In this document: positions 1-12,967 of the stretch, piece by piece | Layout of the letters: the number at the start of each line of letters is the position of its first letter | Position numbering within the stretch: position 1 is the first letter of the stretch | DNA from: a virus | DNA length: 12,967 nt | Strand: one strand, 5' to 3' | Virus genome (UHGV): UHGV-0805728 | Notes under the pieces: generated by a model | The model's database searches: none | What the model was told of the DNA's origin: nothing | The model's input: only the letters and a program-made list of their open reading frames with translations | Program-made: the position numbers and the translations under genes

Positions 1-128
1 TCTTCACCATCAAGAGGTATCAAAGTTATCTTCCCAGATTTTGTTGAAATCTCTCCTTTTTCAAGCAAGGTGTACCAATGCTCTCTACCAAGACTGTTGA
101 GGCACGTTTTTACATATTTAACAAACAT
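1..128 (-). CDS. hypothetical protein, 3' end outside window (partial)
   Basis: ATG at 128-126 lies 2 nt after the TGA of the upstream ORF (131-133), preceded by GGGGTGA; frame stays open to coordinate 1 (MFVKYVKTCLNSLGREHWYTLLEKGEISTKSGKITLIPLDGE...). Below the ORF-track size cut-off. Confidence 0.25.
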   Translation of the reverse strand, partial: MFVKYVKTCLNSLGREHWYTLLEKGEISTKSGKITLIPLDGE

Positions 129-130
129 CG

Positions 131-316
131 TCACCCCTCATCGCACGTCTGATATAACCATTCTATAAAATCTTGATACCACTCTCCCTCTGAGCGCTCC
201 GTAGGCCAATAATCCTCACCTTCTCTTGCATTAAAATCTGAGTATTCAACTTTCCACTCTTTTACCAGCTCGTGGAGAAGGTTTTCAGCCTGTTCTAAAG
301 ATTTATTTTCTGTCAT
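131..316 (-). CDS. hypothetical small acidic Trp-rich protein (61 aa from ATG 316; ORF track extends to a TTG at 334)
   Basis: ORF-track 131..334; internal ATG at 316 is preceded by AAGGGG at about 6 nt spacing, whereas the TTG at 334 has no ribosome-binding site. Product MTENKSLEQAENLL...CDEG. Confidence 0.5.
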   Translation of the reverse strand: MTENKSLEQAENLLHELVKEWKVEYSDFNAREGEDYWPTERSEGEWYQDFIEWLYQTCDEG

Positions 317-422
317 TACTGTCCCCTTTTTCAAGATAACTGTACATCAGCGCCGCGCCACCTAAAATGGCTACCAGCAGTAATACCCCCGAGAGCATTT
401 CAATAAACATGGCTTGAAACAC
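303..422 (-). CDS. small hydrophobic single-TM peptide (39 aa)
   Basis: GTG at 422 preceded by AGAGGAGG (plus-strand cctcctct about 430-437) at about 7 nt spacing; product MFQAMFIEMLSGVLLLVAILGGAALMYSYLEKGDSNDRK has one hydrophobic helix; stop TAA at 305-303 overlaps the start of the next gene. Not in ORF track (under 60 aa). Confidence 0.35.
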   Translation of the reverse strand: MFQAMFIEMLSGVLLLVAILGGAALMYSYLEKGDSNDRK

Positions 423-536
423 TAGAAGGCCTCCTCTAATTTAACGCACCATTTTAAATACATGTTCTTTTCCCATAAAGGTGCCTGGCTAAGATCTGCG
501 TAGAATGCAATCTCTTTAAGAACAGTATAAACAGTT

Positions 537-773
537 TTAGGTGAGGTCTCCATTCCTACTCTCCTTTTTCTCCTTACGGAGATTCTTGTAGTAGTCAACC
601 AGGCACATTATCACAATGAAGACAACAACAGGCCAAAAAGGTGCAGCAGTAATGATGGTGATAAAATCATCAAACTTCACCCTTCGTGTAGACACGACGC
701 ATATACCTGTCAAGATTACTGCTGTTATAACGGCTATTACTAGGTAACCTATCAGTACAGCATCTATACTCAT
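537..773 (-). CDS. small membrane protein with two predicted TM helices and a charged C-terminal tail (holin-like topology)
   Basis: ORF-track 78 aa; ATG at 773 preceded by AAAGGAGGA; hydrophobic stretches VLIGYLVIAVITAVILTGICVV and ITAAPFWPVVVFIVIMCLV, then tail YYKNLRKEKKESRNGDLT. Confidence 0.6.
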   Translation of the reverse strand: MSIDAVLIGYLVIAVITAVILTGICVVSTRRVKFDDFITIITAAPFWPVVVFIVIMCLVDYYKNLRKEKKESRNGDLT

Positions 774-803
774 TGGATCCTCCTTTACAGGTTAAATTGT
801 ATA

Positions 804-1163
804 CTACAGATGGTTGCTGAGGGTGTCAAGAAAATTATCCCGTTCTTTCTCAGAGTTTTCATGGGTGTAGCTGAAAAACATATCGAGAATAACCTTATTG
901 ATATATTCCAGCTCCTCTGTATTCAGATACTTATCAGGATCTACAATGACTTCCCAAATATCGTACAGACCGCACTCATGATATCCCCAACGCCACTCAA
1001 TTGTTAAACCGAGCGGCAAATCTTTACCGTCACAAACAACCTTCCATCTACAGATGTTGGTATCTGGACGCACCTGTGCACGGTATACCTGTACAAAATC
1101 CAATTTGAATTTGAGGTACTCGTCATACAATTTAAGTACAAAGCTCTCGATTTGTGGAGACAC
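804..1163 (-). CDS. hypothetical protein; probably the C-terminal part of a ~177-aa gene interrupted by a frame break (see 1223..1336)
   Basis: ORF-track 119 aa, but its start is a GTG at 1163 with no ribosome-binding site; its frame is open upstream to about 1247 and runs into the 37-aa ORF at an A5 run. Confidence 0.55.
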   Translation of the reverse strand: MSPQIESFVLKLYDEYLKFKLDFVQVYRAQVRPDTNICRWKVVCDGKDLPLGLTIEWRWGYHECGLYDIWEVIVDPDKYLNTEELEYINKVILDMFFSYTHENSEKERDNFLDTLSNHL

Positions 1164-1222
1164 TTTTGCAGCAAACTGTGCGTATTTGTACTTGCACTGG
1201 ATGATCTTTCTGCGTTTTGCAG

Positions 1223-1336
1223 TTAAATTTTTGCAGACAACTGTTCTTCAGTGTACCTCCACCTACGGTCAACAAACGCAACAGGGTCTTTGTCCCCATA
1301 GAGATCTTCCCAGTTAATCAGAAGCATACCTGTCAT
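1223..1336 (-). CDS. small ORF (37 aa), likely the N-terminal part of the frame-disrupted gene continuing in 804..1163
   Basis: ATG at 1336 overlaps the TGA of ORF 1333..1566 (ATGA); product MTGMLLINWEDLYGDKDPVAFVDRRWRYTEEQLSAKI; stop TAA at 1225-1223 immediately after an A5 run (1228-1232). Confidence 0.35.
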   Translation of the reverse strand: MTGMLLINWEDLYGDKDPVAFVDRRWRYTEEQLSAKI

Positions 1337-1566
1337 TCCTCCACAACTTCAAGGCCTTTACCGCCCCTCTCTGGAAGATTGCCGAGGGATAGGTAGTAAG
1401 TATAGTCTGGTGAGATTCTACCCGCTTGTGCCCCTGCAGCGATCAAATCTTTTCCAGTGATCATAACAACGTTTTTGTTTGCCGTCAACCGTTTTGCTAC
1501 TACAATTTTACCGACGCAATCGATCAGTGATGGATACCCTAAATCTGTAAGAAATTTAACTTTCAT
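1333..1566 (-). CDS. hypothetical protein (77 aa)
   Basis: ORF-track; ATG at 1566 preceded by AGGAGGTAG; no family recognised. Confidence 0.6.
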   Translation of the reverse strand: MKVKFLTDLGYPSLIDCVGKIVVAKRLTANKNVVMITGKDLIAAGAQAGRISPDYTYYLSLGNLPERGGKGLEVVEE

Positions 1567-1605
1567 GCTACCTCCTACTTCTACCGTCCCTGGTAAGATA
1601 AATTA

Positions 1606-2004
1606 TTACTGAACAGAACGCGGAGCTGGGAAGGATAACTCTTCTAAAGAGAAGATTTCATTTCCTACCACCCAAGTTGCTGGATCATCTGGATCAACAG
1701 GTTGGATAATCATTACCTCATCAACCTTGCACACACGTTTCCCACCTATGGTAGCGTCAGCCACTAACATACGCGGCTCTTCAGAAATGCACAGGTAGCC
1801 ACCTCGGCCCACTGTTCCTTCTACAGGATCCTGCCCTTTGACAACGATGAATACCTTTTCTCCTGTGGCGATATTACTTTGCACACGGACAGTTTGACCA
1901 ACTTTAGAGGTACCGATCTTGGTGGCTTCAAACATTAAATCCCGAATTACTGTTGCATAGTTGCCGGAAACTTTCTTACCTTCTTTGGTGATCTCAATCT
2001 TCAT
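1606..2004 (-). CDS. hypothetical protein (132 aa)
   Basis: ORF-track; start ATG at 2004 overlaps the stop of the upstream ORF (ATGA); no family recognised. Confidence 0.65.
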   Translation of the reverse strand: MKIEITKEGKKVSGNYATVIRDLMFEATKIGTSKVGQTVRVQSNIATGEKVFIVVKGQDPVEGTVGRGGYLCISEEPRMLVADATIGGKRVCKVDEVMIIQPVDPDDPATWVVGNEIFSLEELSFPAPRSVQ

Positions 2005-2273
2005 AATTTAGGCTCCTTAAATGAATCTATGTAGTCAATTAAATCCCAAGCATCGCGATGGGCTGTCAGAGGATATACTTCTCCGAGAGGGATCATAGCG
2101 GCAAGTCTATCAAAAACCCAGTCTGGACGCAACATTTTATGGTGATATTCCCACTCACCTTCTACAGACTTTTTCTGAGTGATCAGGATCTCTGTGTAGT
2201 GTTTAGCCTGTCTTGAGTAGATTGAAAATGACTTGTACATAAATGGCCCCTCTTGTTGAAAACAAGAATACAT
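2001..2273 (-). CDS. hypothetical protein (90 aa; alternative start ATG 2240 gives 79 aa)
   Basis: ORF-track; ATG at 2273 lies 2 nt after the TAG of the upstream ORF; the internal ATG at 2240 has the better ribosome-binding site (AGAGGGG, about 6 nt spacing). Confidence 0.55.
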   Translation of the reverse strand: MYSCFQQEGPFMYKSFSIYSRQAKHYTEILITQKKSVEGEWEYHHKMLRPDWVFDRLAAMIPLGEVYPLTAHRDAWDLIDYIDSFKEPKL

Positions 2274-2275
2274 AA

Positions 2276-2560
2276 CTACCAGGTCACTGTCAAGTAGGCA
2301 ACTGTGTTATTTTTCTCTGGCGATATGCCAACAACATCCACTTGCAGACCTCCTGCCCTTAAATCTCCGACAATGTGTGGGAAGTAATCCGAGAGGTGTG
2401 ATGGAAGATTTATCGAAAATCCGCACCCCAGAAAGCCTGCTAACGCTTTATTTTGTATCTCCCCTACAATCGCATCGTAAATAGAGTTAAGCTCGTCAGG
2501 AAGCGTTACAGGACGTTTTAGCGCTAACTGGTGTAATTTGTCCTTAGCACTCATTTTCAT
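2276..2560 (-). CDS. hypothetical protein (94 aa from ATG 2560; ORF track extends to a GTG at 2590)
   Basis: ATG 2560-2558 overlaps the TGA 2559-2557 of the methyltransferase gene (ATGA coupling); the GTG at 2590 would overlap that gene by 34 nt. Confidence 0.55.
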   Translation of the reverse strand: MKMSAKDKLHQLALKRPVTLPDELNSIYDAIVGEIQNKALAGFLGCGFSINLPSHLSDYFPHIVGDLRAGGLQVDVVGISPEKNNTVAYLTVTW

Positions 2561-3090
2561 TTCAGATCTACCTCTGGTGGTGCCAACCACATAAATGGCG
2601 GCAAATCTAAACGGTTTTTCTTATCCCACACAAAATATGCATATGCTTGCCCGTCAGTTCTGCCATTGGACTGGAATGATGGGCGCTTAGATATTGTAAT
2701 CACTGTGGTAGGGGCATTTTCAAGCCACCACTCAAAACGTGCTTTACTTTCCAAGAAGTTGAGACGCAAAAGCATAATAACTACGTCAGCATCTTTCAAC
2801 GCCTTTTCTACAAACTCACGGGCCAGGCTGTAGGGAGGGTTGGTTATAATGCAGTCAACATGGTTGTATTCTGTATTCAAGTAGTCCACACCTTCTTGAA
2901 TCTCTCCCCATGCAGATCCTAACGGCATACGGGAGTAGAATACCCCGTTAACACTGTTTCGGCACGGCTCCAGATAAGTCCAGTTCTCCGGGAAATCAAT
3001 TAAGTTGTATAGACCTTCTGCACACCAATCTGGTGTAACATACTCATCATAAGCATTACGTTGTTCGTCAGGTTTTCTAGCGCAAGTCAT
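2557..3090 (-). CDS. DNA N6-adenine methyltransferase, small phage Dam-like (177 aa)
   Basis: Catalytic motif IV DCIITNPPYS (NPPY, typical of N6-adenine methyltransferases) and size about 170-180 aa as in small phage Dam-like enzymes; ATG 3090 preceded by GGAGA. Target site not determinable. Confidence 0.6.
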   Translation of the reverse strand: MTCARKPDEQRNAYDEYVTPDWCAEGLYNLIDFPENWTYLEPCRNSVNGVFYSRMPLGSAWGEIQEGVDYLNTEYNHVDCIITNPPYSLAREFVEKALKDADVVIMLLRLNFLESKARFEWWLENAPTTVITISKRPSFQSNGRTDGQAYAYFVWDKKNRLDLPPFMWLAPPEVDLK

Positions 3091-3104
3091 GCAAATCTCC
3101 AGAT

Positions 3105-3130
3105 CATAAAAGCCCTCCGAAGAGGGCTTT
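3105..3130 (-). terminator. intrinsic-terminator-like hairpin with UUCG tetraloop between the ClpP-like gene and the methyltransferase gene
   Basis: Perfect 9-bp inverted repeat, plus strand aaagccctc (3109-3117) cgaa gagggcttt (3122-3130); as minus-strand RNA AAAGCCCUC-UUCG-GAGGGCUUU followed by UAUGAU. It sits 12 nt after the stop at 3142-3144. Confidence 0.45.
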
Positions 3131-3141
3131 AAGATTAATAT

Positions 3142-3855
3142 TTAAGCTTCTTCGACAATTCCTGCACCCAGGATTTTTTCATTAAGCTCTTTTGCGGTTT
3201 TAATAATATTATCCACCAGACGCTTACGGGTCTTGTCTTTCACCTGAACCTCTTCGCCACCGTTCAGAGTAGTCTTCAATTGAGACAGAATATCCTGAAG
3301 TTCAACGACAGAGAATCGCTGCAGATCTTCTGAGGTAATCTCGCCGAGAGCGATCCGGACGGTCTCACCACTTTCCATCTGCAGATTCAGGAACACGGTG
3401 TGAACATCATCTTTCACACCATTTGCTTTTGCAGACTCGACAGCATGAACCAGTTCGTCCAGGGAGGTGCACTGGTGAATCTCTGGCAGACCTGCTTCAC
3501 CTAGTACCCCTTCATCACCTTTTGCCAGGAGCTTTTTCGGTTTCTGCCCGTTCTGGATACGCTGAATATTTTCATCGTCCAGAATGATAGCTCCAGTTCT
3601 AGCTGCCAGCTCCTCTCCGTCCAACCACACTTCTCCACCAGCCGTGATGGATGCGATCTCATCTTCTGTCAGCACCCCACCGTAGATTTTTCGATCAGAC
3701 GTTCGAAACGTTTTTTCCAGTAGCTGACCTGAGTATTCATGTTCACACCGTTGCCATAAGTGCCACCTTGGTAGTAGTGGAACATAAATTCTGTGTCCGG
3801 AGCCACAGTGCGTTCTTTGCAACCCAGCCATAAGATTGTCCCAGCAGAGCAGCAC
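3142..3855 (-). CDS. ClpP-like peptidase, C-terminal fold continuation plus ~175-aa extension (second frame of a frame-disrupted gene)
   Basis: ORF-track 237 aa, but the first ~48 residues (MLLCWDNLMAGLQRTHCGSGHRIYVPLLPRWHLWQRCEHEY...) look out-of-frame. From about 3712 downward the frame reads ...GGVLTEDEIASITAGGEVWLDGEELAARTGAI, which aligns without gaps to the ClpP C-terminal region (recalled E. coli ...RDRFLSAPEAVEYGLVD) once joined to ORF 3669..4187. Confidence 0.5.
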   Translation of the reverse strand: MLLCWDNLMAGLQRTHCGSGHRIYVPLLPRWHLWQRCEHEYSGQLLEKTFRTSDRKIYGGVLTEDEIASITAGGEVWLDGEELAARTGAIILDDENIQRIQNGQKPKKLLAKGDEGVLGEAGLPEIHQCTSLDELVHAVESAKANGVKDDVHTVFLNLQMESGETVRIALGEITSEDLQRFSVVELQDILSQLKTTLNGGEEVQVKDKTRKRLVDNIIKTAKELNEKILGAGIVEEA

Positions 3856-4187
3856 ATCCCTTCAGCATGTACAACAACGCTTGCCTGAGACTCGCGGAAT
3901 GCCTGTAGATATGCCATTGCAATGTGCACGCAACCACCAGGGCTATTGATGATCACCCGAATGCTTTCTTCCGGCTGAGCCATACGGATCGTCTGCAGAC
4001 GAGACATATGATCTTGTAGGTCTTCCAAGTCGTCGATATAAAGAACGTGGTCAACAACAGGTGTTGGGTAGCTATATGTCTCCATAATACCACCTGGCAT
4101 ACCAAACATTTTATTACTCATCGGTTCGAAGCCGTTCTGTTTTTCTTTCATGCCGTGTACCATGGTGCTGCGAGGTGTTAAATTCAT
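3669..4187 (-). CDS. ClpP-family serine peptidase, N-terminal and catalytic portion (first frame of a frame-disrupted gene)
   Basis: ORF-track 172 aa with IINSPGG, GMCCSAGT (Ser-motif region) and FHYYQGG (His-motif region), collinear with E. coli ClpP INSPGG...GQAASMGA...IHQPLGG from memory; ATG 4187 preceded by TAAGGACC. The frame stops before the C-terminal part of the fold. Confidence 0.7.
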   Translation of the reverse strand: MNLTPRSTMVHGMKEKQNGFEPMSNKMFGMPGGIMETYSYPTPVVDHVLYIDDLEDLQDHMSRLQTIRMAQPEESIRVIINSPGGCVHIAMAYLQAFRESQASVVVHAEGMCCSAGTILWLGCKERTVAPDTEFMFHYYQGGTYGNGVNMNTQVSYWKKRFERLIEKSTVGC

Positions 4188-4248
4188 GTGAGGTCCTTAA
4201 TGTTGGAAAATTAAAAGCGATCTATTTAAACCTGATTCTCATTTGCCT

Positions 4249-4560
4249 TTATTTGGCAATTACCATGGAATACTTGCGATTGTCAGAAGCATCACAGGTC
4301 AACGATTGCCAGTCTACCACATACCACGTGTCATTGTCAACAATTACTTTATCACCTGTTCTGTAAAAGGTGTTGCTTTCAATAACACGAGACTCAGTGA
4401 AGAATCGGTGTCTTCGCTCACGTAGTAGAGCCAAGTTGATTATATTACCACCGCTGTCCTTAATCCACACATTCTTGTATCCTTTATTTGCCAAAATTGT
4501 CTCGCCGTTATAGACAAACAGGCAGTAGATTTTATTCAATCTCTCTTGTATCGTAGCCAT
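4249..4560 (-). CDS. hypothetical protein (103 aa)
   Basis: ORF-track; ATG 4560 preceded by GAGGAGAAG and by a near-consensus promoter (4589-4617). Confidence 0.65.
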   Translation of the reverse strand: MATIQERLNKIYCLFVYNGETILANKGYKNVWIKDSGGNIINLALLRERRHRFFTESRVIESNTFYRTGDKVIVDNDTWYVVDWQSLTCDASDNRKYSMVIAK

Positions 4561-4588
4561 ACTGTTCTTCTCCTCGTTTTGTCAGGCA

Positions 4589-4617
4589 ATAATACCTAAA
4601 GCTTGTCTGTTTGTCAA
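4589..4617 (-). promoter_or_regulatory. sigma70-type (phage early-like) promoter P1: -35 TTGACA, 17-nt spacer, -10 TATTAT
   Basis: Minus strand reads TTGACA (4617-4612), aacagacaagctttagg, TATTAT (4594-4589); predicted transcription start about 4582, some 22 nt upstream of ATG 4560. Confidence 0.55.
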
Positions 4618-4635
4618 CAAGTGTTTTAGATATTC

Positions 4636-4656
4636 AAGGGTGGAATAACCACCCTT
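4636..4656 (-). other. RNA hairpin directly after the phoH stop codon (8-bp stem AAGGGTGG/CCACCCTT, 5-nt loop)
   Basis: Perfect inverted repeat, plus strand 4636-4643 and 4649-4656, 5 nt after the TAA at 4664-4662; no U-tract follows, so terminator function is uncertain. Confidence 0.35.
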
Positions 4657-4661
4657 ATATG

Positions 4662-5450
4662 TTACTCGGAAACAGGAGTCCAAATACGGTTTGCACGGTC
4701 CTCAATAAGATTGAGTGCAATCTGACGACCCAGCCCAGAACGAACAACATCGTCAGGACTATCAAAGCTAATCATCCCAACTTCAGGATCTGGATGTCGT
4801 GTAAAGAAATCTGTCACCCATGCAAGGCCAGATTTACCAGGGATGTCTCGTTGGCTATTGTCCCCCATAATTACAAGGGTGGCCTGATCGGAAATCCTTG
4901 TGATAATTGACAACATTTCTTCAGGGTTAGTTTGCTGTGCCTCGTCAATTAGGACAAAGCATCGTTCATCGAAACTACGACCACGAATGCTTTCAACTTC
5001 ACAAATCTCGATACGGCTGTTCTGACCGTCTCCCAGCATTGCTGCAAAAGCACCTTTGCCAACACGACGACAAATCGTGTCCATCATACTCCGAAGATAG
5101 GGCCACAGTTTCTGCATTGCATTCCCTGGTTTAAATCCTGAAGTCTTTCCTGTCTGAACGTAAGGGCGTGCAACAATGATCTTATCAATCTCGTTTTTAC
5201 GTAACAGATCTCCTGCATAGGCAGATGCCATAAATGTCTTACCAGACCCAAACACACCGTTTACGATAATAATCTTACGTGACCCTAAATAATCAAGATA
5301 CTTTTGCTGCTTCTTATTCATCGGTCGGAGAGCTGGAGCGGTGTGCTCTCGTTCGTCAGCAAATTTCTCAGCAGCTTTACGCAAACGATCAGATTTACGA
5401 GCCTCTCTGGCTTCATCACGCATGCGTTTTGTTTCTTTAGCTCGACCCAT
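4662..5450 (-). CDS. phoH: PhoH-like ATPase (262 aa) with a ~43-aa charged N-terminal extension
   Basis: Walker A GVFGSGKT, Walker B FVLIDEAQ, and GDNSQRD, typical of PhoH-family proteins; ATG 5450 preceded by AAAGGAG. Confidence 0.9.
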   Translation of the reverse strand: MGRAKETKRMRDEAREARKSDRLRKAAEKFADEREHTAPALRPMNKKQQKYLDYLGSRKIIIVNGVFGSGKTFMASAYAGDLLRKNEIDKIIVARPYVQTGKTSGFKPGNAMQKLWPYLRSMMDTICRRVGKGAFAAMLGDGQNSRIEICEVESIRGRSFDERCFVLIDEAQQTNPEEMLSIITRISDQATLVIMGDNSQRDIPGKSGLAWVTDFFTRHPDPEVGMISFDSPDDVVRSGLGRQIALNLIEDRANRIWTPVSE

Positions 5451-5488
5451 GGTGGGACTCCTTTCAGATTGAGATGTGTCTGGAACTT

Positions 5489-5839
5489 TTACTGCAACAG
5501 TTTTTCAATAGCCGCTTCCATGCTGCTTGCAACAGCCTGAACTCGGATATTCATCTCTTCTTGGTGGATCAGCTCCTTAAGCTCTTTAACGGTAAATTCC
5601 TTAGAGAAACCTTCCACCATAATATTGTGTAAGGCTTCTTGCGTGTCTACTTGCAAGAACTTCTCCAGTTTGTTGGCAGAGGCTTCTAAATCAGCCCGAA
5701 TACGAGGATCATCTGTGCGATTCAGCATTAGGCGCAAGCCATCGAGATTAGTAGAAATAGCGTCAGCATGTTGAGTAACTAGCCGTGGCAAAATGAGATC
5801 TACAAACTTATTAGCCAAATCAATACGTTCTTGTGTCAC
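5489..5839 (-). CDS. hypothetical protein (116 aa), predicted helical
   Basis: ORF-track; GTG start at 5839 preceded by GAGGGGG and overlapping the TGA of the 37-aa Lys-rich ORF (GTGA). Confidence 0.6.
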   Translation of the reverse strand: MTQERIDLANKFVDLILPRLVTQHADAISTNLDGLRLMLNRTDDPRIRADLEASANKLEKFLQVDTQEALHNIMVEGFSKEFTVKELKELIHQEEMNIRVQAVASSMEAAIEKLLQ

Positions 5840-5949
5840 TGTTGCACCCCCTCTTCGTCCTCATGATGTTTCTTTTCACGCTTGTGTTTTTTCTTAAGCT
5901 CAAGCGCAATCTCTTTTTTGTACGCCTTCTTCAAGGCCTTTTTAGCCAT
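5836..5949 (-). CDS. small Lys-rich basic peptide (37 aa)
   Basis: ATG at 5949 preceded by AGAGGGGG and by consensus promoter P2; product MAKKALKKAYKKEIALELKKKHKREKKHHEDEEGVQQ. Not in ORF track (under 60 aa). Confidence 0.4.
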   Translation of the reverse strand: MAKKALKKAYKKEIALELKKKHKREKKHHEDEEGVQQ

Positions 5950-5980
5950 TTGGCACCCCCTCTGCTTTCATTTTACGATA

Positions 5981-6010
5981 ATTATACCCGTCTAAACAAA
6001 GCTTTGTCAA
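5981..6010 (-). promoter_or_regulatory. sigma70-type (phage early-like) promoter P2: -35 TTGACA, 18-nt spacer, -10 TATAAT
   Basis: Minus strand reads TTGACA (6010-6005), aagctttgtttagacggg, TATAAT (5986-5981), starting 4 nt after the nrdG stop; predicted transcription start about 5974, upstream of ATG 5949. Confidence 0.6.
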
Positions 6011-6013
6011 CAA

Positions 6014-6487
6014 TTAGTCTACCTGAACCCACCCACCTGCTACTTTTTTAAACATTCTTTGGTTATCGCTTCCTCGGAACGGTTTCTTGGTTGGCAAATC
6101 TTTTATATACTTACCATCAATGATGATATCAGCCAGTTTAAGAACATCACTAGAGATATGGTCAAATGTGAACCCAGTATACACAAGAATAGTTTTCTTG
6201 TCACCAAATTTTTCCTTAATTTTCTCCATCAGGCCAATAATACCTGGCTCATTATAGTATGCCAAGGGTTCTCCACCCAGCAGAGAGATACCGCACACAG
6301 ACGGGTTGTCCAAATCTGACAAGATTTTTTGCAAGTCTTCCTCGGTGAACTCTCTCCCCTTATCTTTTGACCAAAATGCCTGATTAAAGCAACCAGGGCA
6401 AGCGTGTGGGCACCCAGATACCCACAAGGCAGTTCTAATACCTGGCCCTTCGGTGTAAGATATTTCTGTGTATCCGGCAATGTTCAT
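6014..6487 (-). CDS. nrdG: anaerobic ribonucleotide reductase activating protein (radical-SAM activase), 157 aa from ATG 6487
   Basis: Cys cluster GCPHACPGCFN characteristic of NrdG-type activases; the ATG at 6487 has an ACGGAG ribosome-binding site and an ATGA overlap with the upstream small ORF. The ORF-track start at 6505 has no ribosome-binding site. Confidence 0.85.
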   Translation of the reverse strand: MNIAGYTEISYTEGPGIRTALWVSGCPHACPGCFNQAFWSKDKGREFTEEDLQKILSDLDNPSVCGISLLGGEPLAYYNEPGIIGLMEKIKEKFGDKKTILVYTGFTFDHISSDVLKLADIIIDGKYIKDLPTKKPFRGSDNQRMFKKVAGGWVQVD

Positions 6488-6600
6488 AGATACTCCGTAC
6501 CACATTCAGGGCAATACCAAATAAAATCATCCAGCGCCTTGCACCAACGAAGATTACAATGACAACCGCACTTGCAAATTTTATAAATACCTGTAGACAT
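6484..6600 (-). CDS. small Cys-rich zinc-ribbon-like protein (38 aa)
   Basis: ATG 6600 preceded by GAGG at about 8 nt; product MSTGIYKICKCGCHCNLRWCKALDDFIWYCPECGTEYL with 7 Cys (CKCGCHC...CPEC); stop overlaps the nrdG ATG (ATGA). Not in ORF track (under 60 aa). Confidence 0.4.
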   Translation of the reverse strand: MSTGIYKICKCGCHCNLRWCKALDDFIWYCPECGTEYL

Positions 6601-6630
6601 ACTGCACCTCATAGTTCACTGTGTATCAAC

Positions 6631-6660
6631 AATATGCCACATCCTTGTGACTTTTGTCAA
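6631..6660 (-). promoter_or_regulatory. candidate sigma70-type promoter P3 (perfect -35 TTGACA, weak -10 CATATT or TATTGT)
   Basis: TTGACA at 6660-6655 begins 3 nt after the nrdD stop, as in P1 and P2; the -10 element is only a 4/6 match. Confidence 0.3.
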
Positions 6661-6663
6661 GCA

Positions 6664-6903
6664 TCAGCAACCACAACTTCCATAGTGCTTAACTCGCTCG
6701 ATAACTTCAGCTTGCTTGCCTCTATTGTAAGGACGTGAGTTAGGACTGGAAAGGTATCCAGACACACGTCGAATTACACTGATCGTTCCCTCTTCGTGGT
6801 TTCCACAGTCTGGACATACAAAGCCTTTAGCTGTCGCGCTGAACTCACCAGAGAAACCACACTTGAGACATTTATCCACGGGCTGGTTAATACCAAAATA
6901 CAT
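6664..6903 (-). CDS. nrdD: anaerobic ribonucleotide reductase NrdD, C-terminal glycyl-radical/zinc-ribbon segment (third frame piece)
   Basis: YFGINQPVDKCLKCGFSGEF...CPDCGNH...RRVSGYL matches the recalled E. coli NrdD C-terminus (YMGINVPVDRCFECGFTGEF...CPKCGNH...RRVCGYLG); its frame is open only from 6909 and overlaps the central ORF. Confidence 0.8.
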   Translation of the reverse strand: MYFGINQPVDKCLKCGFSGEFSATAKGFVCPDCGNHEEGTISVIRRVSGYLSSPNSRPYNRGKQAEVIERVKHYGSCGC

Positions 6904-8555
6904 AATGTGTTATACCCGAAGTCAACAAGAGCCTCTAAAGCATCCAGGTTGTTTTTCAGGTTAGGTGTCTCTATGTATCCAATGTTGCCACCAGAGGAGA
7001 TCATAGCAAAACCTTCTTCATACTTCCACTTATCAAAAGGTGAACTATTGATCCATACTGGTTGGTGGAAACTGTTGGTGATATATTCATGCTCGTGCTT
7101 CAATACCTCAGGATATTCACGATCCAGACAGGTTGCAGCTTTGTAGCATAAGCTTTCAGAAGGGGTGCCGTACAAGCTGAATGCTAGACCACTTTCCTTT
7201 TTGTACCGATCACAAGCATCTTTCATGTGCTGAAGGATTCCAAGAGCTAAAGCCTTGTCTCCCTCTCTCCCCAAAATCTGACAGGTTTCATACACACCAA
7301 TATACCCAATACTGATGGAAGCGTACCCGTCATAGAAGAGTTTATCAATACTCTCTTCAGGATCCAAGCGAGCAAGAGCGCCTTCACACCACATGATGGG
7401 GTTCTGACCTGCCTTTGTCCCTTTTAGGCGGTTAACCCTTACAAGGTGAGCTTCATATGCCAAATCCAGATACTCGTCAAGAACGGTAAAGAAGTCAACA
7501 CCTTCTGTTTTAGCTTTTGCTGCAATCATTGGTAGGTTGAGGCTAACAACACCCAAGTTGAATCTGCCGAGGTATTTCTCCTCACCTGTTTCTAAGTCAT
7601 TGTATTTGCTAAGAAAACTCCGGCAACCCATGCTCGTTACTTTGCCATCTGTAGAACCTGTCACCTTACGATTTAGCGGAACAGAAACAAAGTCAGGATA
7701 AATTCGCTCTGCAGAGCATTCCAGAGCTAATCGTTTCAAATCATAGTTAGGATCCTCAGGGTTCATGTTGACACCCTCTTCTAAGAAGAACAGCACTTTA
7801 GGGAACACAGGTGTGATCCGTTCTTCACCAAGACCCATTTTGTGGACTTTCAGGTAGTTTTTGGTAATCATTCTACCAAATACCGAGGTATCAAGTCCTA
7901 AACTTAATGTTATGAACGGAGTTTGCCCGTTGACAGAAGTTAATGTGTTGATTTGATAAAGCAACGTCTGCATACTGTCAAACACGTCTTTATCGGTCAT
8001 CTGCATTGCAACGCCTTCAGCATCCGGCAACCAATGCTCCTGACAAAATTTAAGGTTCTTCTCATAGGTAGCTTCAGCATACTGTGCCAGATAATGATCA
8101 ATATGGCTCATAGTCTGACCACCATATTGAGCACTAGCCACTGCACTAGAGATTTGGCTAAGGATTGTTGTTGCAACCCCTATTGACTTAGGCTTGCTGA
8201 CATGGGCGTTACCAATGTTGAATCCGTTTTCCAGCATATCTGGATAATTTACCAAACAACAGTTTGTTAGAGGGCTGATCAGATAGTCAAGATCATGTAC
8301 ATGGATGAAGCCTTTTATTGTGCTCTTCGGAGACACGGTCTGGCAGGATCTGTGTTGATGCAAGGTGTTTGCTAAGGATGCCTGCAAGCAGGTCACGATG
8401 AGTGTGTACATGATTGGTAGGCTTATTTGCGTTTTCTTTTGTAAATTCATCACAAGTGCGATCCAAGAAGCCACTAATATCTGCAAGAAGTTTTCCACCT
8501 GCCTCTCTGTTATTATCCCTTGTCTGTCTGTATTGGATGTATTCTCTGGCTGCAC
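6774..8555 (-). CDS. nrdD: anaerobic ribonucleotide reductase NrdD, central catalytic segment (second frame piece)
   Basis: From about 8315 the frame reads KGFIHVHDLDY...NIGNAHVSKPKSIG...QYGGQT, collinear with recalled E. coli NrdD (GDIHYHDLDY...MGNAEIEPPKSIS...IYGGTT). The first ~80 and last ~43 residues of the 593-aa ORF look out-of-frame. Confidence 0.85.
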   Translation of the reverse strand: MQPENTSNTDRQGIITERQVENFLQILVASWIALVMNLQKKTQISLPIMYTLIVTCLQASLANTLHQHRSCQTVSPKSTIKGFIHVHDLDYLISPLTNCCLVNYPDMLENGFNIGNAHVSKPKSIGVATTILSQISSAVASAQYGGQTMSHIDHYLAQYAEATYEKNLKFCQEHWLPDAEGVAMQMTDKDVFDSMQTLLYQINTLTSVNGQTPFITLSLGLDTSVFGRMITKNYLKVHKMGLGEERITPVFPKVLFFLEEGVNMNPEDPNYDLKRLALECSAERIYPDFVSVPLNRKVTGSTDGKVTSMGCRSFLSKYNDLETGEEKYLGRFNLGVVSLNLPMIAAKAKTEGVDFFTVLDEYLDLAYEAHLVRVNRLKGTKAGQNPIMWCEGALARLDPEESIDKLFYDGYASISIGYIGVYETCQILGREGDKALALGILQHMKDACDRYKKESGLAFSLYGTPSESLCYKAATCLDREYPEVLKHEHEYITNSFHQPVWINSSPFDKWKYEEGFAMISSGGNIGYIETPNLKNNLDALEALVDFGYNTLCILVLTSPWINVSSVVSLVSSARQLKALYVQTVETTKRERSV

Positions 8556-8787
8556 ATTTTAAACCCATATCCATAAGAGCATCTTCAACAAGGATATGGA
8601 TATTTTTTACAGAGATTGTGCCCTGATCGGCTGGTAGATTGTTAGCAACAGCTTCATTAACCGCGCAGGCGATCCGGTAAGCTTCTTCTTCAGTATGTCC
8701 AGACTCAAGTAAGGCGGACTCTGCCGCCTTGATCACCTTAATTCCGTTATAGACCTCTTCTCTACCGTCTCGTTTTACAACTTTCAC
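8293..8787 (-). CDS. nrdD: anaerobic ribonucleotide reductase NrdD, N-terminal ATP-cone segment (first frame piece)
   Basis: MKVVKRDGREEVY... and ENANKPTNHVHTHRDLLAGILSKH match the NrdD N-terminus (recalled E. coli NENANKDSKVIPTQRDLLAGIVAKH); ATG 8787 overlaps the nrdC stop (ATGA); frame ends at 8293 right after an A4 run. Confidence 0.8.
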   Translation of the reverse strand: MKVVKRDGREEVYNGIKVIKAAESALLESGHTEEEAYRIACAVNEAVANNLPADQGTISVKNIHILVEDALMDMGLKCAAREYIQYRQTRDNNREAGGKLLADISGFLDRTCDEFTKENANKPTNHVHTHRDLLAGILSKHLASTQILPDRVSEEHNKRLHPCT

Positions 8788-9062
8788 TTTTTCTCTCCAA
8801 AATTGTTCTTAACAAAAGAGATGAAATCGTCAGCACCACCAATGTGGACACTGTCAAGGTCGCTTTCTAAGAAGATTTGAGGTAACGTTCTGGGAACAAT
8901 TGGGCTACACTTCTTAATAAGCTCTTCTTTTGTATAGCCCTCCCCTAGCGTCTTGTATACAAAAGGTAGACCTTTACTGACTGCAAATTCTTTTGCTCTT
9001 ACACAATGTGGACAATTATCCTTACCGTAAATAATGATGAAAAAAGATTTTTCACAACTCAT
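8784..9062 (-). CDS. nrdC: glutaredoxin-like redoxin (92 aa)
   Basis: CPHC active-site motif near the N-terminus, TLPQIF (cis-Pro region) and HIGGADDF (GG motif), positioned between nrdB and nrdD. Confidence 0.8.
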   Translation of the reverse strand: MSCEKSFFIIIYGKDNCPHCVRAKEFAVSKGLPFVYKTLGEGYTKEELIKKCSPIVPRTLPQIFLESDLDSVHIGGADDFISFVKNNFGEKK

Positions 9063-9065
9063 ATA

Positions 9066-10154
9066 TTAAAACTCCCAAATTTCTTCTTCAGCGTCGTTAA
9101 CAGTTGTGTTGACGCGGTAGTCAGTGTTCGACATTTCTTGGTTCGCCGTCTGTTGCAATGAAGGTTTCATCCACACCTGCATAAACGGTAGCGGGTCCTT
9201 TGTTGGCGGCACAAAGTCTTTGTCGATGTCGTAGTAATCATAAATCGGTGAGCAGTTATAGTCAACCCATTCTTTAAGCAACGGTGAGTTAAGACCTATA
9301 ATCGCTCTTCCTTCGCTGAAAATATAGTCACTCCAACCGTACTCCTTGGTTCGTACTTCATCAAGAATCTCTTTTAACTCTCCCTTTATCTCAAGGAAGC
9401 TTTTCTCCCATGCTGGATCATTAAGCAGGATATCAATGATGGCAAAATCACCTTTCGAATGCAGCATTTCGTCAAGCATGATTTTTTGAACAAGCTGCGC
9501 CACCTGAACAAAAATACCCTGTTCAGCTACTGCGAAAGTGCATGCAAAACTTGCAATAAACTCAATACTCTCCAGAGCTAAAAGTGCAAAAAGCGCTCTA
9601 AGAATGCATTTCCGTACAATATCTTCTTCAACACTGGAAGGATCCAGTCGGTATTTTGCACCAATAACCTCAAGCTCTTGCATATATTTGACAATAACCC
9701 CAGATCTGCTTAGCACGTTCTGGTTTTCCTGAATTTCTTCTATGATCTCGCGAGCATTAGGTAGGCACTGTCTAACAATCTCTGAGTAAGTAAGTGCGTG
9801 AAGAACTTCAATCTCCGACTGCTTCATCAACAGAGCGAAAAGCTCACTATTAGTGATGAATGGTGAAAAGAGGCAGATGATTGATCTTGCCGCAACGCTA
9901 TCAGCCTCCCATTGCCACATCAAGGTCTGCACCATCACGTCATAAGTTGACTTTGAGCATGTTACAAAATCTGAAATAGATTGCGACAAATCCACTTCAT
10001 CCTCTGCCCAATCCTGTTCTTTTTGTTTTTTATACAGTTCAAACAGTTGTGGGTATTTTTTATTGATAGAGTCATACATCCCCATTTGCTGTCCAAGAAA
10101 CAGAGGATAGTCACCAGTTTTATGAGCGGTGTTCTCAGCATTAAATACAGCCAT
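9066..10154 (-). CDS. nrdB: ribonucleotide reductase class Ia small (beta) subunit (362 aa)
   Basis: Full-length collinearity with E. coli NrdB from memory, including ESIEFIASFACTFAVAE (iron-ligand region; E. coli EAIRFYVSFACSFAFAE) and the acidic C-terminal tail ...EEEIWEF; ATG 10154 preceded by AGAGG. Confidence 0.9.
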   Translation of the reverse strand: MAVFNAENTAHKTGDYPLFLGQQMGMYDSINKKYPQLFELYKKQKEQDWAEDEVDLSQSISDFVTCSKSTYDVMVQTLMWQWEADSVAARSIICLFSPFITNSELFALLMKQSEIEVLHALTYSEIVRQCLPNAREIIEEIQENQNVLSRSGVIVKYMQELEVIGAKYRLDPSSVEEDIVRKCILRALFALLALESIEFIASFACTFAVAEQGIFVQVAQLVQKIMLDEMLHSKGDFAIIDILLNDPAWEKSFLEIKGELKEILDEVRTKEYGWSDYIFSEGRAIIGLNSPLLKEWVDYNCSPIYDYYDIDKDFVPPTKDPLPFMQVWMKPSLQQTANQEMSNTDYRVNTTVNDAEEEIWEF

Positions 10155-10165
10155 TATTCTACCTC

Positions 10166-10186
10166 TAAAATGGGGCCGAAGCCCCC
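10166..10186 (-). terminator. GC hairpin with UUCG tetraloop plus U4 tract between nrdA and nrdB (terminator or attenuator-like)
   Basis: Plus strand ggggc (10172-10176) cgaa gcccc (10181-10185); as minus-strand RNA GGGGC-UUCG-GCCCC followed by AUUUUAG, ending about 12 nt before the nrdB ATG. Confidence 0.4.
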
Positions 10187-10193
10187 TTTAAAA

Positions 10194-11507
10194 TTACAGT
10201 GCACAACTTTCGCAGTATGGATCTTCAACTGAACTATCTGCGATCAAAGGATAGTTCTTTCTGGTTTCATCTTCAGCCTGTTTCTTGGCATGAAGTTCCT
10301 CTGCCAGTGAGTCACCAGCACCAACCCTAGAGTTTAAATAATACCATGTCTTCATCCCGAATTTAGTGGCACGGATAAGGTACCCTAGTTGCTCCTTCAT
10401 TGAAATTTTACCATCTTTCAACTTGGTGTAATCTATGTATAAATCAGCGCTGATTGCCTGACCTGTGAATTTTTGAATCACGGCATACATATCGATCATG
10501 TCGTTGGTATCAACGTCCCAAGCCGAAGTGTAATACTCTTTCAACTCATCGTATTCAGGAACGATAAACAGCACCTGCCCTTGTGGAGACTTTTTAAAGA
10601 TAATGTGCTCACGGACAGGATAAACCCCGTTAGTGGTGTTTGTTGCCAGCGAAGAGCTTTCATTAGGCATATATGCTTCAAGAACGCTATTACGTAGCCC
10701 ACCATTTTCAATGATTTGTTTACGTAACCCTTCCCAATCCTGTTTAAGAGAAGGATCTTTCACCACACTGTCGACCTCTTTGTTATAGGTGTCGATTGGT
10801 AACCAACCCTCCGGGTATTTTGTTTTATGCATCCACTCACAGACACCACGCTCTTTTGCCAATCGTAAACTTGCTTTGTGCAAGCTGTAGCTGTGAAGCT
10901 CTGCAAGATCATGGACAAGCTGTTTACTTTCCGGAGATCCGTAAGTAACCTTGTGGCTGGCAATAAAATGTGCAACATTGGTAAGGCCAACCCCGATAGA
11001 TCTGCGTTTTTTAACCGTGCTCTCCATATTCTCATACGGATATGTCATGATTTCCATAACATTGTCAATCATAAGCACCGTGTAGTATGCAACATCTTCA
11101 TACTCCTCTGGGGTAACCCTCCCAGCTACAAGAGATGATAGGAAGCACAATGCAACCTCACCATCATCAGCATCGTACTTGAAGATATTACGCATATCTG
11201 AATAGCCTTTTGTCGGAAGGGCTATCTCGGCACACAGGTTGCTTGAATAGATTACATCTTTAAAAGGTGTATGTCTATTCATCTCGTCTGTCCAGTATAC
11301 GTACAGTCTTCCTACCTCAGTACGCTGCGTGATAAGTTCAGCAGCAAGATCTCTAGCACGGATCCATGTTTTAGGAATACTGTCATCTTTAGCGATCCGA
11401 TCAACCTCTGCATCAAACTCTTCCATAGACATGGTGAAGATGCCTTCATGTAGCTGAGGTGCGTGCTTATAAGAAACAAGCATCCAATCTAAATTTTTAG
11501 TCCACAC
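10194..11507 (-). CDS. nrdA: ribonucleotide reductase class Ia large (alpha) subunit, C-terminal catalytic segment (second frame piece)
   Basis: 437-aa ORF with SNLCAEIALPT (active-site Cys loop; recalled E. coli SNLCLEIALPT) and collinear downstream sequence; its GTG at 11507 has no ribosome-binding site. Confidence 0.9.
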   Translation of the reverse strand: MWTKNLDWMLVSYKHAPQLHEGIFTMSMEEFDAEVDRIAKDDSIPKTWIRARDLAAELITQRTEVGRLYVYWTDEMNRHTPFKDVIYSSNLCAEIALPTKGYSDMRNIFKYDADDGEVALCFLSSLVAGRVTPEEYEDVAYYTVLMIDNVMEIMTYPYENMESTVKKRRSIGVGLTNVAHFIASHKVTYGSPESKQLVHDLAELHSYSLHKASLRLAKERGVCEWMHKTKYPEGWLPIDTYNKEVDSVVKDPSLKQDWEGLRKQIIENGGLRNSVLEAYMPNESSSLATNTTNGVYPVREHIIFKKSPQGQVLFIVPEYDELKEYYTSAWDVDTNDMIDMYAVIQKFTGQAISADLYIDYTKLKDGKISMKEQLGYLIRATKFGMKTWYYLNSRVGAGDSLAEELHAKKQAEDETRKNYPLIADSSVEDPYCESCAL

Positions 11508-12510
11508 GGTTGATAAACGACCTATTAATACCTATGGAATAATCCATAGTGTTGATTCTTTTTGAAGCAACAGTCATAGGGTTTCTCAAACGGATTAGCT
11601 CATCAATCTGAGGGTCCAGTGCAAGGAATGACACTGTTGCCGAACCACCACGGGATTGTTGTCTATTCTCCTTAACCCCGGCATCAATACCACGATAATA
11701 TGGAAGCTTGCCCATATGTTTAATCGTGTTACCACGAACACCATCGCCTGCAGATCTTGACGATAAATAGTAGCCAATACCTGCTTGGTTAACCGTCATT
11801 GTGTACGCAACTTCCCGTGCCACACCAATAGACTTTGCTGTATCGTCAGCTTTTATTACGCAACAAGATGCATACCCTGTCTTACCTGTGCGTAGACCGT
11901 TTAAGTACGGTGTCGGAGCATTGATCTTTAAGTCTGACAGATAAGTGTATAATTTTACAACATCGTTAATACGGCGTTCTTTCGGCATATTCTTCATGAC
12001 AGCCATCGCTATCCCCATAAACATCATCTGGGGAGATTCAAACAGGGTGTCTTTAAGAGTATCCTTGATCCCGTATTTGTCACGAAACTGTTTAAGGACT
12101 GCATAGCCATAACCGAGATCTTTACTGTGATCAATAACAGTATTTAAAGTGTTTAACTCAGTAAAGCTATAACCCATATCCTCCCAATACCCTTTCTCAA
12201 CCATGGTATTGTAGAATGAGGGTAAGGAAGGGATCTTTGTAAATCCTCCAAAAGCCTCTTTGTAGATCTGACCAATAAGAACACGACCAGCCATACGGGA
12301 ATGTGCTTCGTCTTTACGGCTAACACATGAATCTATAATAGCCTGGTTAACTTCTTTGGTTGTGCATCCATCATACAGACGTTTGTATGCATCCATTGCA
12401 ATATGTGACCAATTGCCGTTACCGTCGTCACCGAAAATAGCTGCCTTATTTAAACGTTCTGGATCGAATTCAACTTCACATCCGTTACTTTTAATTACTT
12501 TGGTGATCAA
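11497..12510 (-). CDS. nrdA: ribonucleotide reductase class Ia large (alpha) subunit, N-terminal segment with ATP cone (first frame piece)
   Basis: 337-aa ORF starting MITKVIKSNGCEVEFDPERL (ATP-cone-like) and ending at ...INTMDYSIGINRSFINRVD (recalled E. coli ...RHMDYGVQINKLMYTRL); TTG start at 12510 preceded by GGAGGAAG at 7 nt spacing. Confidence 0.9.
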   Translation of the reverse strand: MITKVIKSNGCEVEFDPERLNKAAIFGDDGNGNWSHIAMDAYKRLYDGCTTKEVNQAIIDSCVSRKDEAHSRMAGRVLIGQIYKEAFGGFTKIPSLPSFYNTMVEKGYWEDMGYSFTELNTLNTVIDHSKDLGYGYAVLKQFRDKYGIKDTLKDTLFESPQMMFMGIAMAVMKNMPKERRINDVVKLYTYLSDLKINAPTPYLNGLRTGKTGYASCCVIKADDTAKSIGVAREVAYTMTVNQAGIGYYLSSRSAGDGVRGNTIKHMGKLPYYRGIDAGVKENRQQSRGGSATVSFLALDPQIDELIRLRNPMTVASKRINTMDYSIGINRSFINRVD

Positions 12511-12737
12511 TTTGCTTCCTCCACTTCATCAACGTATTTATCAAGGCAGGTATCAGTATCTTGCTGAGTAAAGGTATCCTCTTCTACAGAGATATTTATA
12601 ATTTTACCTGTATACTCATCATAATAAACATCATCGTACATTTTAATATCGTTTGTCAGGCCGTTGAACCAAAGCCACCCAACATACTCTGTCCGACTTG
12701 CAAAACCAAGATCCTTCCACTTGGAATTATGACTCAT
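12507..12737 (-). CDS. hypothetical acidic protein (76 aa from ATG 12737; ORF track extends to 12815)
   Basis: ATG 12737 preceded by GGTGGTGAAG, 10 nt after the stop of the upstream ORF; the first 26 residues of the ORF-track version look out-of-frame. Stop overlaps the nrdA TTG (TTGA). Confidence 0.5.
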   Translation of the reverse strand: MSHNSKWKDLGFASRTEYVGWLWFNGLTNDIKMYDDVYYDEYTGKIINISVEEDTFTQQDTDTCLDKYVDEVEEAN

Positions 12738-12747
12738 CTTCACCACC

Positions 12748-12963
12748 TTAGCTTTCAATACCGAATAATTTTTCCAGGCGATGCAGATCTTCAAAATTGA
12801 AAGGTTCATCAACAATATGAATATCTTCAGCCTTTTCAGATTGTTTTGTATACTTTCTTACATTAACACGATCCTCTACAGGGATATCGTATGGAAGATC
12901 TTGAACAAGCAGTGCCTCATCTGGCGCTTTATCCACATCTAAAATGTCTACACCATTATACAT
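12748..12963 (-). CDS. hypothetical acidic protein (71 aa; 5' end may lie beyond the window edge)
   Basis: ORF-track; the start at 12963 is 4 nt from the window end, so the true start cannot be verified. Confidence 0.45.
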   Translation of the reverse strand: MYNGVDILDVDKAPDEALLVQDLPYDIPVEDRVNVRKYTKQSEKAEDIHIVDEPFNFEDLHRLEKLFGIES

Positions 12964-12967
12964 TTGT

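What the first reader, a model, noticed from the sequence alone, without database searches (positions are those of the whole stretch)
1220..1250. ORFan apparently split by a -1 frame change at an A5 run (37-aa ORF plus 119-aa ORF)
ORF 804..1163 starts at a GTG with no ribosome-binding site, and its frame is open upstream to about 1247. A 37-aa ORF (1223..1336) is ATGA-coupled to the gene above and stops right after the AAAAA run at 1228-1232. One extra A joins them into a ~177-aa protein reading ...RWRYTEEQLSAKNLTAKRRKIIQCKYKYAQFAAKVSPQIESF....
Basis: seen in the sequence. Interest (0 to 1): 0.5.

Follow-up and report, generated by a model that had tools for sequence, protein, structure and literature searches.

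The report
One-base sequencing gap splits phage gene
The two small ORFs are one conserved 174-177-aa gene of rV5-like E. coli phages, split in this record by a missing A in an A6 run; this is almost certainly a sequencing or assembly error, so the finding is ordinary.

Summary
ORF 1223..1336 (37 aa), the A5 run at 1228..1232 and ORF 804..1163 (119 aa, GTG, frame open back to 1247) are all there, and one extra A fuses them.

It is not an ORFan. The window is a Vequintavirus (rV5-like coliphage). More than 100 phage genomes carry the orthologue as one 174-177-aa CDS. The repaired protein matches PHROG 13467 end to end (E = 2.7e-108). Homologues at 50%, 46% and 29% identity read straight through the junction.

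92 of 93 phage records have A6. The window also has four other private single-T indels, in or within 2 nt of T runs. They break a ClpP-like protease, NrdD (twice) and NrdA.

A public contig with 8 substitutions over the whole window has all of these genes intact. A second contig has 0 substitutions over 10.3 kb, intact ClpP-like and NrdD genes, and ends exactly at the A run and at the NrdA indel site.

No slippery heptamer, downstream RNA structure or conservation supports recoding. Verdict: a homopolymer-associated sequencing or assembly error. A real, very recent or sub-population mutation is much less likely. The protein's function remains unknown.

The parts
804..1327 (-). Whole gene: orthologue of the 174-aa Vequintavirus protein (PHROG 13467; for example APCEc02_098, CPT_Murica116, nimi_39, bas48_0171). 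In this record it is interrupted by a 1-nt deletion.
   Evidence: Searches show a single 525-nt CDS at the syntenic position in relatives. One search gives a full-length PHROG match for the repaired translation. One search shows that repair gives one 177-aa ORF.
1228..1232 (-). A5 run (T5 on the + strand). It is A6 in 92 of 93 phage records and in all 17 relatives' loci where the run was read or aligned. This is the site of the missing base.
1223..1336 (-). N-terminal fragment ORF: 37 aa from the ATG at 1336, or 34 aa from the more likely start ATG at 1327. It ends at TAA 1225-1223, created by the frame change.
804..1247 (-). C-terminal part of the gene in the -1 frame. It is open from 1247, and the conserved sequence NLTAKRRKII... 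starts right after the run. The mechanical ORF call (GTG at 1163, 119 aa) is not a real start.
1337..1342 (-). GGAGGA Shine-Dalgarno motif, followed by a 9-nt spacer before the ATG at 1327 (the probable true start).
   Evidence: an RBS is annotated at the equivalent place in Murica.
3685..3686 (+). Second private indel of the record. A T is missing (GTAG[T]ATTTTT), which splits the 348-aa ClpP-like protease into 172-aa and 237-aa ORFs.
6909..6911 (+). Third private indel (TTT to TT), inside nrdD.
8313..8316 (+). Fourth private indel (TTT to TTTT), inside nrdD. Together with the indel at 6910 it cuts the 707-aa NrdD into 164-, 593- and 79-aa ORFs.
11501..11501 (+). Fifth private indel. An extra T sits 2 nt after a T5 run (TTTTTAG[T]CC) and splits the 771-aa NrdA into 337-aa and 437-aa ORFs.

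Best explanation
The window comes from an rV5-like coliphage (Vequintavirus). Positions 804..1327 (minus strand) are a single conserved accessory gene of unknown function, 174 aa from the likely start and 177 aa from the upstream ATG. In this record one A of an A6 homopolymer is missing, so the reading frame hits TAA two codons later and the remaining 140 codons sit in the -1 frame.

The missing base is most likely a homopolymer-associated sequencing or consensus error in the source assembly. In the real phage the gene would then be intact and translated normally as one protein, with no frameshifting or re-initiation.

Shown: the one-gene architecture, A6 in relatives, and the other four indels in the same record. 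Inferred: that the base is missing from the record and not from the phage. The raw reads could not be inspected.
For: **One gene, not two**
- A single 525-nt CDS sits at the syntenic position in APECc02, Murica, nimi, rV5_ev147 and CarlMeissner. Aya, which is unannotated, has a 177-aa ORF there.
- All public contigs examined call a single gene of 172-178 aa at that position.
- The repaired protein matches PHROG 13467 over profile positions 1-174 of 174, E = 2.7e-108, in one stretch.
- Homologues at 95%, 50%, 46% and 29% identity are single proteins of 168-174 aa aligned across the junction.
- The AlphaFold model puts the junction inside one long helix (residues 27-54, pLDDT 80-90).

**A6 is the norm**
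- Four-way DNA alignment.
- All 60 evenly sampled rows of 105 records show the relative one base longer than the query; one row also carries a 3-nt deletion.
- 92 of 93 records match only from query base 3 of an A5-specific 31-mer, as expected for A6.
- The run was found as A6 in 12 loci by pattern search. L008 was not caught by that pattern but shows the same 1-nt gap in pairwise alignment.

**The record as a whole carries indel errors**
- There are five window-private 1-nt indels (1228, 3686, 6910, 8313, 11501). All are T on the + strand, all lie in or within 2 nt of a T run of 3 or more, and all fall inside conserved CDSs. The chance expectation for that context is 0.164 per site.
- In contrast, every indel that separates the relatives from one another is intergenic, a multiple of 3, or lies at the extreme 3' end of a small ORF.
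- Repairing the five sites restores full-length ORFs for all four genes. These correspond to the 174/177-, 348-, 707- and 771-aa proteins annotated in relatives.

**Near-identical genomes are intact**
- Logan contig ERR11010907_5777 covers the whole window with 8 substitutions plus exactly these 5 indels.
- Logan contig ERR975171_38 has 0 substitutions over 10,273 nt and intact ClpP-like and NrdD genes. Its two ends fall exactly at the A run (it ends ...GTCTGCAAAAA) and at the 11501 site, as expected if the assembly graph branches there.
- That contig carries its own T-run indel at window position 2619, which suggests the read set itself is prone to homopolymer indels.

**Selection**
- Substitutions on the window's lineage are 104 synonymous to 13 non-synonymous overall, and 11 to 3 in this gene. 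The frame was therefore under selection until essentially the present.

**Independent recurrence**
- The only other A5 record, vB_Eco_Alma (92-94% identical), shares none of the other four indels. It has many private indels and split genes of its own.
Against: - The raw reads behind the window were not available, so a true 1-nt deletion in the phage stock cannot be formally excluded.
- The contig breaks in ERR975171 at 1228 and 11501 could equally mean a real mixed population at those two sites.
- Two of the five indels (3686 and 11501) are next to a homopolymer and not inside one, which is less typical of simple homopolymer miscounting.
- That all five involve T on the same strand is not explained in detail, because the sequencing platform is unknown.
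- NrdA, NrdD and many accessory genes can be dispensable in the laboratory, so their loss would not necessarily be lethal.
Confidence: 0.86

Rival explanations
1. Genuine, very recent frameshift mutation. The phage stock, or a sizeable sub-population of it, really carries A5, so this accessory gene is a fresh pseudogene. At most a 34-aa N-terminal peptide is made, plus traces of full-length protein from spontaneous slippage.
For: - The gene has unknown function and sits among small accessory genes, so it is plausibly dispensable.
- Homopolymers are natural hotspots for replication slippage.
- The Logan contig of ERR975171 ends exactly at the run, which is compatible with two alleles in the reads.
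- One other record (Alma) also shows A5.
- A distant homologue, P0007, is frameshifted next to the same spot.
Against: - The same record has four more private frameshifts, in ClpP-like, NrdD (two) and NrdA. It shows 0 substitutions against a 10.3-kb public contig and 8 against a contig covering the whole window. Five indels against 0-8 substitutions is not a natural mutation spectrum.
- There is no decay downstream: the substitution ratio is 11 synonymous to 3 non-synonymous, and the frame is open to the normal stop.
- Alma is itself full of private indels.
Confidence: 0.11
2. Programmed recoding. The full-length protein is made from the A5 sequence by -1 ribosomal frameshifting, or by transcriptional slippage, at the A run. 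This would give a short product and a long product from one locus.
For: - The geometry fits: the downstream frame is -1.
- tRNA-Lys on AAA could re-pair on the overlapping AAA (A_AAA).
- A stop codon follows closely.
Against: - The two-frame arrangement is not conserved; 92 of 93 relatives are in frame with A6. At the Lys codon of the run, the 50% and 46% homologues have Met and the 29% homologue has an alignment gap, so the run is not conserved.
- GCA AAA ATT is not a canonical X XXY YYZ heptamer (read from the sequence).
- The 111 nt downstream have no unusual structure (z = -0.24).
- From general knowledge, five A residues are too few for efficient transcriptional slippage.
- The four other frameshifts in the record have no such context.
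Confidence: 0.02
3. Two independent genes: a 37-aa peptide gene and a separate 119-aa gene with its own start.
For: Both exist as mechanical ORFs.
Against: - There is no RBS before the GTG at 1163.
- The family sequence NLTAKRRKIIQCKYKYAQFAAK is encoded upstream of that GTG, in the same frame.
- No public assembly has a gene with the 119-aa product.
- All homologues are single proteins.
- The junction lies inside a predicted helix.
Confidence: 0.01

Closest known systems
PHROG 13467 / Vequintavirus hypothetical protein (for example APCEc02_098 AKO61852.1, Murica gp116 AKU44208.1, nimi_39 QHR73065.1; BASEL bas48_0171, labelled 'putative glycosidase')
   Same: - Same genomic position, between the 77-aa and 78-aa genes and downstream of the methyltransferase and ClpP-like genes.
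- 95% protein identity after repair.
- Full-length profile match, including the conserved GYHECGLY motif.
   Different: - In this record the ORF is interrupted by a missing A (A5 instead of A6).
- The 'glycosidase' label found no support here: no Pfam hit, no PDB sequence hit, and no significant fold match.
Homopolymer-associated indel errors in phage genome assemblies (typical of flow-based and long-read platforms)
   Same: - Single-base gain or loss in or next to runs of one base.
- Private to one record.
- Several conserved genes broken in the same contig.
- Near-identical genomes are intact.
- The same run is miscalled independently in another error-rich record (vB_Eco_Alma).
   Different: - The platform of the source record is unknown.
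- Two of the five indels lie 1-2 nt outside the run.
- All five affect T on one strand.
Programmed -1 ribosomal frameshifting (dnaX A AAA AAG; phage tail assembly chaperone G/GT)
   Same: - An A-rich site, with the downstream frame at -1.
- A short upstream product that ends soon after the site.
   Different: - No canonical heptamer and no stimulatory structure.
- No conservation of the frame arrangement; relatives are simply in frame.

Membership tests
PHROG 13467 (Vequintavirus 174-aa protein of unknown function) | Full-length, significant match to the family profile | tested here: met
   E = 2.7e-108, profile positions 1-174 of 174, one stretch (repaired translation); 95% identity to P0001.
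PHROG 13467 (Vequintavirus 174-aa protein of unknown function) | Conserved gene neighbourhood (synteny) | tested here: met
   the same order everywhere, methyltransferase, 94 aa, 79 aa, 132 aa, 77 aa, this gene, 78 aa.
PHROG 13467 (Vequintavirus 174-aa protein of unknown function) | Encoded as one uninterrupted ORF | tested here: not met
   the ORF is split at the A5 run in the window as given. It is met after adding one A. The gene is homologous, but the record is frameshifted.
Sequencing/assembly indel artefact | The variant is private to the record while near-identical genomes carry the intact allele | tested here: met
   L028 has 8 substitutions in 12,967 nt and has A6; the 99.3-99.5% identical L010 and L012 have A6.
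Sequencing/assembly indel artefact | The same record carries further frameshifting indels in conserved or important genes, associated with homopolymers | tested here: met
   four more 1-nt T indels in ClpP-like, nrdD (two) and nrdA, all in or within 2 nt of T runs.
Sequencing/assembly indel artefact | Raw reads do not support the consensus base count | not testable with these tools
   Only indirect evidence is available. An independent Logan assembly of ERR975171, with 0 substitutions against the window, ends exactly at the run and at site 11501 and has the intact allele at the other three sites.
Programmed -1 ribosomal frameshift site | Canonical slippery heptamer X XXY YYZ in the zero frame | tested here: not met
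   the zero-frame codons are GCA AAA ATT, giving the heptamer A AAA ATT. Only P-site A_AAA re-pairing is possible.
Programmed -1 ribosomal frameshift site | Downstream stimulatory RNA structure | tested here: not met
   MFE -19.1 kcal/mol against a shuffle mean of -18.3, z = -0.24.
Programmed -1 ribosomal frameshift site | The two-frame arrangement is conserved in relatives | tested here: not met
   relatives are in frame (A6); distant homologues lack the run.
Transcriptional slippage / phase-variable homopolymer (contingency locus) | A long run (typically 8 or more) whose length varies among isolates | tested here: not met
   The run is 5-6 nt. 92 of 93 records have A6, and the single other A5 record is an error-rich assembly.

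The most novel reading that the evidence does not exclude
The A5/A6 difference is real heterogeneity inside the phage population, as the contig breaks at 1228 and 11501 in ERR975171 might suggest. In that reading, a short homopolymer acts as a mutational on/off switch for a conserved accessory gene of rV5-like phages, perhaps with a little full-length protein rescued by A_AAA slippage.
Probability: 0.04. Interest if true: 0.35.

Novelty: not a real feature. Interest (0 to 1): 0.06.

Why it matters
It matters mainly as quality control. This 13-kb stretch carries five frameshifting single-base errors, so an automatic annotation of the record would report about ten spurious short or 'ORFan' genes: two pieces of this gene, two of the ClpP-like protease, three of NrdD and two of NrdA. 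The record should be polished or flagged.

Biologically, the gene is an ordinary conserved Vequintavirus accessory gene of unknown function. The 'putative glycosidase' label that circulates in some annotations found no support here.

Tried and rejected
- **IMG/VR pattern scan.** An exact-pattern scan allowing A5 or A6 found nothing, so that collection could not be used.
- **Source record.** A look-up of the exact 119-aa product in public assemblies found no such gene. The window's own record was therefore not located.
- **Literature.** Searches for ERR975171 and vB_Eco_Alma returned nothing, so the sequencing platform stays unknown.
- **Function of the protein.**
  - Pfam gave no hit.
  - A PDB profile search gave nothing below E = 0.1.
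  - The exhaustive representative search found only 5 hits. Two are full-length distant homologues (47% and 28% identity to the query) and three are fragments.
  - The AlphaFold model has modest confidence (pLDDT 63.5, pTM 0.60). The BFVD fold search had no match at E of 0.001 or better; the best were uncharacterised proteins of phages Mydo and 4MG.
  - So there is no functional assignment, and the 'glycosidase' label is unsupported.
- **Alternative readings.** Programmed frameshifting, transcriptional slippage, two independent genes and a phase-variable locus were considered and rejected; see the rival explanations and membership tests.
- **Structure input.** It was rerun with database homologues only.

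Full report
**1. The observation**

All genes in the window lie on the minus strand.

- A 37-aa ORF at 1223..1336 has an ATG that overlaps the TGA of the upstream 77-aa ORF (1333..1566).
- An A5 run lies at 1232-1228 and is followed by ATT TAA.
- A 119-aa ORF at 804..1163 begins at a GTG with no Shine-Dalgarno motif. Its frame is open upstream to 1247 (TGA at 1250-1248).
- The downstream frame is -1 relative to the upstream one. One additional A yields a 177-aa protein reading ...EEQLSAKNLTAKRRKIIQCKYKYAQFAAKVSPQIESF...

**2. What the locus is**

The window is a Vequintavirus, an rV5-like Escherichia coli myovirus.

- Megablast of 700-2100 finds 119 phage records. The best is Vequintavirinae sp. 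Aya at 97.4%, and most others are near 91%.
- The whole window matches Aya at 98.0% and about 110 others at about 93%.
- In annotated relatives the syntenic position holds one 525-nt CDS of 174 aa. Examples are APCEc02_098, CPT_Murica116, nimi_39, VUF54338 and bas48_0171.
- The unannotated Aya has an uninterrupted 177-aa ORF there.

The repaired window protein matches PHROG 13467 (unknown function) over the entire 174-position profile in one stretch, E = 2.7e-108. Pfam has nothing.

Database searches find a 95%-identical 174-aa cluster (P0001; 239 member sequences) and a 50%-identical 172-aa protein. The exhaustive representative search adds two more full-length proteins, which align to P0001 at 46% and 29% identity. 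All four align through the junction as single polypeptides. At the Lys codon of the run, the 50% and 46% homologues have Met and the 29% homologue has an alignment gap, so the A run itself is not conserved.

So the gene is not an ORFan, and the ancestral and prevailing state is one gene.

The likely true start is the ATG at 1327.

- GGAGGA (1342-1337) is followed by a 9-nt spacer before it.
- It is the start annotated in relatives.
- PHROG profile position 1 aligns to that methionine.
- The upstream ATG is a GTG in APECc02 and Murica.

**3. The A run in relatives**

- The four-way DNA alignment shows one gap column: window A5, the others A6.
- With a 111-nt query across the site, all 60 evenly sampled rows of 105 records span 112 nt. 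One spans 109 nt, which is A6 plus an in-frame 3-nt deletion.
- With an A5-specific 31-mer, 92 of 93 records align only from base 3, as expected for A6. One record, OV101294 vB_Eco_Alma, matches in full.
- A pattern search read the run as A6 in 12 fetched loci. L008 was missed by the pattern but shows the same 1-nt gap in alignment.

**4. Artefact or biology**

I aligned the whole window to Aya, nimi and rV5_ev147 and inspected the sites. The window has five private single-base indels. All are T on the + strand.

| Site | Change | Gene affected |
|---|---|---|
| 1228 | T6 to T5 | this gene |
| 3686 | T lost in GTAG[T]ATTTTT | ClpP-like protease |
| 6910 | TTT to TT | nrdD |
| 8313 | TTT to TTTT | nrdD |
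| 11501 | T gained in TTTTTAG[T]CC | nrdA |

- Effect on ORFs: the ClpP-like gene is split into 172 and 237 aa, nrdD into 164, 593 and 79 aa, and nrdA into 337 and 437 aa.
- Context: all five lie in or within 2 nt of a T run of 3 or more, a context that covers only 16% of the window.
- Contrast with natural indels: the indels that distinguish the relatives from each other are intergenic, multiples of three, or at the extreme 3' end of a small ORF.
- Repair: fixing the five sites restores full-length ORFs for all four genes. These correspond to the 174/177-, 348-, 707- and 771-aa proteins of relatives.
- Selection: substitutions on the window's lineage are 104 synonymous to 13 non-synonymous overall and 11 to 3 in this gene. 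The correct frames were under selection up to the present.

**5. Near-identical public assemblies**

Exact-protein look-ups using the intact neighbouring genes retrieved independent contigs. Every one calls a single gene of 172-178 aa here.

- L012 and L010 are 99.5% and 99.3% identical to the window. Over the 4.5 kb compared, they differ in gaps only at 1228 and 3686.
- L028 (Logan ERR11010907_5777) covers the whole window with 8 substitutions and exactly the five indels.
- L030 (Logan ERR975171_38, 10,273 nt) has 0 substitutions and intact ClpP-like and NrdD genes. It spans window 1228..11500. It ends '...GTCTGCAAAAA', in the run, and begins immediately after the extra base at 11501.

De Bruijn graph contigs stop where the graph branches. 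This therefore looks like read-level ambiguity at those two sites in a read set from the same, or an indistinguishable, phage. That contig also has its own T-run indel at window position 2619, which truncates the methyltransferase to 160 aa. This again suggests a read set prone to homopolymer indels.

Five indels against 0-8 substitutions is not a natural mutation spectrum.

**6. The other A5 record**

vB_Eco_Alma is only 92-94% identical to the window and shares none of the other four indels. It has many private single-base indels of its own, including one more inside this gene. Its annotation shows nrdB and other genes split. It is an independent miscall of the same run in another error-rich assembly.

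**7. Recoding**

- The zero-frame context GCA AAA ATT is not an X XXY YYZ heptamer.
- The 111 nt downstream fold no better than shuffles (z = -0.24).
- Five A residues are too few for efficient transcriptional slippage (general knowledge).
- The two-frame layout is absent from relatives.

Recoding is rejected.

**8. Function of the protein**

The function is unknown.

- The BASEL records label the gene 'putative glycosidase'. I found no Pfam hit and no PDB sequence match below E = 0.1.
- The AlphaFold model built from four sequences has modest confidence (pLDDT 63.5, pTM 0.60). Only the N-terminal about 70 residues are confident.
- In that model a long helix, residues 27-54, runs across the junction at about residue 34. 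This again argues for a single protein.
- The BFVD fold search gave nothing at E of 0.001 or better. The best hits were uncharacterised proteins of phages Mydo and 4MG.

**9. Verdict**

The 'ORFan' label is wrong. The split is best explained as a sequencing or assembly error (confidence 0.86). A real, recent or sub-population deletion gets 0.11. Recoding gets 0.02 and two independent genes 0.01. Interest is low, and the practical consequence is that the source record needs polishing.

Noticed in passing
window 3686; 6910; 8313; 11501: Four further private single-T indels break the ClpP-like protease (172 + 237 aa instead of 348), NrdD (164 + 593 + 79 aa instead of 707) and NrdA (337 + 437 aa instead of 771). 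Repairing them restores full-length ORFs.
   Followed up: yes
L030 (Logan ERR975171_38), equivalent to window 1228..11500: This 10,273-nt public contig has 0 substitutions against the window. Its two ends coincide exactly with two of the window's indel sites. It has its own T-run indel at window position 2619, which truncates the methyltransferase to 160 aa. It is probably the same phage, and the read set looks prone to homopolymer indels.
   Followed up: partly
L033 (OV101294.1 vB_Eco_Alma), locus 11904-11934 and the whole 24-kb stretch: This is the only other phage record with A5 at this run. It also has many private single-base indels and split genes: nrdB is annotated as two CDSs, there is an extra T at the equivalent of window position 1118, and only the C-terminal 94 aa of this gene is annotated.
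   Followed up: partly
L014, L019, L020, L022 (nrdD region); window 6664..8787: In several relatives nrdD is interrupted by one or two HNH homing-endonuclease genes. The window, nimi and rV5_ev147 have an uninterrupted nrdD.
   Followed up: no
GenBank MG0656xx records: About 18-20 records named 'Campylobacter phage', with Campylobacter jejuni given as host, are 91-93% identical to this E. coli Vequintavirus. The host labels look doubtful.
   Followed up: no
window 804..1327 (orthologues such as MZ501054 bas48_0171): The BASEL phage records annotate this gene as 'putative glycosidase'. Pfam, a PDB profile search and a BFVD fold search gave no support for any enzymatic assignment.
   Followed up: yes
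window 1325..1342: The ATGA-overlapping ATG at 1336 directly abuts the GGAGGA motif and is a GTG in some relatives. The ATG at 1327, with a 9-nt spacer, is the likely real start, which makes the protein 174 aa.
   Followed up: yes
P0007 (51 aa; 53% identity to P0001 over its first 43 residues): A homologue from public data is frameshifted immediately after ...AAKNL, next to the same A/T-rich AAAAAATTTAA spot. The site may be generally prone to indels or miscalls.
   Followed up: no

What the first reader, a model, noticed from the sequence alone, without database searches (positions are those of the whole stretch)
1223..11531. Pattern: five single-nucleotide frame breaks in 13 kb, three at A-runs of the coding strand
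The breaks are at about 1228-1232 (-1), 3711-3716 (-1), 6900-6909 (-1), 8313-8316 (+1) and 11500-11531 (+1). Each preserves protein collinearity exactly. The most economical explanation is indel error from a homopolymer-prone or modified-base-sensitive sequencing platform, in which case the ORF calls here are artefactually fragmented. Alternatives are a decaying or defective phage copy, or transcriptional or ribosomal slippage at A-runs. All-or-none behaviour across the five sites would distinguish these.
Basis: inference. Interest (0 to 1): 0.75.

Follow-up and report, generated by a model that had tools for sequence, protein, structure and literature searches.

The report
Assembly indel errors splitting phage genes
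The five frame breaks are real in this sequence, but they are almost certainly single-base sequencing or assembly errors in an ordinary rV5-like E. coli phage genome, because other assemblies of the very same phage genotype carry all four affected genes intact.

Summary
The window is the nucleotide-metabolism block of a Vequintavirus (rV5-like E. coli phage), with all genes on the minus strand. Alignment to relatives shows exactly five window-private 1-nt indels. Each is a T on the + strand (an A on the coding strand):
- 1228-1232: T6 to T5
- 3685/3686: a lone T lost
- 6910-6911: T3 to T2
- 8313-8316: T3 to T4
- 11501: an extra T

They split a 174-aa gene, the ClpP-like protease, NrdD (twice) and NrdA. 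Its site 2 (3711-3716) is about 26 nt off.

Undoing the five bases gives proteins 771/771, 707/707, 348/348 and 173/174 identical to a 99.9%-identical independent contig. Two other assemblies of the same genotype have zero substitutions against the window. They lack the window's indels but carry different private single-T indels of their own. One of these contigs ends exactly at two of the window's sites.

No relative shares any break. The sites have no conserved slippery motif. The lineage is under strong purifying selection.

Verdict: this is an artefact. Interest is low.

The parts
1228..1232 (-). Break 1: T5 on + (A5 on the coding strand) where relatives have six. A 1-nt deletion (-1) in the 174-aa gene.
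   Evidence: L002, L025, L029-L033 and L037 all have T6. Contig L027 ends exactly after the fifth A.
804..1327 (-). 174-aa gene ('putative glycosidase' or hypothetical in relatives). In the window it is split into a 34-aa ORF (1223-1327) and a C-terminal part, which lies within the listed 119-aa ORF 804-1163.
   Evidence: The repaired product is 173/174 identical to the L025 protein.
3685..3686 (-). Break 2: a single T is missing between these two bases (-1). It is not in a homopolymer. It lies in the ClpP-like protease gene.
   Evidence: Eleven relatives carry 13 nt in the core where the window has 12.
3142..4187 (-). ClpP-like protease gene (348 aa when repaired). In the window it is split into ORFs 3669-4187 and 3142-3855.
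   Evidence: The identical protein in L025 hits PF00574. The exact intact sequence is seen on 48 contigs.
6910..6911 (-). Break 3: TT where relatives have TTT, a 1-nt deletion (-1). It lies near the 3' end of nrdD.
   Evidence: All 17 relatives covering the site have TTT.
8313..8316 (-). Break 4: T4 where relatives have 3 nt, a 1-nt insertion (+1). It lies in nrdD. The run itself is not conserved in relatives (TCT, CCT and CTT variants occur).
6664..8787 (-). nrdD, anaerobic class III ribonucleotide reductase (707 aa when repaired, GTG start). In the window it is split into ORFs 8293-8787, 6774-8555 and 6664-6903.
   Evidence: The identical L025 protein hits PF03477, PF13597 and PF01228.
11501..11501 (-). 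Break 5: an extra T between G11500 and C11502 (+1). It is not in a homopolymer. It lies in nrdA and creates an immediate TAA stop.
   Evidence: Contig L027 starts exactly at the base after it.
10194..12510 (-). nrdA, class Ia ribonucleotide reductase alpha subunit (771 aa when repaired, TTG start). In the window it is split into ORFs 11497-12510 and 10194-11507.
   Evidence: The identical L025 protein hits PF00317 and PF02867. The exact intact sequence is seen on 31 contigs.
3711..3716 (-). It is unchanged in all relatives, so it is not a break site.
   Evidence: One search shows the sequence. The alignments report no indel there.

Best explanation
The five breaks are single-base consensus errors. 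They were introduced when this copy of an rV5-like (Vequintavirus) phage genome was sequenced and assembled from indel-prone or low-coverage reads. The phage itself encodes intact NrdA, NrdD, ClpP-like protease and the 174-aa protein. The fragmented ORFs in the window are artefacts, and no recoding or gene decay is involved.

Shown: the indels are private to this assembly, they are absent from same-genotype assemblies, and repair restores identical proteins.

Inferred: the cause is technical rather than a rare real variant. The source also seems to be the Malawian-twin gut virome data set, whose platform I recall as 454 pyrosequencing but could not verify.
For: 1. Only five window-private indels exist. 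All are 1 nt and all lie in coding sequence.

2. Same-genotype assemblies disagree only by indels.
- L027 (Logan assembly of ERR975171) equals window 1228-11500 with 0 substitutions. It is intact at 3685, 6909 and 8313, and it carries its own private T5 to T4 deletion at window 2615.
- L037 (CYGL01000294.1) matches the whole window with 0 mismatches. It is intact at all five sites, and it carries three private single-T deletions of its own at 10026, 11494 and 11856.
- That makes nine indels and no substitutions among three assemblies, with no indel shared.

3. Three window-lineage SNVs against L025 sit at 5958, 10307 and 12142. L037 shares all three, and L027 shares the two it covers. So the lineage's substitutions replicate across assemblies and the indels do not.

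4. The two ends of L027 fall exactly on sites 1 and 5. This is expected if the reads branch there in the de Bruijn graph.

5. L025 (ERR11010907) is 99.90% identical and intact at all five sites. The repaired window proteins match it at 771/771, 707/707, 348/348 and 173/174 positions.

6. Every relative that could be scored at a given site (7 to 17 of the 18 compared, depending on the site) has the intact length. The truncated products are absent from a collection of 15 billion proteins. The intact NrdA, NrdD and ClpP-like sequences are on 31, 4 and 48 contigs, and L025's one-residue variant of the 174-aa protein is on 2.

7. Synonymous to nonsynonymous codon differences against L002 are 45:1, 35:5, 10:0 and 16:7.
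Against: - No reads were available, so read-level support for each variant is unknown.
- The contig ends of L027 at sites 1 and 5 suggest that both variants occur more than once in that read set. A real minority variant would produce the same pattern.
- Two of the five indels are outside homopolymers, and only 1 of the 11 T runs of 6 or more is affected. The classic homopolymer-error signature is therefore incomplete.
- All nine indels in the three assemblies are T on the + strand. Run composition explains most of this but not all of it.
- The sequencing platform could not be verified.
Confidence: 0.93

Rival explanations
1. The indels are real mutations. The window would represent a defective or minority variant of the phage population, in a gut virome or lysate, in which dispensable nucleotide-metabolism genes have been knocked out by single-A indels.
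For: The L027 contig ends exactly at sites 1 and 5, which hints that two variants coexist in that read set. NrdA, NrdD and accessory genes are plausibly dispensable when host enzymes are present (general knowledge, not tested here).
Against: - There are five indels and zero substitutions against same-genotype assemblies. That is not a natural mutation spectrum.
- The sister assemblies have different private indels of the same kind, which points to noise.
- None of the truncated products is on record anywhere.
- No relative shares any of the breaks.
Confidence: 0.05
2. The breaks are programmed recoding. Ribosomal -1 or +1 frameshifting, or transcriptional slippage at A-runs, would restore full-length proteins from the broken genes.
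For: At site 1 (GCA AAA ATT) and site 4 (AAA AGG), a tRNA-Lys could re-pair after a 1-nt slip and give exactly the native sequence. This comes from reading the sequence.
Against: - Relatives, including same-genotype copies, encode all four proteins in a single frame. No recoding is needed.
- No X XXY YYZ heptamer is present at any site.
- Sites 2, 3 and 5 offer no re-pairing.
- The run at site 4 is not conserved (TCT, CCT and CTT in relatives), and the core at site 2 also varies.
- The longest A-run at a break is 5 nt. From general knowledge, that is too short for efficient transcriptional slippage.
Confidence: 0.01
3. The genes are pseudogenes of a decaying phage remnant, such as a defective prophage or a degraded copy.
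For: Four genes are broken within 13 kb.
Against: - There are no other lesions. The window is collinear with complete 135-138 kb lytic Vequintavirus genomes over 100% of its length.
- Purifying selection is strong, for example 45:1 synonymous to nonsynonymous in nrdA.
- There are zero substitutions against the intact copies.
- The window has no match in 5,426 complete E. coli genomes.
Confidence: 0.01

Closest known systems
Artefactual frameshifts from indel errors in 454, Ion Torrent or unpolished long-read assemblies
   Same: Single-base indels, mostly in or next to A/T runs, split otherwise intact genes. They are not reproducible between assemblies of the same genome, and the proteins are restored by 1-nt correction.
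   Different: Only 1 of the 11 longest T runs is hit, and two errors are outside any run. The profile looks more like low-coverage consensus noise than pure homopolymer miscalling. The platform is unverified.
Vequintavirus (rV5-like) nucleotide-metabolism module: nrdA-nrdB-grx-nrdD-nrdG-phoH-clpP-like-MTase
   Same: The window is 93% identical over 100% of its length to more than 110 phage records and 98% identical to OX460980.1. Gene order is the same.
   Different: In those records the four genes are single ORFs. The window also lacks the HNH-bearing insertions that some relatives carry in nrdD.
Programmed -1 frameshifting, for example E. coli dnaX at A AAA AAG or phage tail chaperone G/GT
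   Same: The only likeness is superficial: a frame change next to a short A-run at sites 1 and 4.
   Different: There is no heptamer, no conservation in relatives and no dual-product logic. Same-genotype copies are in frame.

Membership tests
Sequencing or assembly indel artefact | The indels are private to one assembly and absent from independent assemblies of the same genotype. | tested here: met
   L027 and L037 have 0 substitutions against the window and are intact at every window site they cover. L025 (99.9% identical) is intact at all five.
Sequencing or assembly indel artefact | A single-base correction restores full-length proteins identical to those of relatives. | tested here: met
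   771/771, 707/707, 348/348 and 173/174 identical to L025.
Sequencing or assembly indel artefact | There is an excess of indels over substitutions, and sister assemblies show their own errors of the same kind. | tested here: met
   Nine 1-nt indels and 0 substitutions among the window, L027 and L037, with none shared.
Sequencing or assembly indel artefact | The errors are concentrated in homopolymers. | tested here: inconclusive
   Three of five lie in runs (true lengths 6, 3 and 3) and two lie outside runs. Only 1 of the 11 T runs of 6 or more is hit.
Sequencing or assembly indel artefact | Raw reads do not consistently support the indel alleles. | not testable with these tools
   No read data can be accessed. 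The only indirect hint is that the L027 contig ends at sites 1 and 5.
Programmed ribosomal frameshift | The frame break is conserved in relatives. | tested here: not met
   Every relative scored at each site (7 to 17 of 18, depending on the site) has the in-frame length.
Programmed ribosomal frameshift | A slippery motif (X XXY YYZ, or a +1 site with a hungry or stop codon) is present at the shift point. | tested here: not met
   Reading the sequence shows no heptamer at any site. Sites 2, 3 and 5 allow no re-pairing.
Transcriptional slippage | A long A/T homopolymer (typically about 8 nt or more, from general knowledge) lies at the site. | tested here: not met
   Runs at the breaks are 5, 0, 2, 4 and 0 nt long in the window.
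Pseudogenes of a decaying phage | Constraint is relaxed or further lesions are present (extra stops, deletions, raised nonsynonymous change). | tested here: not met
   Synonymous to nonsynonymous counts are 45:1, 35:5, 10:0 and 16:7 against L002. There are no other private indels and 0 substitutions against the intact copies.
Class Ia RNR alpha (NrdA) and class III RNR (NrdD) | The domain sets are Ribonuc_red_lgN plus lgC for NrdA, and ATP-cone plus NRDD plus Gly_radical for NrdD. | tested here: met
   These are the Pfam hits recorded for the L025 proteins, which are 100% identical to the repaired window proteins.

The most novel reading that the evidence does not exclude
The single-A indels reflect real heterogeneity within the phage population. 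Sub-populations of this gut phage would carry on/off frameshift alleles in accessory nucleotide-metabolism genes. The strand-consistent A bias (nine of nine indels across three assemblies) would then come from a biological process, such as polymerase slippage on the coding-strand template, rather than from the sequencer.
Probability: 0.03. Interest if true: 0.4.

Novelty: not a real feature. Interest (0 to 1): 0.07.

Why it matters
The practical consequence is for annotation. Gene calls in this window are fragmented, with NrdA in 2 pieces, NrdD in 3, the ClpP-like protease in 2 and a 174-aa protein in 2. They should be merged or corrected before any annotation, pseudogene count or recoding claim. 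The case also shows that same-genotype contigs in public assemblies can settle such a question without the reads. It reveals no new biology.

Tried and rejected
- I looked for the window's own source. Exact-product look-ups of five truncated ORFs found nothing, and four more fragment ORFs are absent from the collection. The window has no match in complete E. coli genomes. PLSDB has only one 92.9% hit.
- A pattern scan for site 5 found nothing in JGI/ENA metagenome contigs. L037 was missed because of its own nearby deletion. A scan for site 3 found nothing in the GTDB genomes.
- IMG/VR holds only relatives at 79% amino-acid identity or lower, which are not useful at nucleotide level.
- I tried to verify the platform and study behind ERR975171 and CYGL01. 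No paper cites the run. The Reyes et al. 2015 paper is not held. The project accession I recalled is not found in the library. The only confirmation is that CYGL01 contigs are named 'Assembly HumMal, Ma_F259_Contig_...'.
- Rfam found nothing in the window at gathering thresholds.
- I looked for a methylation motif such as GATC shared by the five sites. Reading the contexts shows none.
Full report
**What the window is**

All substantial ORFs lie on the minus strand. The whole 12,967 nt matches more than 110 Vequintavirus (rV5-like E. coli phage) genomes at about 93% identity over 100% of its length. It matches OX460980.1 at 98.0%.

Annotated relatives JeffSchatz and Murica give the gene order, here in window coordinates:

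| Gene | Window coordinates |
|---|---|
| nrdA | 10194-12510 |
| nrdB | 9066-10154 |
| glutaredoxin | 8784-9062 |
| nrdD | 6664-8787 |
| nrdG | 6014-6505 |
| phoH-like | 4662-5450 |
| ClpP-like protease | 3142-4187 |
| N6-adenine methyltransferase | 2557-3090 |
| small genes, including a 174-aa 'putative glycosidase' | 804-1327 |

In the relatives, nrdA (771 aa), nrdD (707 aa), the ClpP-like gene (348-349 aa) and the 174-aa gene are single ORFs. In the window they are split into 2, 3, 2 and 2 pieces.

**Checking the observation**

MAFFT alignments of the window with 3, then 13, then same-genotype relatives show exactly five window-private indels. Each is 1 nt and each is a T on the + strand:

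| Site | Position | Change | Type |
|---|---|---|---|
| 1 | 1228-1232 | T5 instead of T6 | deletion |
| 2 | between 3685 and 3686 | a lone T missing, TAG[T]ATTTTT | deletion |
| 3 | 6910-6911 | TT instead of TTT | deletion |
| 4 | 8313-8316 | T4 instead of T3 | insertion |
| 5 | 11501 | an extra T, TAG[T]CC | insertion |

- Reversing the five bases gives stop-free reading frames of 776, 714, 351 and 181 codons.
- The resulting proteins are identical to those of contig L025 at 771/771, 707/707, 348/348 and 173/174 positions. Collinearity is therefore exact.
That A6 run of the coding strand is unchanged in all relatives, and the real lesion is 26 nt away.
- Three breaks lie in A-runs of the coding strand (true lengths 6, 3 and 3). 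Two lie outside any run.

**The decisive comparison**

A look-up of contigs encoding exactly the window's NrdB and a pattern scan of metagenome contigs recovered four very close copies.

- **L025** (Logan assembly of ERR11010907) is 99.90% identical over the whole window. It has 8 substitutions and is intact at all five sites.
- **L026** (ERR2368555) is 99.2% identical and intact at the three sites it covers.
- **L027** (Logan assembly of ERR975171, 10,273 nt) equals window 1228-11500 with zero substitutions.
  - It is intact at sites 2, 3 and 4.
  - It has its own private T5 to T4 deletion at window 2615. There its methyltransferase is called at 160 aa instead of 177.
- **L037** (CYGL01000294.1, a 22.8-kb contig) matches the entire window with zero mismatches.
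  - It is intact at all five sites.
  - It has three private single-T deletions of its own: 10026 (T6 to T5, in nrdB), and 11494 (T5 to T4) and 11856 (TT to T), both in nrdA.

So three assemblies of one genotype differ by nine single-T indels and by no substitution, and no indel is shared. By contrast, the three substitutions that distinguish this lineage from L025 (5958, 10307, 12142) recur in the sister assemblies. L037 shares all three, and L027 shares the two it covers. The lineage's substitutions replicate and the indels do not.

The two ends of L027 also fall exactly on sites 1 and 5. It stops after the fifth A of the run, and it starts at the base after the extra A. A de Bruijn assembler behaves this way where the reads branch. 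This suggests that the window came from the same read set or a sibling one, and that these positions are ambiguous in the reads. That step is inference.

**Wider support**

- Every relative that could be scored at a given site has the intact length. That is 7 to 17 of the 18 compared, depending on the site.
- None of the truncated products is on record among 153 billion gene positions or 15 billion proteins.
- The intact NrdA, NrdD and ClpP-like sequences occur on 31, 4 and 48 contigs. L025's one-residue variant of the 174-aa protein occurs on 2.
- Codon differences against L002 are overwhelmingly synonymous: 45:1, 35:5, 10:0 and 16:7.
- Well-assembled relatives have no private indels in this region at all. 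Another contig, L028 from DRR023333, shows three private 1-nt indels of its own, which shows how such noise looks in other data.

**Rivals**

- **Programmed frameshifting or transcriptional slippage.** Same-genotype and related copies encode the proteins in one frame. No X XXY YYZ heptamer is present. Sites 2, 3 and 5 allow no tRNA re-pairing. The runs at the sites are at most 5 nt long, and the sequences at sites 2 and 4 vary among relatives.
- **Decay.** This is contradicted by zero substitutions against the intact copies, by the absence of further lesions, by strong purifying selection and by full collinearity with lytic phage genomes.
- **Real minority variants in the phage population.** This cannot be excluded without reads, and the L027 contig ends would be compatible with it. 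However, a spectrum of five indels and no substitutions, together with different private indels in each sister assembly, makes it unlikely.

**Caveats**

- The error pattern is not purely homopolymer-driven. Only 1 of the 11 T runs of 6 or more is hit.
- All nine indels are T on the + strand. T-runs dominate that strand (38 T runs of 5 or more against 6 A runs), which explains most of the bias but not all of it. I leave this as a minor unexplained point.
- CYGL01 contigs are labelled 'Assembly HumMal, Ma_F259_Contig_...' in a table of PMC10888812. I believe this is the Malawian-twin gut virome study (Reyes et al. 2015) and that it used 454 pyrosequencing. That is from memory and could not be verified.

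**Verdict**

This is not a real biological feature. The four genes should be treated as intact, and the finding deserves a low interest score.

Noticed in passing
L037 (CYGL01000294.1), at window-equivalent positions 10026, 11494 and 11856; L027, at window 2615: Sister assemblies of the same genotype carry their own private single-T deletions. In L037 they break nrdB and nrdA, and in L027 the methyltransferase. Public contigs from this data set are therefore generally indel-noisy.
   Followed up: yes
Window 1228, 3685, 6910, 8313 and 11501, plus the four sister-assembly sites: All nine indels are T on the + strand (A on the coding strand). T-run abundance (38 T runs of 5 or more against 6 A runs) explains the long-run cases. 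The five indels at runs of 3 or fewer are also all T, which is a small unexplained bias.
   Followed up: partly
L024, L029, L030, L032 and L033; insertion points correspond to window about 7926 and about 7603-7625, inside nrdD: In many relatives nrdD is interrupted by one or two insertions of about 0.8 kb that encode HNH_3 endonucleases. Both insertions in L030 give sub-threshold Rfam group I intron hits (31.9 and 27.3 bits, gathering score 50). They are probably homing-endonuclease introns, as known for T4 nrdD. The window has none.
   Followed up: partly
Phage collection hits MG0656xx: About 20 records named 'Campylobacter phage' are 93% identical over the full window to this E. coli Vequintavirus block. 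This suggests that the host labels are wrong or that the lysates were contaminated.
   Followed up: no
PLSDB record CP057073.1: A 137.6-kb 'E. coli plasmid' matches the window at 92.9% over 100% of its length.
   Followed up: no
Window 12508-12510 and 8785-8787: nrdA starts with TTG and nrdD with GTG. Both starts overlap the end of the upstream gene, and both agree with the starts annotated in relatives.
   Followed up: partly
Window about 10165-10190: A GC-rich hairpin (GGGGCCGAAGCCCC[C]) followed by TTT lies between nrdA and nrdB. Relatives differ here by 1 nt in the C-run. The site is intergenic, so the difference is harmless.
   Followed up: no

What the first reader, a model, noticed from the sequence alone, without database searches (positions are those of the whole stretch)
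3669..3730. ClpP-like peptidase gene needs a -1 frame change to complete its fold
The catalytic ORF (3669..4187) stops at ...YWKKRFERLIEKSTVGC. The -1 frame continues ...GGVLTEDEIASITAGGEVWLDGEELAARTGAI, which lines up with the ClpP C-terminal region with 44 versus 45 residues between the GG of the His motif and the FLSA-equivalent. Two homopolymers lie in the switch window: an A6 run (3711-3716) and GGGG (3675-3678). Extending the A-run by one gives ...YWKKTFRTSDRKIYGGVLTEDE....
Basis: partly seen in the sequence, partly recalled or inferred. Interest (0 to 1): 0.7.

Follow-up and report, generated by a model that had tools for sequence, protein, structure and literature searches.

The report
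One-base sequence error splits phage protease gene
The ClpP-like protease gene of this rV5-type E. coli phage is split only because this copy lacks one base that every related sequence has, most likely a sequencing or assembly error and not a programmed frameshift.

Summary
ORF 3669..4187(-) stops at ...EKSTVGC, the -1 frame runs on to 3142, and the A6 and GGGG runs are where stated. The cause is ordinary. The window is an rV5-like Vequintavirus segment, and in every relative examined the gene is one CDS of 348/349 aa. The window lacks a single A on the coding strand (T on +) between 3686 and 3685: relatives read GAAAAATACTACGG, the window GAAAAAT-CTACGG. This is next to an A5 run, not in the A6 or GGGG runs. 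The correct join is ...RFERLIEKYYGGVL..., not ...KKTFRTSDRKIYGGVL.... The repaired protein is identical to one found on 48 public contigs. The truncated ORF and the deletion allele were found nowhere else. The window carries four more private single-T indels, which break nrdA, nrdD (twice) and a hypothetical gene. A metagenome contig, CYGL01000294.1, matches the window over 12.97 kb with 0 substitutions and 8 single-T indels: five private to the window, three to the contig. There is no slippery heptamer in the overlap. Verdict: a technical indel (about 0.85), a very recent real lesion less likely, recoding very unlikely. Low interest.

The parts
3142..4187 (-). ClpP-like protease gene (orthologue of rV5 gp117), 1046 nt here against 1047/1050 nt in relatives. 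It is interrupted by a 1-nt deletion.
3669..4187 (-). Upstream reading frame as it stands: 172 aa. Residues 1-167 are authentic, with Ser114 and His137. The last 5 residues (STVGC) are out-of-frame read-through.
3142..3685 (-). Rest of the gene, readable only in the -1 frame. It holds the last ~45 residues of the ClpP fold (YGGVLTEDEIASITAGGEVWLDGEELAARTGAI...) and a C-terminal alpha/beta domain.
3685..3686 (-). Site of the missing base. Relatives read GAAAAATACTACGG on the coding strand, the window GAAAAAT-CTACGG. This is a T missing between G3685 and A3686 on the + strand.
3687..3691 (-). A5 run on the coding strand (T5 on +), one base away from the deletion. This is homopolymer-adjacent error context.
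3711..3716 (-). It has the same length in all relatives and is not the lesion.
3675..3678 (-). It is identical in relatives and is not the lesion.
1227..1228 (+). Second window-private indel: T6 shortened to T5. It breaks a hypothetical gene that is 174-178 aa in relatives.
6909..6910 (+). Third window-private indel: T3 shortened to T2. It breaks the C-terminal end of nrdD.
8313..8313 (+). Fourth window-private indel: an extra T (T3 becomes T4). It breaks the N-terminal part of nrdD, which is 707 aa in relatives.
11501..11501 (+). Fifth window-private indel: an extra T two bases after a T5 run. It splits nrdA (771 aa in relatives) into 337 + 437 aa ORFs.

Best explanation
The window is a stretch of an rV5-like (Vequintavirus) E. 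coli phage. Its ClpP-like protease gene is an ordinary single gene of 348 codons. This copy has lost one base (an A on the coding strand, between 3686 and 3685, beside an A5 run), and that loss produces the apparent two-ORF, -1 arrangement. The loss is most likely an error of sequencing or assembly, one of five such single-T indels in this 13-kb window, and not a property of the phage. The real phage would make the full-length protein by normal translation. That protein has a ClpP-fold serine peptidase domain (Ser114, His137; residues ~45-215) followed by a ~100-residue alpha/beta C-terminal domain of unknown role. Shown: the position of the missing base, its absence from all other sequences examined, the one-piece gene in relatives, and the co-occurrence of other private indels. 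Inferred: that the cause is technical and not a very recent mutation.
For: (1) Alignment with four, then seventeen, related loci puts a single 1-nt gap in the window at 3685|3686. (2) All 17 fetched loci encode a one-piece 348/349-aa ORF. Annotated relatives carry one CDS of 1050 nt. (3) 94 phage records match the 80-nt query around the site and none at 100% identity. All 60 records listed hold one base more than the part of the query they match. (4) The deletion allele is absent from IMG/VR, from the metagenome contigs (3 matches, all the intact 29-nt allele) and from GTDB genomes. (5) The truncated 172-aa product is not among ~15 billion proteins or on any recorded contig. The repaired 348-aa protein is present exactly, on 48 contigs. 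(6) 40 homologue clusters, down to ~41% identity, are all 304-355 aa. Residues invariant among the 19 aligned (Y169, L173, E177, I181, G184, G185, W188, R197) are encoded just after the break. (7) Against its 98%-identical relative Aya, the gene shows 10 synonymous and 0 non-synonymous differences. For nrdA the counts are 45/1 and for nrdD 32/2. (8) Four further window-private single-T indels break nrdA, nrdD (twice) and a hypothetical gene. Indels that distinguish real lineages are intergenic or keep the frame. (9) CYGL01000294.1 matches the window with 0 mismatches and 8 one-base gaps over 12,970 columns. Five gaps are private to the window. Three are private to that contig, which has its own broken nrdA and nrdB. 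By contrast, the window differs from L011 by 169 substitutions and 8 gap columns. (10) All eight indels lie in a T run or within 2 nt of a T run of 4 or more. Long runs on the + strand are nearly all T (T5 27 against A5 5; T6 11 against A6 1).
Against: No reads are available, so a real mutation cannot be excluded. The deleted base is not itself inside a homopolymer; it sits one base from an A5 run. All eight indels are T on the + strand, which the homopolymer census explains only in part. The source of the window and its sequencing platform are unknown. I can show only that the CYGL01 set is the 'HumMal' virome assembly. That it was 454 pyrosequencing is my recollection and is not verified.
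Confidence: 0.85

Rival explanations
1. The deletion is real: a very recent loss-of-function mutation, or a defective variant in the phage population. This genome would then make only a 172-aa fragment that keeps Ser114 and His137 but lacks the last ~45 residues of the ClpP fold and the C-terminal domain.
For: The sequence as given has the deletion. The ClpP-like gene and the nrd genes are auxiliary, so a phage could probably survive their loss (general knowledge). The base lost is not strictly within a homopolymer.
Against: It would take five independent frame-breaking mutations in 13 kb with not one substitution relative to CYGL01000294.1. That twin record has three different indels of the same kind. 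The genes show strong purifying selection. The allele is found nowhere else.
Confidence: 0.1
2. The frame change is biological recoding. Ribosomes shift -1 in the overlap (on the A6 run, or on GAA-AAA-U just 5' of the lesion) and make a full-length protease from two frames.
For: The downstream frame is -1, and A-rich runs lie in the overlap. A P-site slip of tRNA-Lys on GAA-AAA-U would give ...IEK-I-YGGVL..., one residue different from the family sequence (my own reading of the sequence).
Against: No relative has the two-frame arrangement. Relatives keep the same A6 and A5 runs within an intact frame. There is no canonical X XXY YYZ heptamer in the 193-nt overlap. A6 is too short for efficient transcriptional slippage (general knowledge). 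A shift at A6 would garble a conserved segment. The same window has four other broken genes that would each need their own recoding, two of them in the opposite direction, because they are insertions.
Confidence: 0.03
3. There are two genuine genes: a short protease and an independent downstream protein.
For: the ORF listing reports two overlapping ORFs, 3669..4187 and 3142..3855.
Against: The first 55 or so codons of the 237-aa ORF are an out-of-frame reading of the protease core. The ClpP fold and the family profile run straight across the junction. No homologue ends near residue 172.
Confidence: 0.02

Closest known systems
rV5 gp117 (YP_002003619.1, 'ATP-dependent protease', ORF 122) and its Vequintavirus orthologues such as nimi_33, Pr121lw_39 and the BASEL 'ClpP-like protease'
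   Same: Same gene in the same place, between the PhoH-like/hypothetical genes and the DNA methyltransferase. After repair it differs from rV5 gp117 at about ten positions. It is identical to the proteins of OX460980 (Aya) and CYGL01000294.1.
   Different: The window copy lacks one base and so reads as two overlapping ORFs. None of the others does.
Bacterial ClpP (MEROPS S14; Pfam PF00574; for example PDB 1TYF, 6CFD, 9NDJ)
   Same: Same fold (Foldseek E ~1e-10, TM 0.7 normalised to the target, ~167 aligned columns). The Pfam hit is 49 bits against a cut-off of 20.2. Ser in G-x-S-A-G and His in F-H-x-x-Q-G-G are conserved.
   Different: About 45 extra, low-confidence N-terminal residues and a ~130-residue C-terminal extension. 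The position of the catalytic Asp171 holds Glu in this clade and Gln in most homologues. Partnership with an unfoldase was not tested.
ClpP-type phage head-maturation proteases (PHROG 1684, 94, 2976, 133)
   Same: Shared S14-like peptidase domain (E 3e-23 to 4e-15).
   Different: These matches are much weaker than the match to PHROG 5410 (E 2e-153). The gene lies among nucleotide-metabolism genes, not head genes. A role in head maturation was not shown.
Programmed -1 ribosomal frameshifting (E. coli dnaX A AAA AAG; phage tail-chaperone G/GT)
   Same: The downstream frame is -1, and A-rich runs lie in the overlap.
   Different: There is no conserved two-frame architecture, no canonical heptamer in frame, and no conservation. 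The frame break is private to one record.
Homopolymer-associated indel errors of flow-based or long-read sequencing
   Same: Single-base gains and losses of one base type, in or next to runs. They are scattered through conserved genes. They differ between two otherwise identical records.
   Different: The platform of the window is unknown, and no read-level evidence is available.

Membership tests
ClpP / peptidase S14 fold (Pfam PF00574) | Profile match above the curated threshold | tested here: met
   CLP_protease scores 49.2 bits for the repaired protein and 50 bits for the truncated ORF, against a cut-off of 20.2.
ClpP / peptidase S14 fold (Pfam PF00574) | Complete alpha/beta ClpP fold, including the C-terminal strand and helices | tested here: met
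   Met only when the -1 frame is joined. The model has pLDDT 86-94 over most of residues 50-210, with a dip to 59 at 141-150. It aligns over ~165-173 columns to ClpP chains. The PDB sequence alignment spans residues 70-195.
ClpP / peptidase S14 fold (Pfam PF00574) | Catalytic Ser and His | tested here: met
   S114 and H137 are invariant in 19 homologues and align with the ClpP Ser and His motifs.
ClpP / peptidase S14 fold (Pfam PF00574) | Catalytic Asp (E. coli D171) completing the triad | tested here: not met
   The aligned position holds Glu186 here and Gln in most homologues. D190 is nearly invariant four residues on, so the alignment may be offset. No activity was tested.
ClpP / peptidase S14 fold (Pfam PF00574) | Double-heptamer assembly and dependence on a Clp ATPase | not testable with these tools
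   No multimer modelling or biochemistry was done.
Vequintavirus gp117-type protease (PHROG 5410) | End-to-end match as a single polypeptide of ~305-355 aa | tested here: met
   The repaired protein covers residues 24-344 against profile positions 4-322 of 323, E 2e-153. Homologues are 304-355 aa. As the sequence stands, it is met only in two pieces.
Programmed -1 ribosomal frameshift | Two-frame arrangement conserved among relatives | tested here: not met
   No split gene in any of 17 loci, in 60 sampled phage records, or in 40 homologue clusters.
Programmed -1 ribosomal frameshift | Slippery heptamer X XXY YYZ in the zero frame within the overlap | tested here: not met
   None in 3669..3861.
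Programmed -1 ribosomal frameshift | Downstream stimulatory RNA structure | not tested
   Not pursued once the two features above had failed.
Programmed transcriptional slippage | Long A or T run (about 9 or more) at the switch | tested here: not met
   The longest run in the overlap is A6. The length requirement is from general knowledge.
Sequencing or assembly indel artefact | The indel is private to the record and absent from near-identical sequences | tested here: met
   CYGL01000294.1 (0 substitutions) and all other relatives have the base.
Sequencing or assembly indel artefact | Several other private frame-breaking indels in conserved genes, in homopolymer context | tested here: met
   Four more in the window and three in the twin contig, all single T in or within 2 nt of T runs.
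Sequencing or assembly indel artefact | Reads disagree with the consensus at the site | not testable with these tools
   No read data.

The most novel reading that the evidence does not exclude
The one-base deletion is real in this phage, and a small amount of full-length protease is still made. tRNA-Lys would slip -1 by chance on GAA-AAA-U immediately 5' of the lesion, giving ...IEK-I-YGGVL... in place of ...IEK-Y-YGGVL.... This would be leaky rescue of a fresh frameshift mutation, not an evolved signal. A second, equally speculative reading is that the strictly T-only, one-strand indels seen in two records of this phage reflect some property of its DNA that provokes polymerase or sequencer errors.
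Probability: 0.03. Interest if true: 0.3.

Novelty: not a real feature. Interest (0 to 1): 0.06.

Why it matters
It matters mainly as quality control. This record should not be annotated with a truncated protease, a programmed frameshift, or split nrdA and nrdD genes. Gene callers and family statistics built on it would inherit five false pseudogenes in 13 kb. The gene itself, a ClpP-fold peptidase with a C-terminal domain of unknown role and no conserved third triad residue, is conserved across Vequintavirinae and related phages. It is an already annotated family that has not been studied experimentally as far as I know.

Tried and rejected
(1) I scanned IMG/VR for both alleles. Neither was present, so that collection gave no information. 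(2) An exact look-up of the truncated ORF's contigs found none. The PHROG full-length profile, the PDB alignments and the family alignment do separate them. (4) I tried to confirm the sequencing platform of the CYGL01 'HumMal' assemblies. The primary paper (PMC4586842) is not held, and the citing papers I read did not state the platform. The 454 attribution therefore remains a recollection. (5) A literature search for rV5 and ClpP gave nothing on function. (6) I considered and rejected programmed frameshifting, transcriptional slippage and a two-gene reading, for the reasons given under the rival explanations. (7) Fold searches against the PDB and against viral models returned only ClpP-type hits and did not identify the C-terminal domain.

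Full report
What the window is. All substantial ORFs lie on the minus strand. They encode NrdA, NrdB, a glutaredoxin, NrdD, NrdG, a PhoH-like protein, a ClpP-like protease and a DNA methyltransferase. Megablast places the window in the rV5-like E. coli phages (Vequintavirus). The ClpP region matches 120 phage records and the whole window matches 155. The best match is OX460980 'Aya' at 98%, and most others are about 93% identical.

Checking the observation. ORF 3669..4187(-) is 172 aa and ends ...YWKKRFERLIEKSTVGC*. The -1 frame reads ...EKTFRTSDRKIYGGVLTEDEIASITAGGEVWLDGEELAARTGAI... and stays open to 3142. On the coding strand, the A6 run is at 3711-3716 and GGGG at 3675-3678.

Where the frame really breaks. 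In rV5 (gp117), Pr121LW, nimi and rV5_ev147 the gene is a single CDS of 1050 nt. DNA alignment shows one gap. Relatives read GAAAAATACTACGG and the window reads GAAAAAT-CTACGG, so an A is missing on the coding strand between 3686 and 3685. The A6 and GGGG runs have the same length in the window and in relatives. Putting the base back gives a 348-aa protein...YWKKRFERLIEKYYGGVLTEDE.... This protein is identical to the proteins of Aya, of CYGL01000294.1 and of two further contigs. That join replaces a conserved segment which includes the invariant Y169.

Does the fold need the downstream frame? Yes. The repaired protein matches PHROG 5410 end to end (E 2e-153). PDB ClpP sequences align from residue 70 to residue 195, across the junction at 167/168. 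An AlphaFold model of a 97%-identical homologue, built on a 19-sequence alignment, has pLDDT of about 86-94 over most of residues 50-210. It has a long helix 147-169 that spans the junction, followed by helix 175-182, strand 186-190 and helix 191-198. The model superposes on ClpP chains of 174-197 residues over about 165-173 columns, with TM about 0.7 normalised to the target. Ser114 and His137 are invariant. Eight further invariant residues (Y169, L173, E177, I181, G184, G185, W188, R197) are encoded just after the break. The position of the ClpP catalytic Asp holds Glu186 here and Gln in most homologues.

Is the split biological? Several independent tests say no.

(a) All 17 related loci fetched encode a one-piece ORF of 348/349 aa. 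Eight of these loci are contigs from different samples that carry the window's exact PhoH protein. In all eight, NrdA is intact at 771 aa; NrdD is 707 aa in four and interrupted by an inserted ORF in the other four.

(b) 94 phage records match an 80-nt query centred on the site, and none matches at 100% identity. All 60 records listed hold one base more than the part of the query they match.

(c) The deletion allele as an exact 28-mer is absent from IMG/VR, from GTDB genomes and from the metagenome contigs. The three metagenome matches all carry the intact 29-nt allele.

(d) The truncated 172-aa product is not among about 15 billion proteins or on any recorded contig. The repaired protein is present exactly, on 48 contigs, within a 322-member cluster; the 15 members listed are all 348-349 aa.

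(e) 40 homologue clusters, down to about 41% identity, are all 304-355 aa. None ends near residue 172.

(f) The 193-nt overlap contains no X XXY YYZ heptamer in frame, and its longest run is A6.

The decisive context. The window has four more single-base indels that no relative shares. T6 is shortened to T5 after 1227, in a hypothetical gene. A T is lost after 6909 and a T is gained at 8313, both in nrdD. A T is gained at 11501, which splits nrdA into 337 + 437 aa. By contrast, the indels that distinguish real lineages are intergenic or keep the frame.

A metagenome contig, CYGL01000294.1 (L009), aligns to the whole window with 0 mismatches and 8 one-base gaps over 12,970 columns. Five of those gaps are the window's private indels. 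At the other three the window agrees with all relatives and the contig is the odd one out. That contig has its own broken nrdA and nrdB, but an intact ClpP-like gene and an intact nrdD. Between real relatives the ratio runs the other way: the window differs from L011 by 169 substitutions and 8 gap columns, five of them the window's own indels.

Against Aya, the broken genes show strong purifying selection. The ClpP-like gene has 10 synonymous and 0 non-synonymous differences, nrdA has 45/1, and nrdD has 32/2. So two records of the same phage sequence differ only by independent single-T indels, and these indels destroy otherwise well-conserved genes. This is the signature of technical error.

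All eight indels lie in a T run or within two bases of a T run of four or more. Long runs on the + strand are overwhelmingly T: 27 T5 against 5 A5, and 11 T6 against 1 A6. That accounts for much, though not all, of the T-only pattern.

The CYGL01 set is listed elsewhere as 'Assembly HumMal, Ma_F259_Contig_...' (PMC10888812). This is the Malawian-twin gut virome assemblies. My recollection is that those were 454 pyrosequencing data, which would fit. I could not verify it, because the primary paper is not held.

Mechanism and rivals. Best explanation (about 0.85): a one-base sequencing or assembly error. The phage makes a normal full-length ClpP-fold peptidase with a C-terminal domain. Rival 1 (about 0.10): a real, very recent lesion or a defective variant. 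It cannot be excluded without reads. It would need five frame-breaking mutations with no accompanying substitution, plus a twin record with three different indels of the same kind. Rival 2 (about 0.03): recoding. A P-site slip on GAA-AAA-U next to the lesion could in principle restore the frame with one amino-acid change. Nothing suggests selection for it, relatives have the same runs in an intact frame, and the other four breaks would each need their own solution, two of them in the opposite direction. Rival 3 (about 0.02): two separate genes. This is contradicted by the fold, by the family profile and by every homologue.

Comparison with known things. The gene is the known Vequintavirus gp117-type 'ClpP-like protease'. 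It has the ClpP/S14 fold with catalytic Ser and His but no conserved Asp equivalent, and it carries a C-terminal alpha/beta domain (residues ~244-342) of unknown function. It matches head-maturation protease PHROGs only weakly and lies among nucleotide-metabolism genes. Its role is untested.

Verdict. The switch point was misplaced, and the feature is an artefact of this record, not biology. Interest is low.

Noticed in passing
window 10194..12510 (-), break at 11501: nrdA (771 aa, one CDS in relatives) is split into 337-aa and 437-aa ORFs by an extra T at 11501, two bases after a T5 run. The insertion is private to the window.
   Followed up: yes
window 6664..8787 (-), breaks at 8313 and after 6909: nrdD (707 aa in relatives) is broken twice, by an extra T (T3 becomes T4) at 8313 and by a lost T (T3 becomes T2) after 6909. 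Both are private to the window.
   Followed up: yes
window 804..~1330 (-), break after 1227: A hypothetical gene of 174-178 aa in relatives is split by T6 shortened to T5. The change is private to the window.
   Followed up: yes
L009 (CYGL01000294.1) 854-13818: A metagenome contig identical to the window apart from 8 single-T indels. Three of them are its own deletions (at window positions 10026, 11494 and 11856) and break its nrdB and nrdA. All eight indels are T on the + strand, and this one-strand bias is only partly explained by the excess of long T runs.
   Followed up: partly
L010 5867-8787, L016 5867-8787; L012 5904-8789, L017 6415-8789: In some relatives nrdD is genuinely interrupted by an inserted ORF, at two different positions. 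One insert is a 177-aa protein with a weak HNH_3 hit. The other insertion site, in L012 and L017, holds a called ORF (169 aa, no Pfam hit) only in L012. These look like homing-endonuclease or intron-type insertions. The window has no such insert.
   Followed up: no
window 3142..3690 (-); residues 186 and ~244-342 of the repaired protein: The position of the ClpP catalytic Asp holds Glu in the rV5 clade and Gln in most homologues, while D190 is nearly invariant. The C-terminal alpha/beta domain (pLDDT mostly 77-93; F293 and E297 invariant) has no identified fold match or function.
   Followed up: partly
phage records MG065635-MG065690: About 18-20 GenBank records named 'Campylobacter phage', with host given as C. 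jejuni, are more than 91% identical to rV5-like E. coli phages across this region. This suggests mislabelled or contaminating genomes.
   Followed up: no
window 311/312: An in-frame 3-nt (GTC) difference from Aya inside ORF 131..334(-). It looks like an ordinary lineage indel, unlike the single-base ones.
   Followed up: no

What the first reader, a model, noticed from the sequence alone, without database searches (positions are those of the whole stretch)
4589..4656. Hairpin after phoH followed by promoter P1, which shares an extended motif with P2
An 8-bp perfect-stem hairpin lies 5 nt after the phoH stop, followed by TTGACA-17-TATTAT. P1 and P2 both read ttgTTGACAAa and both carry AAGCTTT within or just after the -35 region, suggesting one promoter family recognised by the same polymerase holoenzyme. 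Together with P3 this splits the cluster into transcription units nrdA-nrdD / Cys-ORF-nrdG / Lys-peptide-ORF-phoH / ORF-ClpP-like, with the remainder behind the 3105-3130 terminator.
Basis: seen in the sequence. Interest (0 to 1): 0.45.

Follow-up and report, generated by a model that had tools for sequence, protein, structure and literature searches.

The report
Known rV5-phage promoter behind a hairpin
This is the already-annotated host-type (sigma-70) promoter P121 of rV5-like coliphages, preceded by a conserved RNA hairpin at the end of the phoH gene; it is real and well conserved, but it is an ordinary, previously described piece of phage gene organisation.

Summary
The window is a Vequintavirus (rV5-like coliphage) segment with its genes on the minus strand. 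There is an 8-bp perfect hairpin at 4656-4636, 5 nt after the phoH stop. It is followed by TTGACA-17-TATTAT at 4617-4589. TTGTTGACAAA and AAGCTTT occur in both P1 and P2.

P1 and P2 are the orthologues of promoters P121 and P118, already annotated in the rV5 GenBank record and in Kropinski et al. 2013. The extended -35 (A-tract, then TGTTGAC) matches the consensus published for the sister genus Certrevirus. TGTTGACAA is invariant across two diverged clades while the spacer drifts.

AAGCTTT is not conserved and is no more than chance sharing.

The hairpin is maintained by G.U and compensatory changes, and other lineages have a different GC-rich hairpin at the same place. Its U-tract is poor, and ARNold did not call it in rV5. 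It is most likely a leaky terminator or a 3'-end stabiliser, not a clean unit boundary.

It also treats an ambiguous hairpin/promoter (P3) as a promoter.

Verdict: real, already known, low interest.

The parts
4662..5450 (-). phoH-like ATPase gene (262 aa); the stop codon TAA is at 4664-4662
   Evidence: PF02562 E = 3.6e-47, phrog_170. Orthologue of rV5 ORF 120.
4636..4656 (-). RNA hairpin AAGGGUGG-UUAUU-CCACCCUU, with a possible ninth U.G pair at 4657/4635. It starts 5 nt after the phoH stop. The tail UUGAAUAU is U-poor.
   Evidence: Invariant stem in 11 rV5-clade genomes. G.U and compensatory changes in L019 and SophiaRose. Different GC-rich hairpins at the same place in clade B.
4624..4627 (-). 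AAAA tract at about -45 to -42, resembling a proximal UP-element subsite
   Evidence: Invariant in alignment A4. Matches the AAAA(N3-4)TGTTGAC consensus of Certrevirus. Positions upstream of -35 are A-rich in rV5 promoters.
4610..4619 (-). Extended -35 block TGTTGACAAA; the -35 hexamer TTGACA is at 4617-4612
   Evidence: TGTTGACAA is invariant across clades A and B while the spacer diverges.
4595..4611 (-). 17-nt spacer AACAGACAAGCTTTAGG containing AAGCTTT (4604-4598)
   Evidence: AAGCTTT is variable in relatives.
4589..4594 (-). -10 hexamer TATTAT; the predicted start is A at 4582
   Evidence: Orthologous to the -10 of rV5 P121.
4570..4575 (-). Shine-Dalgarno GAGGAG, 9 nt upstream of the ATG at 4560
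   Evidence: Read. The GGAGAAG core is conserved.
4249..4560 (-). First gene of the P1 unit: a 103-aa protein of unknown function (rV5 ORF 121 homologue, phrog_5456)
5981..6013 (-). P2 = orthologue of rV5 P118: ttgTTGACA-18-TATAAT. The -35 starts 3 nt after the nrdG stop. The 12-nt palindrome ACAAAGCTTTGT lies at 6007-5996.
3106..3127 (-). Canonical intrinsic terminator GCCCTC-TTCG-GAGGGC-TTTTAT after the ClpP-like gene (= rV5 t122)
10167..10186 (-). Canonical terminator GGGGC-TTCG-GCCCC-ATTTT between nrdA and nrdB (= rV5 t109).
6631..6660 (-). Its spacer is the hairpin GTCACA-AGGA-TGTGGC (6651-6636). It can be read as a promoter or as a terminator.
   Evidence: RNAmotif terminator calls on both strands in related phages. 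Not annotated as a promoter in rV5.

Best explanation
The 101-nt gap between phoH and the next gene of this rV5-like coliphage holds two independent, ordinary transcription signals.

(1) A stable RNA hairpin forms in the phoH transcript 5 nt after the stop codon. Because its U-tract is weak, it most likely causes only partial intrinsic termination. It may also protect the 3' end of the P2-nrd/phoH message from 3'-exonucleases. It would also reduce occlusion of the promoter just downstream.

(2) P1 is a strong promoter for the unmodified host sigma-70 RNA polymerase. It consists of an AAAA tract, TGTTGACAA, a 17-nt spacer and TATTAT. It probably starts transcription near A4582 and re-drives the 103-aa ORF and the ClpP-like gene as far as the canonical terminator at 3127-3106.

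P1 is the orthologue of the published rV5 promoter P121, and P2 is the orthologue of P118.

Shown: the sequence features, their orthology, their conservation, and base-pair-preserving substitutions in the hairpin. Inferred: that transcription actually starts there, how much terminates at the hairpin, and any effect on RNA stability.
For: Identity of the window: 98.8% to Vequintavirus Aya and about 93% to more than 100 rV5-like genomes.

The rV5 GenBank record annotates 'Sigma70-type promoter; P121' and 'P118' at the orthologous positions. Kropinski 2013 Table S4 lists their sequences, together with t109 and t122.

Promoter quality is 11/12 and 12/12, which is more than simulation gives, and all the best sites lie on the coding strand.

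Phylogenetic footprint: TGTTGACAA and TAT..T are invariant between two clades whose spacers differ at most positions. Within the rV5 clade the -35 hexamer is invariant and the -10 is nearly so.

In the rV5 genome, TGTTGACA occurs 33 times against 5 expected. T at -2 (50%) and G at -1 (46%) are seen only at TTGACA sites that have a -10. Certrevirus has the published consensus AAAA(N3-4)TGTTGAC(N17-19)TATAAT.

Hairpin: -13.9 kcal/mol. In L019 two A-U pairs become G.U. In SophiaRose three pairs change on both sides and stay paired. Clade B has unrelated GC stems with UUCG loops at the same site. G.U tolerance and UUCG loops point to an RNA-level structure.

Homing-endonuclease genes are inserted exactly between the hairpin and the promoter in several genomes. 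This shows that the two are separable modules, with the hairpin belonging to phoH and the promoter to the downstream ORF.
Against: No transcript data were found for any rV5-like phage in the searchable literature, so neither initiation nor termination has been observed.

The sense-strand tail has only 4 U in 8, with only two contiguous. In L009 it is an A-tract.

ARNold did not list the hairpin among the 20 rV5 terminators. RNAmotif called it on the antisense strand in a related phage.

Within the rV5 clade the hairpin is invariant. The covariation evidence therefore rests on a few lineages (L019, SophiaRose/L018, clade B).

Sister genera (Seunavirus, Mydovirus) lack the whole intergenic region, so neither element is essential to the gene cluster.
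Confidence: 0.62

Rival explanations
1. The hairpin is an efficient intrinsic terminator. It cleanly ends the P2 unit, so P1 is the only source of transcripts for the ORF121/ClpP-like genes.
For: The position right after a stop codon and a stem energy in the range of the rV5 terminators, which span -11.5 to -24.7 kcal/mol. In one clade-B genome (L007) the equivalent hairpin is followed by UUUUAC.
Against: The tail UUGAAUAU fails the tool's criterion of at least 5 T in 8. The hairpin is absent from the ARNold list for rV5, although t109 and t122 nearby were found. L009 has an A-tract after its hairpin.
Confidence: 0.18
2. The hairpin acts on the other strand, or on both. It would stop antisense transcription running into phoH.
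For: The antisense tail is slightly more U-rich: 5/8 in the window and 6/8 in ECP32-type phages. RNAmotif calls it on the antisense strand in an O177 phage.
Against: The window has no genes and no strong promoter-like site on the plus strand upstream of it; the best plus-strand sites score 9/12. The whole rV5 block 82-163 is transcribed in one direction. L009 has poor tails on both strands.
Confidence: 0.08
3. The inverted repeat is a DNA site for a dimeric protein centred near -64 of P1. The protein could be an activator or repressor, or a homing-endonuclease recognition sequence.
For: It is a perfect palindrome-like repeat just upstream of a promoter. Homing endonuclease genes insert next to it.
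Against: In L019 pairing is kept through G.U, which means nothing in duplex DNA. Clade B replaces the sequence by unrelated GC stems with UUCG loops. In endonuclease-bearing genomes the repeat lies about 1 kb from P1, yet P1 is unchanged.
Confidence: 0.04
4. AAGCTTT, or the palindrome ACAAAGCTTTGT at P2, is an operator for a phage regulator that co-controls P1 and P2.
For: The 7-mer is shared by two neighbouring promoters and is retained in rV5 and SophiaRose. The 12-nt palindrome overlaps the P2 -35.
Against: The offsets differ by 7 nt. There are four variant spellings among close relatives. It is absent from L006 P2 and from clade B P1. It is not enriched in the window. Sharing a 7-mer is at the chance rate among rV5 promoters. 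The palindrome occurs once in the rV5 genome.
Confidence: 0.04
5. Both features are chance matches with no function.
For: 8.5% of simulated windows contain two sites scoring >=11/12. 3 of 200 shuffles fold as well as the hairpin.
Against: Conservation of exactly the hexamers and the stem across diverged clades. Placement in one of the few intergenic gaps, on the coding strand, upstream of a Shine-Dalgarno sequence and ATG.
Confidence: 0.04

Closest known systems
Promoters P121 and P118 of Escherichia phage rV5 (GenBank DQ832317; Kropinski et al. 2013, Virol J 10:76, Table S4)
   Same: Orthologous position, downstream of phoH and of nrdG respectively. P121 has the same -35 hexamer, the same -10 hexamer and the same 17-nt spacer length. 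P118 has the same hexamers with an 18-nt spacer. The flanking sequence is about 86% identical.
   Different: A few spacer substitutions (for example GGT to GAC). P118 in rV5 reads tcgTTGACA rather than ttgTTGACA. Both are computational predictions in rV5 as well and have never been mapped experimentally.
Certrevirus (Vequintavirinae) putative early promoter AAAA(N3-4)TGTTGAC(N17-19)TATAAT (Buttimer et al. 2020, PMC7344957)
   Same: P1 reads AAAA-N4-TGTTGAC-N18-TATTAT, with the same TG extension and the same upstream A-tract.
   Different: A different genus and host. P2 lacks the A-tract because it abuts the nrdG coding sequence. The match to the consensus was tested here by eye only, not with the authors' MEME matrix.
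Rho-independent terminators of rV5 (t109, t122 and others)
   Same: A GC-rich stem-loop of similar energy, directly after a stop codon.
   Different: No run of U after the stem. It was not detected by ARNold in the sense orientation.
T4 early promoters (from memory: G just upstream of a TTTAC -35 element, an A-rich upstream region, recognised by unmodified host sigma-70 holoenzyme)
   Same: A host-polymerase promoter with conserved bases flanking the -35 and an upstream A-tract.
   Different: Recalled from memory, not tested here. The hexamer differs, and rV5-like phages have no Alt/MotA/gp55 homologues.

Membership tests
Bacterial sigma-70 (housekeeping) promoter | -35 hexamer close to TTGACA | tested here: met
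   TTGACA, 6/6, at 4617-4612.
Bacterial sigma-70 (housekeeping) promoter | -10 hexamer close to TATAAT with A at position 2 and T at position 6 | tested here: met
   TATTAT, 5/6, at 4594-4589.
Bacterial sigma-70 (housekeeping) promoter | Spacer of 17 +/- 1 nt | tested here: met
   17 nt. 17-18 nt in all relatives.
Bacterial sigma-70 (housekeeping) promoter | Transcription actually initiates about 7 nt downstream of the -10 | not testable with these tools
   No transcript mapping for rV5-like phages was found.
rV5 promoter P121 (orthology) | Same position between the phoH and ORF121 homologues, with alignable sequence | tested here: met
Vequintavirinae extended early-promoter consensus AAAA(N3-4)TGTTGAC(N17-19)TATAAT | TG immediately 5' of TTGAC and an AAAA tract 3-4 nt further upstream | tested here: met
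   P1 reads AAAA-CACT-TGTTGAC. P2 has the TG but no A-tract. Consensus taken.
Rho-independent (intrinsic) terminator | Stable GC-rich stem-loop just downstream of a gene | tested here: met
   8-9 bp, -13.9 kcal/mol, 5 nt after the stop.
Rho-independent (intrinsic) terminator | U-rich tract immediately 3' of the stem | tested here: not met
   UUGAAUAU after the GC core, 4 U in 8 with 2 contiguous. Not listed by the terminator scan or by ARNold for rV5.
Rho-independent (intrinsic) terminator | Transcripts end at the site in vivo or in vitro | not testable with these tools
   No data are available.
Conserved structured RNA element | Base pairs maintained through compensatory or wobble substitutions among homologues | tested here: met
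   L019: two A-U to G.U changes. SophiaRose/L018: three pairs changed on both sides and all 9 still paired. The automatic alignment mis-registers the 6-nt loop and recovers only one of these. No Rfam family matches.

The most novel reading that the evidence does not exclude
The U-tract-poor hairpin might not be a terminator at all. It could be a dedicated RNA element kept by selection across Vequintavirus. One possibility is a processing or stability determinant that sets the phoH : ClpP expression ratio. Another is a landing-pad or translational-control structure exploited by the free-standing homing endonucleases that insert right after it. In SophiaRose an AGGAG sequence lies just 5' of the stem and the endonuclease ATG lies 9 nt 3' of it. 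In addition, the invariant TGTTGACAA could reflect an extra contact made by a phage-modified polymerase (rV5 encodes an Srd-like gp11), rather than by plain sigma-70.
Probability: 0.1. Interest if true: 0.35.

Novelty: already known. Interest (0 to 1): 0.12.

Why it matters
It matters little beyond annotation. The work confirms that the published, purely computational rV5 promoter set is backed by cross-clade conservation. It shows that the promoters of this phage subfamily share a slightly extended -35 (A-tract ... TGTTGACAa). It also flags a conserved hairpin after phoH that was not annotated in rV5. That hairpin would be worth including when rV5-like therapeutic phages are engineered or when their transcriptomes are finally mapped.

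Tried and rejected
(1) AAGCTTT as a regulatory motif. Rejected on grounds of offset, non-conservation and chance rate.

(2) The third TTGTTGACAAT at 4343-4333 as another family member. It lies inside the ORF121 coding sequence, where it encodes the conserved I-V-D-N. Of the 17 TGTTGACAA sites in rV5, only about a third have a usable -10, so it is probably coding coincidence.

(3) Rfam search of the whole window: no family at gathering threshold.

(4) IMG/VR scans with the PhoH protein and with a degenerate P1 pattern gave only 4 loci and 1 locus. A four-sequence alignment gave 9 loci.

(5) RNAalifold on an automatic alignment mis-registered the SophiaRose loop. I relied on single-sequence folds and a hand-registered pair table instead.

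(6) Looked for the same gap in sister genera. Seunavirus and Mydovirus have phoH abutting the next gene, so they give no information on the elements.

(7) Literature search for transcript maps of rV5-like phages found nothing usable.

Full report
WHAT THE WINDOW IS. The window is 98.8% identical over 3000-7000 to Vequintavirinae sp. EcoIv14a_Aya. It is about 93% identical to more than 100 rV5-like coliphages (FFH2, V18, slur, the Basel collection and others). All genes run on the minus strand in rV5 order: nrdA, nrdB, grx, nrdD, a small Cys-rich ORF, nrdG, two small ORFs, phoH, a 103-aa ORF, a ClpP-like protease, and so on. PhoH (PF02562, E = 3.6e-47) and the ClpP-like protein (PF00574) are confirmed. 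A metagenome contig, CYGL01000294.1, is identical over the region examined.

THE OBSERVATION. Read on the minus strand, the sequence is ...GAG TAA c atat AAGGGTGG ttatt CCACCCTT gaatatctAAAAcact TG TTGACA AAcagacAAGCTTTagg TATTAT tgcctgAcaaaacGAGGAGaagaacagt ATG.
- The stop codon is at 4664-4662.
- The 8-bp perfect stem is at 4656-4649 / 4643-4636, with a 5-nt loop.
- The -35 is at 4617-4612, the spacer is 17 nt, and the -10 is at 4594-4589.

As RNA the hairpin folds at -13.9 kcal/mol, with z = -2.45 against dinucleotide shuffles. P1 scores 11/12 and P2 (6010-5981) scores 12/12. Two sites scoring >=11/12 compare with 0.37 expected, and 14 sites scoring >=10/12 compare with 5.9 +/- 2.5. The eleven best sites all lie on the coding strand. 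TTGTTGACAAA occurs exactly at P1 and P2. AAGCTTT is in both promoters, but it begins 7 nt after the -35 in P1 and immediately after it in P2.

IT IS ALREADY ANNOTATED. The rV5 GenBank record carries 'Sigma70-type promoter; P121' between ORF 120 (PhoH) and ORF 121. It carries 'P118' directly after nrdG. Table S4 of Kropinski et al. 2013 lists P121 as AAAACAGTTG*TTGACAAACAGGTAAGCTTTAGATATTAT* and P118 as TTGACAAAGCTTTGTTAAGTTGGTTATAAT. It also lists terminators t109 (after nrdA) and t122 (GCCCTCTTCGGAGGGCTTTTAT, after ClpP). The authors found 33 sigma-70-like promoters spread over the genome and concluded that the host polymerase is probably used without reprogramming. For the sister genus Certrevirus, a conserved promoter consensus AAAA(N3-4)TGTTGAC(N17-19)TATAAT has been published. 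P1 fits it as AAAA-N4-TGTTGAC-N18-TATTAT.

IS THE EXTENDED MOTIF REAL? Yes, as a family property.
- In the rV5 genome TTGACA occurs 179 times (83 expected), TGTTGACA 33 times (5 expected) and TTGTTGACAA 8 times (0.4 expected).
- Among the 56 TTGACA sites that also have a -10 at 16-18 nt, T is at -2 in 50% and G at -1 in 46%. A dominates from -10 to -4, and A follows the hexamer in 43%.
- TTGACA sites without a -10 show none of this except some T at -2.
- Across two diverged Vequintavirus clades (PhoH 85% identical, ORF121 about 40% identical), the P1 orthologues keep TGTTGACAA and TAT..T invariant while the spacer changes at most positions.
- Within the rV5 clade (12 genomes) the -35 hexamer, the A-tract and most of the -10 are invariant.
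- For P2 the TG is not conserved: tcg in rV5, cta in L006, tgg/tga in clade B.

IS AAGCTTT REAL? No.
- Close relatives spell it AAGATTT (FFH2), GAGATTT (L019), GAGCTTT (HMD-6) and AAGTTTT (ECP32).
- Clade B P1 and L006 P2 lack it.
- The window holds 5 copies against 2.9 +/- 1.9 expected.
- Among the 33 published rV5 promoters, 8 of 528 pairs share some spacer 7-mer against 5.8 +/- 2.5 after shuffling.

THE HAIRPIN. It is invariant in 11 rV5-clade genomes, so those say nothing about pairing. Other lineages are informative.
- L006/L019 has GGGGGGUGG-UUCUG-CCACCCUU. Two A-U pairs have become G.U.
- SophiaRose and L018, whose PhoH is only 60% identical, have AGAGGGUGA-UAUUAU-UCACCCUCU. Three pairs have changed on both sides and all nine still pair.
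- Clade B genomes carry different hairpins at the same place after the stop: GGGGGC-UUCG-GCCCCC, GAGGGGC-UUCG-GCCCCUC, AGGGGC-UUCG-GCCCCU and GGGGG-UAGAAG-CCCCC. They fold at -14 to -22 kcal/mol with z from -3.5 to -5.6.

Wobble tolerance and UUCG tetraloops argue for an RNA structure rather than a protein-binding DNA palindrome.

The tail is poor, however. After the GC core the window has UUGAAUAU (4 U in 8). L009 has AAAAAUAU. The antisense tail is marginally better at 5 in 8. The scan tool did not list the hairpin. ARNold did not list it for rV5, although it found t109 and t122 nearby. In an O177 Vequintavirus, RNAmotif called it on the antisense strand. No plus-strand promoter or gene makes an antisense role plausible. 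I therefore read it as a leaky terminator and/or a 3'-end protecting stem. Placed just upstream of P1, it would also limit occlusion of P1 by polymerases coming from P2. A stable hairpin directly upstream of a promoter recurs at a few other rV5 promoters (P036, P074, P164) but is not general.

MODULARITY. In SophiaRose, L018 and several clade-B genomes, a homing-endonuclease gene sits exactly between the hairpin and P1. In SophiaRose it is annotated as a GIY-YIG nuclease. The hairpin stays with phoH and the promoter stays with ORF121. The endonuclease stop codon TGA lies inside the -35 hexamer (...AAT TGT TGA CAA). Seunavirus and Mydovirus have phoH abutting a different next gene, with neither element present. 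Both elements are thus genus-level features, not intrinsic to the gene cluster.

THE TRANSCRIPTION-UNIT MAP. P2 begins 3 nt after the nrdG stop with no terminator before it, so the units overlap by read-through. P3 (6660-6631) has as its spacer the hairpin GTCACA-AGGA-TGTGGC. The scan tool here, and RNAmotif in related phages, score that hairpin as terminator-like. rV5 annotates no promoter there. P3 is therefore ambiguous.

VERDICT. The features are real and under selection, but they are known kinds of thing at a known place. The promoter is annotated in the type phage, and the extended consensus is published for the subfamily. The only modest addition is evidence that the hairpin after phoH is conserved by compensatory change despite lacking a proper U-tract. 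No experimental transcript map exists for this phage group in the searchable literature. Function therefore remains inferred.

Noticed in passing
window ~3685, ~6909, ~8313, ~11501 (also ~311 and ~1227): Relative to the 98%-identical phage Aya, the window has single-base indels in or beside T-runs. These split the ClpP-like gene, nrdD (into three ORFs) and nrdA into overlapping reading frames. Aya has intact genes of 351, 714 and 776 codons. Assembly or sequencing errors are the likely cause, but real pseudogenes are not excluded.
   Followed up: partly
L010 3339-4268; L018; L007/L008/L021/L022 (same intergenic site as window 4618-4635): The gap between the phoH hairpin and P1 is a hot spot for free-standing homing-endonuclease genes in both Vequintavirus clades. 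The SophiaRose gene is annotated as a GIY-YIG nuclease. Its last codons, Cys-stop (TGT TGA), are the TG flank plus the first bases of the -35 hexamer. In SophiaRose an AGGAG lies just 5' of the hairpin and the endonuclease ATG lies 9 nt 3' of it, which hints at hairpin-dependent translation.
   Followed up: partly
L010 2501-3295 (SophiaRose phoH): SophiaRose PhoH is only 60% identical to the window's protein. The neighbouring ORF121 homologue is 93% identical, and P1 and P2 are nearly identical. An allele replacement seems to have occurred next to the inserted endonuclease gene.
   Followed up: no
window 4333-4343 (minus strand): A third copy of the extended motif, TTGTTGACAAT, is followed at 18 nt by TAGACT. 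It lies inside the ORF121 coding sequence, where it encodes the conserved I-V-D-N. It is conserved in L006 and SophiaRose. It is probably a coding coincidence, but an internal promoter for the ClpP-like gene is possible.
   Followed up: partly
window 5996-6007 (minus strand): A perfect 12-nt palindrome, ACAAAGCTTTGT, overlaps the -35 of P2. It is conserved in rV5 and SophiaRose and occurs only once in the rV5 genome.
   Followed up: partly
Related phages have it predicted as a terminator on both strands.
   Followed up: partly
window 6484-6612 and 6664-6903: The glycyl-radical C-terminus of NrdD (IRRVSGYL...) is in a separate frame. The 42-aa Cys-rich ORF before nrdG matches a 'ribonucleotide reductase' PHROG (phrog_20137). 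In relatives nrdD is variously split by HNH or GIY-YIG endonuclease genes.
   Followed up: no
phage database hits: Nineteen records named 'Campylobacter phage' are about 92% identical to this E. coli Vequintavirus region. They look like mislabelled or contaminating coliphage genomes.
   Followed up: no

What the first reader, a model, noticed from the sequence alone, without database searches (positions are those of the whole stretch)
5836..6010. Consensus promoter P2 driving a 37-aa poly-Lys peptide upstream of phoH
TTGACA-18-TATAAT is a perfect match in both hexamers and starts 4 nt after the nrdG stop. The first ORF downstream is a 37-aa peptide with 15 Lys/Arg (MAKKALKKAYKKEIALELKKKHKREKKHHEDEEGVQQ), a good ribosome-binding site, and a GTGA overlap with the next gene. 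It could be a nucleic-acid-binding peptide or simply a leader ORF for translational coupling.
Basis: seen in the sequence. Interest (0 to 1): 0.5.

Follow-up and report, generated by a model that had tools for sequence, protein, structure and literature searches.

The report
Known small phage gene with promoter
The flagged stretch is a real, strongly conserved 37-residue basic protein gene with its own host-type promoter in an rV5-like E. coli phage; both were already annotated in the type phage rV5 (gene 118, promoter P118), and the protein's function is still unknown.

Summary
On the minus strand, TTGACA-18-TATAAT (6010..5981) is the only 12/12 promoter match in the window. It is followed by a strong ribosome-binding site and a 37-codon ORF (5949..5836) whose stop overlaps the next start (GTGA).

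Two details are wrong. The peptide has 13 Lys/Arg, not 15. The next gene is a 116-aa helical protein (5839..5489), not phoH, which is the third gene.

The window comes from a Vequintavirus (rV5-like myovirus). The ORF is rV5 gene 118 and the promoter is rV5 P118, both published in 2013. The peptide belongs to PHROG family 7670.

Homologues of 37-52 aa occur in Seunavirus, Mydovirus, Henunavirus and metagenomic relatives, always immediately upstream of the same helical protein (phrog_7650). Residues 1-19 are nearly invariant while third codon positions are scrambled, so the ORF encodes a functional protein and is not a mere leader. Across Vequintavirus genomes the promoter hexamers never vary while the spacer does. 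Several other lineages have the gene without the promoter.

No fold, family or literature result gives a function. The best inference is a basic helical subunit that pairs with the acidic downstream protein.

Verdict: ordinary, already annotated, low to moderate interest.

The parts
6005..6010 (-). -35 hexamer TTGACA of promoter (rV5 P118 equivalent)
   Evidence: Invariant in 6 Vequintavirus sequences. Listed as P118 in rV5 Table S4.
5981..5986 (-). -10 hexamer TATAAT, 18 nt after the -35
5973..5975 (-). Expected transcript start (inferred, about 7 nt after the -10)
   Evidence: Inference from the usual spacing of sigma70 promoters. No experimental data.
5953..5963 (-). Ribosome-binding block AGAGGGGGTGC of the peptide gene
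   Evidence: The equivalent in Murica is AGAGGAGGTGC.
5836..5949 (-). 37-aa basic protein gene (rV5 gene 118 family, phrog_7670)
   Evidence: phrog_7670 E 2e-20. Annotated CDS in Murica, Gotham and JeffSchatz. Homologues in other genera. Codon analysis. Predicted helix.
5844..5854 (-). Second copy of AGAGGGGGTGC: ribosome-binding site of the next gene, lying inside the last codons of the peptide gene
5489..5839 (-). 116-aa acidic four-helix protein (rV5 gene 119 family, phrog_7650), GTG start overlapping the peptide stop
   Evidence: phrog_7650 E 5.5e-57. AF2 pLDDT 94.5, four helices. Always follows the peptide gene.
4662..5450 (-). PhoH-like ATPase gene, third gene downstream of the promoter
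   Evidence: Pfam PhoH E 3.6e-47
6014..6487 (-). nrdG (anaerobic ribonucleotide reductase activase), the upstream neighbour. Its stop is 3 nt before the -35.
   Evidence: Pfam Fer4_12 E 4.4e-42. 157-aa annotation in relatives.

Best explanation
The stretch is an ordinary early/middle transcription unit of an rV5-like phage.

- Promoter: a host sigma70-type promoter (the equivalent of rV5 P118) adds transcription initiating just after nrdG.
- First product: a genuine, translated 37-residue protein (rV5 gp118 family).
- What is shown: the ORF is protein-coding and under purifying selection. The N-terminal 19 residues (M-[AS]-K-K-x-L-[KR]-K-A-Y-x-K-E-[IL]-A-x-x-L-[KR]) are conserved on all faces of a predicted helix. 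A polybasic stretch and then an acidic tail follow. The gene is always tightly joined (overlap, or a gap of at most 10 nt) to the gene for an acidic four-helix protein (gp119 family).
- What is inferred: the peptide is made together with gp119 and docks on it through its conserved helix. The polybasic segment then contacts nucleic acid or another anionic partner. The pair acts in the nucleotide-metabolism/PhoH gene block rather than in the virion.
- Role of the promoter: it raises expression in Vequintavirus, Mydovirus and some relatives. It is dispensable for the module, because other lineages transcribe the gene from upstream.
For: - Identity of the phage and region: 122 phage records match at 90-99%.
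- Prior annotation: CDS annotated in Murica, Gotham and JeffSchatz. It is rV5 gene 118 (37 aa, 4482 Da, pI 9.8) and P118 has the same hexamers.
- Family membership: phrog_7670 E 2e-20.
- Homologues: 29 clusters of 37-52 aa in the word-indexed search. A full HMMER scan of 1.84 billion representatives found 8 clusters, all 32-49 aa and with no fusions.
- Coding signal: codon positions 1/2/3 differ by 0.20/0.16/0.51; mean pS 0.70 against pN 0.17.
- Constant neighbour: phrog_7650 follows in every one of 12 lineages examined.
- Charge pattern: peptide net +5 to +7, partner pI 4.6-5.6 in all 10 pairs.
- Structure: peptide predicted as a helix, pLDDT about 90 for residues 1-20. Partner model pLDDT 94.5.
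- Promoter constraint: 0 of 12 hexamer positions vary against 11 of 18 spacer positions, p = 5.8e-4.
- Related promoters: TTGACA-17-TATGAT in KB57 and TTGACA-17-TAAGAT in L014. The TGTTGAC(N19)TATAAT form matches the putative early promoter of Certrevirus (PMC7344957).
Against: - No transcript, protein or phenotype data exist for this gene in any phage that I could find.
- The peptide-gp119 complex is inferred only from gene linkage and charge.
- Synteny inside one phage subfamily is weak evidence, because whole genomes there are collinear.
- gp118 and gp119 carry no 'MS evidence' tag in the rV5 gene table, Additional file 3. This fits a non-structural role, but a Lys-rich 4.5-kDa peptide is hard to detect anyway.
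- The promoter is absent in PVP-SE1, L018, Hena1, L016 and L022, so it is not a defining part of the module.
- Fold searches of gp119 returned only generic helical bundles.
Confidence: 0.6

Rival explanations
1. The peptide is a functional small protein that acts on its own. It would be a host-directed or nucleic-acid-binding factor, for example binding RNA/DNA or a host enzyme through its basic helix, with the acidic tail as an internal counter-charge. Linkage to gp119 would then be only operon packing.
For: - Strong basic-head/acidic-tail pattern conserved in 10 lineages.
- Residues 6-18 are conserved on all helix faces.
- Strong promoter and ribosome-binding site suggest abundance.
- gp119 has its own ribosome-binding site.
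Against: - The peptide gene is never found without the phrog_7650 gene directly after it.
- No similarity to any known nucleic-acid-binding or inhibitor family.
Confidence: 0.25
2. The ORF is only a leader: its translation serves to load ribosomes onto, or regulate, the downstream gene, and the peptide itself has no role.
For: GTGA stop/start overlap. Very short ORF. Tight junctions in all relatives.
Against: - The amino-acid sequence is conserved across genera while synonymous sites are saturated.
- Lys-to-Arg replacements keep the charge.
- The downstream gene has its own copy of the same 11-nt ribosome-binding block.
- No Rfam hit. The RNA fold is no better than shuffles, z = -0.7. No terminator lies between the genes.
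Confidence: 0.05
3. The peptide is a lysis accessory: a cationic membrane-active peptide acting with the endolysin. This is suggested because in most other genera the pair sits directly before the endolysin gene.
For: In Seunavirus, Mydovirus, Henunavirus and metagenomic relatives the order is peptide, phrog_7650, endolysin, PhoH. The endolysin slot persists even when a GH19 enzyme is replaced by an M15 peptidase.
Against: - Hydrophobic moment 0.28-0.38 and mean hydrophobicity about 0, against 0.5-0.8 and 0.2-0.8 for LL-37, magainin, cecropin and melittin.
- No endolysin at this locus in the window or in rV5, whose lysin is gp89 elsewhere.
- Rz/Rz1 spanins are reported for rV5 and PVP-SE1 (PMC7344957).
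- gp119 has no membrane segment.
Confidence: 0.05
4. Chance: the promoter match and the short ORF are coincidental and not functional.
For: Consensus scans give many false hits: 34 found against 25 expected in shuffles. ORFs of 37 codons are common.
Against: - An exact 12/12 match is expected about 0.005 times per window (my arithmetic). With one mismatch allowed, 0.09 are expected.
- Hexamers are conserved against a variable spacer.
- The ORF is conserved as protein across genera.
Confidence: 0.02

Closest known systems
Escherichia phage rV5 gene 118 and promoter P118 (Kropinski et al. 2013, PMC3606486; GenBank locus tag rv5_gp113)
   Same: Same 37-aa ORF size and same position after nrdG and before a 116-aa ORF and PhoH. 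Same TTGACA-18-TATAAT hexamers (rV5 site: TTGACAAAGCTTTGTTAAGTTGGTTATAAT).
   Different: Five spacer substitutions. rV5 has about 390 extra bases between nrdD and nrdG. No function was assigned there either.
Salmonella phage PVP-SE1 gene 144 (46 aa) with gene 145; PHROG families 7670 and 7650
   Same: Homologous peptide with the same N-terminal motif, followed at 8 nt by the homologous helical protein. The PVP-SE1 record already notes the similarity to rV5.
   Different: - PVP-SE1 has a longer C-terminal part (a second short helix, LMQLVADAAARGNY).
- It has no promoter of its own: the ATG directly follows the nrdG stop.
- An endolysin gene lies between the pair and PhoH.
Putative sigma70-like early promoter of Certrevirus, AAAA(N3)TGTTGAC(N19)TATAAT (PMC7344957)
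   Same: The window site reads TGTTGAC-N19-TATAAT exactly. P121 in the window (4617..4589) also has TTGTTGACAAA.
   Different: No clear A-tract UP element upstream in the window. The Certrevirus sites were themselves only predicted.
Phage phiKT gp28 'disruptin' and cationic antimicrobial peptides (from my own knowledge of Holt et al. 2021, J Bacteriol; not read here)
   Same: A small, highly cationic, helical phage-encoded peptide.
   Different: The window peptide has a much lower hydrophobic moment and hydrophobicity. It has an acidic tail. The phage has spanins. There is no lysis gene at this locus in the window.
J-domain helix II (DnaJ: IRKAYKRLAMKYHPD)
   Same: Local resemblance of LRKAYQKELAMAL to the basic helix II. 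A human J-domain chain (2ej7) was among the three weak PDB sequence hits.
   Different: E = 1.9, so not significant. No HPD motif. The Pfam DnaJ model matches none of the 29 family members. This is a resemblance only.

Membership tests
Sigma70-type promoter | -35 hexamer close to TTGACA | tested here: met
   TTGACA 6010..6005, 6/6
Sigma70-type promoter | -10 hexamer close to TATAAT, 16-18 nt downstream | tested here: met
   TATAAT 5986..5981, 6/6, spacer 18
Sigma70-type promoter | Intergenic, co-oriented with and upstream of a gene | tested here: met
   Lies between the nrdG stop (6014) and the peptide ATG (5949), same strand
Sigma70-type promoter | Hexamers conserved more than surrounding non-coding sequence in relatives | tested here: met
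   0/12 hexamer positions variable against 11/18 spacer positions in 6 Vequintavirus sequences, p = 5.8e-4. Weaker versions in KB57 and L014. Absent in PVP-SE1, L018, Hena1, L016 and L022.
Sigma70-type promoter | Mapped transcript start / RNA polymerase binding | not testable with these tools
   No Vequintavirus transcriptome found in the library
rV5 gp118 / PVP-SE1 gp144 small protein family (phrog_7670) | Significant match to the family profile | tested here: met
   E 2e-20, residues 1-37 on profile 1-37 of 46
rV5 gp118 / PVP-SE1 gp144 small protein family (phrog_7670) | N-terminal motif M-x-K-K-x-L-[KR]-K-A-Y-x-K-E-[IL]-A-x-x-L | tested here: met
   Invariant M1 L6 K8 A9 K12 E13 A15 L18, and Y10 in over 90% of 29 sequences
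rV5 gp118 / PVP-SE1 gp144 small protein family (phrog_7670) | Gene directly upstream of a phrog_7650 gene (overlap, or a gap of at most 10 nt) | tested here: met
   GTGA overlap in the window. Same arrangement in 12 lineages.
Regulatory leader peptide / attenuator | Alternative RNA structures or a terminator between the leader ORF and the regulated gene | tested here: not met
   No Rfam match. Fold z = -0.7. No terminator-like site there. The genes overlap.
Regulatory leader peptide / attenuator | Peptide sequence itself unconstrained apart from regulatory codons | tested here: not met
   Strong purifying selection on residues 1-19
J-domain proteins | HPD motif after helix II, and a match to the DnaJ profile | tested here: not met
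   No HPD in any member. No Pfam DnaJ hit at E up to 10.
Cationic membrane-active lysis peptide (disruptin-like) | Strongly amphipathic helix with high hydrophobic moment | tested here: not met
   muH 0.28-0.38 and mean hydrophobicity -0.2 to 0.1, against 0.52-0.78 and 0.18-0.76 for four reference peptides
Cationic membrane-active lysis peptide (disruptin-like) | Phage lacks spanins; gene sits in the lysis cassette | tested here: not met
   Spanins are reported for rV5 and PVP-SE1 (PMC7344957). No lysis gene adjoins it in the window.

The most novel reading that the evidence does not exclude
The 37-52-aa peptide and the acidic four-helix protein form a two-subunit factor specific to the Vequintavirinae, with an activity not yet described. 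One possibility is a nucleic-acid-directed or host-takeover factor working alongside the PhoH-like ATPase. The all-round conserved 19-residue helix would be the docking element and the polybasic stretch the nucleic-acid handle.
Probability: 0.3. Interest if true: 0.45.

Novelty: already known. Interest (0 to 1): 0.22.

Why it matters
The result settles that this short ORF is a real gene and not a scanning artefact or a passive leader. It also shows that the promoter is under selection within the genus.

The family is a tidy example of a subfamily-wide conserved microprotein with a constant partner and no known role. Vequintavirus phages (for example BASEL phages Bas48-59) are genetically tractable, so it would make a reasonable small knockout and pull-down project. 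It does not open a long-standing question, and nothing about it would surprise a phage genomicist.

Tried and rejected
- **tblastn with the peptide:** no result, because of the low-complexity filter.
- **First profile search:** I repeated it with KB57 first.
- **IMG/VR scan with the gp119 profile:** only 6 loci.
- **Rfam on 5400-6600:** nothing. The RNA fold of the 5' UTR plus ORF is no better than shuffles.
- **Pfam, NCBIfam and PADLOC on peptide and partner:** nothing significant. Phage_TAC_19 at E 0.007 is below the cut-off.
- **PDB sequence search:**
  - Peptide profile: only weak hits at E above 1 (a GTP-binding protein, a ubiquitin-interacting motif, a J-domain helix II). I rejected them as not significant.
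  - gp119 profile: best E 0.026, to designed helical proteins.
- **Fold searches of the gp119 model:**
  - BFVD: only the family's own uncharacterised members.
  - The AFDB library was unavailable.
- **Frameshift fusion of peptide to gp119 at the A-run:** rejected by reading the frames. The -1 frame meets TGA within a few codons, and the +1 frame (seen in variant P0029) ends at TGA without joining gp119.
- **Literature:** no transcriptome or functional study of this gene found.
- **Exact look-up of the 37-aa sequence:** not in the protein collection.

Full report
**What is in the sequence**

All genes of the window run on the minus strand. Reading that strand:
- The nrdG stop TAA is at 6016..6014.
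- TTGACA lies at 6010..6005, then an 18-nt spacer, then TATAAT at 5986..5981.
- A 31-nt stretch follows, containing AGAGGGGGTGC (5963..5953).
- The ATG is at 5949 and opens a 37-codon ORF ending TGA at 5838..5836.
- That stop overlaps the GTG (5839..5837) of a 116-codon ORF (to 5489).

The translation is MAKKALKKAYKKEIALELKKKHKREKKHHEDEEGVQQ. It has 12 Lys, 1 Arg, 3 His and 7 Asp/Glu, net +6.

The consensus scan lists 34 promoter-like sites against 25.2 expected in shuffles, but this is the only 12/12 site. With one mismatch allowed it remains the only hit, against 0.09 expected. My own arithmetic gives about 0.005 exact matches per window.

Pfam identifies the neighbours as NrdD, NrdG, PhoH (5450..4662) and a ClpP-like protease. 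The gene after the peptide is therefore not phoH. It is an unannotated-family 116-aa protein, and phoH comes third.

**Where the window comes from**

Megablast of 5400-6600 finds 122 phage records at 90-99% identity, essentially all rV5-like E. coli myoviruses of the genus Vequintavirus. The best is OX460980 at 98.9%.

In Murica, Gotham and JeffSchatz the 37-aa ORF is an annotated hypothetical protein. Gotham carries a PhagePromoter prediction at the same place.

The rV5 genome paper lists gene 118 (37 aa, 4482 Da, pI 9.8), gene 119 (116 aa, pI 5.1) and PhoH as gene 120. It also lists promoter P118, TTGACAAAGCTTTGTTAAGTTGGTTATAAT, among promoters found by visual inspection (PMC3606486). In that paper's gene table neither gp118 nor gp119 carries the 'MS evidence' tag given to virion proteins. 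Both the ORF and the promoter have thus been on record since 2013.

**Is the ORF a gene?**

- **Family profiles.** The peptide matches PHROG family 7670 (E 2e-20) and the next protein matches family 7650 (E 5.5e-57). Both have unknown function.
- **Distant partner homologues.** tblastn with the 116-aa protein finds distant homologues (23-29% identity) in Klebsiella/Proteus Mydovirus and Erwinia Henunavirus.
- **Peptide in those genera.** A 46- or 49-aa ORF sits directly upstream there, with the same start: MSKKALRKAYTKELALELRGKK... in KB57 and MSKRTLRKAYQKELAMALRTTK... in Hena1.
- **Database searches.** A profile search of 5.8 billion proteins gives 29 clusters of 37-52 aa. A full HMMER pass over 1.84 billion representatives gives only 8 clusters, all 32-49 aa. 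The family is therefore narrow and never fused to a larger domain.
- **Conserved residues.** M1, L6, K8, A9, K12, E13, A15 and L18 are invariant, and Y10 is nearly so.
- **Codon test, ten diverged lineages, first 20 codons.** Codon positions 1, 2 and 3 differ in 0.20, 0.16 and 0.51 of pairwise comparisons. Mean pS is 0.70 against pN 0.17. Lys is often replaced by Arg through CGN codons, which keeps the charge.

This is the signature of a protein under purifying selection. It rules out a passive leader ORF.

**RNA-level alternatives**

Rfam finds nothing in 5400-6600. The 146-nt leader plus ORF folds no better than shuffles, z = -0.7. No terminator-like site lies between the promoter and P121 on the minus strand.

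The 11-mer AGAGGGGGTGC occurs twice, before the peptide ATG and, inside the peptide's last codons, before the gp119 GTG. The downstream gene therefore has its own strong ribosome-binding site, and the peptide's C-terminal EEGVQQ is partly dictated by it.

A frameshift fusion at the AAGAAAAAAC run does not work. The -1 frame stops almost at once, and the +1 frame (seen in the natural variant P0029) ends without joining gp119 (and direct reading).

**Context in relatives**

I examined these lineages:
- Murica, Gotham and JeffSchatz
- an IMG/VR Vequintavirus (L006)
- a divergent Vequintavirus-like lineage (L022, gp119 66% identical)
- KB57, Hena1, PVP-SE1 and pEa_SNUABM_55/56
- metagenomic contigs L014, L018, L019, L020 and L021

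In every one the peptide gene is followed by the helical protein gene, either with an overlap or with a gap of at most 10 nt.

The upstream neighbour is nrdG or glutaredoxin. Outside Vequintavirus, an endolysin gene (GH19, or an M15 peptidase in L020) lies between the pair and PhoH.

PVP-SE1 gene 144 is already annotated as similar to the rV5 peptide.

Across ten pairs the peptide is always net +5 to +7, with a head of +8 to +10 and a tail of -2 to -4. The partner is always acidic, pI 4.6-5.6.

**The promoter in relatives**

Among six Vequintavirus sequences, none of the 12 hexamer positions varies while 11 of the 18 spacer positions do (hypergeometric p = 5.8e-4). The spacing stays at 18 even in L006, whose spacer and 5' UTR are heavily substituted.

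KB57 has TTGACA-17-TATGAT and L014 has TTGACA-17-TAAGAT at the equivalent place, although the upstream gene there is glutaredoxin.

PVP-SE1, L018, Hena1, L016 and L022 have no room for, or no match to, a promoter, and there the peptide ATG abuts the upstream gene.

The window site also reads TGTTGAC-N19-TATAAT, which is the core of the putative early promoter described for Certrevirus (PMC7344957). The next intergenic promoter in the window (4617..4589, rV5 P121) shares TTGTTGACAAA.

I conclude that the promoter is very probably functional, of the early/middle host-polymerase class. It is an optional booster for the gp118-gp119-PhoH group and not a defining part of the module.

**What the proteins look like**

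- **Peptide.** AlphaFold2 with 29 sequences predicts one helix. pLDDT is about 90 for residues 1-20 and falls to 54-67 in the tail. The invariant residues lie on all faces of the helix. The hydrophobic moment (0.28-0.38) and mean hydrophobicity (about 0) are far below those of membrane-active cationic peptides.
- **Partner.** It is a confident four-helix protein, pLDDT 94.5.
- **J-domain resemblance.** A local resemblance to J-domain helix II is not significant, and the HPD motif is missing.

**Mechanism**

Three things are shown: a translated-type, conserved, basic helical microprotein; constant tight linkage to an acidic helical protein; and a conserved consensus promoter within the genus.

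The rest is inferred. The two proteins would be made together and associate through the peptide's conserved helix. The polybasic segment would bind nucleic acid or another anionic partner. The module would act in the nucleotide-metabolism/PhoH block and not in the virion or in lysis. Rz/Rz1 spanins are reported for rV5 and PVP-SE1, and the rV5 lysin is elsewhere.

Synteny within one collinear subfamily is weak evidence, so the partner model gets moderate confidence only.

**Verdict**

The promoter reading is supported, the leader-ORF reading is rejected, and the nucleic-acid-binding idea stays open.

The feature is already annotated in the type phage and catalogued as a family of unknown function, so it is not new. 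Its residual interest is as a well-defined, subfamily-wide microprotein with a fixed partner in genetically tractable phages.

Noticed in passing
window 3686, 6910, 8313: Relative to the closest relative OX460980 (98% identical), the window has three single-base indels, two of them (3686, 8313) next to T runs. They split nrdD into three frames (8787..8293, 8555..6774, 6903..6664) and the ClpP-like gene into two ORFs (4187..3669, 3855..3142). Both genes are single intact ORFs in rV5 (NrdD 707 aa, ClpP-like 349 aa); nrdD is also intact in Murica, and OX460980 has a 714-codon open stretch spanning nrdD. These are probably sequencing errors, possibly real pseudogenes.
   Followed up: partly
window 6612..6484 (-): A 42-codon (38 from the annotated start) Cys-rich ORF, MSTGIYKICKCGCHCNLRWCKALDDFIWYCPECGTEYL, overlaps the nrdG start by ATGA. 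It is annotated as a hypothetical protein in JeffSchatz (bas55_0180) and is called in the divergent lineage L022. It looks like a zinc-ribbon microprotein between nrdD and nrdG.
   Followed up: no
window 4617..4589 (-): A second intergenic consensus-like promoter, TTGACA-17-TATTAT, lies upstream of the 103-aa phrog_5456 gene. It equals rV5 P121 and shares TTGTTGACAAA and an AAGCTTT motif with the promoter under study.
   Followed up: partly
window 5893..5884 (-), the AAGAAAAAAC run in the peptide gene: The A-run is indel-prone in natural variants. P0019 has two extra Lys (+6 nt). P0029 is a -1-nt frameshift variant seen on 3 contigs, including one of 137.8 kb.
   Followed up: partly
L004, L005, L013, L014, L016, L018, L019, L020 (about 3540-4300 in most): In genera other than Vequintavirus, an endolysin gene sits between the gp119 homologue and PhoH. 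The slot is kept even when the enzyme type changes (GH19 in most, Peptidase_M15_4 in L020). It is empty in the window and in rV5.
   Followed up: partly
L022-L024 (Logan assemblies): A divergent Vequintavirus-like lineage (gp119 66% identical; peptide MAKKLLKKLYKRELAMEHKKKRKQNDKSKDYFEEEFK) has no counterpart in the 60-95% identity band of the phage collection searched. It lacks the promoter.
   Followed up: no
L004 about 2270-2300; L014 about 2955-2985: KB57 and L014 have a GC-rich stem-loop (CCGGCC...GGCCGG type) in the 5' UTR between the promoter and the ribosome-binding site of the peptide gene. It is absent from the window.
   Followed up: no
one search hit list (MG0656xx records): Nineteen records named 'Campylobacter phage' are about 95% identical to E. 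coli Vequintavirus genomes over this region. These are probably mislabelled hosts or contaminating coliphages.
   Followed up: no

What the first reader, a model, noticed from the sequence alone, without database searches (positions are those of the whole stretch)
6484..6660. Unannotated 38-aa Cys-rich ORF between nrdD and nrdG, with promoter-like -35 box upstream
Seven cysteines in 38 residues (CKCGCHC...C...CPEC) suggest a zinc-ribbon or metal-binding peptide. It has its own ribosome-binding site, overlaps the nrdG start by ATGA, and follows a TTGACA hexamer that begins 3 nt after the nrdD stop. A small metal-binding partner coupled to the radical-SAM activase could plausibly act in Fe-S or electron delivery, but this is speculative.
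Basis: partly seen in the sequence, partly recalled or inferred. Interest (0 to 1): 0.55.

Follow-up and report, generated by a model that had tools for sequence, protein, structure and literature searches.

The report
Mobile cysteine-rich mini-gene in coliphages
The 38-codon cysteine-rich reading frame between the phage nrdD and nrdG genes is a real, strongly conserved small gene, but the same gene also sits in front of a DNA ligase gene in an unrelated phage that has no nrdD/nrdG, so it is probably a free-moving accessory zinc-binding mini-protein and not a dedicated partner of NrdG.

Summary
On the minus strand, ATG 6600 to TGA 6484 encodes MSTGIYKICKCGCHCNLRWCKALDDFIWYCPECGTEYL (7 Cys). 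It has a GAGGTG ribosome-binding site and an ATGA overlap with nrdG. A TTGACA-18-CATATT (TG-extended) promoter-like site starts 3 nt after the nrdD stop.

The window is an rV5-like Vequintavirus. The ORF is a genuine gene. It is open in all 13 distinct sequence variants. Third codon positions vary in 23 of 32 codons, against 4 of 32 second positions. Pairwise pN/pS is mostly 0.05-0.3. All seven Cys are invariant.

It is already catalogued as phrog_20137 and annotated "hypothetical protein" in many relatives. rV5 itself calls an out-of-frame ORF there, and phage Murica calls a terminator.

The NrdG-partner idea is not supported:
- phAPEC8 has nrdD and nrdG overlapping directly, and about 2,000 other nrdG-bearing phage records gave no match to the ORF.
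- An 80% identical copy, with homology confined to the ORF, sits between the nucleotide kinase and DNA ligase genes of podophage ACG-C91, which has no NrdD/NrdG. That slot is empty or holds unrelated mini-ORFs in sister phages.

Best reading: a mobile, zinc-ribbon-like accessory mini-protein with an unknown target. Interest is modest.

The parts
6484..6600 (-). Small CDS, 38 aa plus TGA: MSTGIYKICKCGCHCNLRWCKALDDFIWYCPECGTEYL. It is a member of phrog_20137, with 7 invariant Cys. The conserved core is residues 7-38.
6605..6610 (-). Shine-Dalgarno-like GAGGTG, 4 nt before the ATG
   Evidence: aligned with GGAGGTG in relatives
6631..6660 (-). Sigma-70-type promoter-like site: TTGACA (6660-6655), 18-nt spacer, TG-extended CATATT (6636-6631). 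Conserved in JohannBauhin and rV5. Replaced where homing endonuclease genes are inserted upstream.
   Evidence: The rV5 authors report sigma-70-like promoters with extended -10 regions across the genome (PMC3606486).
6014..6487 (-). nrdG, the class III RNR activase (157 aa, Fer4_12/Radical_SAM). Its ATG overlaps the small ORF stop as ATGA.
6664..8787 (-). nrdD, the class III RNR (ATP-cone, NRDD and glycyl radical domains, with its own C-terminal CxxC...CxxC zinc ribbon). In this window it reads in three frames because of two 1-nt indels in A-runs at about 8316 and 6911.

Best explanation
The ORF is a genuine protein-coding mini-gene of virulent coliphages (family phrog_20137). It encodes a single-domain, zinc-ribbon-like, metal-binding peptide of about 32 core residues.

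Expression is with the early/middle nucleotide-metabolism genes. The likely signals are a sigma-70-type promoter directly after nrdD and the ORF's own Shine-Dalgarno sequence.

It is not a subunit of the NrdD/NrdG system. It is an ORF-sized mobile accessory cassette that lands exactly at the start codon of a resident gene: nrdG in Vequintavirus, DNA ligase in ACG-C91-like Vectrevirus. It is tolerated there because its stop overlaps the resident ATG (ATGA), so the downstream gene is still translated by re-initiation.

Shown here: coding status, purifying selection, invariance of the Cys set, the narrow phage-only distribution, the two unrelated genomic contexts, and the empty and alternative states of both insertion slots.

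Inferred:
- Zn(Cys)4 binding by Cys9/11 plus Cys30/33, with Cys13/15/20 forming a second or shared site.
- Promoter activity.
- The peptide acts on its own by binding a host or phage macromolecule. Its near-neutral charge and conserved Trp, Tyr and Phe residues favour a protein target over nucleic acid.
For: Coding and constraint:
- It is the only frame open in 13 of 13 variants.
- Variable sites by codon position are 9, 4 and 23.
- L004 against L010 shows 13 synonymous and 2 non-synonymous differences.
- The core stays 84-94% identical between phages whose NrdG is only 50-57% identical.

Family and distribution:
- phrog_20137, E = 5.9e-27 over the full length.
- Only 5 clusters among 5.8 billion proteins.
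- Only 3 further true hits among 1.84 billion cluster representatives.
- Nothing in 5,426 complete E. coli genomes.

Independence from NrdG:
- Copies in ACG-C91 and in loci L005-L007 lie between a DUF3310 nucleotide kinase gene and the DNA ligase gene.
- DNA homology there is limited to ATG...TATGAAYAT.
- ACG-C91 has no NrdD or NrdG.
- phAPEC8 has nrdD and nrdG overlapping directly.
- rV5, L015 and A51.2 have the ORF uncoupled from a different nrdG allele.

Slot plasticity:
- The Vectrevirus junction is empty in LL11. In K1E it holds an unrelated 38-aa CxxC...CxxC ORF, and in vB_EcoP_B an unrelated 57-aa ORF. All are bounded by the same ATG and ATGAATAT.
- Homing endonuclease genes are inserted next to the ORF in SophiaRose, A51.2 and L010.
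- Other phages hold unrelated ORFans at the nrdD-nrdG junction.

Zinc-ribbon reading:
- Canonical CKHCG and CKDCG variants exist.
- Weak zinc-ribbon matches only.
- AlphaFold2 places a beta-hairpin around CPEC.
Against: - No function, partner or metal has been measured.
- The AlphaFold2 model is low-confidence (pLDDT 51.8), and no profile match reaches significance, so 'zinc ribbon' rests on motif geometry.
- Within Vequintavirinae the ORF keeps its place next to nrdG even across divergent nrdG alleles and endonuclease insertions. That could reflect a functional link and not only inherited gene order.
- E. coli has its own NrdD/NrdG, so the ACG-C91 context does not strictly exclude action on the host enzymes.
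- Promoter evidence is a consensus match only.
Confidence: 0.6

Rival explanations
1. The peptide is a dedicated metal or Fe-S/electron-transfer partner (rubredoxin-like) of the radical-SAM activase NrdG, or of NrdD, in class III ribonucleotide reduction.
For: - It is adjacent to and ATGA-coupled with nrdG in the window and in most Vequintavirus genomes.
- Its position is retained beside nrdG in the divergent relative L010, where NrdG is 57% identical.
- It has seven invariant Cys, and the motif 'DDFIWYCPECG' is reminiscent of the rubredoxin second knuckle. That resemblance is from my own knowledge, not a tool result.
Against: - The same gene sits in ACG-C91-type podophages. ACG-C91 has no NrdD or NrdG, and there the gene is coupled to DNA ligase.
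- It is absent from phAPEC8, and about 2,000 other nrdG-bearing phage records gave no match to the peptide. CB7 numbers NrdG and NrdD consecutively (PMC7344957).
- It is uncoupled from nrdG in rV5-type genomes.
- No Rubredoxin or ferredoxin Pfam match appeared even at E <= 1.
- Inserts at other phages' nrdD-nrdG junctions are not zinc-ribbon-like.
Confidence: 0.1
2. A Com-like zinc-ribbon RNA-binding regulator that activates or tunes translation of the gene immediately downstream (nrdG or ligase).
For: - The best, though sub-threshold, Pfam match is Zn_ribbon_Com: E = 0.025, 14.4 bits against a cut-off of 22.9.
- It is always immediately upstream of another gene. In the two coupled contexts the homology runs into the shared first codons ATGAAYAT (MNI) of the downstream gene.
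Against: - The match is not significant.
- The downstream genes and mRNA sequences differ completely beyond 8 nt.
- In rV5-type genomes about 150 nt and another ORF follow instead.
- The peptide is near-neutral, not basic.
- There is no stable RNA structure in the region (z = +0.58) and no Rfam match.
Confidence: 0.08
3. A decayed fragment or trans-acting DNA-binding zinc finger of a homing endonuclease, hitch-hiking in an endonuclease hotspot.
For: - Homing endonuclease genes lie directly upstream of it in SophiaRose, A51.2 and L010, and inside nrdD in FFH2.
- A zinc-ribbon repeat of the second SophiaRose nuclease gene (the one splitting the PhoH-like gene, L004:4998-5927) reads IICKSCGCKF...GCPEC, which resembles the ORF.
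Against: - BLASTP similarity is confined to 7-8 residues (E = 0.009 and 0.033 in single comparisons).
- The ORF is under strong purifying selection as a complete unit.
- ACG-C91 has no endonuclease gene adjacent to the copy.
- The profile search of 1.84 billion proteins found no endonuclease relatives.
Confidence: 0.07
4. Not this gene. The stretch is a non-coding nrdD-nrdG spacer carrying a terminator (as annotated in Murica), or the real gene is the out-of-frame 75-aa 'membrane protein' ORF 114 annotated in rV5.
For: - Murica annotates a terminator inside it, and the scan finds a weak hairpin followed by T-rich sequence at 6547-6531.
- rV5 annotates ORF 114 over it.
Against: - The RNA fold is no better than shuffles (z = +0.58).
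- The ORF 114 frame carries stop codons in 7 of 13 variants, whereas the Cys frame is open in 13 of 13.
- Variation is concentrated at third positions of the Cys frame.
Confidence: 0.03

Closest known systems
PHROG family phrog_20137 (38-aa profile, labelled 'ribonucleotide reductase'), and the corresponding 'hypothetical protein' CDSs in Vequintavirus records such as JohannBauhin bas53_0180 and FFH2 gp178
   Same: Full-length match, E = 5.9e-27. Same length, the same position between nrdD and nrdG, and 84-95% identity.
   Different: Nothing differs; the ORF is a member. The family has no characterised function. Its 'ribonucleotide reductase' label looks like naming by adjacency, because the same gene sits next to DNA ligase in ACG-C91.
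Small stand-alone zinc ribbons: Mu Com (Pfam PF10122), archaeal RNA polymerase subunit P, ribosomal protein eL43/L37Ae
   Same: Two Cys knuckles about 18 residues apart, an 'IW[HY]CPxC[GD]' second knuckle, and a size of 36-54 aa. These are the only weak profile hits.
   Different: No significant sequence match. Three extra invariant Cys (13, 15, 20). The first knuckle is CxC in most members, not CxxC. The peptide is not basic.
Promoter-plus-ORFan cassettes (PeSL modules) of T4-type phages and 'morons' (Arbiol et al. 2010, PMC2839356)
   Same: A small ORFan preceded by a sigma-70-like promoter, sitting in a plastic junction. That paper lists nrdD among the genes associated with PeSLs. Distribution across phages is patchy.
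   Different: Homology between the two phage families stops at the ORF boundaries (ATG and ATGAAYAT), not at shared promoter/stem-loop linkers. There is no convincing stem-loop terminator. In ACG-C91 the ORF has no promoter of its own.
Class III RNR accessory components (NrdG activase; flavodoxin, formate or thioredoxin as reductants)
   Same: Genomic adjacency to nrdD and nrdG, and a cysteine-rich sequence.
   Different: It does not co-occur with nrdDG outside one phage subfamily, and it is present in a phage without nrdDG. To my knowledge no small zinc or Fe-S subunit is known for this system.

Membership tests
phrog_20137 | Full-length match to the family HMM | tested here: met
   E = 5.9e-27, residues 1-38 on profile positions 1-38 of 38
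Zinc ribbon (e.g. Pfam Zn_ribbon_Com PF10122) | HMM score above the curated gathering threshold | tested here: not met
   14.4 bits against a cut-off of 22.9, E = 0.025. PDB profile search: best E = 0.16.
Zinc ribbon (e.g. Pfam Zn_ribbon_Com PF10122) | Two CxxC-type knuckles flanking a beta-hairpin region | tested here: inconclusive
   The second knuckle CPEC is invariant. The first is CKCG (CxC) in the window but CKHCG or CKDCG in relatives. The AlphaFold2 hairpin at residues 28-37 comes from a model with pLDDT of only 52.
Zinc ribbon (e.g. Pfam Zn_ribbon_Com PF10122) | Binds one Zn through four Cys | not testable with these tools
   Needs metal analysis of the purified peptide
Class III ribonucleotide reductase system component | Co-occurs with nrdD/nrdG across lineages that carry the system | tested here: not met
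   About 130 records match the ORF against 2,136 with NrdG. phAPEC8 has nrdD and nrdG overlapping directly.
Class III ribonucleotide reductase system component | Not found in genomes lacking nrdD/nrdG | tested here: not met
   Present in ACG-C91 (E = 1.8e-18), which has no NrdD or NrdG hit
Rubredoxin / ferredoxin-type electron carrier | Match to the Rubredoxin or Fer4 profiles | tested here: not met
   No such family listed at E <= 1 in Pfam or NCBIfam
PeSL / moron-type mobile ORFan cassette | Own sigma-70-like promoter immediately upstream | tested here: inconclusive
   Consensus match of 10 of 12 with TG extension, conserved in relatives. Activity not measured. Absent in the ACG-C91 and SophiaRose contexts.
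PeSL / moron-type mobile ORFan cassette | Patchy presence, with empty or alternative states of the same slot in close relatives | tested here: met
   The Vectrevirus slot is empty or holds three different ORFs. Empty state in phAPEC8.
PeSL / moron-type mobile ORFan cassette | Flanking conserved promoter/stem-loop repeats that mediate recombination | tested here: not met
   Inter-family homology ends at ATG and ATGAAYAT. No significant RNA or DNA hairpin.
Homing endonuclease (T5orf172 / GIY-YIG / HNH) fragment | Significant similarity to an endonuclease domain | tested here: not met
   Only 7-8-residue BLASTP matches. No endonuclease among the profile hits.

The most novel reading that the evidence does not exclude
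The peptide would be a horizontally mobile, seven-cysteine metal-cluster mini-protein. It hops between start codons of nucleotide- and DNA-metabolism genes of unrelated virulent coliphages. It would act on a host target, for example by neutralising a defence or a nucleotide-pool regulator, which would explain why two unrelated phage families keep it under stronger constraint than the neighbouring NrdG.
Probability: 0.25. Interest if true: 0.55.

Novelty: already known. Interest (0 to 1): 0.3.

Why it matters
As it stands, this is an ordinary catalogued but uncharacterised phage ORFan. The value of the check is mostly corrective.

- The annotations in rV5 (an out-of-frame 'membrane protein') and Murica ('terminator') are probably wrong.

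What is mildly interesting is the clean example of an ORF-exact cassette shared by a myovirus and a podovirus, inserted at start codons with an ATGA overlap, and kept under tighter constraint than its enzyme neighbour. If its target were found, it could add a 32-residue metal-binding module to the list of phage host-manipulation tools.

Tried and rejected
- AlphaFold2 on the 5-sequence alignment gave pLDDT 51.8. This is too poor for fold searches, so none were run.
- The profile search of 1.84 billion cluster representatives gave three long-protein hits (P0008, P0010, P0011). All are repeat or low-complexity artefacts.
- The genome-contig hit L016 is a Bacteroidales 196-aa protein that shares only the 'FIWHCPECG' knuckle. 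I rejected it as a homolog.
- Similarity to the nearby homing endonuclease zinc-ribbon repeats, to the NrdD C-terminal zinc ribbon and to the K1E slot peptide is not significant.
- PADLOC and NCBIfam gave nothing, and Rfam gave nothing. RNA structure is no better than shuffles.
- A PeSL-type stem-loop promoter cassette was considered. Other intergenic promoters in the window share the TTGACA and -10 layout but no conserved hairpin.
- Literature searches found no study of this peptide.
- Co-folding with NrdG could not be run, because the structure tool takes single chains only.

Full report
**What is in the sequence.** The feature lies on the minus strand.
- nrdD ends at 6664.
- TTGACA occupies 6660-6655. 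After an 18-nt spacer ending in TGG comes CATATT (6636-6631).
- GAGGTG lies at 6610-6605, and ATG at 6600.
- The ORF runs to TGA 6486-6484 and encodes MSTGIYKICKCGCHCNLRWCKALDDFIWYCPECGTEYL. That is 38 aa with Cys at 9, 11, 13, 15, 20, 30 and 33.
- The stop overlaps the nrdG ATG (6487-6485) as ATGA.

The promoter scan lists the TTGACA/CATATT pair as 10 of 12 matches with a TG extension. Such matches are only modestly enriched over shuffles. An upstream in-frame ATG at 6612 is not conserved, because relatives have TAG there.

**Where the window comes from.** The window is a Vequintavirus (rV5-like myophage of E. coli).
- It is 97.8% identical to OX460980 and about 94% identical to about 100 GenBank genomes.
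- It is 99.95% identical, with no mismatches and three 1-nt indels, to metagenome contig CYGL01000294.1.
- Flanking genes are nrdD (NRDD and glycyl-radical domains, with its own C-terminal zinc ribbon) and nrdG (Fer4_12/Radical_SAM).

**It is a real gene.** I collected 13 distinct nucleotide variants of the ORF from phage records, IMG/VR, metagenomes and Logan assemblies.
- The Cys-rich frame is the only one of six frames open in all 13. The frame that rV5 annotates as ORF 114 has stop codons in 7 of 13.
- Across the 32-codon core (12 distinct core sequences), variable sites fall 9, 4 and 23 on codon positions 1, 2 and 3. Each of the seven Cys codons varies between TGC and TGT while always encoding Cys.
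- Pairwise Nei-Gojobori counts give pS 0.17-1.0 against pN 0-0.13. For example, SophiaRose against L010 shows 13 synonymous and 2 non-synonymous differences.
- The core stays 84-94% identical between phages whose NrdG proteins are only 50-57% identical.
- The RNA does not fold better than shuffled sequence (z = +0.58), and no Rfam family matches. The 'terminator' annotated inside it in phage Murica is therefore not supported.

**It is already catalogued.**
- The peptide matches phrog_20137 over its full length (E = 5.9e-27).
- It is annotated as a 117-nt CDS in many relatives. It is 'hypothetical protein' in the BASEL phages and 'ribonucleotide reductase' in RefSeq FFH2.
- Annotation is inconsistent elsewhere. 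The rV5 type record and its 2013 paper call an overlapping out-of-frame 75-aa 'membrane protein' (ORF 114) and leave the Cys frame uncalled (PMC3606486 supplement). Several records have nothing annotated there.

**The family is tiny and phage-only.**
- The 5.8-billion-protein search returned 5 clusters.
- A profile search of 1.84 billion cluster representatives added only a 41-aa variant, a 54-aa variant and a truncated fusion. The other hits are repeat artefacts.
- IMG/VR, JGI metagenomes and GTDB genomes added no new lineage.
- There is no copy in 5,426 complete E. coli genomes. The single 'plasmid' hit is a 137.5-kb record of rV5-like size in which the match lies next to nrdG, probably an rV5-like phage genome.

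**The link to NrdG does not hold.**
- In the nearest outgroup found with the system, phAPEC8 (NrdG 49% identical), nrdD and nrdG overlap directly and no ORF lies between them.
- Pectobacterium phage CB7 numbers NrdG and NrdD as consecutive genes (PMC7344957).
- 2,136 phage records match NrdG, whereas about 130 match the small ORF.
- Other phage groups do carry inserts at this junction, but they are unrelated, and none has a zinc-ribbon-like Cys pattern.
- Inside Vequintavirus, rV5, A51.2 and L015 carry the ORF followed by its own TAA stop, about 150 nt, a 78-81-aa ORF and a different nrdG allele. There is no translational coupling in these genomes.

**The same gene in an unrelated phage.** An 80% identical copy (about 85% at the DNA level) lies in podophage vB_EcoP_ACG-C91 (Autographiviridae, Vectrevirus) and in three Logan assembly loci of the same type.
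- There it sits between a DUF3310 'nucleotide kinase' gene and the DNA ligase gene, again with an ATGA overlap onto the downstream start.
- ACG-C91 has no NrdD or NrdG by annotation or by tblastn.

**How it got there.** Homology between the two phage families begins at the ATG and ends at TATGAAYAT. That stretch is the ORF plus the first codons (Met-Asn-Ile) that nrdG and the ligase gene happen to share.

The Vectrevirus junction exists in four states, bounded by the same ATG and ATGAATAT:

| Phage | State of the kinase-ligase junction |
|---|---|
| LL11 | empty (TGATATGAATATC) |
| ACG-C91 | this ORF |
| K1E | an unrelated 38-aa CxxC...CxxC peptide |
| vB_EcoP_B | an unrelated 57-aa ORF (phrog_15259) |

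The nrdD-nrdG junction of Vequintavirinae is similarly busy. Homing endonuclease genes are inserted directly upstream of the ORF in SophiaRose, A51.2 and L010, and inside nrdD in FFH2.

My inference is that this is an ORF-sized cassette that integrates at start codons through short microhomology. The ATGA overlap then preserves translation of the resident gene. Coupling would be a condition for tolerating the insertion, not a sign of partnership. Arbiol et al. described comparable promoter-plus-ORFan modules in T4-type phages and listed nrdD among the plastic loci (PMC2839356). Here, however, the shared sequence does not include promoter or stem-loop linkers, so I treat that only as an analogy.

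**What the protein probably is.**
- Invariant residues are K7, C9, K10, C11, G12, C13, C15, L17, R18, W19, C20, K21, L23, D24, D25, I27, W28, C30, P31, C33, E36, Y37 and L38.
- Two variants have one extra residue that turns CKCG into the canonical knuckles CKHCG and CKDCG. One variant adds a Lys/Glu-rich N-terminal tail.
- The geometry is a CxxCG knuckle, 18 residues, then CPxC[GDN]. This is the geometry of a single zinc ribbon.
- The only profile hits, all non-significant, are zinc ribbons: Com at E = 0.025, eL43 'IWHCPKCG', and RpoP.
- AlphaFold2 gives a hairpin around CPEC but only pLDDT 52, so I did not run fold searches.
- The three further invariant cysteines (13, 15, 20) imply a second or shared metal site. 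This cannot be resolved with these tools.
- The peptide is near-neutral and rich in conserved aromatic residues. That makes a protein target somewhat more likely than nucleic acid (inference).

**Rivals.**
- A dedicated NrdG/NrdD redox partner remains possible at about 10%. The ORF stays beside nrdG across divergent Vequintavirinae, and the host has its own NrdDG.
- A Com-like translational regulator, a homing endonuclease relic, and a non-coding or alternative-frame reading are each less likely, for the reasons given in the rival entries.

**Verdict.** The feature is a known but uncharacterised phage ORFan family. The modestly new points are its exact-ORF transfer between a myovirus and a podovirus, its start-codon insertion mode, and the correction of several database labels.

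Noticed in passing
window ~8316, ~6911 and ~3685 (minus-strand genes nrdD and the ClpP-like protease gene): Against the otherwise identical public contig CYGL01000294.1 (L011), the window has three 1-nt indels and no mismatches. There is an extra A at about 8316 and a missing A at about 6911. Both fall in A-runs inside nrdD, which therefore reads in three frames. A third missing A at about 3685 lies at the 3' end of the ClpP-like protease gene. nrdD is intact in L011 and JohannBauhin. These look like sequencing or assembly errors, not pseudogenes.
   Followed up: partly
window 6010-5981 (-): A perfect sigma-70 consensus, TTGACA-18-TATAAT, lies directly after the nrdG stop. It precedes a 37-aa Lys-rich ORF (5836-5949, phrog_7670). 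The equivalent site is annotated as promoter P118 in rV5.
   Followed up: partly
L017 773-889 (phage K1E); L018 773-946 (vB_EcoP_B); L019 (LL11): The nucleotide kinase-DNA ligase junction of Vectrevirus phages is a four-state hypervariable slot. It can be empty, hold the Cys-rich ORF, hold an unrelated 38-aa zinc ribbon (MTCPNCGSEETEHVVMSDTYHFYFCHSCDTTIEEEEAV), or hold a 57-aa ORF. All states are bounded by the same ATG and ATGAATAT.
   Followed up: yes
L002 (FFH2), L004 (SophiaRose), L021 (A51.2), L010: The nrdD-nrdG region of Vequintavirinae is a homing endonuclease hotspot. An HNH gene splits nrdD in FFH2. T5orf172/GIY-YIG-type genes lie between nrdD and the small ORF in SophiaRose and A51.2. 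L010 has an HNH gene in the same place and nrdD in two pieces. SophiaRose also has an endonuclease gene splitting the PhoH-like gene.
   Followed up: partly
L015 3501-3974, L021 2501-2974, L024 1502-1975: Vequintavirus genomes carry one of two nrdG alleles that are only about 52% identical. The second allele comes with a 78-81-aa ORF (phrog_3249, mislabelled 'minor capsid protein') between the small ORF and nrdG.
   Followed up: partly
GenBank MG0656xx 'Campylobacter phage' records; PLSDB CP057073.1: Eighteen records named Campylobacter phage match this E. coli rV5-like window at roughly 92-94% identity over the 1-kb query, which suggests mislabelling or contamination. A 137.5-kb E. coli 'plasmid' record that carries the small ORF next to nrdG is probably an rV5-like phage genome.
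   Followed up: no
L024 936-1163 (rV5 ORF 114); L023 451-474 (Murica): Database annotations conflict over this stretch. rV5 calls an out-of-frame 75-aa 'membrane protein' and Murica calls a terminator. Some MN850xxx records list 'putative minor capsid protein' among the features under the match. PHROG labels the family 'ribonucleotide reductase'. None of these is supported by the frame and substitution analysis.
   Followed up: yes
P0009 and P0002 (vB_Eco_Alma): Two database proteins are disrupted versions of the ORF. P0009 is a deletion that fuses residues 1-20 to the downstream 81-aa ORF. P0002 is a frameshifted 61-aa read-through. The gene may be dispensable in some isolates, or those assemblies may contain errors.
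   Followed up: no

What the first reader, a model, noticed from the sequence alone, without database searches (positions are those of the whole stretch)
6895..6912. nrdD C-terminal junction: -1 frame change just before the zinc-ribbon and glycyl-radical domain
The central frame reads ...ALEALVDFGYNTLCILV and then degenerates, while the -1 frame is open only from 6909 and reads HIMYFGINQPVDKC...RRVSGYL. The glycyl-radical domain is therefore out of frame with the catalytic barrel. With the N-terminal break this leaves nrdD in three pieces. There is no long homopolymer here, so an indel error is less obvious than at the other sites.
Basis: partly seen in the sequence, partly recalled or inferred. 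Interest (0 to 1): 0.7.

Follow-up and report, generated by a model that had tools for sequence, protein, structure and literature searches.

The report
One-base deletion artefact splitting phage nrdD
The frame break near the end of this phage's anaerobic ribonucleotide reductase gene is a single missing A, one of five private one-base indels in a sequence that is otherwise base-for-base identical to assemblies with an intact gene, so it is almost certainly a sequencing or assembly error and not biology.

Summary
On the minus strand, nrdD (6664..8787) changes frame at 6910-6912, just before the zinc ribbon and the glycyl-radical motif. A second break at 8313-8316 leaves the gene in three pieces.

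The cause is a one-base deletion, AAA to AA, in the Lys626 codon. All seven related sequences aligned base by base here have AAA. At least 118 Vequintavirus records match the gene at full length, and those with annotation list an intact nrdD or one split only by a homing-endonuclease insert. Across 2,428 phage records, 2,425 read through this junction in one frame.

The window is an rV5-like Escherichia phage. A Logan contig, L010, matches window 1228-11500 with zero substitutions. It differs only by one-base indels and encodes an intact 707-aa NrdD. The three window pieces reproduce 706 of those 707 residues.

The window has five private changes, and all are one-base indels of T on the + strand. 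Each lies in or within 2 nt of a T run, and each breaks a conserved gene (a hypothetical gene, the ClpP-like gene, nrdD twice, nrdA). There are no private substitutions.

The site has no slippery heptamer, no unusual downstream RNA structure and no conservation of the shift. The best reading is a sequencing or assembly indel artefact. Interest is low.

The parts
6664..8787 (-). Whole nrdD (class III anaerobic ribonucleotide reductase large subunit). It is 2124 nt, the same length as the intact gene, because one insertion and one deletion cancel.
   Evidence: Frame 0 encodes aa 1-158 and 627-707, and frame 1 encodes aa 158-625, of the intact 707-aa NrdD of L010/L008.
8314..8787 (-). Piece 1: NrdD aa 1-158 (ATP-cone and linker). 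In the window it runs on out of frame to a stop at 8293.
   Evidence: Pfam ATP-cone E=8.6e-15; frame mapping.
8313..8316 (-). First nrdD lesion: the coding strand has AAAA where L008, L009, L010, Aya and nimi have AAA (+1 insertion in a short homopolymer).
6912..8315 (-). Piece 2: NrdD aa 158-625 (catalytic barrel), in a frame shifted relative to pieces 1 and 3.
   Evidence: Pfam NRDD E=6.8e-127.
6910..6911 (-). The lesion of the finding: the coding strand has AA where all seven aligned relatives have AAA (codon Lys626 of ...DFGYKHIMYFGIN...). It is a 1-nt deletion.
   Evidence: rV5, Aya, nimi, ev147, L008, L009, L010 all have the extra base.
6664..6909 (-). Piece 3: NrdD aa 627-707 plus the stop codon. 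It holds the zinc ribbon (CLKC...CPDC) and the glycyl-radical motif RRVSGYL, in the same frame as piece 1.
   Evidence: Pfam NRDD 500-562 and Gly_radical; ungapped alignment to T4 NrdD 1H78 across the junction.
6014..6505 (-). nrdG, the radical-SAM activase of NrdD. It is intact. The start used in relatives corresponds to window 6487.
   Evidence: Pfam Fer4_12 E=4.4e-42 and Radical_SAM; a 157-aa gene in L007-L010.
1228..1232 (+). Window-private indel: T5 where relatives have T6. It splits a 174-aa hypothetical gene into ORFs 804..1163 and 1132..1299.
   Evidence: Contig L010 starts exactly here.
3685..3686 (+). Window-private 1-nt deletion (GTAGTATTTTT becomes GTAGATTTTT). It splits the ClpP-like protease gene into ORFs 3142..3855 and 3669..4187.
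   Evidence: The gene is intact (348-349 aa, CLP_protease) in L007, L008 and L010.
11501..11501 (+). Window-private inserted T (TTTTTAG[T]CC). It splits nrdA into a 337-aa piece and a 437-aa piece.
   Evidence: nrdA is intact at 771 aa in L007-L009. Contig L010 ends exactly at 11500.

Best explanation
The frame change at 6910-6912 is a one-base deletion (AAA to AA in the Lys626 codon of nrdD) introduced by sequencing or assembly. It is not a property of the phage genome. The real phage, an rV5-like Vequintavirus of E. coli, most likely carries a normal single-ORF 707-aa NrdD. Shown: the lesion, its uniqueness among the sequences compared, the indel-only spectrum of private differences, and the intact gene in a contig identical at every aligned base. 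Inferred: that the indels arose in base-calling or consensus building and not in the phage DNA. I have no reads to confirm that step.
For: (1) Logan contig L010 covers window 1228-11500 with 0 mismatches and only one-base gaps. L008 covers the whole window with 8 mismatches and 5 gaps. Both encode an intact 707-aa NrdD.
(2) The three window pieces reproduce 706 of 707 residues of that protein exactly. Only Lys626 is lost.
(3) The window has five private changes against L008, L009, L010 and Aya. All are one-base indels, and there are no private substitutions. By contrast, window versus Aya has 248 substitutions but only one other indel, an in-frame 3-nt one.
(4) All five private indels break conserved genes: a hypothetical gene, the ClpP-like gene, nrdD twice, and nrdA. 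Of 10 indel events that separate real lineages, 6 are intergenic, 3 are in-frame multiples of 3, and 1 is a 1-nt indel inside a small annotated hypothetical ORF. Fisher p=0.002.
(5) All five are a T on the + strand, in or within 2 nt of a T run. The chance that all five are T is 0.0025, which points to a systematic error process.
(6) The two ends of contig L010 fall to the base on two of the private indels, at 1227/1228 and 11500/11501. Assembly graphs break where reads disagree, so this is the expected pattern if those reads are heterogeneous at these positions.
(7) A 64-aa probe across the junction is read in one frame in 2,425 of 2,428 phage records, including 119 records at 95% identity or more.
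Against: No reads or quality values are available, so a real, very recent mutation or a minor subpopulation cannot be formally excluded. The run is short (A3), and two of the five indels are not inside a run, so this is not the textbook long-homopolymer error. The source and sequencing platform of the window could not be identified. Its broken products are not in the gene-position collection, and the junction string is absent from three collections.
Confidence: 0.9

Rival explanations
1. True, very recent pseudogenisation. The sequenced phage stock really carries the deletion and the other four frameshifts. This could follow laboratory propagation on a host whose own NrdAB/NrdDG make the phage copies dispensable, or the variants could be real minor variants captured in the consensus.
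For: The host E. coli encodes its own ribonucleotide reductases (established knowledge), so loss could be tolerated. The ends of contig L010 coincide with two of the indels, which shows that some heterogeneity exists in at least one read set, and that heterogeneity could be biological.
Against: There are five independent frameshifts and no private substitution in 13 kb. There is no other decay in nrdD, since 706 of 707 residues are identical. All five indels are the same base on the same strand next to T runs. They also hit an unrelated ClpP-like gene and a hypothetical gene. Every other record inspected has these genes intact.
Confidence: 0.08
2. Programmed recoding. Full-length NrdD would be made by a +1 shift at 8313-8316 and a -1 ribosomal frameshift at 6910-6912.
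For: Pieces 1 and 3 are in the same frame and the total length is unchanged. The first site reads AAA-AGG, a lysine codon followed by an arginine codon that is rare in E. coli. From my own knowledge this resembles +1-prone sites.
Against: The site of the finding reads GGG UAU AAC ACA, which has no X XXY YYZ slippery heptamer (direct reading). The downstream 136 nt fold no better than shuffles (z=-0.55). The shift is absent from every relative, including the contig identical at every aligned base. A run of 2-4 A is too short for transcriptional slippage. Two efficient recoding events in one gene would be needed.
Confidence: 0.01
3. A functional gene in pieces. The three ORFs would be translated separately and assemble, with the 79-aa C-terminal ORF (ATG at 6903) acting as a free-standing glycyl-radical module.
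For: Relatives such as FFH2, nomo and L007 tolerate nrdD annotated as two ORFs around an HNH endonuclease gene. Split RNR genes and stand-alone glycyl-radical 'spare part' proteins (GrcA for pyruvate formate-lyase) exist (my own knowledge).
Against: The central piece has no start codon at the junction. Its only in-frame upstream start is a GTG 77 codons into foreign-frame sequence. The break points are one-base indels and not insertions of mobile DNA. They are not shared by any relative.
Confidence: 0.01

Closest known systems
Indel sequencing or assembly errors that create apparent frameshifts (split genes) in phage and metagenome assemblies
   Same: The changes are private one-base indels in or next to short homopolymers. 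Several genes are hit in one short stretch, there are no accompanying substitutions, and the gene is intact in near-identical assemblies.
   Different: The runs are short (T2-T6), and two of the five events sit 1-2 nt outside a run. The platform is unknown.
rV5 (Vequintavirus) nrdD, rv5_gp108, and T4 NrdD (PDB 1H78/1H7A)
   Same: The repaired protein is 97.5% identical to rV5 NrdD over 707 aa. It aligns to T4 NrdD residues 6-604 at E=1.4e-168, ungapped through the junction, the four zinc-ribbon cysteines and the glycyl-radical motif. The gene order is the same: nrdA, nrdB, grx, nrdD, small ORF, nrdG.
   Different: In the window the ORF is interrupted twice by one-base indels.
nrdD split by a homing-endonuclease insert in FFH2, nomo, magaca and slur16 (and the T4 nrdD group I intron)
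   Same: These relatives also annotate nrdD as more than one ORF.
   Different: There the interruption is an insert of about 800 bp carrying an HNH endonuclease ORF, at a different place (equivalent to window 7926/7927). The window has no insert, only one-base indels.
Programmed -1 ribosomal frameshifting (for example dnaX and phage tail-chaperone genes)
   Same: Two overlapping reading frames encode successive parts of one protein.
   Different: There is no slippery heptamer, no stimulatory structure and no conservation among relatives.

Membership tests
Class III anaerobic ribonucleotide reductase NrdD | N-terminal ATP-cone plus NRDD catalytic barrel | tested here: met
   Pfam ATP-cone E=8.6e-15 (piece 1) and NRDD E=6.8e-127 (piece 2).
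Class III anaerobic ribonucleotide reductase NrdD | C-terminal four-Cys zinc ribbon and glycyl-radical motif (RVxGY) | tested here: met
   CLKC...CPDC and RRVSGYL in piece 3. Pfam Gly_radical E=1.7e-13. These align to the T4 NrdD zinc-ribbon cysteines and the Gly580 position.
Class III anaerobic ribonucleotide reductase NrdD | Adjacent radical-SAM activase NrdG | tested here: met
   ORF 6014..6505(-): Fer4_12 E=4.4e-42 and Radical_SAM.
Class III anaerobic ribonucleotide reductase NrdD | One uninterrupted reading frame that puts the barrel and the glycyl-radical domain on one polypeptide | tested here: not met
   There are three frames in the window. The feature is met in L008, L009, L010, rV5, nimi and ev147.
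Sequencing or assembly indel artefact | Private differences from the nearest sequences are indels only, without substitutions | tested here: met
   0 mismatches versus L010 over 10.3 kb. Five private indels and no private substitution against L008, L009, L010 and Aya.
Sequencing or assembly indel artefact | Several unrelated conserved genes broken in the same stretch, placed as if unselected | tested here: met
   Four genes are broken by five one-base indels. Natural indels in the clade are intergenic or in-frame, apart from one 1-nt indel in a small hypothetical ORF. Fisher p=0.002.
Sequencing or assembly indel artefact | Systematic context (same base, homopolymer-associated) | tested here: met
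   All five are a T on the + strand. Three are inside T runs and two lie 1-2 nt from a T5 run. P(all five T)=0.0025.
Sequencing or assembly indel artefact | Reads disagree with the consensus at the site | not testable with these tools
   No reads are available. The only indirect hint is that the ends of contig L010 fall on two of the private indels.
Programmed -1 ribosomal frameshift | Slippery heptamer X XXY YYZ at the shift site | tested here: not met
   The site reads UUC GGG UAU AAC ACA UUA. No heptamer allows re-pairing.
Programmed -1 ribosomal frameshift | Stable downstream stimulatory structure | tested here: not met
   The fold of 6790-6925(-) gives -33.9 kcal/mol, z=-0.55, and 52 of 200 shuffles fold as well.
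Programmed -1 ribosomal frameshift | The two-frame arrangement is conserved in relatives | tested here: not met
   2,425 of 2,428 phage records read through in one frame. All aligned relatives have AAA.
True (decaying) pseudogene | Additional lesions or relaxed substitution pattern in the gene | tested here: not met
   706 of 707 residues are identical to the intact NrdD of L010/L008, and there are no substitutions.
True (decaying) pseudogene | The same lesion seen in independent sequences | tested here: inconclusive
   The junction string is absent from viral, metagenome and genome collections. The intact string is also absent from viral contigs, so that scan has little power. None of the seven relatives aligned here carries the deletion. 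At lower resolution, 119 Vequintavirus records match a 64-aa probe across the junction at 95% identity or more, and 2,425 of 2,428 records overall read it in one frame.

The most novel reading that the evidence does not exclude
The phage stock really carries both nrdD frameshifts and still makes active enzyme. This could happen by low-level +1 slippage at AAA-AGG plus an unconventional -1 event at UAU-AAC. It could also happen by separate translation of the 79-aa zinc-ribbon and glycyl-radical ORF (ATG at 6903) as a detachable 'spare-part' radical domain that docks on the barrel, by analogy with GrcA and pyruvate formate-lyase.
Probability: 0.01. Interest if true: 0.55.

Novelty: not a real feature. 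Interest (0 to 1): 0.05.

Why it matters
If the break were real, it would mean a phage class III ribonucleotide reductase expressed by double recoding or as a split enzyme with a free glycyl-radical module, which would be unusual. The evidence instead shows a data-quality problem. The practical value is as a warning. This window, and probably the whole assembly it comes from, carries about one spurious one-base indel per 2.6 kb. Every 'frameshift', 'split gene' or 'pseudogene' call from it, including the nrdD N-terminal break, the nrdA break and the ClpP-like break, should be discounted. Gene calls should be made after frame correction against near-identical assemblies.

Tried and rejected
1. 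Locating the window's source. Exact-product look-ups for three broken fragments (the 79-aa, 164-aa and 337-aa pieces) found nothing. Exact scans for the frameshifted junction in viral, metagenome and genome collections found nothing.
2. Positive control. A scan for the intact junction string in viral contigs also returned nothing, so the negative result for that collection is uninformative.
3. Literature search for ERR975171: 0 papers, so the platform of that run is unknown.
4. Programmed frameshift: rejected, because there is no heptamer, no structure and no conservation.
5. RNA element or intron at or near the break: an Rfam gathering scan of the window and of the FFH2 locus gave 0 hits.
6. 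True pseudogene: considered and ranked low because the private changes are indels only and there is no other decay.
7. dN/dS on the broken gene: not run, because there are no substitutions against L010 to count.

Full report
**What is in the sequence**

All genes of the window lie on the minus strand. The region holds nrdA, nrdB, a glutaredoxin, nrdD, a small Cys-rich ORF and nrdG (Pfam).

nrdD occupies 6664..8787 and is read in three pieces:
- Piece 1 is 8787..8314 and encodes aa 1-158, including the ATP-cone.
- Piece 2 is 8315..6912 and encodes aa 158-625, the NRDD barrel, in a shifted frame.
- Piece 3 is 6909..6664 and encodes aa 627-707, in the same frame as piece 1.

At the junction the coding strand reads GAC TTC GGG TAT AAC ACA TTA TGT. 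In the central frame this gives D F G Y N T L C and runs on to a stop at 6774. The C-terminal frame is closed by TAA (6912-6910) and opens at 6909 with CAC ATT ATG TAT TTT GGT, giving H I M Y F G I N Q P V D K C.

The lesion also sits just upstream of the zinc ribbon (CLKC...CPDC) and the glycyl-radical motif RRVSGYL.

**What the lesion is**

The window is an rV5-like Escherichia phage (Vequintavirus). At least 118 phage records match nrdD over at least 80% of its length at 90-98% identity, and the best match to the whole window is 98.0% identical.

I aligned the window with rV5, EcoIv14a_Aya, nimi and rV5_ev147. The window has AA where all of them have AAA, so TAT AAA CAC (Y K H) has become TAT AAC AC. 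It also has AAAA at 8313-8316 where they have AAA or AGA. One insertion and one deletion cancel, so the gene keeps its 2124-nt length, and pieces 1 and 3 share a frame.

**Nearest sequences**

A look-up of contigs encoding the window's exact NrdB protein returned five Logan assemblies:
- L010 (run ERR975171, a 10,273-bp contig) covers window 1228-11500 with 0 mismatches and four one-base gaps.
- L008 (run ERR11010907) covers the whole window with 8 mismatches and five one-base gaps.
- L008, L009 and L010 all carry an intact 707-aa nrdD. L007, L008 and L009 carry an intact 771-aa nrdA. L007, L008 and L010 carry an intact ClpP-like gene.

The window's three nrdD pieces reproduce 706 of the 707 residues of the L010/L008 protein exactly. 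Only Lys626 is lost.

That intact protein is 97.5% identical to rV5 NrdD. It aligns to the T4 NrdD crystal-structure sequence (1H78) over residues 103-701 at E=1.4e-168. The alignment is ungapped across the junction: DFGYKHIMYFGIN against DYAAQHLDYFGVN.

**The pattern of private differences**

Measured against L008, L009, L010 and Aya, the window has exactly five private changes, and all are one-base indels:

| Window position | Change (+ strand) | Gene broken |
|---|---|---|
| 1228-1232 | T6 to T5 | 174-aa hypothetical gene |
| 3685/3686 | GTAGTATTTTT to GTAGATTTTT | ClpP-like protease |
| 6910-6911 | T3 to T2 | nrdD (this finding) |
| 8313-8316 | T3 to T4 | nrdD |
| 11501 | TTTTTAG[T]CC, inserted T | nrdA |

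There is no private substitution. Every mismatch against L008 is shared with L010, L009 or Aya.

For comparison, the window and Aya differ by 248 substitutions but by only one other indel, an in-frame 3-nt one.

Among 10 indel events that separate real lineages in this alignment:
- 6 are intergenic;
- 3 are in-frame multiples of three;
- 1 is a 1-nt indel inside a small annotated hypothetical ORF.

The five private ones are all frame-breaking inside conserved genes. Fisher p=0.002.

All five involve a T on the + strand, in or within 2 nt of a T run. The chance that all five are T is 0.0025. An indel-only, single-base-type, selection-blind spectrum is what an error process produces, not evolution.

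**An indirect look at the reads**

Contig L010 begins exactly at the T5/T6 run (window 1228). It ends exactly at window 11500, one base before the inserted T.

De Bruijn graph contigs end where reads disagree. This coincidence therefore implies that the ERR975171 reads are heterogeneous at precisely these two positions. That fits a recurrent, context-dependent read error or a minor variant, which another assembler resolved the wrong way.

L010 has its own T5-to-T4 indel at window 2615 that truncates the methyltransferase. L011 (DRR023333) also has broken nrdA and nrdD. Such errors therefore recur in assemblies of this phage group. This paragraph is inference, because I could not see the reads.

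**Tests of biological alternatives**

*Programmed -1 frameshifting*
- The site UUC GGG UAU AAC ACA has no X XXY YYZ heptamer.
- The 136 nt from the site downstream fold at -33.9 kcal/mol, no better than shuffles (z=-0.55).
- A 64-aa probe spanning the junction is read in one frame in 2,425 of 2,428 phage records, including 119 at 95% identity or more.
- Runs of 2-4 A are too short for transcriptional slippage (established knowledge).

*A true pseudogene*
- This would need five frameshifts and no substitution, and the gene shows no other decay.

*A functional split enzyme*
- This is not supported. The central piece has no start codon at the break, and no relative shares the arrangement.
- The splits that do exist in relatives (FFH2, nomo, magaca, slur16, L007) are an insert of about 800 bp with an HNH endonuclease ORF at a different position, equivalent to window 7926/7927.

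**What could not be done**

- The window's own source and platform were not found. Its broken products are not in the gene-position collection.
- The frameshifted junction string is absent from the viral, metagenome and genome collections. The viral scan has little power, because the intact string is absent there too.
- No paper mentions ERR975171.

**Verdict**

About 0.08 remains for a real recent mutation or minor variant, and about 0.01 each for recoding and for a functional split gene.

It is not a new feature. The underlying gene is an ordinary Vequintavirus nrdD. Interest is 0.05. The other 'frameshift' sites in this window have the same cause and should be discounted together.

Noticed in passing
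window 8313-8316; 11501; 3685/3686; 1228-1232: There are four further window-private one-base indels of the same kind. They break nrdD (N-terminal junction), nrdA (337 aa plus 437 aa), the ClpP-like protease gene and a 174-aa hypothetical gene. All are a T on the + strand, in or next to T runs.
   Followed up: yes
L010 ends = window 1228 and 11500: The Logan contig from run ERR975171 is identical to the window at every aligned base. It starts and ends exactly at two of the window's private indels, which suggests the reads of that run are heterogeneous there. The window may be another assembly of the same or a sister data set.
   Followed up: partly
L003 (FFH2) 1377-2260; L007 12231-13003; equivalent to window 7926/7927: Several relatives (FFH2, nomo, magaca, slur16, rV5_ev146, L007) have an insert of about 800 bp with an HNH homing-endonuclease ORF splitting nrdD into 287-aa and roughly 391-427-aa ORFs. 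The Rfam gathering scan found no group I intron, so it is undecided whether this is an intron or a free-standing endonuclease gene with a truly split NrdD.
   Followed up: partly
window 6484-6612 (-): A small Cys-rich ORF (MSTGIYKICKCGCHCNLRWCKALDDFIWYCPECGTEYL, 38 aa from the start used in relatives) lies between nrdD and nrdG and overlaps the nrdG start. It is called as a 38-aa gene in L007-L010 and is labelled 'ribonucleotide reductase' in FFH2. It may be a zinc-binding mini-protein. Its function is unknown.
   Followed up: no
window 6014-6505 (-): This ORF is clearly NrdG, the radical-SAM activase (Fer4_12 E=4.4e-42). The homologue is annotated 'putative minor capsid protein' in rV5 (gp111) and in phage nimi, which is a propagated misannotation.
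   Followed up: partly
phage records MG065635, MG065653, MG065654, MG065666 and about 16 more: About 20 records named 'Campylobacter phage', with host given as Campylobacter jejuni, are about 93% identical to this E. coli rV5-like region over its full length. The host label looks doubtful and may reflect contamination or mislabelling.
   Followed up: no
L010 at window-equivalent 2615; L011 (DRR023333) nrdA, grx and nrdD: Other public assemblies of this phage group carry their own one-base homopolymer indels. L010 has T4 in place of T5, which truncates the methyltransferase to 160 aa. L011 has nrdA split into 510 aa plus 280 aa, and its nrdD is also broken.
   Followed up: partly

What the first reader, a model, noticed from the sequence alone, without database searches (positions are those of the whole stretch)
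8293..8330. nrdD N-terminal junction: +1 frame change at an A4 run
The N-terminal piece ends ...RVSEEHNKRLHPCT-stop, while the central frame reads ...TIKGFIHVHDLDY. Dropping one A from the AAAA run at 8313-8316 gives ...EEHNKGFIHVHDLDY, which matches the recalled E. coli NrdD ...QAHERGDIHYHDLDY at equal length.
Basis: partly seen in the sequence, partly recalled or inferred. Interest (0 to 1): 0.65.

Follow-up and report, generated by a model that had tools for sequence, protein, structure and literature searches.

The report
Private one-base insertion breaking phage nrdD
The anaerobic ribonucleotide reductase gene (nrdD) of this rV5-like coliphage is thrown out of frame by one extra A that no relative has; it is one of five such private one-base indels in 13 kb, so it is most likely a sequencing or assembly error and not biology.

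Summary
On the minus strand, nrdD runs in one frame from GTG 8787 to a TGA at 8295-8293 (...EEHNKRLHPCT*), and the conserved continuation (KGFIHVHDLDY...) lies in the +1 frame just after the A4 run at 8313-8316. Removing one A here, and restoring a second lost base near 6909-6911, gives a 707-aa NrdD 100% identical to that of a Logan contig (ERR975171_38). That contig has zero substitutions against the window over 10.3 kb. The A4 allele is private: all 11 fetched relatives have 3 nt at the site, and 24 of 24 full-length phage hits are one base shorter there. The window carries five private single-base indels (about 1228-1232, 3685, 6909-6911, 8313-8316, 11501). Each breaks a conserved ORF (174-aa ORF, ClpP-like protease, nrdD twice, nrdA), and all are T on the + strand. 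The window has 0 substitutions against the ERR975171 contig and 8 against the next-nearest relative. This pattern fits base-calling or assembly error, or less likely very recent real lesions or a minority variant. Programmed +1 frameshifting is rejected because the site is not conserved, has no stimulator, and a second lesion of opposite sign lies in the same gene. Interest is low.

The parts
8313..8316 (-). A4 run (T4 on + strand) holding one extra base relative to all relatives. This is the N-terminal frame-break of nrdD.
   Evidence: the window has AATAAAAGGC and 11 of 11 loci have AAT-NNN-GGN; 24 of 24 full-length hits span 220 nt against 221 nt in the window.
8293..8787 (-). nrdD piece 1: GTG start (overlapping the grx stop as GTGA), ATP-cone, residues 1-158 of NrdD, then 6 out-of-frame codons (RLHPCT) and TGA.
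6912..8312 (-). nrdD piece 2: the catalytic NRDD barrel, residues about 159-626, in the +1 frame relative to piece 1. There is no plausible start codon of its own at the junction.
   Evidence: (PF13597, E = 8e-127).
6909..6911 (-). Second private indel. One base is missing: TATAAACAC in relatives, TATAACAC here (T3 to T2 on the + strand). This is the C-terminal frame-break of nrdD (GYKHIMYFGINQ becomes GYNTLCILV...).
6664..6908 (-). nrdD piece 3: glycine-radical domain and Zn-ribbon, residues 627-707, back in the frame of piece 1.
   Evidence: (PF01228, PF13597 C-terminus).
1228..1232 (-). Private indel of the same class: T5 here and T6 in relatives. It splits a 174-aa ORF into the 119-aa and 55-aa ORFs (804..1163 and 1132..1299).
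3685..3686 (-). Private indel of the same class: one T missing (GTAGTATTTTT becomes GTAGATTTTT). It splits the ClpP-like protease (348-349 aa in relatives) into ORFs 3669..4187 and 3142..3855.
11501..11501 (-). Private indel of the same class: an extra T (TTAGCCAC becomes TTAGTCCAC). It splits nrdA (771 aa in relatives) into ORFs 11497..12510 and 10194..11507.

Best explanation
The window is the nucleotide-metabolism block of an rV5-like (Vequintavirus) coliphage. Its nrdD is an ordinary class III ribonucleotide reductase gene. The frame change at 8313-8316 is a one-base over-call (A3 recorded as A4) introduced during sequencing, base-calling or assembly. It is one of five such errors in this 13-kb stretch. 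The real phage most probably encodes an intact 707-aa NrdD reading ...RVSEEHNKGFIHVHDLDY..., so nothing functional happens at this site. Shown: the insertion, that it is private to this sequence, and that repair restores the exact protein. Inferred: that the cause is technical and not mutational.
For: (1) The allele is private. All 11 fetched relatives have 3 nt where the window has 4, including contigs 99.9-100% identical in substitutions. All 24 full-length rows of a spread sample from 273 phage records are one base shorter. The A4 pattern has no hit in the metagenome or genome collections, while the A3 control finds 4 metagenome contigs. (2) Logan contig ERR975171_38 (L006) has zero substitutions against the window over 10,273 bases yet carries A3 and an intact 707-aa NrdD. 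(3) The window has five private single-base indels and only 8 substitutions against the next-nearest relative, L004. Each indel breaks a conserved ORF: nrdD twice, nrdA, the ClpP-like protease and a 174-aa ORF. Extrapolated to 136 kb, this rate would break dozens of genes, which is not credible for a viable phage. (4) Repairing the two nrdD indels gives a protein 100% identical to the L006 NrdD, so there is no decay downstream of the breaks. (5) None of the three truncated products looked up (nrdD piece 1, ClpP piece, nrdA piece) is on record in 153 billion gene positions. (6) All five indels are gains or losses of T on the + strand, three of them in T runs. This points to a base-specific systematic error. 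L006 has its own T4/T5 discrepancy at window 2619, which suggests the related read set is prone to indels.
Against: No reads were available, so the A4 call cannot be checked directly. Two of the five indels (3685 and 11501) are not in homopolymers. The ERR975171 contig ends exactly at two of the five indel positions. This implies both alleles occur in those reads at appreciable frequency, which could reflect a real mixed population and not error. nrdD is dispensable under aerobic laboratory growth, so a real knockout would be tolerated.
Confidence: 0.8

Rival explanations
1. The A4 allele is a genuine and very recent frameshift mutation, either fixed or a subpopulation variant in the stock. 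nrdD, nrdA and the ClpP-like gene would then be real fresh pseudogenes in a phage that relies on host ribonucleotide reductases.
For: The L006 contig ends fall exactly at two of the window's indels, so both alleles appear to exist in a related read set. Phage RNR genes are auxiliary and nrdD is not needed aerobically (established knowledge). The lack of decay after the break fits a very recent event as well as it fits an error.
Against: The window shows five frameshifts against 0-8 substitutions relative to its nearest relatives, far from any normal indel-to-substitution ratio. All five fall in ORFs conserved across about 120 Vequintavirus genomes. At 3685, 6911 and 8316 the ERR975171 assembly runs straight through with the intact allele. 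None of the three truncated products looked up is seen elsewhere.
Confidence: 0.16
2. The site is a programmed +1 ribosomal frameshift. tRNA-Lys in the P site slips from AAA to the overlapping AAA while the A site waits on the host-rare AGG codon (Ty1 or prfB logic), producing full-length NrdD from two frames.
For: The sequence A-AAA-AGG-C allows perfect re-pairing after a +1 slip. AGG is a rare, slowly decoded codon in E. coli (established knowledge). No intact gene among 36 in the relative L004 uses an in-frame AAA-AGG pair.
Against: A recoding site should be conserved, and 0 of 11 loci and 0 of 24 sampled phage records have it. A relative with no substitution differences has the plain in-frame gene. 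The 88 nt downstream show no significant structure (z = -0.95). There is no Rfam hit. No strong Shine-Dalgarno-like stimulator is visible upstream in the sequence (GAAGAG only). A second break of opposite sign at 6909-6911 has no slippery heptamer, so a shift here could still not give full-length NrdD. AGG is not especially rare in the phage's own genes (4.1 per 1000).
Confidence: 0.02
3. This is a functional 'genes-in-pieces' reductase, with the ATP-cone piece, the catalytic piece and the glycyl-radical piece made as separate polypeptides that assemble, as described for the split nrdA of Aeromonas phage Aeh1.
For: Split RNR genes exist in phages (own knowledge of the Aeh1 case, not re-checked here). 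Relatives of this phage carry nrdD as two ORFs around an HNH endonuclease gene.
Against: Pieces 2 and 3 have no start codon or ribosome-binding site at the junctions. The first in-frame TTG or ATG of piece 2 lies after the conserved HVHDLDY motif. The breaks are single-base indels with no inserted element. They are private to this sequence.
Confidence: 0.01

Closest known systems
Escherichia phage rV5 gp108 (NrdD, YP_002003610.1) and the 707-aa NrdD of near-identical Vequintavirus contigs (L004-L006)
   Same: Same gene in the same synteny: nrdA, nrdB, grx, nrdD, then small ORFs, then nrdG. The region is about 93-94% identical in DNA to rV5, and L006 has no substitution differences from the window.
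   Different: The window has one extra A at 8313-8316 and one missing base at 6909-6911, so the gene reads as three ORFs.
Bacteriophage T4 NrdD, class III anaerobic ribonucleotide reductase (PDB 1h78)
   Same: The repaired protein aligns over residues 103-701 with E = 1.4e-168 and without a gap through the junction (H..G.IHVHD.DY). It has the glycine-radical C-terminus and a Cys-rich Zn site.
   Different: The T4 crystal chain lacks the N-terminal ATP-cone region. The T4 gene is interrupted by a group I intron (own knowledge), not by a frameshift.
Programmed +1 frameshift sites (E. coli prfB CUU-UGA-C; yeast Ty1 CUU-AGG-C)
   Same: A P-site codon that can re-pair in the +1 frame, followed by a slowly decoded A-site codon (AAA-AGG here).
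   Different: The site is not conserved in any homologue, has no stimulatory element and has no regulatory logic. A second, unrelated frame-break lies in the same gene.
HNH-endonuclease-interrupted nrdD of phages FFH2, magaca, nomo and slur16, and Logan contig L003
   Same: nrdD appears as more than one ORF in an rV5-like phage.
   Different: In those phages an insert of about 800 bp carrying an HNH gene lies at the position equivalent to window 7926/7927. The window has no insert there and is broken by point indels elsewhere.

Membership tests
Class III anaerobic ribonucleotide reductase large subunit (NrdD) | N-terminal ATP-cone (PF03477) | tested here: met
   piece 1 matches with E = 8.6e-15, 55.5 bits against a cut-off of 25.8.
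Class III anaerobic ribonucleotide reductase large subunit (NrdD) | NRDD catalytic domain (PF13597) | tested here: met
   piece 2 matches with E = 8e-127; the repaired protein matches T4 NrdD with E = 1.4e-168.
Class III anaerobic ribonucleotide reductase large subunit (NrdD) | C-terminal glycine-radical domain with a Cys-rich Zn site | tested here: met
   piece 3 matches PF01228 with E = 1.7e-13. CLKCG...CPDCG and RRVSGY are present.
Class III anaerobic ribonucleotide reductase large subunit (NrdD) | Partner activase NrdG encoded nearby | tested here: met
   Window ORF 6014..6505 (-, 163 aa) lies where the 157-aa radical-SAM activase (PF04055, PF13353) is called in the near-identical L004 and L006, and where NrdG is annotated in rV5. 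The window ORF itself was not scanned separately.
Class III anaerobic ribonucleotide reductase large subunit (NrdD) | A single uninterrupted reading frame giving a full-length protein | tested here: not met
   three frames in the window as given. The feature is met after two single-base repairs.
Programmed +1 ribosomal frameshift site | Shift site conserved among homologues | tested here: not met
   0 of 11 loci and 0 of 24 sampled phage records carry the extra base.
Programmed +1 ribosomal frameshift site | P-site codon able to re-pair in the +1 frame, followed by a slow A-site codon | tested here: met
   AAU-AAA-AGG-C. The rarity of AGG in E. coli is established knowledge. AGG occurs at 4.1 per 1000 in the phage genes.
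Programmed +1 ribosomal frameshift site | Stimulatory element (upstream SD-like sequence or downstream structure) | tested here: not met
   z = -0.95 for the 88 nt downstream; no Rfam family. Reading, only GAAGAG (the Glu-Glu codons) lies upstream.
Sequencing or assembly indel artefact | The variant is private to one assembly and absent from near-identical independent assemblies | tested here: met
   The three truncated products looked up are not on record.
Sequencing or assembly indel artefact | Several similar single-base indels in the same contig, far more than expected given the number of substitutions | tested here: met
   five indels against 0 (L006) to 8 (L004) substitutions.
Sequencing or assembly indel artefact | Reads contradict the consensus at the site | not testable with these tools
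   No read access. The only proxy is the Logan assembly of ERR975171, which carries A3.

The most novel reading that the evidence does not exclude
The A4 allele is real and belongs to a heterogeneous phage population in which frameshifted and intact alleles of several nucleotide-metabolism genes coexist. The ERR975171 contig breaking exactly at two of the indel sites hints at this. Low-level +1 slippage at AAA-AGG might partly rescue the N-terminal break.
Probability: 0.03. Interest if true: 0.35.

Novelty: not a real feature. Interest (0 to 1): 0.05.

Why it matters
The finding matters mainly for quality control. This sequence should not be annotated as carrying an nrdD pseudogene, a split RNR or a recoding site. 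The whole contig should be treated as indel-error-prone, at about one frameshift per 2.6 kb in this window. If the lesions were real, the phage would have lost both its aerobic (nrdA) and anaerobic (nrdD) reductases at once. That would be mildly interesting for the dispensability of phage auxiliary metabolism, but the evidence points the other way.

Tried and rejected
(1) A degenerate scan for the A4 allele in IMG/VR found nothing. The A3 control also found nothing there, so this collection says nothing either way. The metagenome scan was informative: A4 gave 0 hits and the A3 control gave 4. The genome scan found no A4 hit, and no control was run there. (2) Exact-product look-ups for three truncated products, meant to locate the source contig or an independent copy of the indels, returned nothing. 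(3) A look-up of the neighbouring 76-aa DUF8047 protein, meant to recover the ERR975171 contig adjacent to L006, did not list that sample. (4) A literature search for ERR975171 returned no papers, so the sequencing platform is unknown. (5) An Rfam scan of the window and L003 returned nothing, so there is no known recoding element and no group I intron call for the HNH insert in relatives. (6) Folding the sequence downstream of the shift site gave no significant structure. (7) The source record is not in the phage collection, where the best hit is 97.3% identical.

Full report
Observation. The gene lies on the minus strand. The + strand reads GCCTTTTATT at 8310-8319, so the coding strand has AAT AAA AGG CTT with an A4 run at 8313-8316. 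ORF 8787..8293 (-) starts at a GTG that overlaps the glutaredoxin stop as GTGA. It encodes an ATP-cone (PF03477, E = 8.6e-15) and ends ...LPDRVSEEHNKRLHPCT*. The overlapping ORF 8555..6774 (-) reads nonsense until ...STIKGFIHVHDLDYLISPLTNCC... and from there is a strong NRDD domain (PF13597, E = 8e-127). A third piece, 6903..6664 (-), carries the glycine-radical and Zn-ribbon C-terminus.

What the window is. Megablast of 6600-8900 hits 121 phage records, mostly Escherichia phages, at 90-97% identity. The annotated close hits (rV5 itself and OX460980.1) are Vequintavirus. The best hit is OX460980.1 at 97.3%. In rV5 the region is annotated thyX, nrdA, nrdB, grx, nrdD (gp108, one 2124-nt CDS), small ORFs, nrdG, phoH, ClpP-like protease and a methyltransferase, all on one strand. 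The window has the same order.

The requested test. I took the intact 707-aa NrdD from Logan contig ERR975171_38 (L006) and ran tblastn against the window. Residues 1-158 map to frame -2 (8787..8314), residues 134-636 to frame -3 (8375..6879), and residues 627-707 back to frame -2 (6909..6667). nrdD therefore has two breaks. One is a one-base gain at the A4 run. The other is a one-base loss at 6909-6911, where relatives have TATAAACAC and the window has TATAACAC. Deleting one T at 8313 and adding one T near 6911 gives a protein identical at every residue to the L006 NrdD. It aligns with the solved T4 NrdD (1h78, E = 1.4e-168) without a gap across the junction.

Is the extra A shared? It is not. 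All 11 fetched loci have exactly three bases between AAY and GGN (AAA, AGA or AGG), and only the window has four. These loci are OX460980.1, rV5, five Logan contigs and four metagenome contigs. In a 'spread' sample of 273 phage records matching 8200-8420, every one of the 24 rows covering query positions 1-221 spans 220 bases in the record. A degenerate pattern for the A4 allele finds nothing in the viral, metagenome or genome collections. The A3 control finds four metagenome contigs but none in IMG/VR, so the IMG/VR negative says nothing either way.

The decisive context. Against its closest relatives the window differs almost only by single-base indels. Against L004 (ERR11010907, 99.90% over all 12,967 bases) there are 8 substitutions and 5 indels. 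Against L006 (ERR975171) there are 0 substitutions over 10,273 bases and 4 indels, one of which (window 2619, T5 against T4) is L006's own oddity. The five private indels are as follows.
- 1228-1232: T5 here and T6 in relatives. It splits a 174-aa ORF.
- 3685: one T lost. It splits the ClpP-like protease, which is 348-349 aa in relatives.
- 6909-6911: T2 here and T3 in relatives. This is the nrdD C-terminal junction.
- 8313-8316: T4 here and T3 in relatives. This is the finding.
- 11501: one T gained. It splits the 771-aa nrdA.
All five are T on the + strand, which is 30% T. None of the three truncated products I looked up is on record in the large gene-position index. Intact nrdA and nrdD are on record in many samples.

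Interpretation. Five frame-breaking indels with essentially no substitutions, all private and all in ORFs conserved across the genus, with no decay downstream of the breaks, is the signature of base-calling or assembly error. A viable phage would not carry about one frameshift per 2.6 kb. I put this at about 0.8. One caveat remains. L006 begins and ends exactly at the last base shared by the two alleles at 11501 and at 1228-1232. For a de Bruijn-graph contig this means both alleles occur in the ERR975171 reads at comparable depth. That fits systematic read errors in a related, possibly identical, sample, but it also fits real population heterogeneity. At the finding's own site, the same assembly runs straight through with A3.

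Rivals. Programmed +1 frameshifting is attractive on paper. A-AAA-AGG-C lets tRNA-Lys re-pair in the +1 frame ahead of a host-rare AGG codon, much like Ty1 CUU-AGG-C. It fails the defining test of conservation. No significant downstream structure is present (z = -0.95), no Rfam element matches, and no strong upstream SD-like sequence is visible. It also could not rescue the gene, because the second break needs a -1 shift at a non-slippery sequence. An A4 run is far too short for transcriptional slippage (established knowledge). A functional 'genes-in-pieces' enzyme is not supported either. Pieces 2 and 3 have no start signals at the junctions, and the first in-frame TTG or ATG of piece 2 lies beyond the conserved HVHDLDY motif. 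A genuine recent mutation or minority variant (about 0.16) cannot be excluded without reads.

Comparison with known cases. The gene is an ordinary member of the class III RNR family, with ATP-cone, NRDD and glycyl-radical domains present and the nrdG position occupied. The only feature it fails is an unbroken frame in the sequence as given. Natural interruption of nrdD does occur in this phage group, but by an insert of about 800 bp carrying an HNH endonuclease gene at the position equivalent to window 7926/7927 (FFH2, magaca, nomo, slur16, L003). That is a different thing and is absent from the window.

Verdict. The cause is most likely technical, and the finding has low interest and no novelty.

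Noticed in passing
window 1228-1232, 3685, 6909-6911, 11501: Four further private single-base indels break a 174-aa ORF, the ClpP-like protease, the nrdD C-terminus and nrdA. With the finding they make five in 13 kb, against 0-8 substitutions relative to the nearest relatives.
   Followed up: yes
L006 (Logan ERR975171_38) ends, equal to window 11500 and 1228: This contig has no substitution differences from the window. It starts and stops exactly at the last base shared by the two alleles at two of the window's indels. Both alleles therefore seem to be present in that read set, as systematic error or as a mixed population.
   Followed up: partly
all five indel sites, + strand: Every private indel is a gain or loss of T on the + strand (A on the coding strand). 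Only three lie in T runs of two or more bases. The + strand is 30% T. This strand- and base-specific bias is unexplained.
   Followed up: no
window 2619 / L006 about 8883: L006 has T4 where the window and the other relatives have T5. This shortens the 177-aa methyltransferase homologue to 160 aa in L006, so that assembly has a homopolymer discrepancy of its own.
   Followed up: partly
window 7926/7927; L003 12228-13025: Several relatives (FFH2, magaca, nomo, slur16, L003) carry an insert of about 800 bp with an HNH endonuclease ORF that splits nrdD into 287-aa and 427-aa ORFs. The window lacks it. No Rfam group I intron match reached the gathering score.
   Followed up: partly
L007 (Logan DRR023333_2124): Another rV5-like contig has several broken genes (nrdA as 510 + 280 aa, nrdD as 229 + 159 aa, an elongated grx) and its own private indels. 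It looks like a second error-prone read set.
   Followed up: no
phage collection hits to window 6600-8900: Nineteen records named 'Campylobacter phage' (for example MG065635 and MG065666) match this E. coli rV5-like region at about 93% identity over its full length. The host label looks doubtful.
   Followed up: no
window 8784-8787 and 12508-12510: nrdD starts with a GTG that overlaps the glutaredoxin stop (GTGA), which suggests translational coupling. nrdA appears to start with TTG at the position where relatives have their 771-aa gene called.
   Followed up: no

What the first reader, a model, noticed from the sequence alone, without database searches (positions are those of the whole stretch)
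10166..10190. UUCG-tetraloop GC hairpin plus U-tract inside the nrdA-nrdB junction
A terminator-like structure (GGGGC-UUCG-GCCCC then AUUUU) sits in the 40-nt gap between the nrdA stop and the nrdB ribosome-binding site. Because alpha and beta subunits are needed together, full termination here is unlikely; it may attenuate, stabilise the upstream mRNA 3' end, or mask the nrdB ribosome-binding site. The second UUCG hairpin at 3109-3130 has a near-identical design.
Basis: seen in the sequence. Interest (0 to 1): 0.45.

Follow-up and report, generated by a model that had tools for sequence, protein, structure and literature searches.

The report
Leaky terminator hairpin between nrdA and nrdB
The hairpin is real and conserved, but it is an ordinary feature already published as a predicted terminator (t109 of phage rV5): a short, very stable RNA hairpin between two genes of one operon that probably stops only some transcripts and protects RNA ends.

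Summary
The window comes from an rV5-like coliphage (Vequintavirus), with its genes on the minus strand. The hairpin GGGGC-UUCG-GCCCC (10185-10172), followed by A-UUUU, lies in the 39-nt gap between the nrdA stop and the nrdB start. The second hairpin (3130-3109) is also as described. Chance does not explain it: 0 of 500 shuffles gave such a UUCG hairpin.

It is not new. Both hairpins are listed as predicted rho-independent terminators t109 and t122 in the 2013 rV5 paper. GenBank records EdH4 and Schickermooser annotate them as terminators.

What the comparison adds:
- The hairpin sits at this junction across Vequintavirinae and Stephanstirmvirinae, always 5-8 nt after the upstream stop and 6-10 nt before the nrdB Shine-Dalgarno sequence.
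- The variants all keep a stable sense-strand RNA hairpin: a GAAA loop, a U·G closing pair, and one different stem.
- Two lineages lack the U-tract.
- RBS masking is not conserved.

No room or predicted promoter separates the hairpin from nrdB, so read-through is obligatory.

Best reading: a weak, probably ribosome-suppressed intrinsic terminator that also acts as an RNA-end stabiliser. This is inferred, with no transcript data. Interest is low.

The parts
10194..12510 (-). nrdA (class Ia ribonucleotide reductase alpha subunit). In this window it is split into two ORFs (11497-12510 and 10194-11507) by a 1-nt insertion near 11501. The stop codon is TAA at 10196-10194.
   Evidence: ORF list. Pfam Ribonuc_red_lgN/lgC is split at profile positions 125/127. 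Relatives carry a single 2316-nt CDS. The indel was located.
10186..10193 (-). UUUUAAAG spacer between the nrdA stop and the stem (8 nt). Its AAA can pair with the downstream UUU and extend the helix.
   Evidence: The stop-to-stem spacer is 5-8 nt in all 14 junctions compared.
10172..10185 (-). Hairpin GGGGC-UUCG-GCCCC: five G:C pairs and a cUUCGg tetraloop.
   Evidence: -9.6 kcal/mol. 0 of 500 shuffles. Orthologous to rV5 t109 and to the EdH4 'terminator' annotation.
10166..10171 (-). A-UUUU-A: a short U-tract directly after the stem, abutting the Shine-Dalgarno sequence.
   Evidence: Tails in relatives carry 4-7 U of 9, except L010 (3) and ChuuTotoro (2).
10162..10165 (-). Shine-Dalgarno GAGG of nrdB, 6 nt after the stem and 7 nt before the AUG.
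9066..10154 (-). nrdB (ribonucleotide reductase beta subunit), followed by glutaredoxin (8784-9062), nrdD and nrdG on the same strand.
3109..3130 (-). Second cUUCGg hairpin, AAAGCCCUC-UUCG-GAGGGCUUU, between the ClpP-like protease stop (3144-3142) and the N6-adenine methyltransferase start (3090). It is followed by U then AUGAUCU, and the SD GGAG at 3100-3097.
   Evidence: It corresponds to rV5 t122 and to an EdH4 terminator annotation. It is kept exactly in relatives with 72-73% identical methyltransferase and is absent in more distant ones.

Best explanation
This is an operon-internal, weak Rho-independent terminator of the phage 'intercistronic cUUCGg hairpin' type. It is the orthologue of predicted terminator t109 of phage rV5.

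Proposed mechanism (inferred, not measured):
1. Host RNA polymerase transcribes from a promoter upstream of nrdA.
2. When the 14-nt hairpin folds in the nascent sense RNA over the short A-UUUU tract, a minority of polymerases release. This gives nrdA-ending transcripts whose 3' end the very stable hairpin protects from 3'-exonucleases.
3. Most polymerases read through. The U-tract is short, and a ribosome finishing nrdA only 8 nt upstream can keep the stem from folding.
4. Read-through lets nrdB, which has no promoter between the hairpin and its start codon, and the downstream glutaredoxin, nrdD and nrdG genes be expressed.
5. In read-through RNA the folded hairpin stays as a structural barrier or insulator between the two cistrons.

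Net effect: modest tuning of the alpha:beta (and downstream) transcript ratio and of RNA stability, not an on/off switch.
For: Shown:
- A stable sense-strand GC hairpin followed by a U run lies directly after a stop codon, and chance does not produce it.
- ARNold/MFOLD independently called the orthologous site as terminator t109 in rV5. It is annotated as a terminator in EdH4 and Schickermooser.
- In the EdH4 genome all 6 UUCG hairpins are on the sense strand, and all are annotated intergenic terminators. Shuffles give 1.25 on both strands together.
- The element is conserved at the same junction in 14 distinct lineages of two subfamilies.
- The variants keep an RNA hairpin on the sense strand. 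TH18 has the same stem with a GAAA loop. phi92 has a U·G closing pair, which would be a C·A mismatch on the other strand. ChuuTotoro has a different 7-bp GC stem.
- 12 of 14 lineages keep 4-7 U in the 9 nt after the stem.

Leakiness (inferred):
- Only 17 nt separate the hairpin from the nrdB AUG, and rV5 has no predicted promoter between P107 and P118.
- The U-tract has 4 U, and the last two stem bases are CC rather than the GC of the GC(U)7RU motif of strong terminators.
- In EdH4, terminators within 40 nt of the next start codon have weaker U-tracts than the others (4.9 vs 6.1 T of 8, one-sided Mann-Whitney p = 0.047).
- In E. coli, a terminator placed 5-9 bp after a stop codon is almost fully repressed by the trailing ribosome (PMC4824070).

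Precedent: T4 has an experimentally mapped weak terminator (30-50% termination) between nrdA and nrdB (PMC2790892).
Against: - There are no transcript 3'-end or coverage data for any rV5-like phage, so termination is entirely predicted.
- The consensus scan here does not call the site.
- The U-tract is minimal, and the bubble-edge positions match only partly (CC at -11/-10, AG at -2/-1, against the motif).
- Two lineages (metagenomic L010 and Serratia phage ChuuTotoro) keep a hairpin at this position with no U-tract. The hairpin can therefore be retained without canonical termination.
- The stem shows essentially no covariation: 3 of 5 pairs never vary, with one compensatory cell. The structural support comes from conservation and loop swaps, not from covariation statistics.
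- The 8-nt stop-to-stem distance predicts that termination could be close to nil on translated RNA.
Confidence: 0.6

Rival explanations
1. It is purely an RNA stability or processing element, with negligible termination. The hairpin blocks 3'-to-5' exonucleases, which protects the nrdA segment. After endonucleolytic cleavage it may also act as a 5'-proximal protective hairpin for nrdB mRNA. The U run is only the A/U-rich leader of the nrdB ribosome-binding site.
For: - The hairpin is retained without a U-tract in L010 and ChuuTotoro.
- It stays next to the nrdB SD (8-10 nt) when an HNH endonuclease gene is inserted between nrdA and the hairpin, in nieznany and phi92.
- A stop codon 5-8 nt upstream should suppress termination.
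- cUUCGg hairpins are reported to stabilise T4 mRNA (as summarised in PMC8948821).
- The host operon also has highly structured REP-type palindromes between nrdA and nrdB.
Against: - 12 of 14 lineages keep a U run directly after the stem, up to 7 U in nieznany, phi92 and Schickermooser.
- In unrelated viral contigs the same 14-mer is followed by at least 4 T of 8 in 57% of cases on the UUCG strand, against 34% for the mirror measure. This is the signature of a terminator module.
- The two roles are not exclusive.
Confidence: 0.25
2. It is a translational control element. The extended helix sequesters the nrdB Shine-Dalgarno sequence, or the hairpin plus U-rich tract acts as a standby or S1-binding enhancer, setting NrdB synthesis relative to NrdA.
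For: - In the window the minimum-energy fold pairs UUUU (10193-10190) with AGAG, which overlaps the SD. The mean SD unpaired probability is 0.26.
- The stem-to-SD distance is constrained to 6-10 nt in all lineages.
Against: - The SD-pairing extension is made of weak A-U and G-U pairs and is not conserved. The SD unpaired probability ranges from 0.18 to 0.81, and the folds of relatives share no SD-containing helix.
- The conserved stem ends about 18 nt upstream of the AUG, at the edge of a 30S footprint (established knowledge).
Confidence: 0.07
3. It is a DNA-level element, such as a homing-endonuclease target or insertion site or a recombination hotspot, or it is a chance palindrome without function.
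For: - The nrdA-nrdB junction does receive homing endonuclease genes: HNH in nieznany and phi92 and mobE in T4.
Against: - All UUCG hairpins are strand-specific to the sense strand.
- phi92 has a U·G wobble that pairs only on the sense strand.
- TH18 swaps one stable RNA tetraloop class for another.
- 0 of 500 shuffles reproduce the hairpin.
- MobE's target is inside nrdB, not in the intergenic region (PMC2790892).
Confidence: 0.03

Closest known systems
Predicted rho-independent terminators t109 and t122 of Escherichia phage rV5 (Kropinski et al. 2013, Virol J 10:76, Table S4)
   Same: Same sequences at the same gene junctions. t109 is GGGGCTTCGGCCCCATTTT, after gene 109 (nrdA). t122 is GCCCTCTTCGGAGGGCTTTTAT. 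The window is about 93% identical to rV5-like genomes. The same sites are annotated as 'putative transcriptional terminator' in EdH4.
   Different: Nothing substantive: this is the orthologue. The published call is a computer prediction only. The window has one extra G before the stem.
C(UUCG)G hairpins of phage intercistronic regions (Tuerk et al. 1988, PNAS 85:1364; known here through PMC8948821)
   Same: A cUUCGg tetraloop closed by complementary flanks, in an intergenic position on the mRNA strand of a lytic coliphage. The exact 14-mer occurs in at least 120 unrelated viral contigs. In 54% of distinct contexts it lies directly upstream of an SD plus start codon, against 5.5% at random positions.
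   Different: That class is defined by sequence and stability, not by one function. It was described in T4, which has no such hairpin at its own nrdA-nrdB region.
Weak intrinsic terminator inside mobE, between nrdA and nrdB of phage T4 (Wilson & Edgell 2009, NAR 37:7110)
   Same: A hairpin with a short poly(U) between the two RNR subunit genes in one polycistronic unit. It was shown by experiment to terminate only 30-50% of transcripts.
   Different: The T4 element is not homologous. It has a 9-bp stem inside the mobE coding region, and an nrdB middle promoter downstream compensates for it. The authors state that T-even phages without mobE have no terminator in the junction. Here there is no room or predicted promoter between the hairpin and nrdB.
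REP/BIME palindromes in the E. coli nrdA-nrdB intergenic region
   Same: The host operon also carries very stable hairpins between the alpha and beta genes: a 233-nt spacer at -118 kcal/mol (z = -5.9), with an Rfam naRNA4 (REP-derived) match at 76 bits. From general knowledge, REP elements act as mRNA 3'-end stabilisers and partial terminators.
   Different: There is no sequence relation. The window has no Rfam hit and no DNA similarity to E. coli. The phage element is a single 14-nt hairpin in a 39-nt spacer.
Ribosome-repressed terminators close to stop codons (lambda tR2 constructs; Li et al. 2016, NAR 44:2554)
   Same: The geometry matches: the hairpin starts 5-8 nt after the stop codon. 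In the E. coli experiments this distance lowered termination from about 90% to under 10% through the trailing ribosome.
   Different: Those were engineered reporters with a strong terminator. No such measurement exists for this element.

Membership tests
Rho-independent (intrinsic) terminator | GC-rich stem-loop formed by the nascent sense-strand RNA | tested here: met
   Five G:C pairs plus a UUCG loop at -9.6 kcal/mol. Stem pairing probability is 0.99 in a 130-nt context.
Rho-independent (intrinsic) terminator | U-tract of about 7-8 nt immediately 3' of the stem | tested here: inconclusive
   The tail AUUUUAGA has 4 U of 8. It fails the at-least-5-of-8 rule of the scan, yet ARNold accepted it in rV5, EdH4 and Schickermooser. 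Relatives have 4-7 U of 9, and two lineages have only 2-3.
Rho-independent (intrinsic) terminator | Bubble-edge motif GC at -11/-10 and RU at -2/-1 (HUB model, bioRxiv 10.64898/2026.05.29.728758) | tested here: not met
   The last two stem bases are CC. With that phasing -2/-1 is AG, so only -10C and -2R match (sequence, motif). This predicts weak termination. The criterion comes from a preprint.
Rho-independent (intrinsic) terminator | Co-oriented with transcription, downstream of a stop codon | tested here: met
   The hairpin starts 8 nt after the nrdA TAA on the coding strand.
Rho-independent (intrinsic) terminator | RNA 3' ends map to the U-tract, in vivo or in vitro | not testable with these tools
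   No transcriptome or 3'-end data for Vequintavirinae were found in the paper library.
C(UUCG)G intercistronic hairpins of phages (Tuerk et al. 1988 class) | C(UUCG)G flanked by complementary arms | tested here: met
   GGGGC-UUCG-GCCCC and GCCCUC-UUCG-GAGGGC.
C(UUCG)G intercistronic hairpins of phages (Tuerk et al. 1988 class) | Located in intergenic regions, on the mRNA strand | tested here: met
   Both window hairpins are intergenic and on the sense strand. In EdH4, 6 of 6 are on the sense strand and intergenic.
REP/BIME elements (as in the host nrdA-nrdB spacer) | Sequence and structure match to the REP consensus (Rfam naRNA4/REP-derived model) | tested here: not met
   The window has no Rfam family at gathering threshold. 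The host spacer matches naRNA4 at 76 bits.
RBS-sequestering translational operator hairpin | The Shine-Dalgarno sequence or start codon lies inside the conserved helix | tested here: not met
   The conserved stem ends 6-10 nt before the SD. SD pairing is weak and lineage-specific.
T4 mobE-internal terminator | Homologous hairpin in the 5' end of a mobE gene between nrdA and nrdB | tested here: not met
   The window has no mobE, and the T4 region has no comparable UUCG hairpin. This is a functional analogy only.

The most novel reading that the evidence does not exclude
The junction may be a conserved 'translation-gated' intercistronic cassette: stop codon, 5-8 nt, cUUCGg hairpin, U/AU-rich tract, SD. 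The hairpin would terminate only polymerases that are not closely followed by a ribosome finishing the upstream gene. Transcription of nrdB, glutaredoxin and the anaerobic reductase genes would then depend on productive translation of nrdA. The cassette would also have a second, termination-independent role (RNA-end protection or cistron insulation), which would explain its retention in lineages without a U-tract and its persistence next to nrdB when a homing endonuclease gene is inserted upstream.
Probability: 0.2. Interest if true: 0.4.

Novelty: already known. Interest (0 to 1): 0.15.

Why it matters
The stakes are modest. If the hairpin is a leaky terminator, it sets the transcript ratio between the two ribonucleotide reductase subunits, and it gates every downstream nucleotide-metabolism gene that has no promoter of its own. 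That is useful for annotating and engineering rV5-like therapeutic phages.

The comparative result gives a clean natural system for testing two things:
- how ribosome proximity tunes weak terminators;
- whether such hairpins are kept for termination or for RNA stability.

The relevant features are the fixed geometry (5-8 nt after the stop codon, 6-10 nt before the SD) across two phage subfamilies, and retention of the hairpin in two lineages that lack a U-tract.

It does not reveal a new kind of element.

Tried and rejected
- **Rfam scan of the window:** no family at gathering threshold.
- **Covariation test on 14 junctions:** the stem is almost invariant (3 of 5 pairs never vary, one compensatory cell, 34 of 500 shuffles as high). 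Covariation therefore neither proves nor disproves the structure.
- **Thermodynamic significance of the 71-nt context:** not significant (z = -1.26). Only the hairpin itself and its A/U extension stand out.
- **RBS masking:** rejected, because SD pairing is not conserved.
- **Junction-specific signature:** rejected. The 14-mer occurs once in EdH4 but in at least 120 unrelated viral contigs. Only one of those is next to an nrdB, and it is a contig already found.
- **Homology with the T4, ICP1 or FelixO1 nrdA-nrdB junctions:** none of them has the hairpin.
- **DNA similarity of the phage nrdB region to E. coli genomes:** no match.
- **Literature search for transcriptomes of Vequintavirus or Vequintavirinae:** nothing usable.
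- **Tuerk et al. 1988:** the paper could not be opened, so it is cited only through PMC8948821.
- **nrdD-nrdG spacer (6500-6670):** folded as a possible further element and found unremarkable (z = +0.43).

Full report
**Origin and gene context**

The whole 12,967-nt window matches rV5-like coliphages (Vequintavirinae, genus Vequintavirus). It is 98% identical to OX460980 and about 93% identical to more than 100 other genomes. All genes lie on the minus strand. Pfam confirms the following:
- NrdB: 9069-10154.
- The NrdA barrel domain: 10197-11507, continued in 11500-12510.
- Glutaredoxin: 8787-9062.

**The observation**

On the minus strand the sequence reads as follows:
- UAA, the nrdA stop (10196-10194).
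- UUUUAAAG.
- GGGGC (10185-10181), UUCG (10180-10177), GCCCC (10176-10172).
- A, then UUUU (10170-10167), then A.
- GAGG, the Shine-Dalgarno sequence (10165-10162).
- UAGAAUA, then AUG, the nrdB start (10154).

The 14-mer folds at -9.6 kcal/mol. With its A/U extension it reaches -14.0 kcal/mol (z = -3.0). The 71-nt context alone is not exceptional.

No dinucleotide shuffle of the window (0 of 500) gave a hairpin of five G:C pairs closing a UUCG loop. With any 4-nt loop, 20 of 500 did.

The second hairpin (3130-3109, minus strand) sits between the ClpP-like protease gene and the methyltransferase gene, with the same layout. The in-house terminator scan does not call either site. At the nrdA-nrdB hairpin only 4 of the 8 bases after the stem are U.

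**It is already described**

Table S4 of the rV5 genome paper (PMC3606486) lists both sites among 20 ARNold/MFOLD-predicted rho-independent terminators:
- t109: 84254..84272, GGGGCTTCGGCCCCATTTT, -14.2 kcal/mol.
- t122: GCCCTCTTCGGAGGGCTTTTAT, -14.9 kcal/mol.

GenBank record MK327930 (phage EdH4) annotates both as 'putative transcriptional terminator'. MK373788 (Schickermooser) annotates the nrdA-nrdB one. The same rV5 table lists promoters P107 (two genes upstream of nrdA) and then P118, with none between. I found no transcript-level data for this phage group.

**Genome-wide pattern**

EdH4 has 28 annotated terminators.
- Six have UUCG loops. A scan finds exactly these six, all on the sense strand. 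Shuffled genomes give 1.25 for both strands together.
- Of 26 terminators that lie between co-directional genes, 17 are within 40 nt of the next start codon, which leaves no room for a promoter.
- These 17 have weaker U-tracts than the other nine (4.9 vs 6.1 T of 8, one-sided Mann-Whitney p = 0.047).
- Half of the 26 begin within 10 nt of the upstream stop codon.

The nrdA-nrdB hairpin is thus one instance of a general design in this phage. It is also the shortest stem and has one of the weakest tails.

**Comparative anatomy**

I compared 14 distinct junctions.

*Conservation.* The GGGGC/GCCCC stem is present in Vequintavirus, Seunavirus and Mydovirus. It is also present in another subfamily, Stephanstirmvirinae (Phapecoctavirus Schickermooser and nieznany; Justusliebigvirus phi92). 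The flanks diverge freely.

*Variants.*
- TH18 has the same stem with a GAAA loop.
- NDO71 has a UUCU loop.
- phi92 has a U·G closing pair, which pairs only on the sense strand.
- Serratia phage ChuuTotoro has a different 7-bp hairpin (GGCGGGG-UUUAU-CCCCGCC).

*Covariation.* It is essentially absent because the stem hardly varies. The structural argument rests on conservation, on a swap between the two stable tetraloop classes, and on the strand-specific wobble pair.

*Geometry.* The stem starts 5-8 nt after the upstream stop codon and ends 6-10 nt before the SD in every lineage.

*Homing endonuclease insertions.* In nieznany and phi92 an HNH endonuclease gene is inserted between nrdA and the hairpin. 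The hairpin stays next to nrdB and has a 7-U tail.

*U-tract.* Twelve lineages have 4-7 U in the 9 nt after the stem. L010 and ChuuTotoro have none to speak of.

*Absence elsewhere.* T4, ICP1 and FelixO1 have no hairpin at this junction.

*Second hairpin.* It is kept exactly in relatives whose methyltransferase is 72-73% identical, and is lost beyond that.

**The 14-mer is a generic module**

- In 57% of cases at least 4 T fall in the 8 nt downstream on the UUCG strand.
- In 54% of distinct contexts it lies directly upstream of an SD plus start codon, against 5.5% at random positions.
- Only one of the 120 is next to an nrdB, and that contig had already been found.
- In a more distant phage group (L012-L017, L022) the same cassette sits two genes downstream of nrdB.

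This matches the class of intercistronic C(UUCG)G hairpins described for T4 and many other phages (Tuerk et al. 1988, as summarised in PMC8948821).

**Mechanism**

*Shown.* The sense RNA can form a very stable hairpin followed by a short U run. The arrangement is under selection. nrdB has no room for a promoter of its own.

*Inferred.* The element is a weak intrinsic terminator that most polymerases read through. The reasons are:
- The U-tract has only 4 U.
- The stem ends in CC, not the GC of the GC(U)7RU motif of strong terminators (bioRxiv 10.64898/2026.05.29.728758).
- The stop codon is 8 nt upstream. At that distance a trailing ribosome lowered termination from about 90% to under 10% in E. 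coli reporters (PMC4824070).

Terminated or processed RNAs would end in a hairpin that resists exonucleases. The closest experimental precedent is T4. It has a weak terminator (30-50% termination) between nrdA and nrdB inside mobE, compensated there by a downstream nrdB promoter (PMC2790892). The host E. coli operon also carries very stable REP-type palindromes between nrdA and nrdB.

**Rivals**

- *Pure stability or processing element.* This is the main rival. It is favoured by the two lineages without a U-tract and by the predicted ribosome suppression. The retention of U runs in the other twelve lineages, and the terminator-like tails of the 14-mer elsewhere, count against it.
- *RBS masking.* Not supported. 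The SD-pairing extension seen in the window is weak and not conserved.
- *DNA-level or chance explanations.* These are contradicted by the strand specificity and the shuffle tests.

**Verdict**

The element is already known as a predicted terminator, and interest is low. The only mildly new points are its depth of conservation, its fixed geometry, and its persistence without a U-tract.

Noticed in passing
window 11501, 3685, 6909, 8313, 1227: Single-base indels occur in this window but not in its closest relative OX460980. Where compared (nrdA, ClpP-like gene), JeffSchatz also lacks them. They break nrdA into two ORFs (at 11501) and frameshift the ClpP-like protease gene (3685) and nrdD (6909, 8313). 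They are probably assembly errors. If the nrdA one is real, the ribosome would stop about 1.3 kb before the hairpin, and the ribosome-gating argument would not apply to this isolate.
   Followed up: partly
L036 1147-1803 (phage nieznany); L038 1-206 (phage phi92): An HNH homing-endonuclease gene is inserted between nrdA and the hairpin in Stephanstirmvirinae phages. The hairpin and a 7-U tail then follow the endonuclease gene and still precede nrdB. This parallels mobE between nrdA and nrdB in T4.
   Followed up: partly
L001 8456-8989 (phage slur16) versus window 6664-8787: In slur16 and several relatives, an inserted HNH endonuclease gene splits nrdD into two annotated CDSs (possibly an intron or intein-type insertion). 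The window and JeffSchatz lack this insertion.
   Followed up: no
L012-L017, L022, around 3094-3107: Distant relatives (NrdB 51-53% identical) carry the identical cassette TAA-7 nt-GGGGCTTCGGCCCC-TTTTTAGATT-GAGGAG-ATG. It lies two genes downstream of nrdB, in front of a gene whose product begins MRILVTGGAGF (not identified here), not at the nrdA-nrdB junction.
   Followed up: partly
search hits (MG0656xx records): About 20 GenBank records named 'Campylobacter phage' (C15, A12a, C12 and others) are about 93% identical to this E. coli rV5-like window over its full length. This suggests mislabelled hosts or co-isolated coliphages.
   Followed up: no
EdH4 record positions 3871-3885 and 10218-10236 (L025): Two hairpins annotated as terminators have no U at all in the 8 nt after the stem (accaacca, agcacaaa). 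They are further examples of conserved-looking intercistronic hairpins that cannot be canonical terminators.
   Followed up: no
L170 352-584 (E. coli K-12 nrdA-nrdB spacer): The 233-nt host spacer is filled with REP-type palindromes: Rfam naRNA4 at 76 bits, -118 kcal/mol, z = -5.9. It also holds the tiny annotated gene yoaM on the opposite strand.
   Followed up: partly

What the first reader, a model, noticed from the sequence alone, without database searches (positions are those of the whole stretch)
11497..11531. nrdA large subunit is broken by a +1 frame change at the 11-nt overlap of two ORFs
The N-terminal ORF ends ...INRSFINRVD-stop at 11499-11497. The C-terminal frame is open from 11531 and reads ...VWTKNLDWMLVSYKHAP. 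Skipping one nucleotide anywhere in about 11500-11531 gives a gap-free match to the recalled E. coli NrdA stretch INKLMYTRLLKGEDITLFSPSDVP. The downstream piece starts at a GTG with no ribosome-binding site, so a true two-gene split is poorly supported. Candidates are a 1-nt insertion error, a pseudogene, or +1 recoding at the GAC-TAA stop.
Basis: partly seen in the sequence, partly recalled or inferred. Interest (0 to 1): 0.7.

Follow-up and report, generated by a model that had tools for sequence, protein, structure and literature searches.

The report
Spurious extra base splits phage nrdA
The ribonucleotide reductase large-subunit gene of this rV5-like E. coli phage looks broken only because the sequence carries one extra base, almost certainly a sequencing or assembly error, so this is ordinary.

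Summary
On the minus strand, a 337-aa ORF (12510..11497) and a 437-aa ORF (11507..10194) overlap by 11 nt. Together they make one class Ia NrdA, with the second piece in the +1 frame.

The cause is one extra base at window 11501 (T on the + strand, A on the coding strand: GTG GCT AAA became GTG GAC TAA). Removing it gives a 771-aa NrdA identical to the NrdA of a nearly identical phage contig. That protein aligns with E. coli R1 in one stretch, with no gap at the junction.

No other sequence I could search has the extra base. This covers 118 GenBank Vequintavirus records and about 25 metagenome or Logan contigs.

The window has four more private single-T indels, at 1227, 3685, 6909 and 8313. 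Each breaks a gene that is intact in relatives.

Two other assemblies of the same strain have no substitutions against the window:
- GCA_001292545.1 carries a different set of 1-nt indels. One is in the A5 run that starts 3 nt downstream of the extra base.
- The Logan contig of ERR975171 starts and ends exactly at two of the window's indel sites.

This pattern indicates read or assembly error. It does not fit recoding, a functional split gene or an old pseudogene. Interest is low.

The parts
11497..12510 (-). 5' part of nrdA. A 337-aa ORF with a TTG start, as annotated in relatives, covering the all-alpha domain and barrel profile positions 1-125. It ends at a premature TAA (11499-11497).
   Evidence: The start matches the 771-aa nrdA annotated in CarlMeissner, nimi and rV5_ev147.
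11501..11501 (-). The extra base: A on the coding strand, T on the + strand. Wild-type GTG GCT AAA AAT reads GTG GAC TAA here.
   Evidence: It is absent from all aligned relatives. None of 118 GenBank records matches the 81-nt junction at 100%.
11494..11498 (-). A5 homopolymer on the coding strand. It starts 3 nt downstream of the extra base. A sister assembly of the same strain (L026) has A4 here.
   Evidence: window GGACTAAAAATTT, L008 GGCTAAAAATTT, L026 GGCTAAAATTT.
10194..11531 (-). 3' part of nrdA in the +1 frame. The frame is open from 11531, and the mechanical ORF runs 11507..10194 (437 aa). It covers barrel profile positions 127-523 and the C-terminal CxxC tail.
8313..8313 (-). Second private indel of the same kind: an extra T on the + strand (T3 to T4). 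It breaks nrdD after its ATP-cone. nrdD is 707 aa and intact in relatives.
6909..6910 (-). Third private indel: a missing T between these positions (T3 to T2). It breaks the C-terminal end of nrdD.
3685..3686 (-). Fourth private indel: a missing T next to a T5 run. It splits the ClpP-like protease gene (348-349 aa in relatives) into ORFs 3669..4187 and 3142..3855.
1227..1228 (-). Fifth private indel: T6 to T5 on the + strand. It splits a 174-aa hypothetical gene into ORFs 1223..1336 and 804..1163.

Best explanation
The window comes from a Vequintavirus (rV5-like E. coli myovirus). It carries an ordinary, single 771-aa class Ia nrdA. The apparent split is an artefact: one spurious base at 11501 was written into this assembly.

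The likely source is noisy, indel-prone reads, possibly from flow-based chemistry. The spurious base is an A on the coding strand, and an A5 run begins 3 nt downstream of it. The same error process produced four more private single-T/A indels in this 13-kb window.

Shown:
- the extra base and its uniqueness to this sequence;
- perfect restoration of the protein when it is removed;
- assemblies of the same strain that differ from the window only by 1-nt indels.

Inferred:
- that the cause is read or consensus error, as opposed to a real variant;
- the sequencing chemistry.
For: 1. The extra base is private to the window. It is absent from V18, CarlMeissner, nimi, rV5_ev147 and Aya. It is also absent from every metagenome or Logan contig that covers the site. 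No record among 118 GenBank phages matches the 81-nt junction perfectly. The exact insertion-bearing string is absent from the viral, metagenome and genome collections.

2. Deleting 11501 yields a 771-aa protein 100% identical to the NrdA of contig L008. It gives one HMMER stretch, residues 9-735 against E. coli R1 residues 11-742.

3. A 90-aa peptide spanning the junction is encoded uninterrupted in one frame in 642 of 659 phage records. Of all matching records, 120 are at 95% identity or more.

4. The window has five private 1-nt indels, all T on the + strand. All lie in genes that are intact elsewhere.

5. L026 (GCA_001292545.1, a human gut metagenome assembly) has 0 mismatches but 8 gap columns against the whole window. 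It carries its own frame breaks in nrdB and nrdA, one of them A5 to A4 in the run next to this site.

6. L028 (the Logan assembly of ERR975171) has 0 mismatches. It runs exactly from window 1228 to 11500, so both ends abut window-specific indel sites. It also has its own missing T at 2615.

7. Near-identical contigs from other runs (L008, L027, L029) are wild type at every covered site.
Against: - No reads could be inspected, so a real minority or majority variant in the sampled phage population is not formally excluded.
- The insertion at 11501 is not itself inside a homopolymer, so it is not the most classic homopolymer-length miscall.
- The sequencing platform behind the window was not established with the tools.
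- The window's own source record was not found in any collection.
Confidence: 0.9

Rival explanations
1. The extra base is a real, very recent frameshift mutation. It could be a null allele or a subpopulation variant of the phage in that sample. Such a variant might be tolerated because the E. coli host supplies its own RNR and the phage also has an anaerobic NrdD.
For: The Logan contig of ERR975171 stops exactly at the site. That is what a de Bruijn graph does when reads carry two alleles, and it fits real heterogeneity as well as error. Phage RNR genes are often dispensable in the laboratory (general knowledge).
Against: It would need five independent inactivating 1-nt indels in 13 kb with zero substitutions relative to sister assemblies, two of them in nrdD, the supposed back-up. 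Each sister assembly would also need a different private set of such indels. Other runs of the near-identical phage are clean.
Confidence: 0.07
2. This is programmed +1 ribosomal frameshifting at GAC-UAA-A. It would produce full-length NrdA with Asp in place of Ala at residue 337, in the manner of prfB.
For: A stop codon sits in the A site at the shift point. Skipping the U of UAA gives ...NRVDKNLDW..., the same length as wild-type ...NRVAKNLDW....
Against: - The site does not exist in any relative, including genomes that are 99.9-100% identical, so nothing is conserved.
- tRNA-Asp on GAC cannot re-pair with ACU.
- No Shine-Dalgarno-like element lies 3 nt upstream (AUCAACCGUGUG, by inspection).
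- The downstream RNA folds no better than shuffled controls (z = -1.0).
- The four other frame breaks in the window have unrelated contexts.
Confidence: 0.01
3. This is a functional genes-in-pieces NrdA. Two polypeptides (1-337 and about 338-771) would be translated separately and assemble, as in Aeromonas phage Aeh1.
For: There is precedent for an active split NrdA in phage Aeh1 (PMC3045599). GTG 11507 and ATG 11483 lie within 15 nt of the stop codon, so termination-reinitiation is conceivable.
Against: - Neither candidate start has a ribosome-binding site.
- There is no intervening mobile element and no added tail sequences. The tails were essential for activity in Aeh1.
- The split point differs: it corresponds to about E. 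coli residue 346, whereas Aeh1 is split between Cys439 and Cys462.
- No relative shares the arrangement.
Confidence: 0.01

Closest known systems
Class Ia ribonucleotide reductase large subunit NrdA of Vequintavirus phages (rV5, V18, Murica, nimi, CarlMeissner), with E. coli R1 as the structural reference
   Same: The gene order matches relatives: DUF8047 gene, nrdA, nrdB, glutaredoxin gene, nrdD, nrdG-like gene. DNA identity is 93-98%. After removing one base the protein is 771 aa, identical to a metagenomic homologue, and collinear with E. coli R1, including the catalytic Cys/Asn/Glu and Tyr-Tyr motifs.
   Different: Only the single extra base at 11501, which no relative has.
Flow-chemistry (454 or Ion Torrent type) or other indel-prone read and consensus errors in metagenome assemblies
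   Same: The lesions are single-base indels of one base type, inside or within 3 nt of runs of that base. They are private to each assembly of the same strain, occur without accompanying substitutions, and coincide with contig breaks in an independent assembly of the run.
   Different: The platform was not verified here. The 11501 event is an insertion next to a homopolymer, not a length change inside one.
Aeromonas phage Aeh1 split nrdA-a / mobE / nrdA-b (PMC3045599)
   Same: A phage nrdA that appears as two ORFs.
   Different: Aeh1 has a homing endonuclease gene between the pieces, independent translation signals and essential tail peptides. Its split point also differs (between E. coli Cys439 and Cys462). 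None of these features is present here.
prfB-type programmed +1 frameshifting
   Same: A +1 frame change at an in-frame stop codon.
   Different: There is no slippery P-site codon, no upstream Shine-Dalgarno stimulator and no conservation.

Membership tests
Class Ia RNR large subunit (NrdA / R1) | The all-alpha domain (PF00317) is followed by a complete ten-stranded barrel domain (PF02867). | tested here: met
   PF00317 lies in ORF 1. PF02867 positions 1-125 are in ORF 1 and positions 127-523 are in ORF 2, so the domain is contiguous once the frame is repaired.
Class Ia RNR large subunit (NrdA / R1) | Catalytic residues are conserved: E. coli C225, N437/C439/E441, C462 and Y730/Y731, plus the C-terminal Cys pair. 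| tested here: met
   alignment: SCC aligns with SC(225), sNLCaEia with sNLClEia, aLCfls with aLCtls, and twYYln with tlYYqn. The protein ends ...YCESCAL.
Class Ia RNR large subunit (NrdA / R1) | The gene lies next to an nrdB small-subunit gene. | tested here: met
   The ORF at 9066..10154 matches PF00268.
Programmed +1 ribosomal frameshift site | The shift site and the two-frame layout are conserved among homologues. | tested here: not met
   no relative has the site. The junction is in one frame in 642 of 659 phage records.
Programmed +1 ribosomal frameshift site | The P-site codon lets its tRNA re-pair in the +1 frame (for example CUU U), and an upstream Shine-Dalgarno-like stimulator is present. 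| tested here: not met
   Sequence: GUG GAC UAA A. GAC shifted +1 gives ACU, which cannot re-pair. The upstream sequence AUCAACCGUGUG has no GGAGG-like element.
Genes-in-pieces split NrdA (Aeh1 type) | A mobile endonuclease gene lies between the pieces, and each piece carries an added tail peptide. | tested here: not met
   The two ORFs overlap by 11 nt and nothing is inserted. The Pfam profile is continuous from 125 to 127. Criteria are from PMC3045599.
Genes-in-pieces split NrdA (Aeh1 type) | The downstream piece has its own translation start signal. | tested here: not met
   No Shine-Dalgarno-like sequence lies 5-10 nt upstream of GTG 11507 or ATG 11483.
Sequencing or assembly indel artefact | The lesion is private to one assembly, and other assemblies of the same strain differ only by indels, not substitutions. 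| tested here: met
   L026 has 0 mismatches and 8 gap columns. L028 has 0 mismatches and 4 gaps. Each has its own private indels.
Sequencing or assembly indel artefact | Read-level disagreement or low quality at the site. | not testable with these tools
   Only indirect evidence is available. The Logan contig of ERR975171 ends exactly at window 11500 and 1228, next to two indel sites.

The most novel reading that the evidence does not exclude
The extra base is a genuine allele circulating in the sampled gut phage population. That phage would either live without its aerobic RNR large subunit or recover a trace of full-length NrdA (A337D) through unprogrammed +1 slippage at GAC-UAA-A.
Probability: 0.03. 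Interest if true: 0.25.

Novelty: not a real feature. Interest (0 to 1): 0.04.

Why it matters
It matters only for data quality. The window, and probably the whole assembly it comes from, carries about one frame-breaking single-base indel per 2.6 kb. Gene calls from it will therefore fragment real genes. nrdA, nrdD, the ClpP-like gene and a 174-aa gene are all affected here.

Split genes in this source should not be read as pseudogenes, recoding sites or genes-in-pieces without read support. There are no biological implications for ribonucleotide reductase or for recoding.

Tried and rejected
- **Exact-protein look-ups.** Neither nrdA piece is on record, so the source contig was not found.
- **Viral and JGI metagenome collections.** Scans for both the insertion-bearing and the wild-type junction strings returned zero for both alleles. 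These collections are therefore uninformative.
- **Genome collection.** A scan for the insertion allele returned zero.
- **Rfam.** A search of the window and of two relatives with interrupted nrdD found nothing at gathering threshold.
- **Literature.** ERR975171 gave no hits. CYGL01 gave only the description 'assembly HumMal, Ma_F259_Contig_n', human gut metagenome. The paper I believe describes this project (Reyes et al. 2015, PNAS, Malawian twin viromes) is not held. The 454 platform therefore rests on my memory and is unverified.
- **Downstream frameshift stimulator.** I looked for a stimulatory RNA structure downstream of the stop and rejected it (z = -1.0).
- **Alignment correction.** A first MAFFT alignment suggested L026 lacked the adjacent C. 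Direct inspection showed its difference is A5 to A4 in the neighbouring homopolymer.

Full report
**What is in the sequence**

All genes in the window lie on the minus strand. The ORF at 12510..11497 (337 aa) ends ...INRSFINRVD followed by TAA at 11499-11497. The next frame (+1) is closed by TAG at 11534-11532 and open from 11531. It reads ...VWTKNLDWMLVSYKHAP, and its mechanical ORF is 11507..10194 (437 aa). The two ORFs overlap by 11 nt.

Pfam puts the RNR all-alpha domain and barrel profile positions 1-125 in the first ORF. Barrel positions 127-523 are in the second. The two ORFs are therefore abutting halves of one class Ia NrdA.

**Where the window comes from**

Megablast places the window in Vequintavirus, the rV5-like E. 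coli myoviruses. It is 98% identical to Vequintavirinae sp. EcoIv14a_Aya and 93-95% identical to more than 100 other records.

In annotated relatives nrdA is a single gene of 771 aa. It starts at the position equivalent to window 12510 (CarlMeissner, nimi and rV5_ev147).

**The lesion**

Alignment shows exactly one extra base in the window at 11501, a T on the + strand and an A on the coding strand. Wild-type ...AAC CGT GTG GCT AAA AAT TTA GAT TGG... reads ...GTG GAC TAA... here.

Deleting that base gives a 771-aa protein with no internal stop. It is 100% identical to the NrdA of contig L008 from run ERR11010907. Against PDB sequences it gives one HMMER stretch, residues 9-735 against E. coli R1 residues 11-742, at E = 4e-132. 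There is no gap at the junction, and the catalytic Cys, Asn, Glu and Tyr-Tyr motifs are conserved.

**Is the extra base seen anywhere else?**

It is not.
- None of 118 GenBank phage records that match the 81-nt junction matches it at 100%. The best is 98.8%, which is the one gap.
- A 90-aa peptide spanning the repaired junction is encoded uninterrupted in one frame in 642 of 659 phage records. Of all matching records, 120 are at 95% identity or more.
- Every metagenome or Logan contig retrieved through identical neighbouring proteins and covering the site lacks the base. Every such contig has a single 771-aa nrdA apart from L010 and L026. Those two carry frame breaks of their own at other positions.
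- The insertion-bearing string is absent from the viral, JGI metagenome and GTDB genome collections. The first two also lack the wild-type string, so they say little.

**The lesion is not alone**

Relative to all comparators, the window has five private 1-nt indels.

| Position | Change on + strand | Context |
|---|---|---|
| 1227 | T lost | T6 to T5 |
| 3685 | T lost | next to a T5 run |
| 6909 | T lost | T3 to T2 |
| 8313 | T gained | T3 to T4 |
| 11501 | T gained | 3 nt from a T5 run |

All five are T on the + strand. Each breaks a gene that is intact in relatives:
- a 174-aa hypothetical gene;
- the ClpP-like protease gene (348-349 aa);
- nrdD (707 aa), broken twice;
- nrdA.

Every other indel in the alignments is either shared with Aya, is 3 or 9 nt long, or differs only between the window-plus-Aya pair and nimi/rV5_ev147. 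The ones I checked by coordinate lie between ORFs.

**Sister assemblies settle the matter**

Three retrieved contigs have zero substitutions against the window.

- **L026** is NCBI GCA_001292545.1, contig CYGL01000294.1. A paper describes CYGL01 as 'assembly HumMal, Ma_F259_Contig_n' from human gut metagenomic sequences (PMC10888812). It matches all 12,967 nt with 0 mismatches and 8 gap columns. It is wild type at all five window sites. It has its own private deletions at 10026 (which splits nrdB), at 11856 (nrdA) and in the A5 run at 11498-11494, which is A4 there. That run begins 3 nt downstream of the window's extra base.
- **L028** is the Logan assembly of run ERR975171. It has 0 mismatches and is wild type at 3685, 6909 and 8313. 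It has its own missing T at 2615. It spans exactly window 1228 to 11500, beginning 'CTAAAAATTT' and ending '...CTGCAAAAA'. Both contig ends therefore fall on the base next to a window-specific indel. A de Bruijn graph breaks at such a point when reads disagree there.
- **L029** (ERR2368558) has 0 mismatches over 3.6 kb and differs from the window only at 3685, where it is wild type.

L008 and L027, from other runs, differ from the window by 4-5 substitutions. They are wild type at every covered site and have no private indels.

A set of assemblies of one strain that differ by nine 1-nt indels and no substitutions, each with a different private set, indicates read or consensus error. Mutation would not produce that pattern.

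**Likely mechanism of the error (inference)**

All the lesions are single A/T indels inside or within 3 nt of A/T runs. On the coding strand the window reads GG[A]CTAAAAA where the wild type reads GGCTAAAAA, and the sister assembly reads GGCTAAAA.

In flow-based sequencing, out-of-phase signal from a 5-mer can leak into the preceding flow of the same nucleotide and create a spurious single base. It can also depress the 5-mer call. This would explain both miscalls at this spot.

From memory, the 'HumMal' project is the Malawian twin gut virome study of Reyes et al. 2015, which used 454 pyrosequencing. I could not verify this, because the paper is not held.

**Rivals**

1. *Real recent frameshift allele.* The exact contig break in ERR975171 fits two alleles in the reads as well as it fits error, so I cannot exclude this without reads. 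It would require five inactivating indels in 13 kb, two of them in nrdD, with no substitutions. The sister assemblies would need different private sets as well. I give it about 7%.

2. *Programmed +1 recoding at GAC-UAA-A.* Skipping the U would give NRVDKNLDW, the same length as wild-type NRVAKNLDW. Several points argue against it:
   - The site is absent from all relatives.
   - GAC cannot re-pair with ACU.
   - There is no Shine-Dalgarno-like stimulator upstream.
   - The downstream RNA folds no better than shuffled controls (z = -1.0).
   - The other four breaks have unrelated contexts.
   I give it about 1%.

3. *Functional split NrdA as in phage Aeh1.* The Aeh1 case involves a mobE insertion between E. 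coli Cys439 and Cys462, independent translation of the two pieces, and tail peptides that are essential for activity (PMC3045599). Here nothing is inserted, there are no tails and no ribosome-binding site, and the split point is different (about E. coli residue 346). No relative shares the layout. I give it about 1%.

**Verdict**

The finding is a correct observation of an artefact. The gene is an ordinary Vequintavirus nrdA. The extra base at 11501 should be treated as a sequencing or assembly error, and the other four breaks in the window should be treated the same way. The novelty category is 'not a real feature', and interest is very low.

Noticed in passing
window 8313 and 6909-6910 (nrdD, ORFs 8293..8787, 6774..8555, 6664..6903): The anaerobic RNR gene nrdD is broken twice in the window by private single-T indels (one gained, one lost). 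It is a single 707-aa gene in relatives and in zero-substitution sister assemblies.
   Followed up: yes
window 3685-3686 (ORFs 3669..4187 and 3142..3855): The ClpP-like protease gene (348-349 aa in relatives) is split by a private missing T next to a T5 run.
   Followed up: yes
window 1227-1228 (ORFs 1223..1336 and 804..1163): A 174-aa hypothetical gene is split by a T6-to-T5 change. The Logan contig of ERR975171 ends inside this run.
   Followed up: yes
L026 (GCA_001292545.1 CYGL01000294.1), equivalent to window 10026, 11494-11498 and 11856: This public metagenome assembly of the same phage strain has its own frame-breaking deletions. nrdB is split into 63 + 309 aa and nrdA into 218 + 124 + 412 aa. 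The whole project's assemblies therefore look indel-prone.
   Followed up: partly
L007, L012, L018 (locus coordinates about 6700-7600 in L012); L014, L019 (about 7070-7830): In some Vequintavirus relatives nrdD is interrupted at two different positions. At one, an HNH_3 ORF of 177 aa sits between pieces of 287 aa and 402-427 aa. At the other, the gene is in pieces of 389 aa and 321 aa, and in L014 a 169-aa ORF is called in the gap. Rfam found no group I intron at gathering threshold in L012 or L014. Whether these are introns, inteins or free-standing endonuclease insertions is open.
   Followed up: partly
GenBank records MG065635, MG065652-55, MG065666, MG065684: About 20 records named 'Campylobacter phage', with host C. 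jejuni, are about 93% identical to E. coli rV5-like phages over this whole window. Their junction peptides are 99-100% identical. This looks like contamination or host misattribution.
   Followed up: no
L006 (LR597647.1 rV5_ev147) and L005 (nimi) annotation tables: Product names look shifted by one gene in LR597647. 'ClpP' is on a 103-aa ORF, 'PhoH-like' is on a 116-aa ORF, and the real ClpP and PhoH genes are called hypothetical. The nrdG-like radical-SAM gene is called 'minor capsid protein' in nimi.
   Followed up: no
window 12507-12510; L001 (V18) CDS 807..2906: The nrdA start is annotated inconsistently among relatives. Most use a TTG that overlaps the upstream gene's stop by 4 nt (771 aa). 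V18 uses an internal ATG (699 aa).
   Followed up: no
L010 (Logan DRR023333_2124): Another run's assembly of a 97%-identical phage also shows several frame breaks at other positions. nrdA is 510 + 280 aa, thyX is shortened and nrdD is split. This is a second example of an error-prone dataset for this phage group.
   Followed up: no
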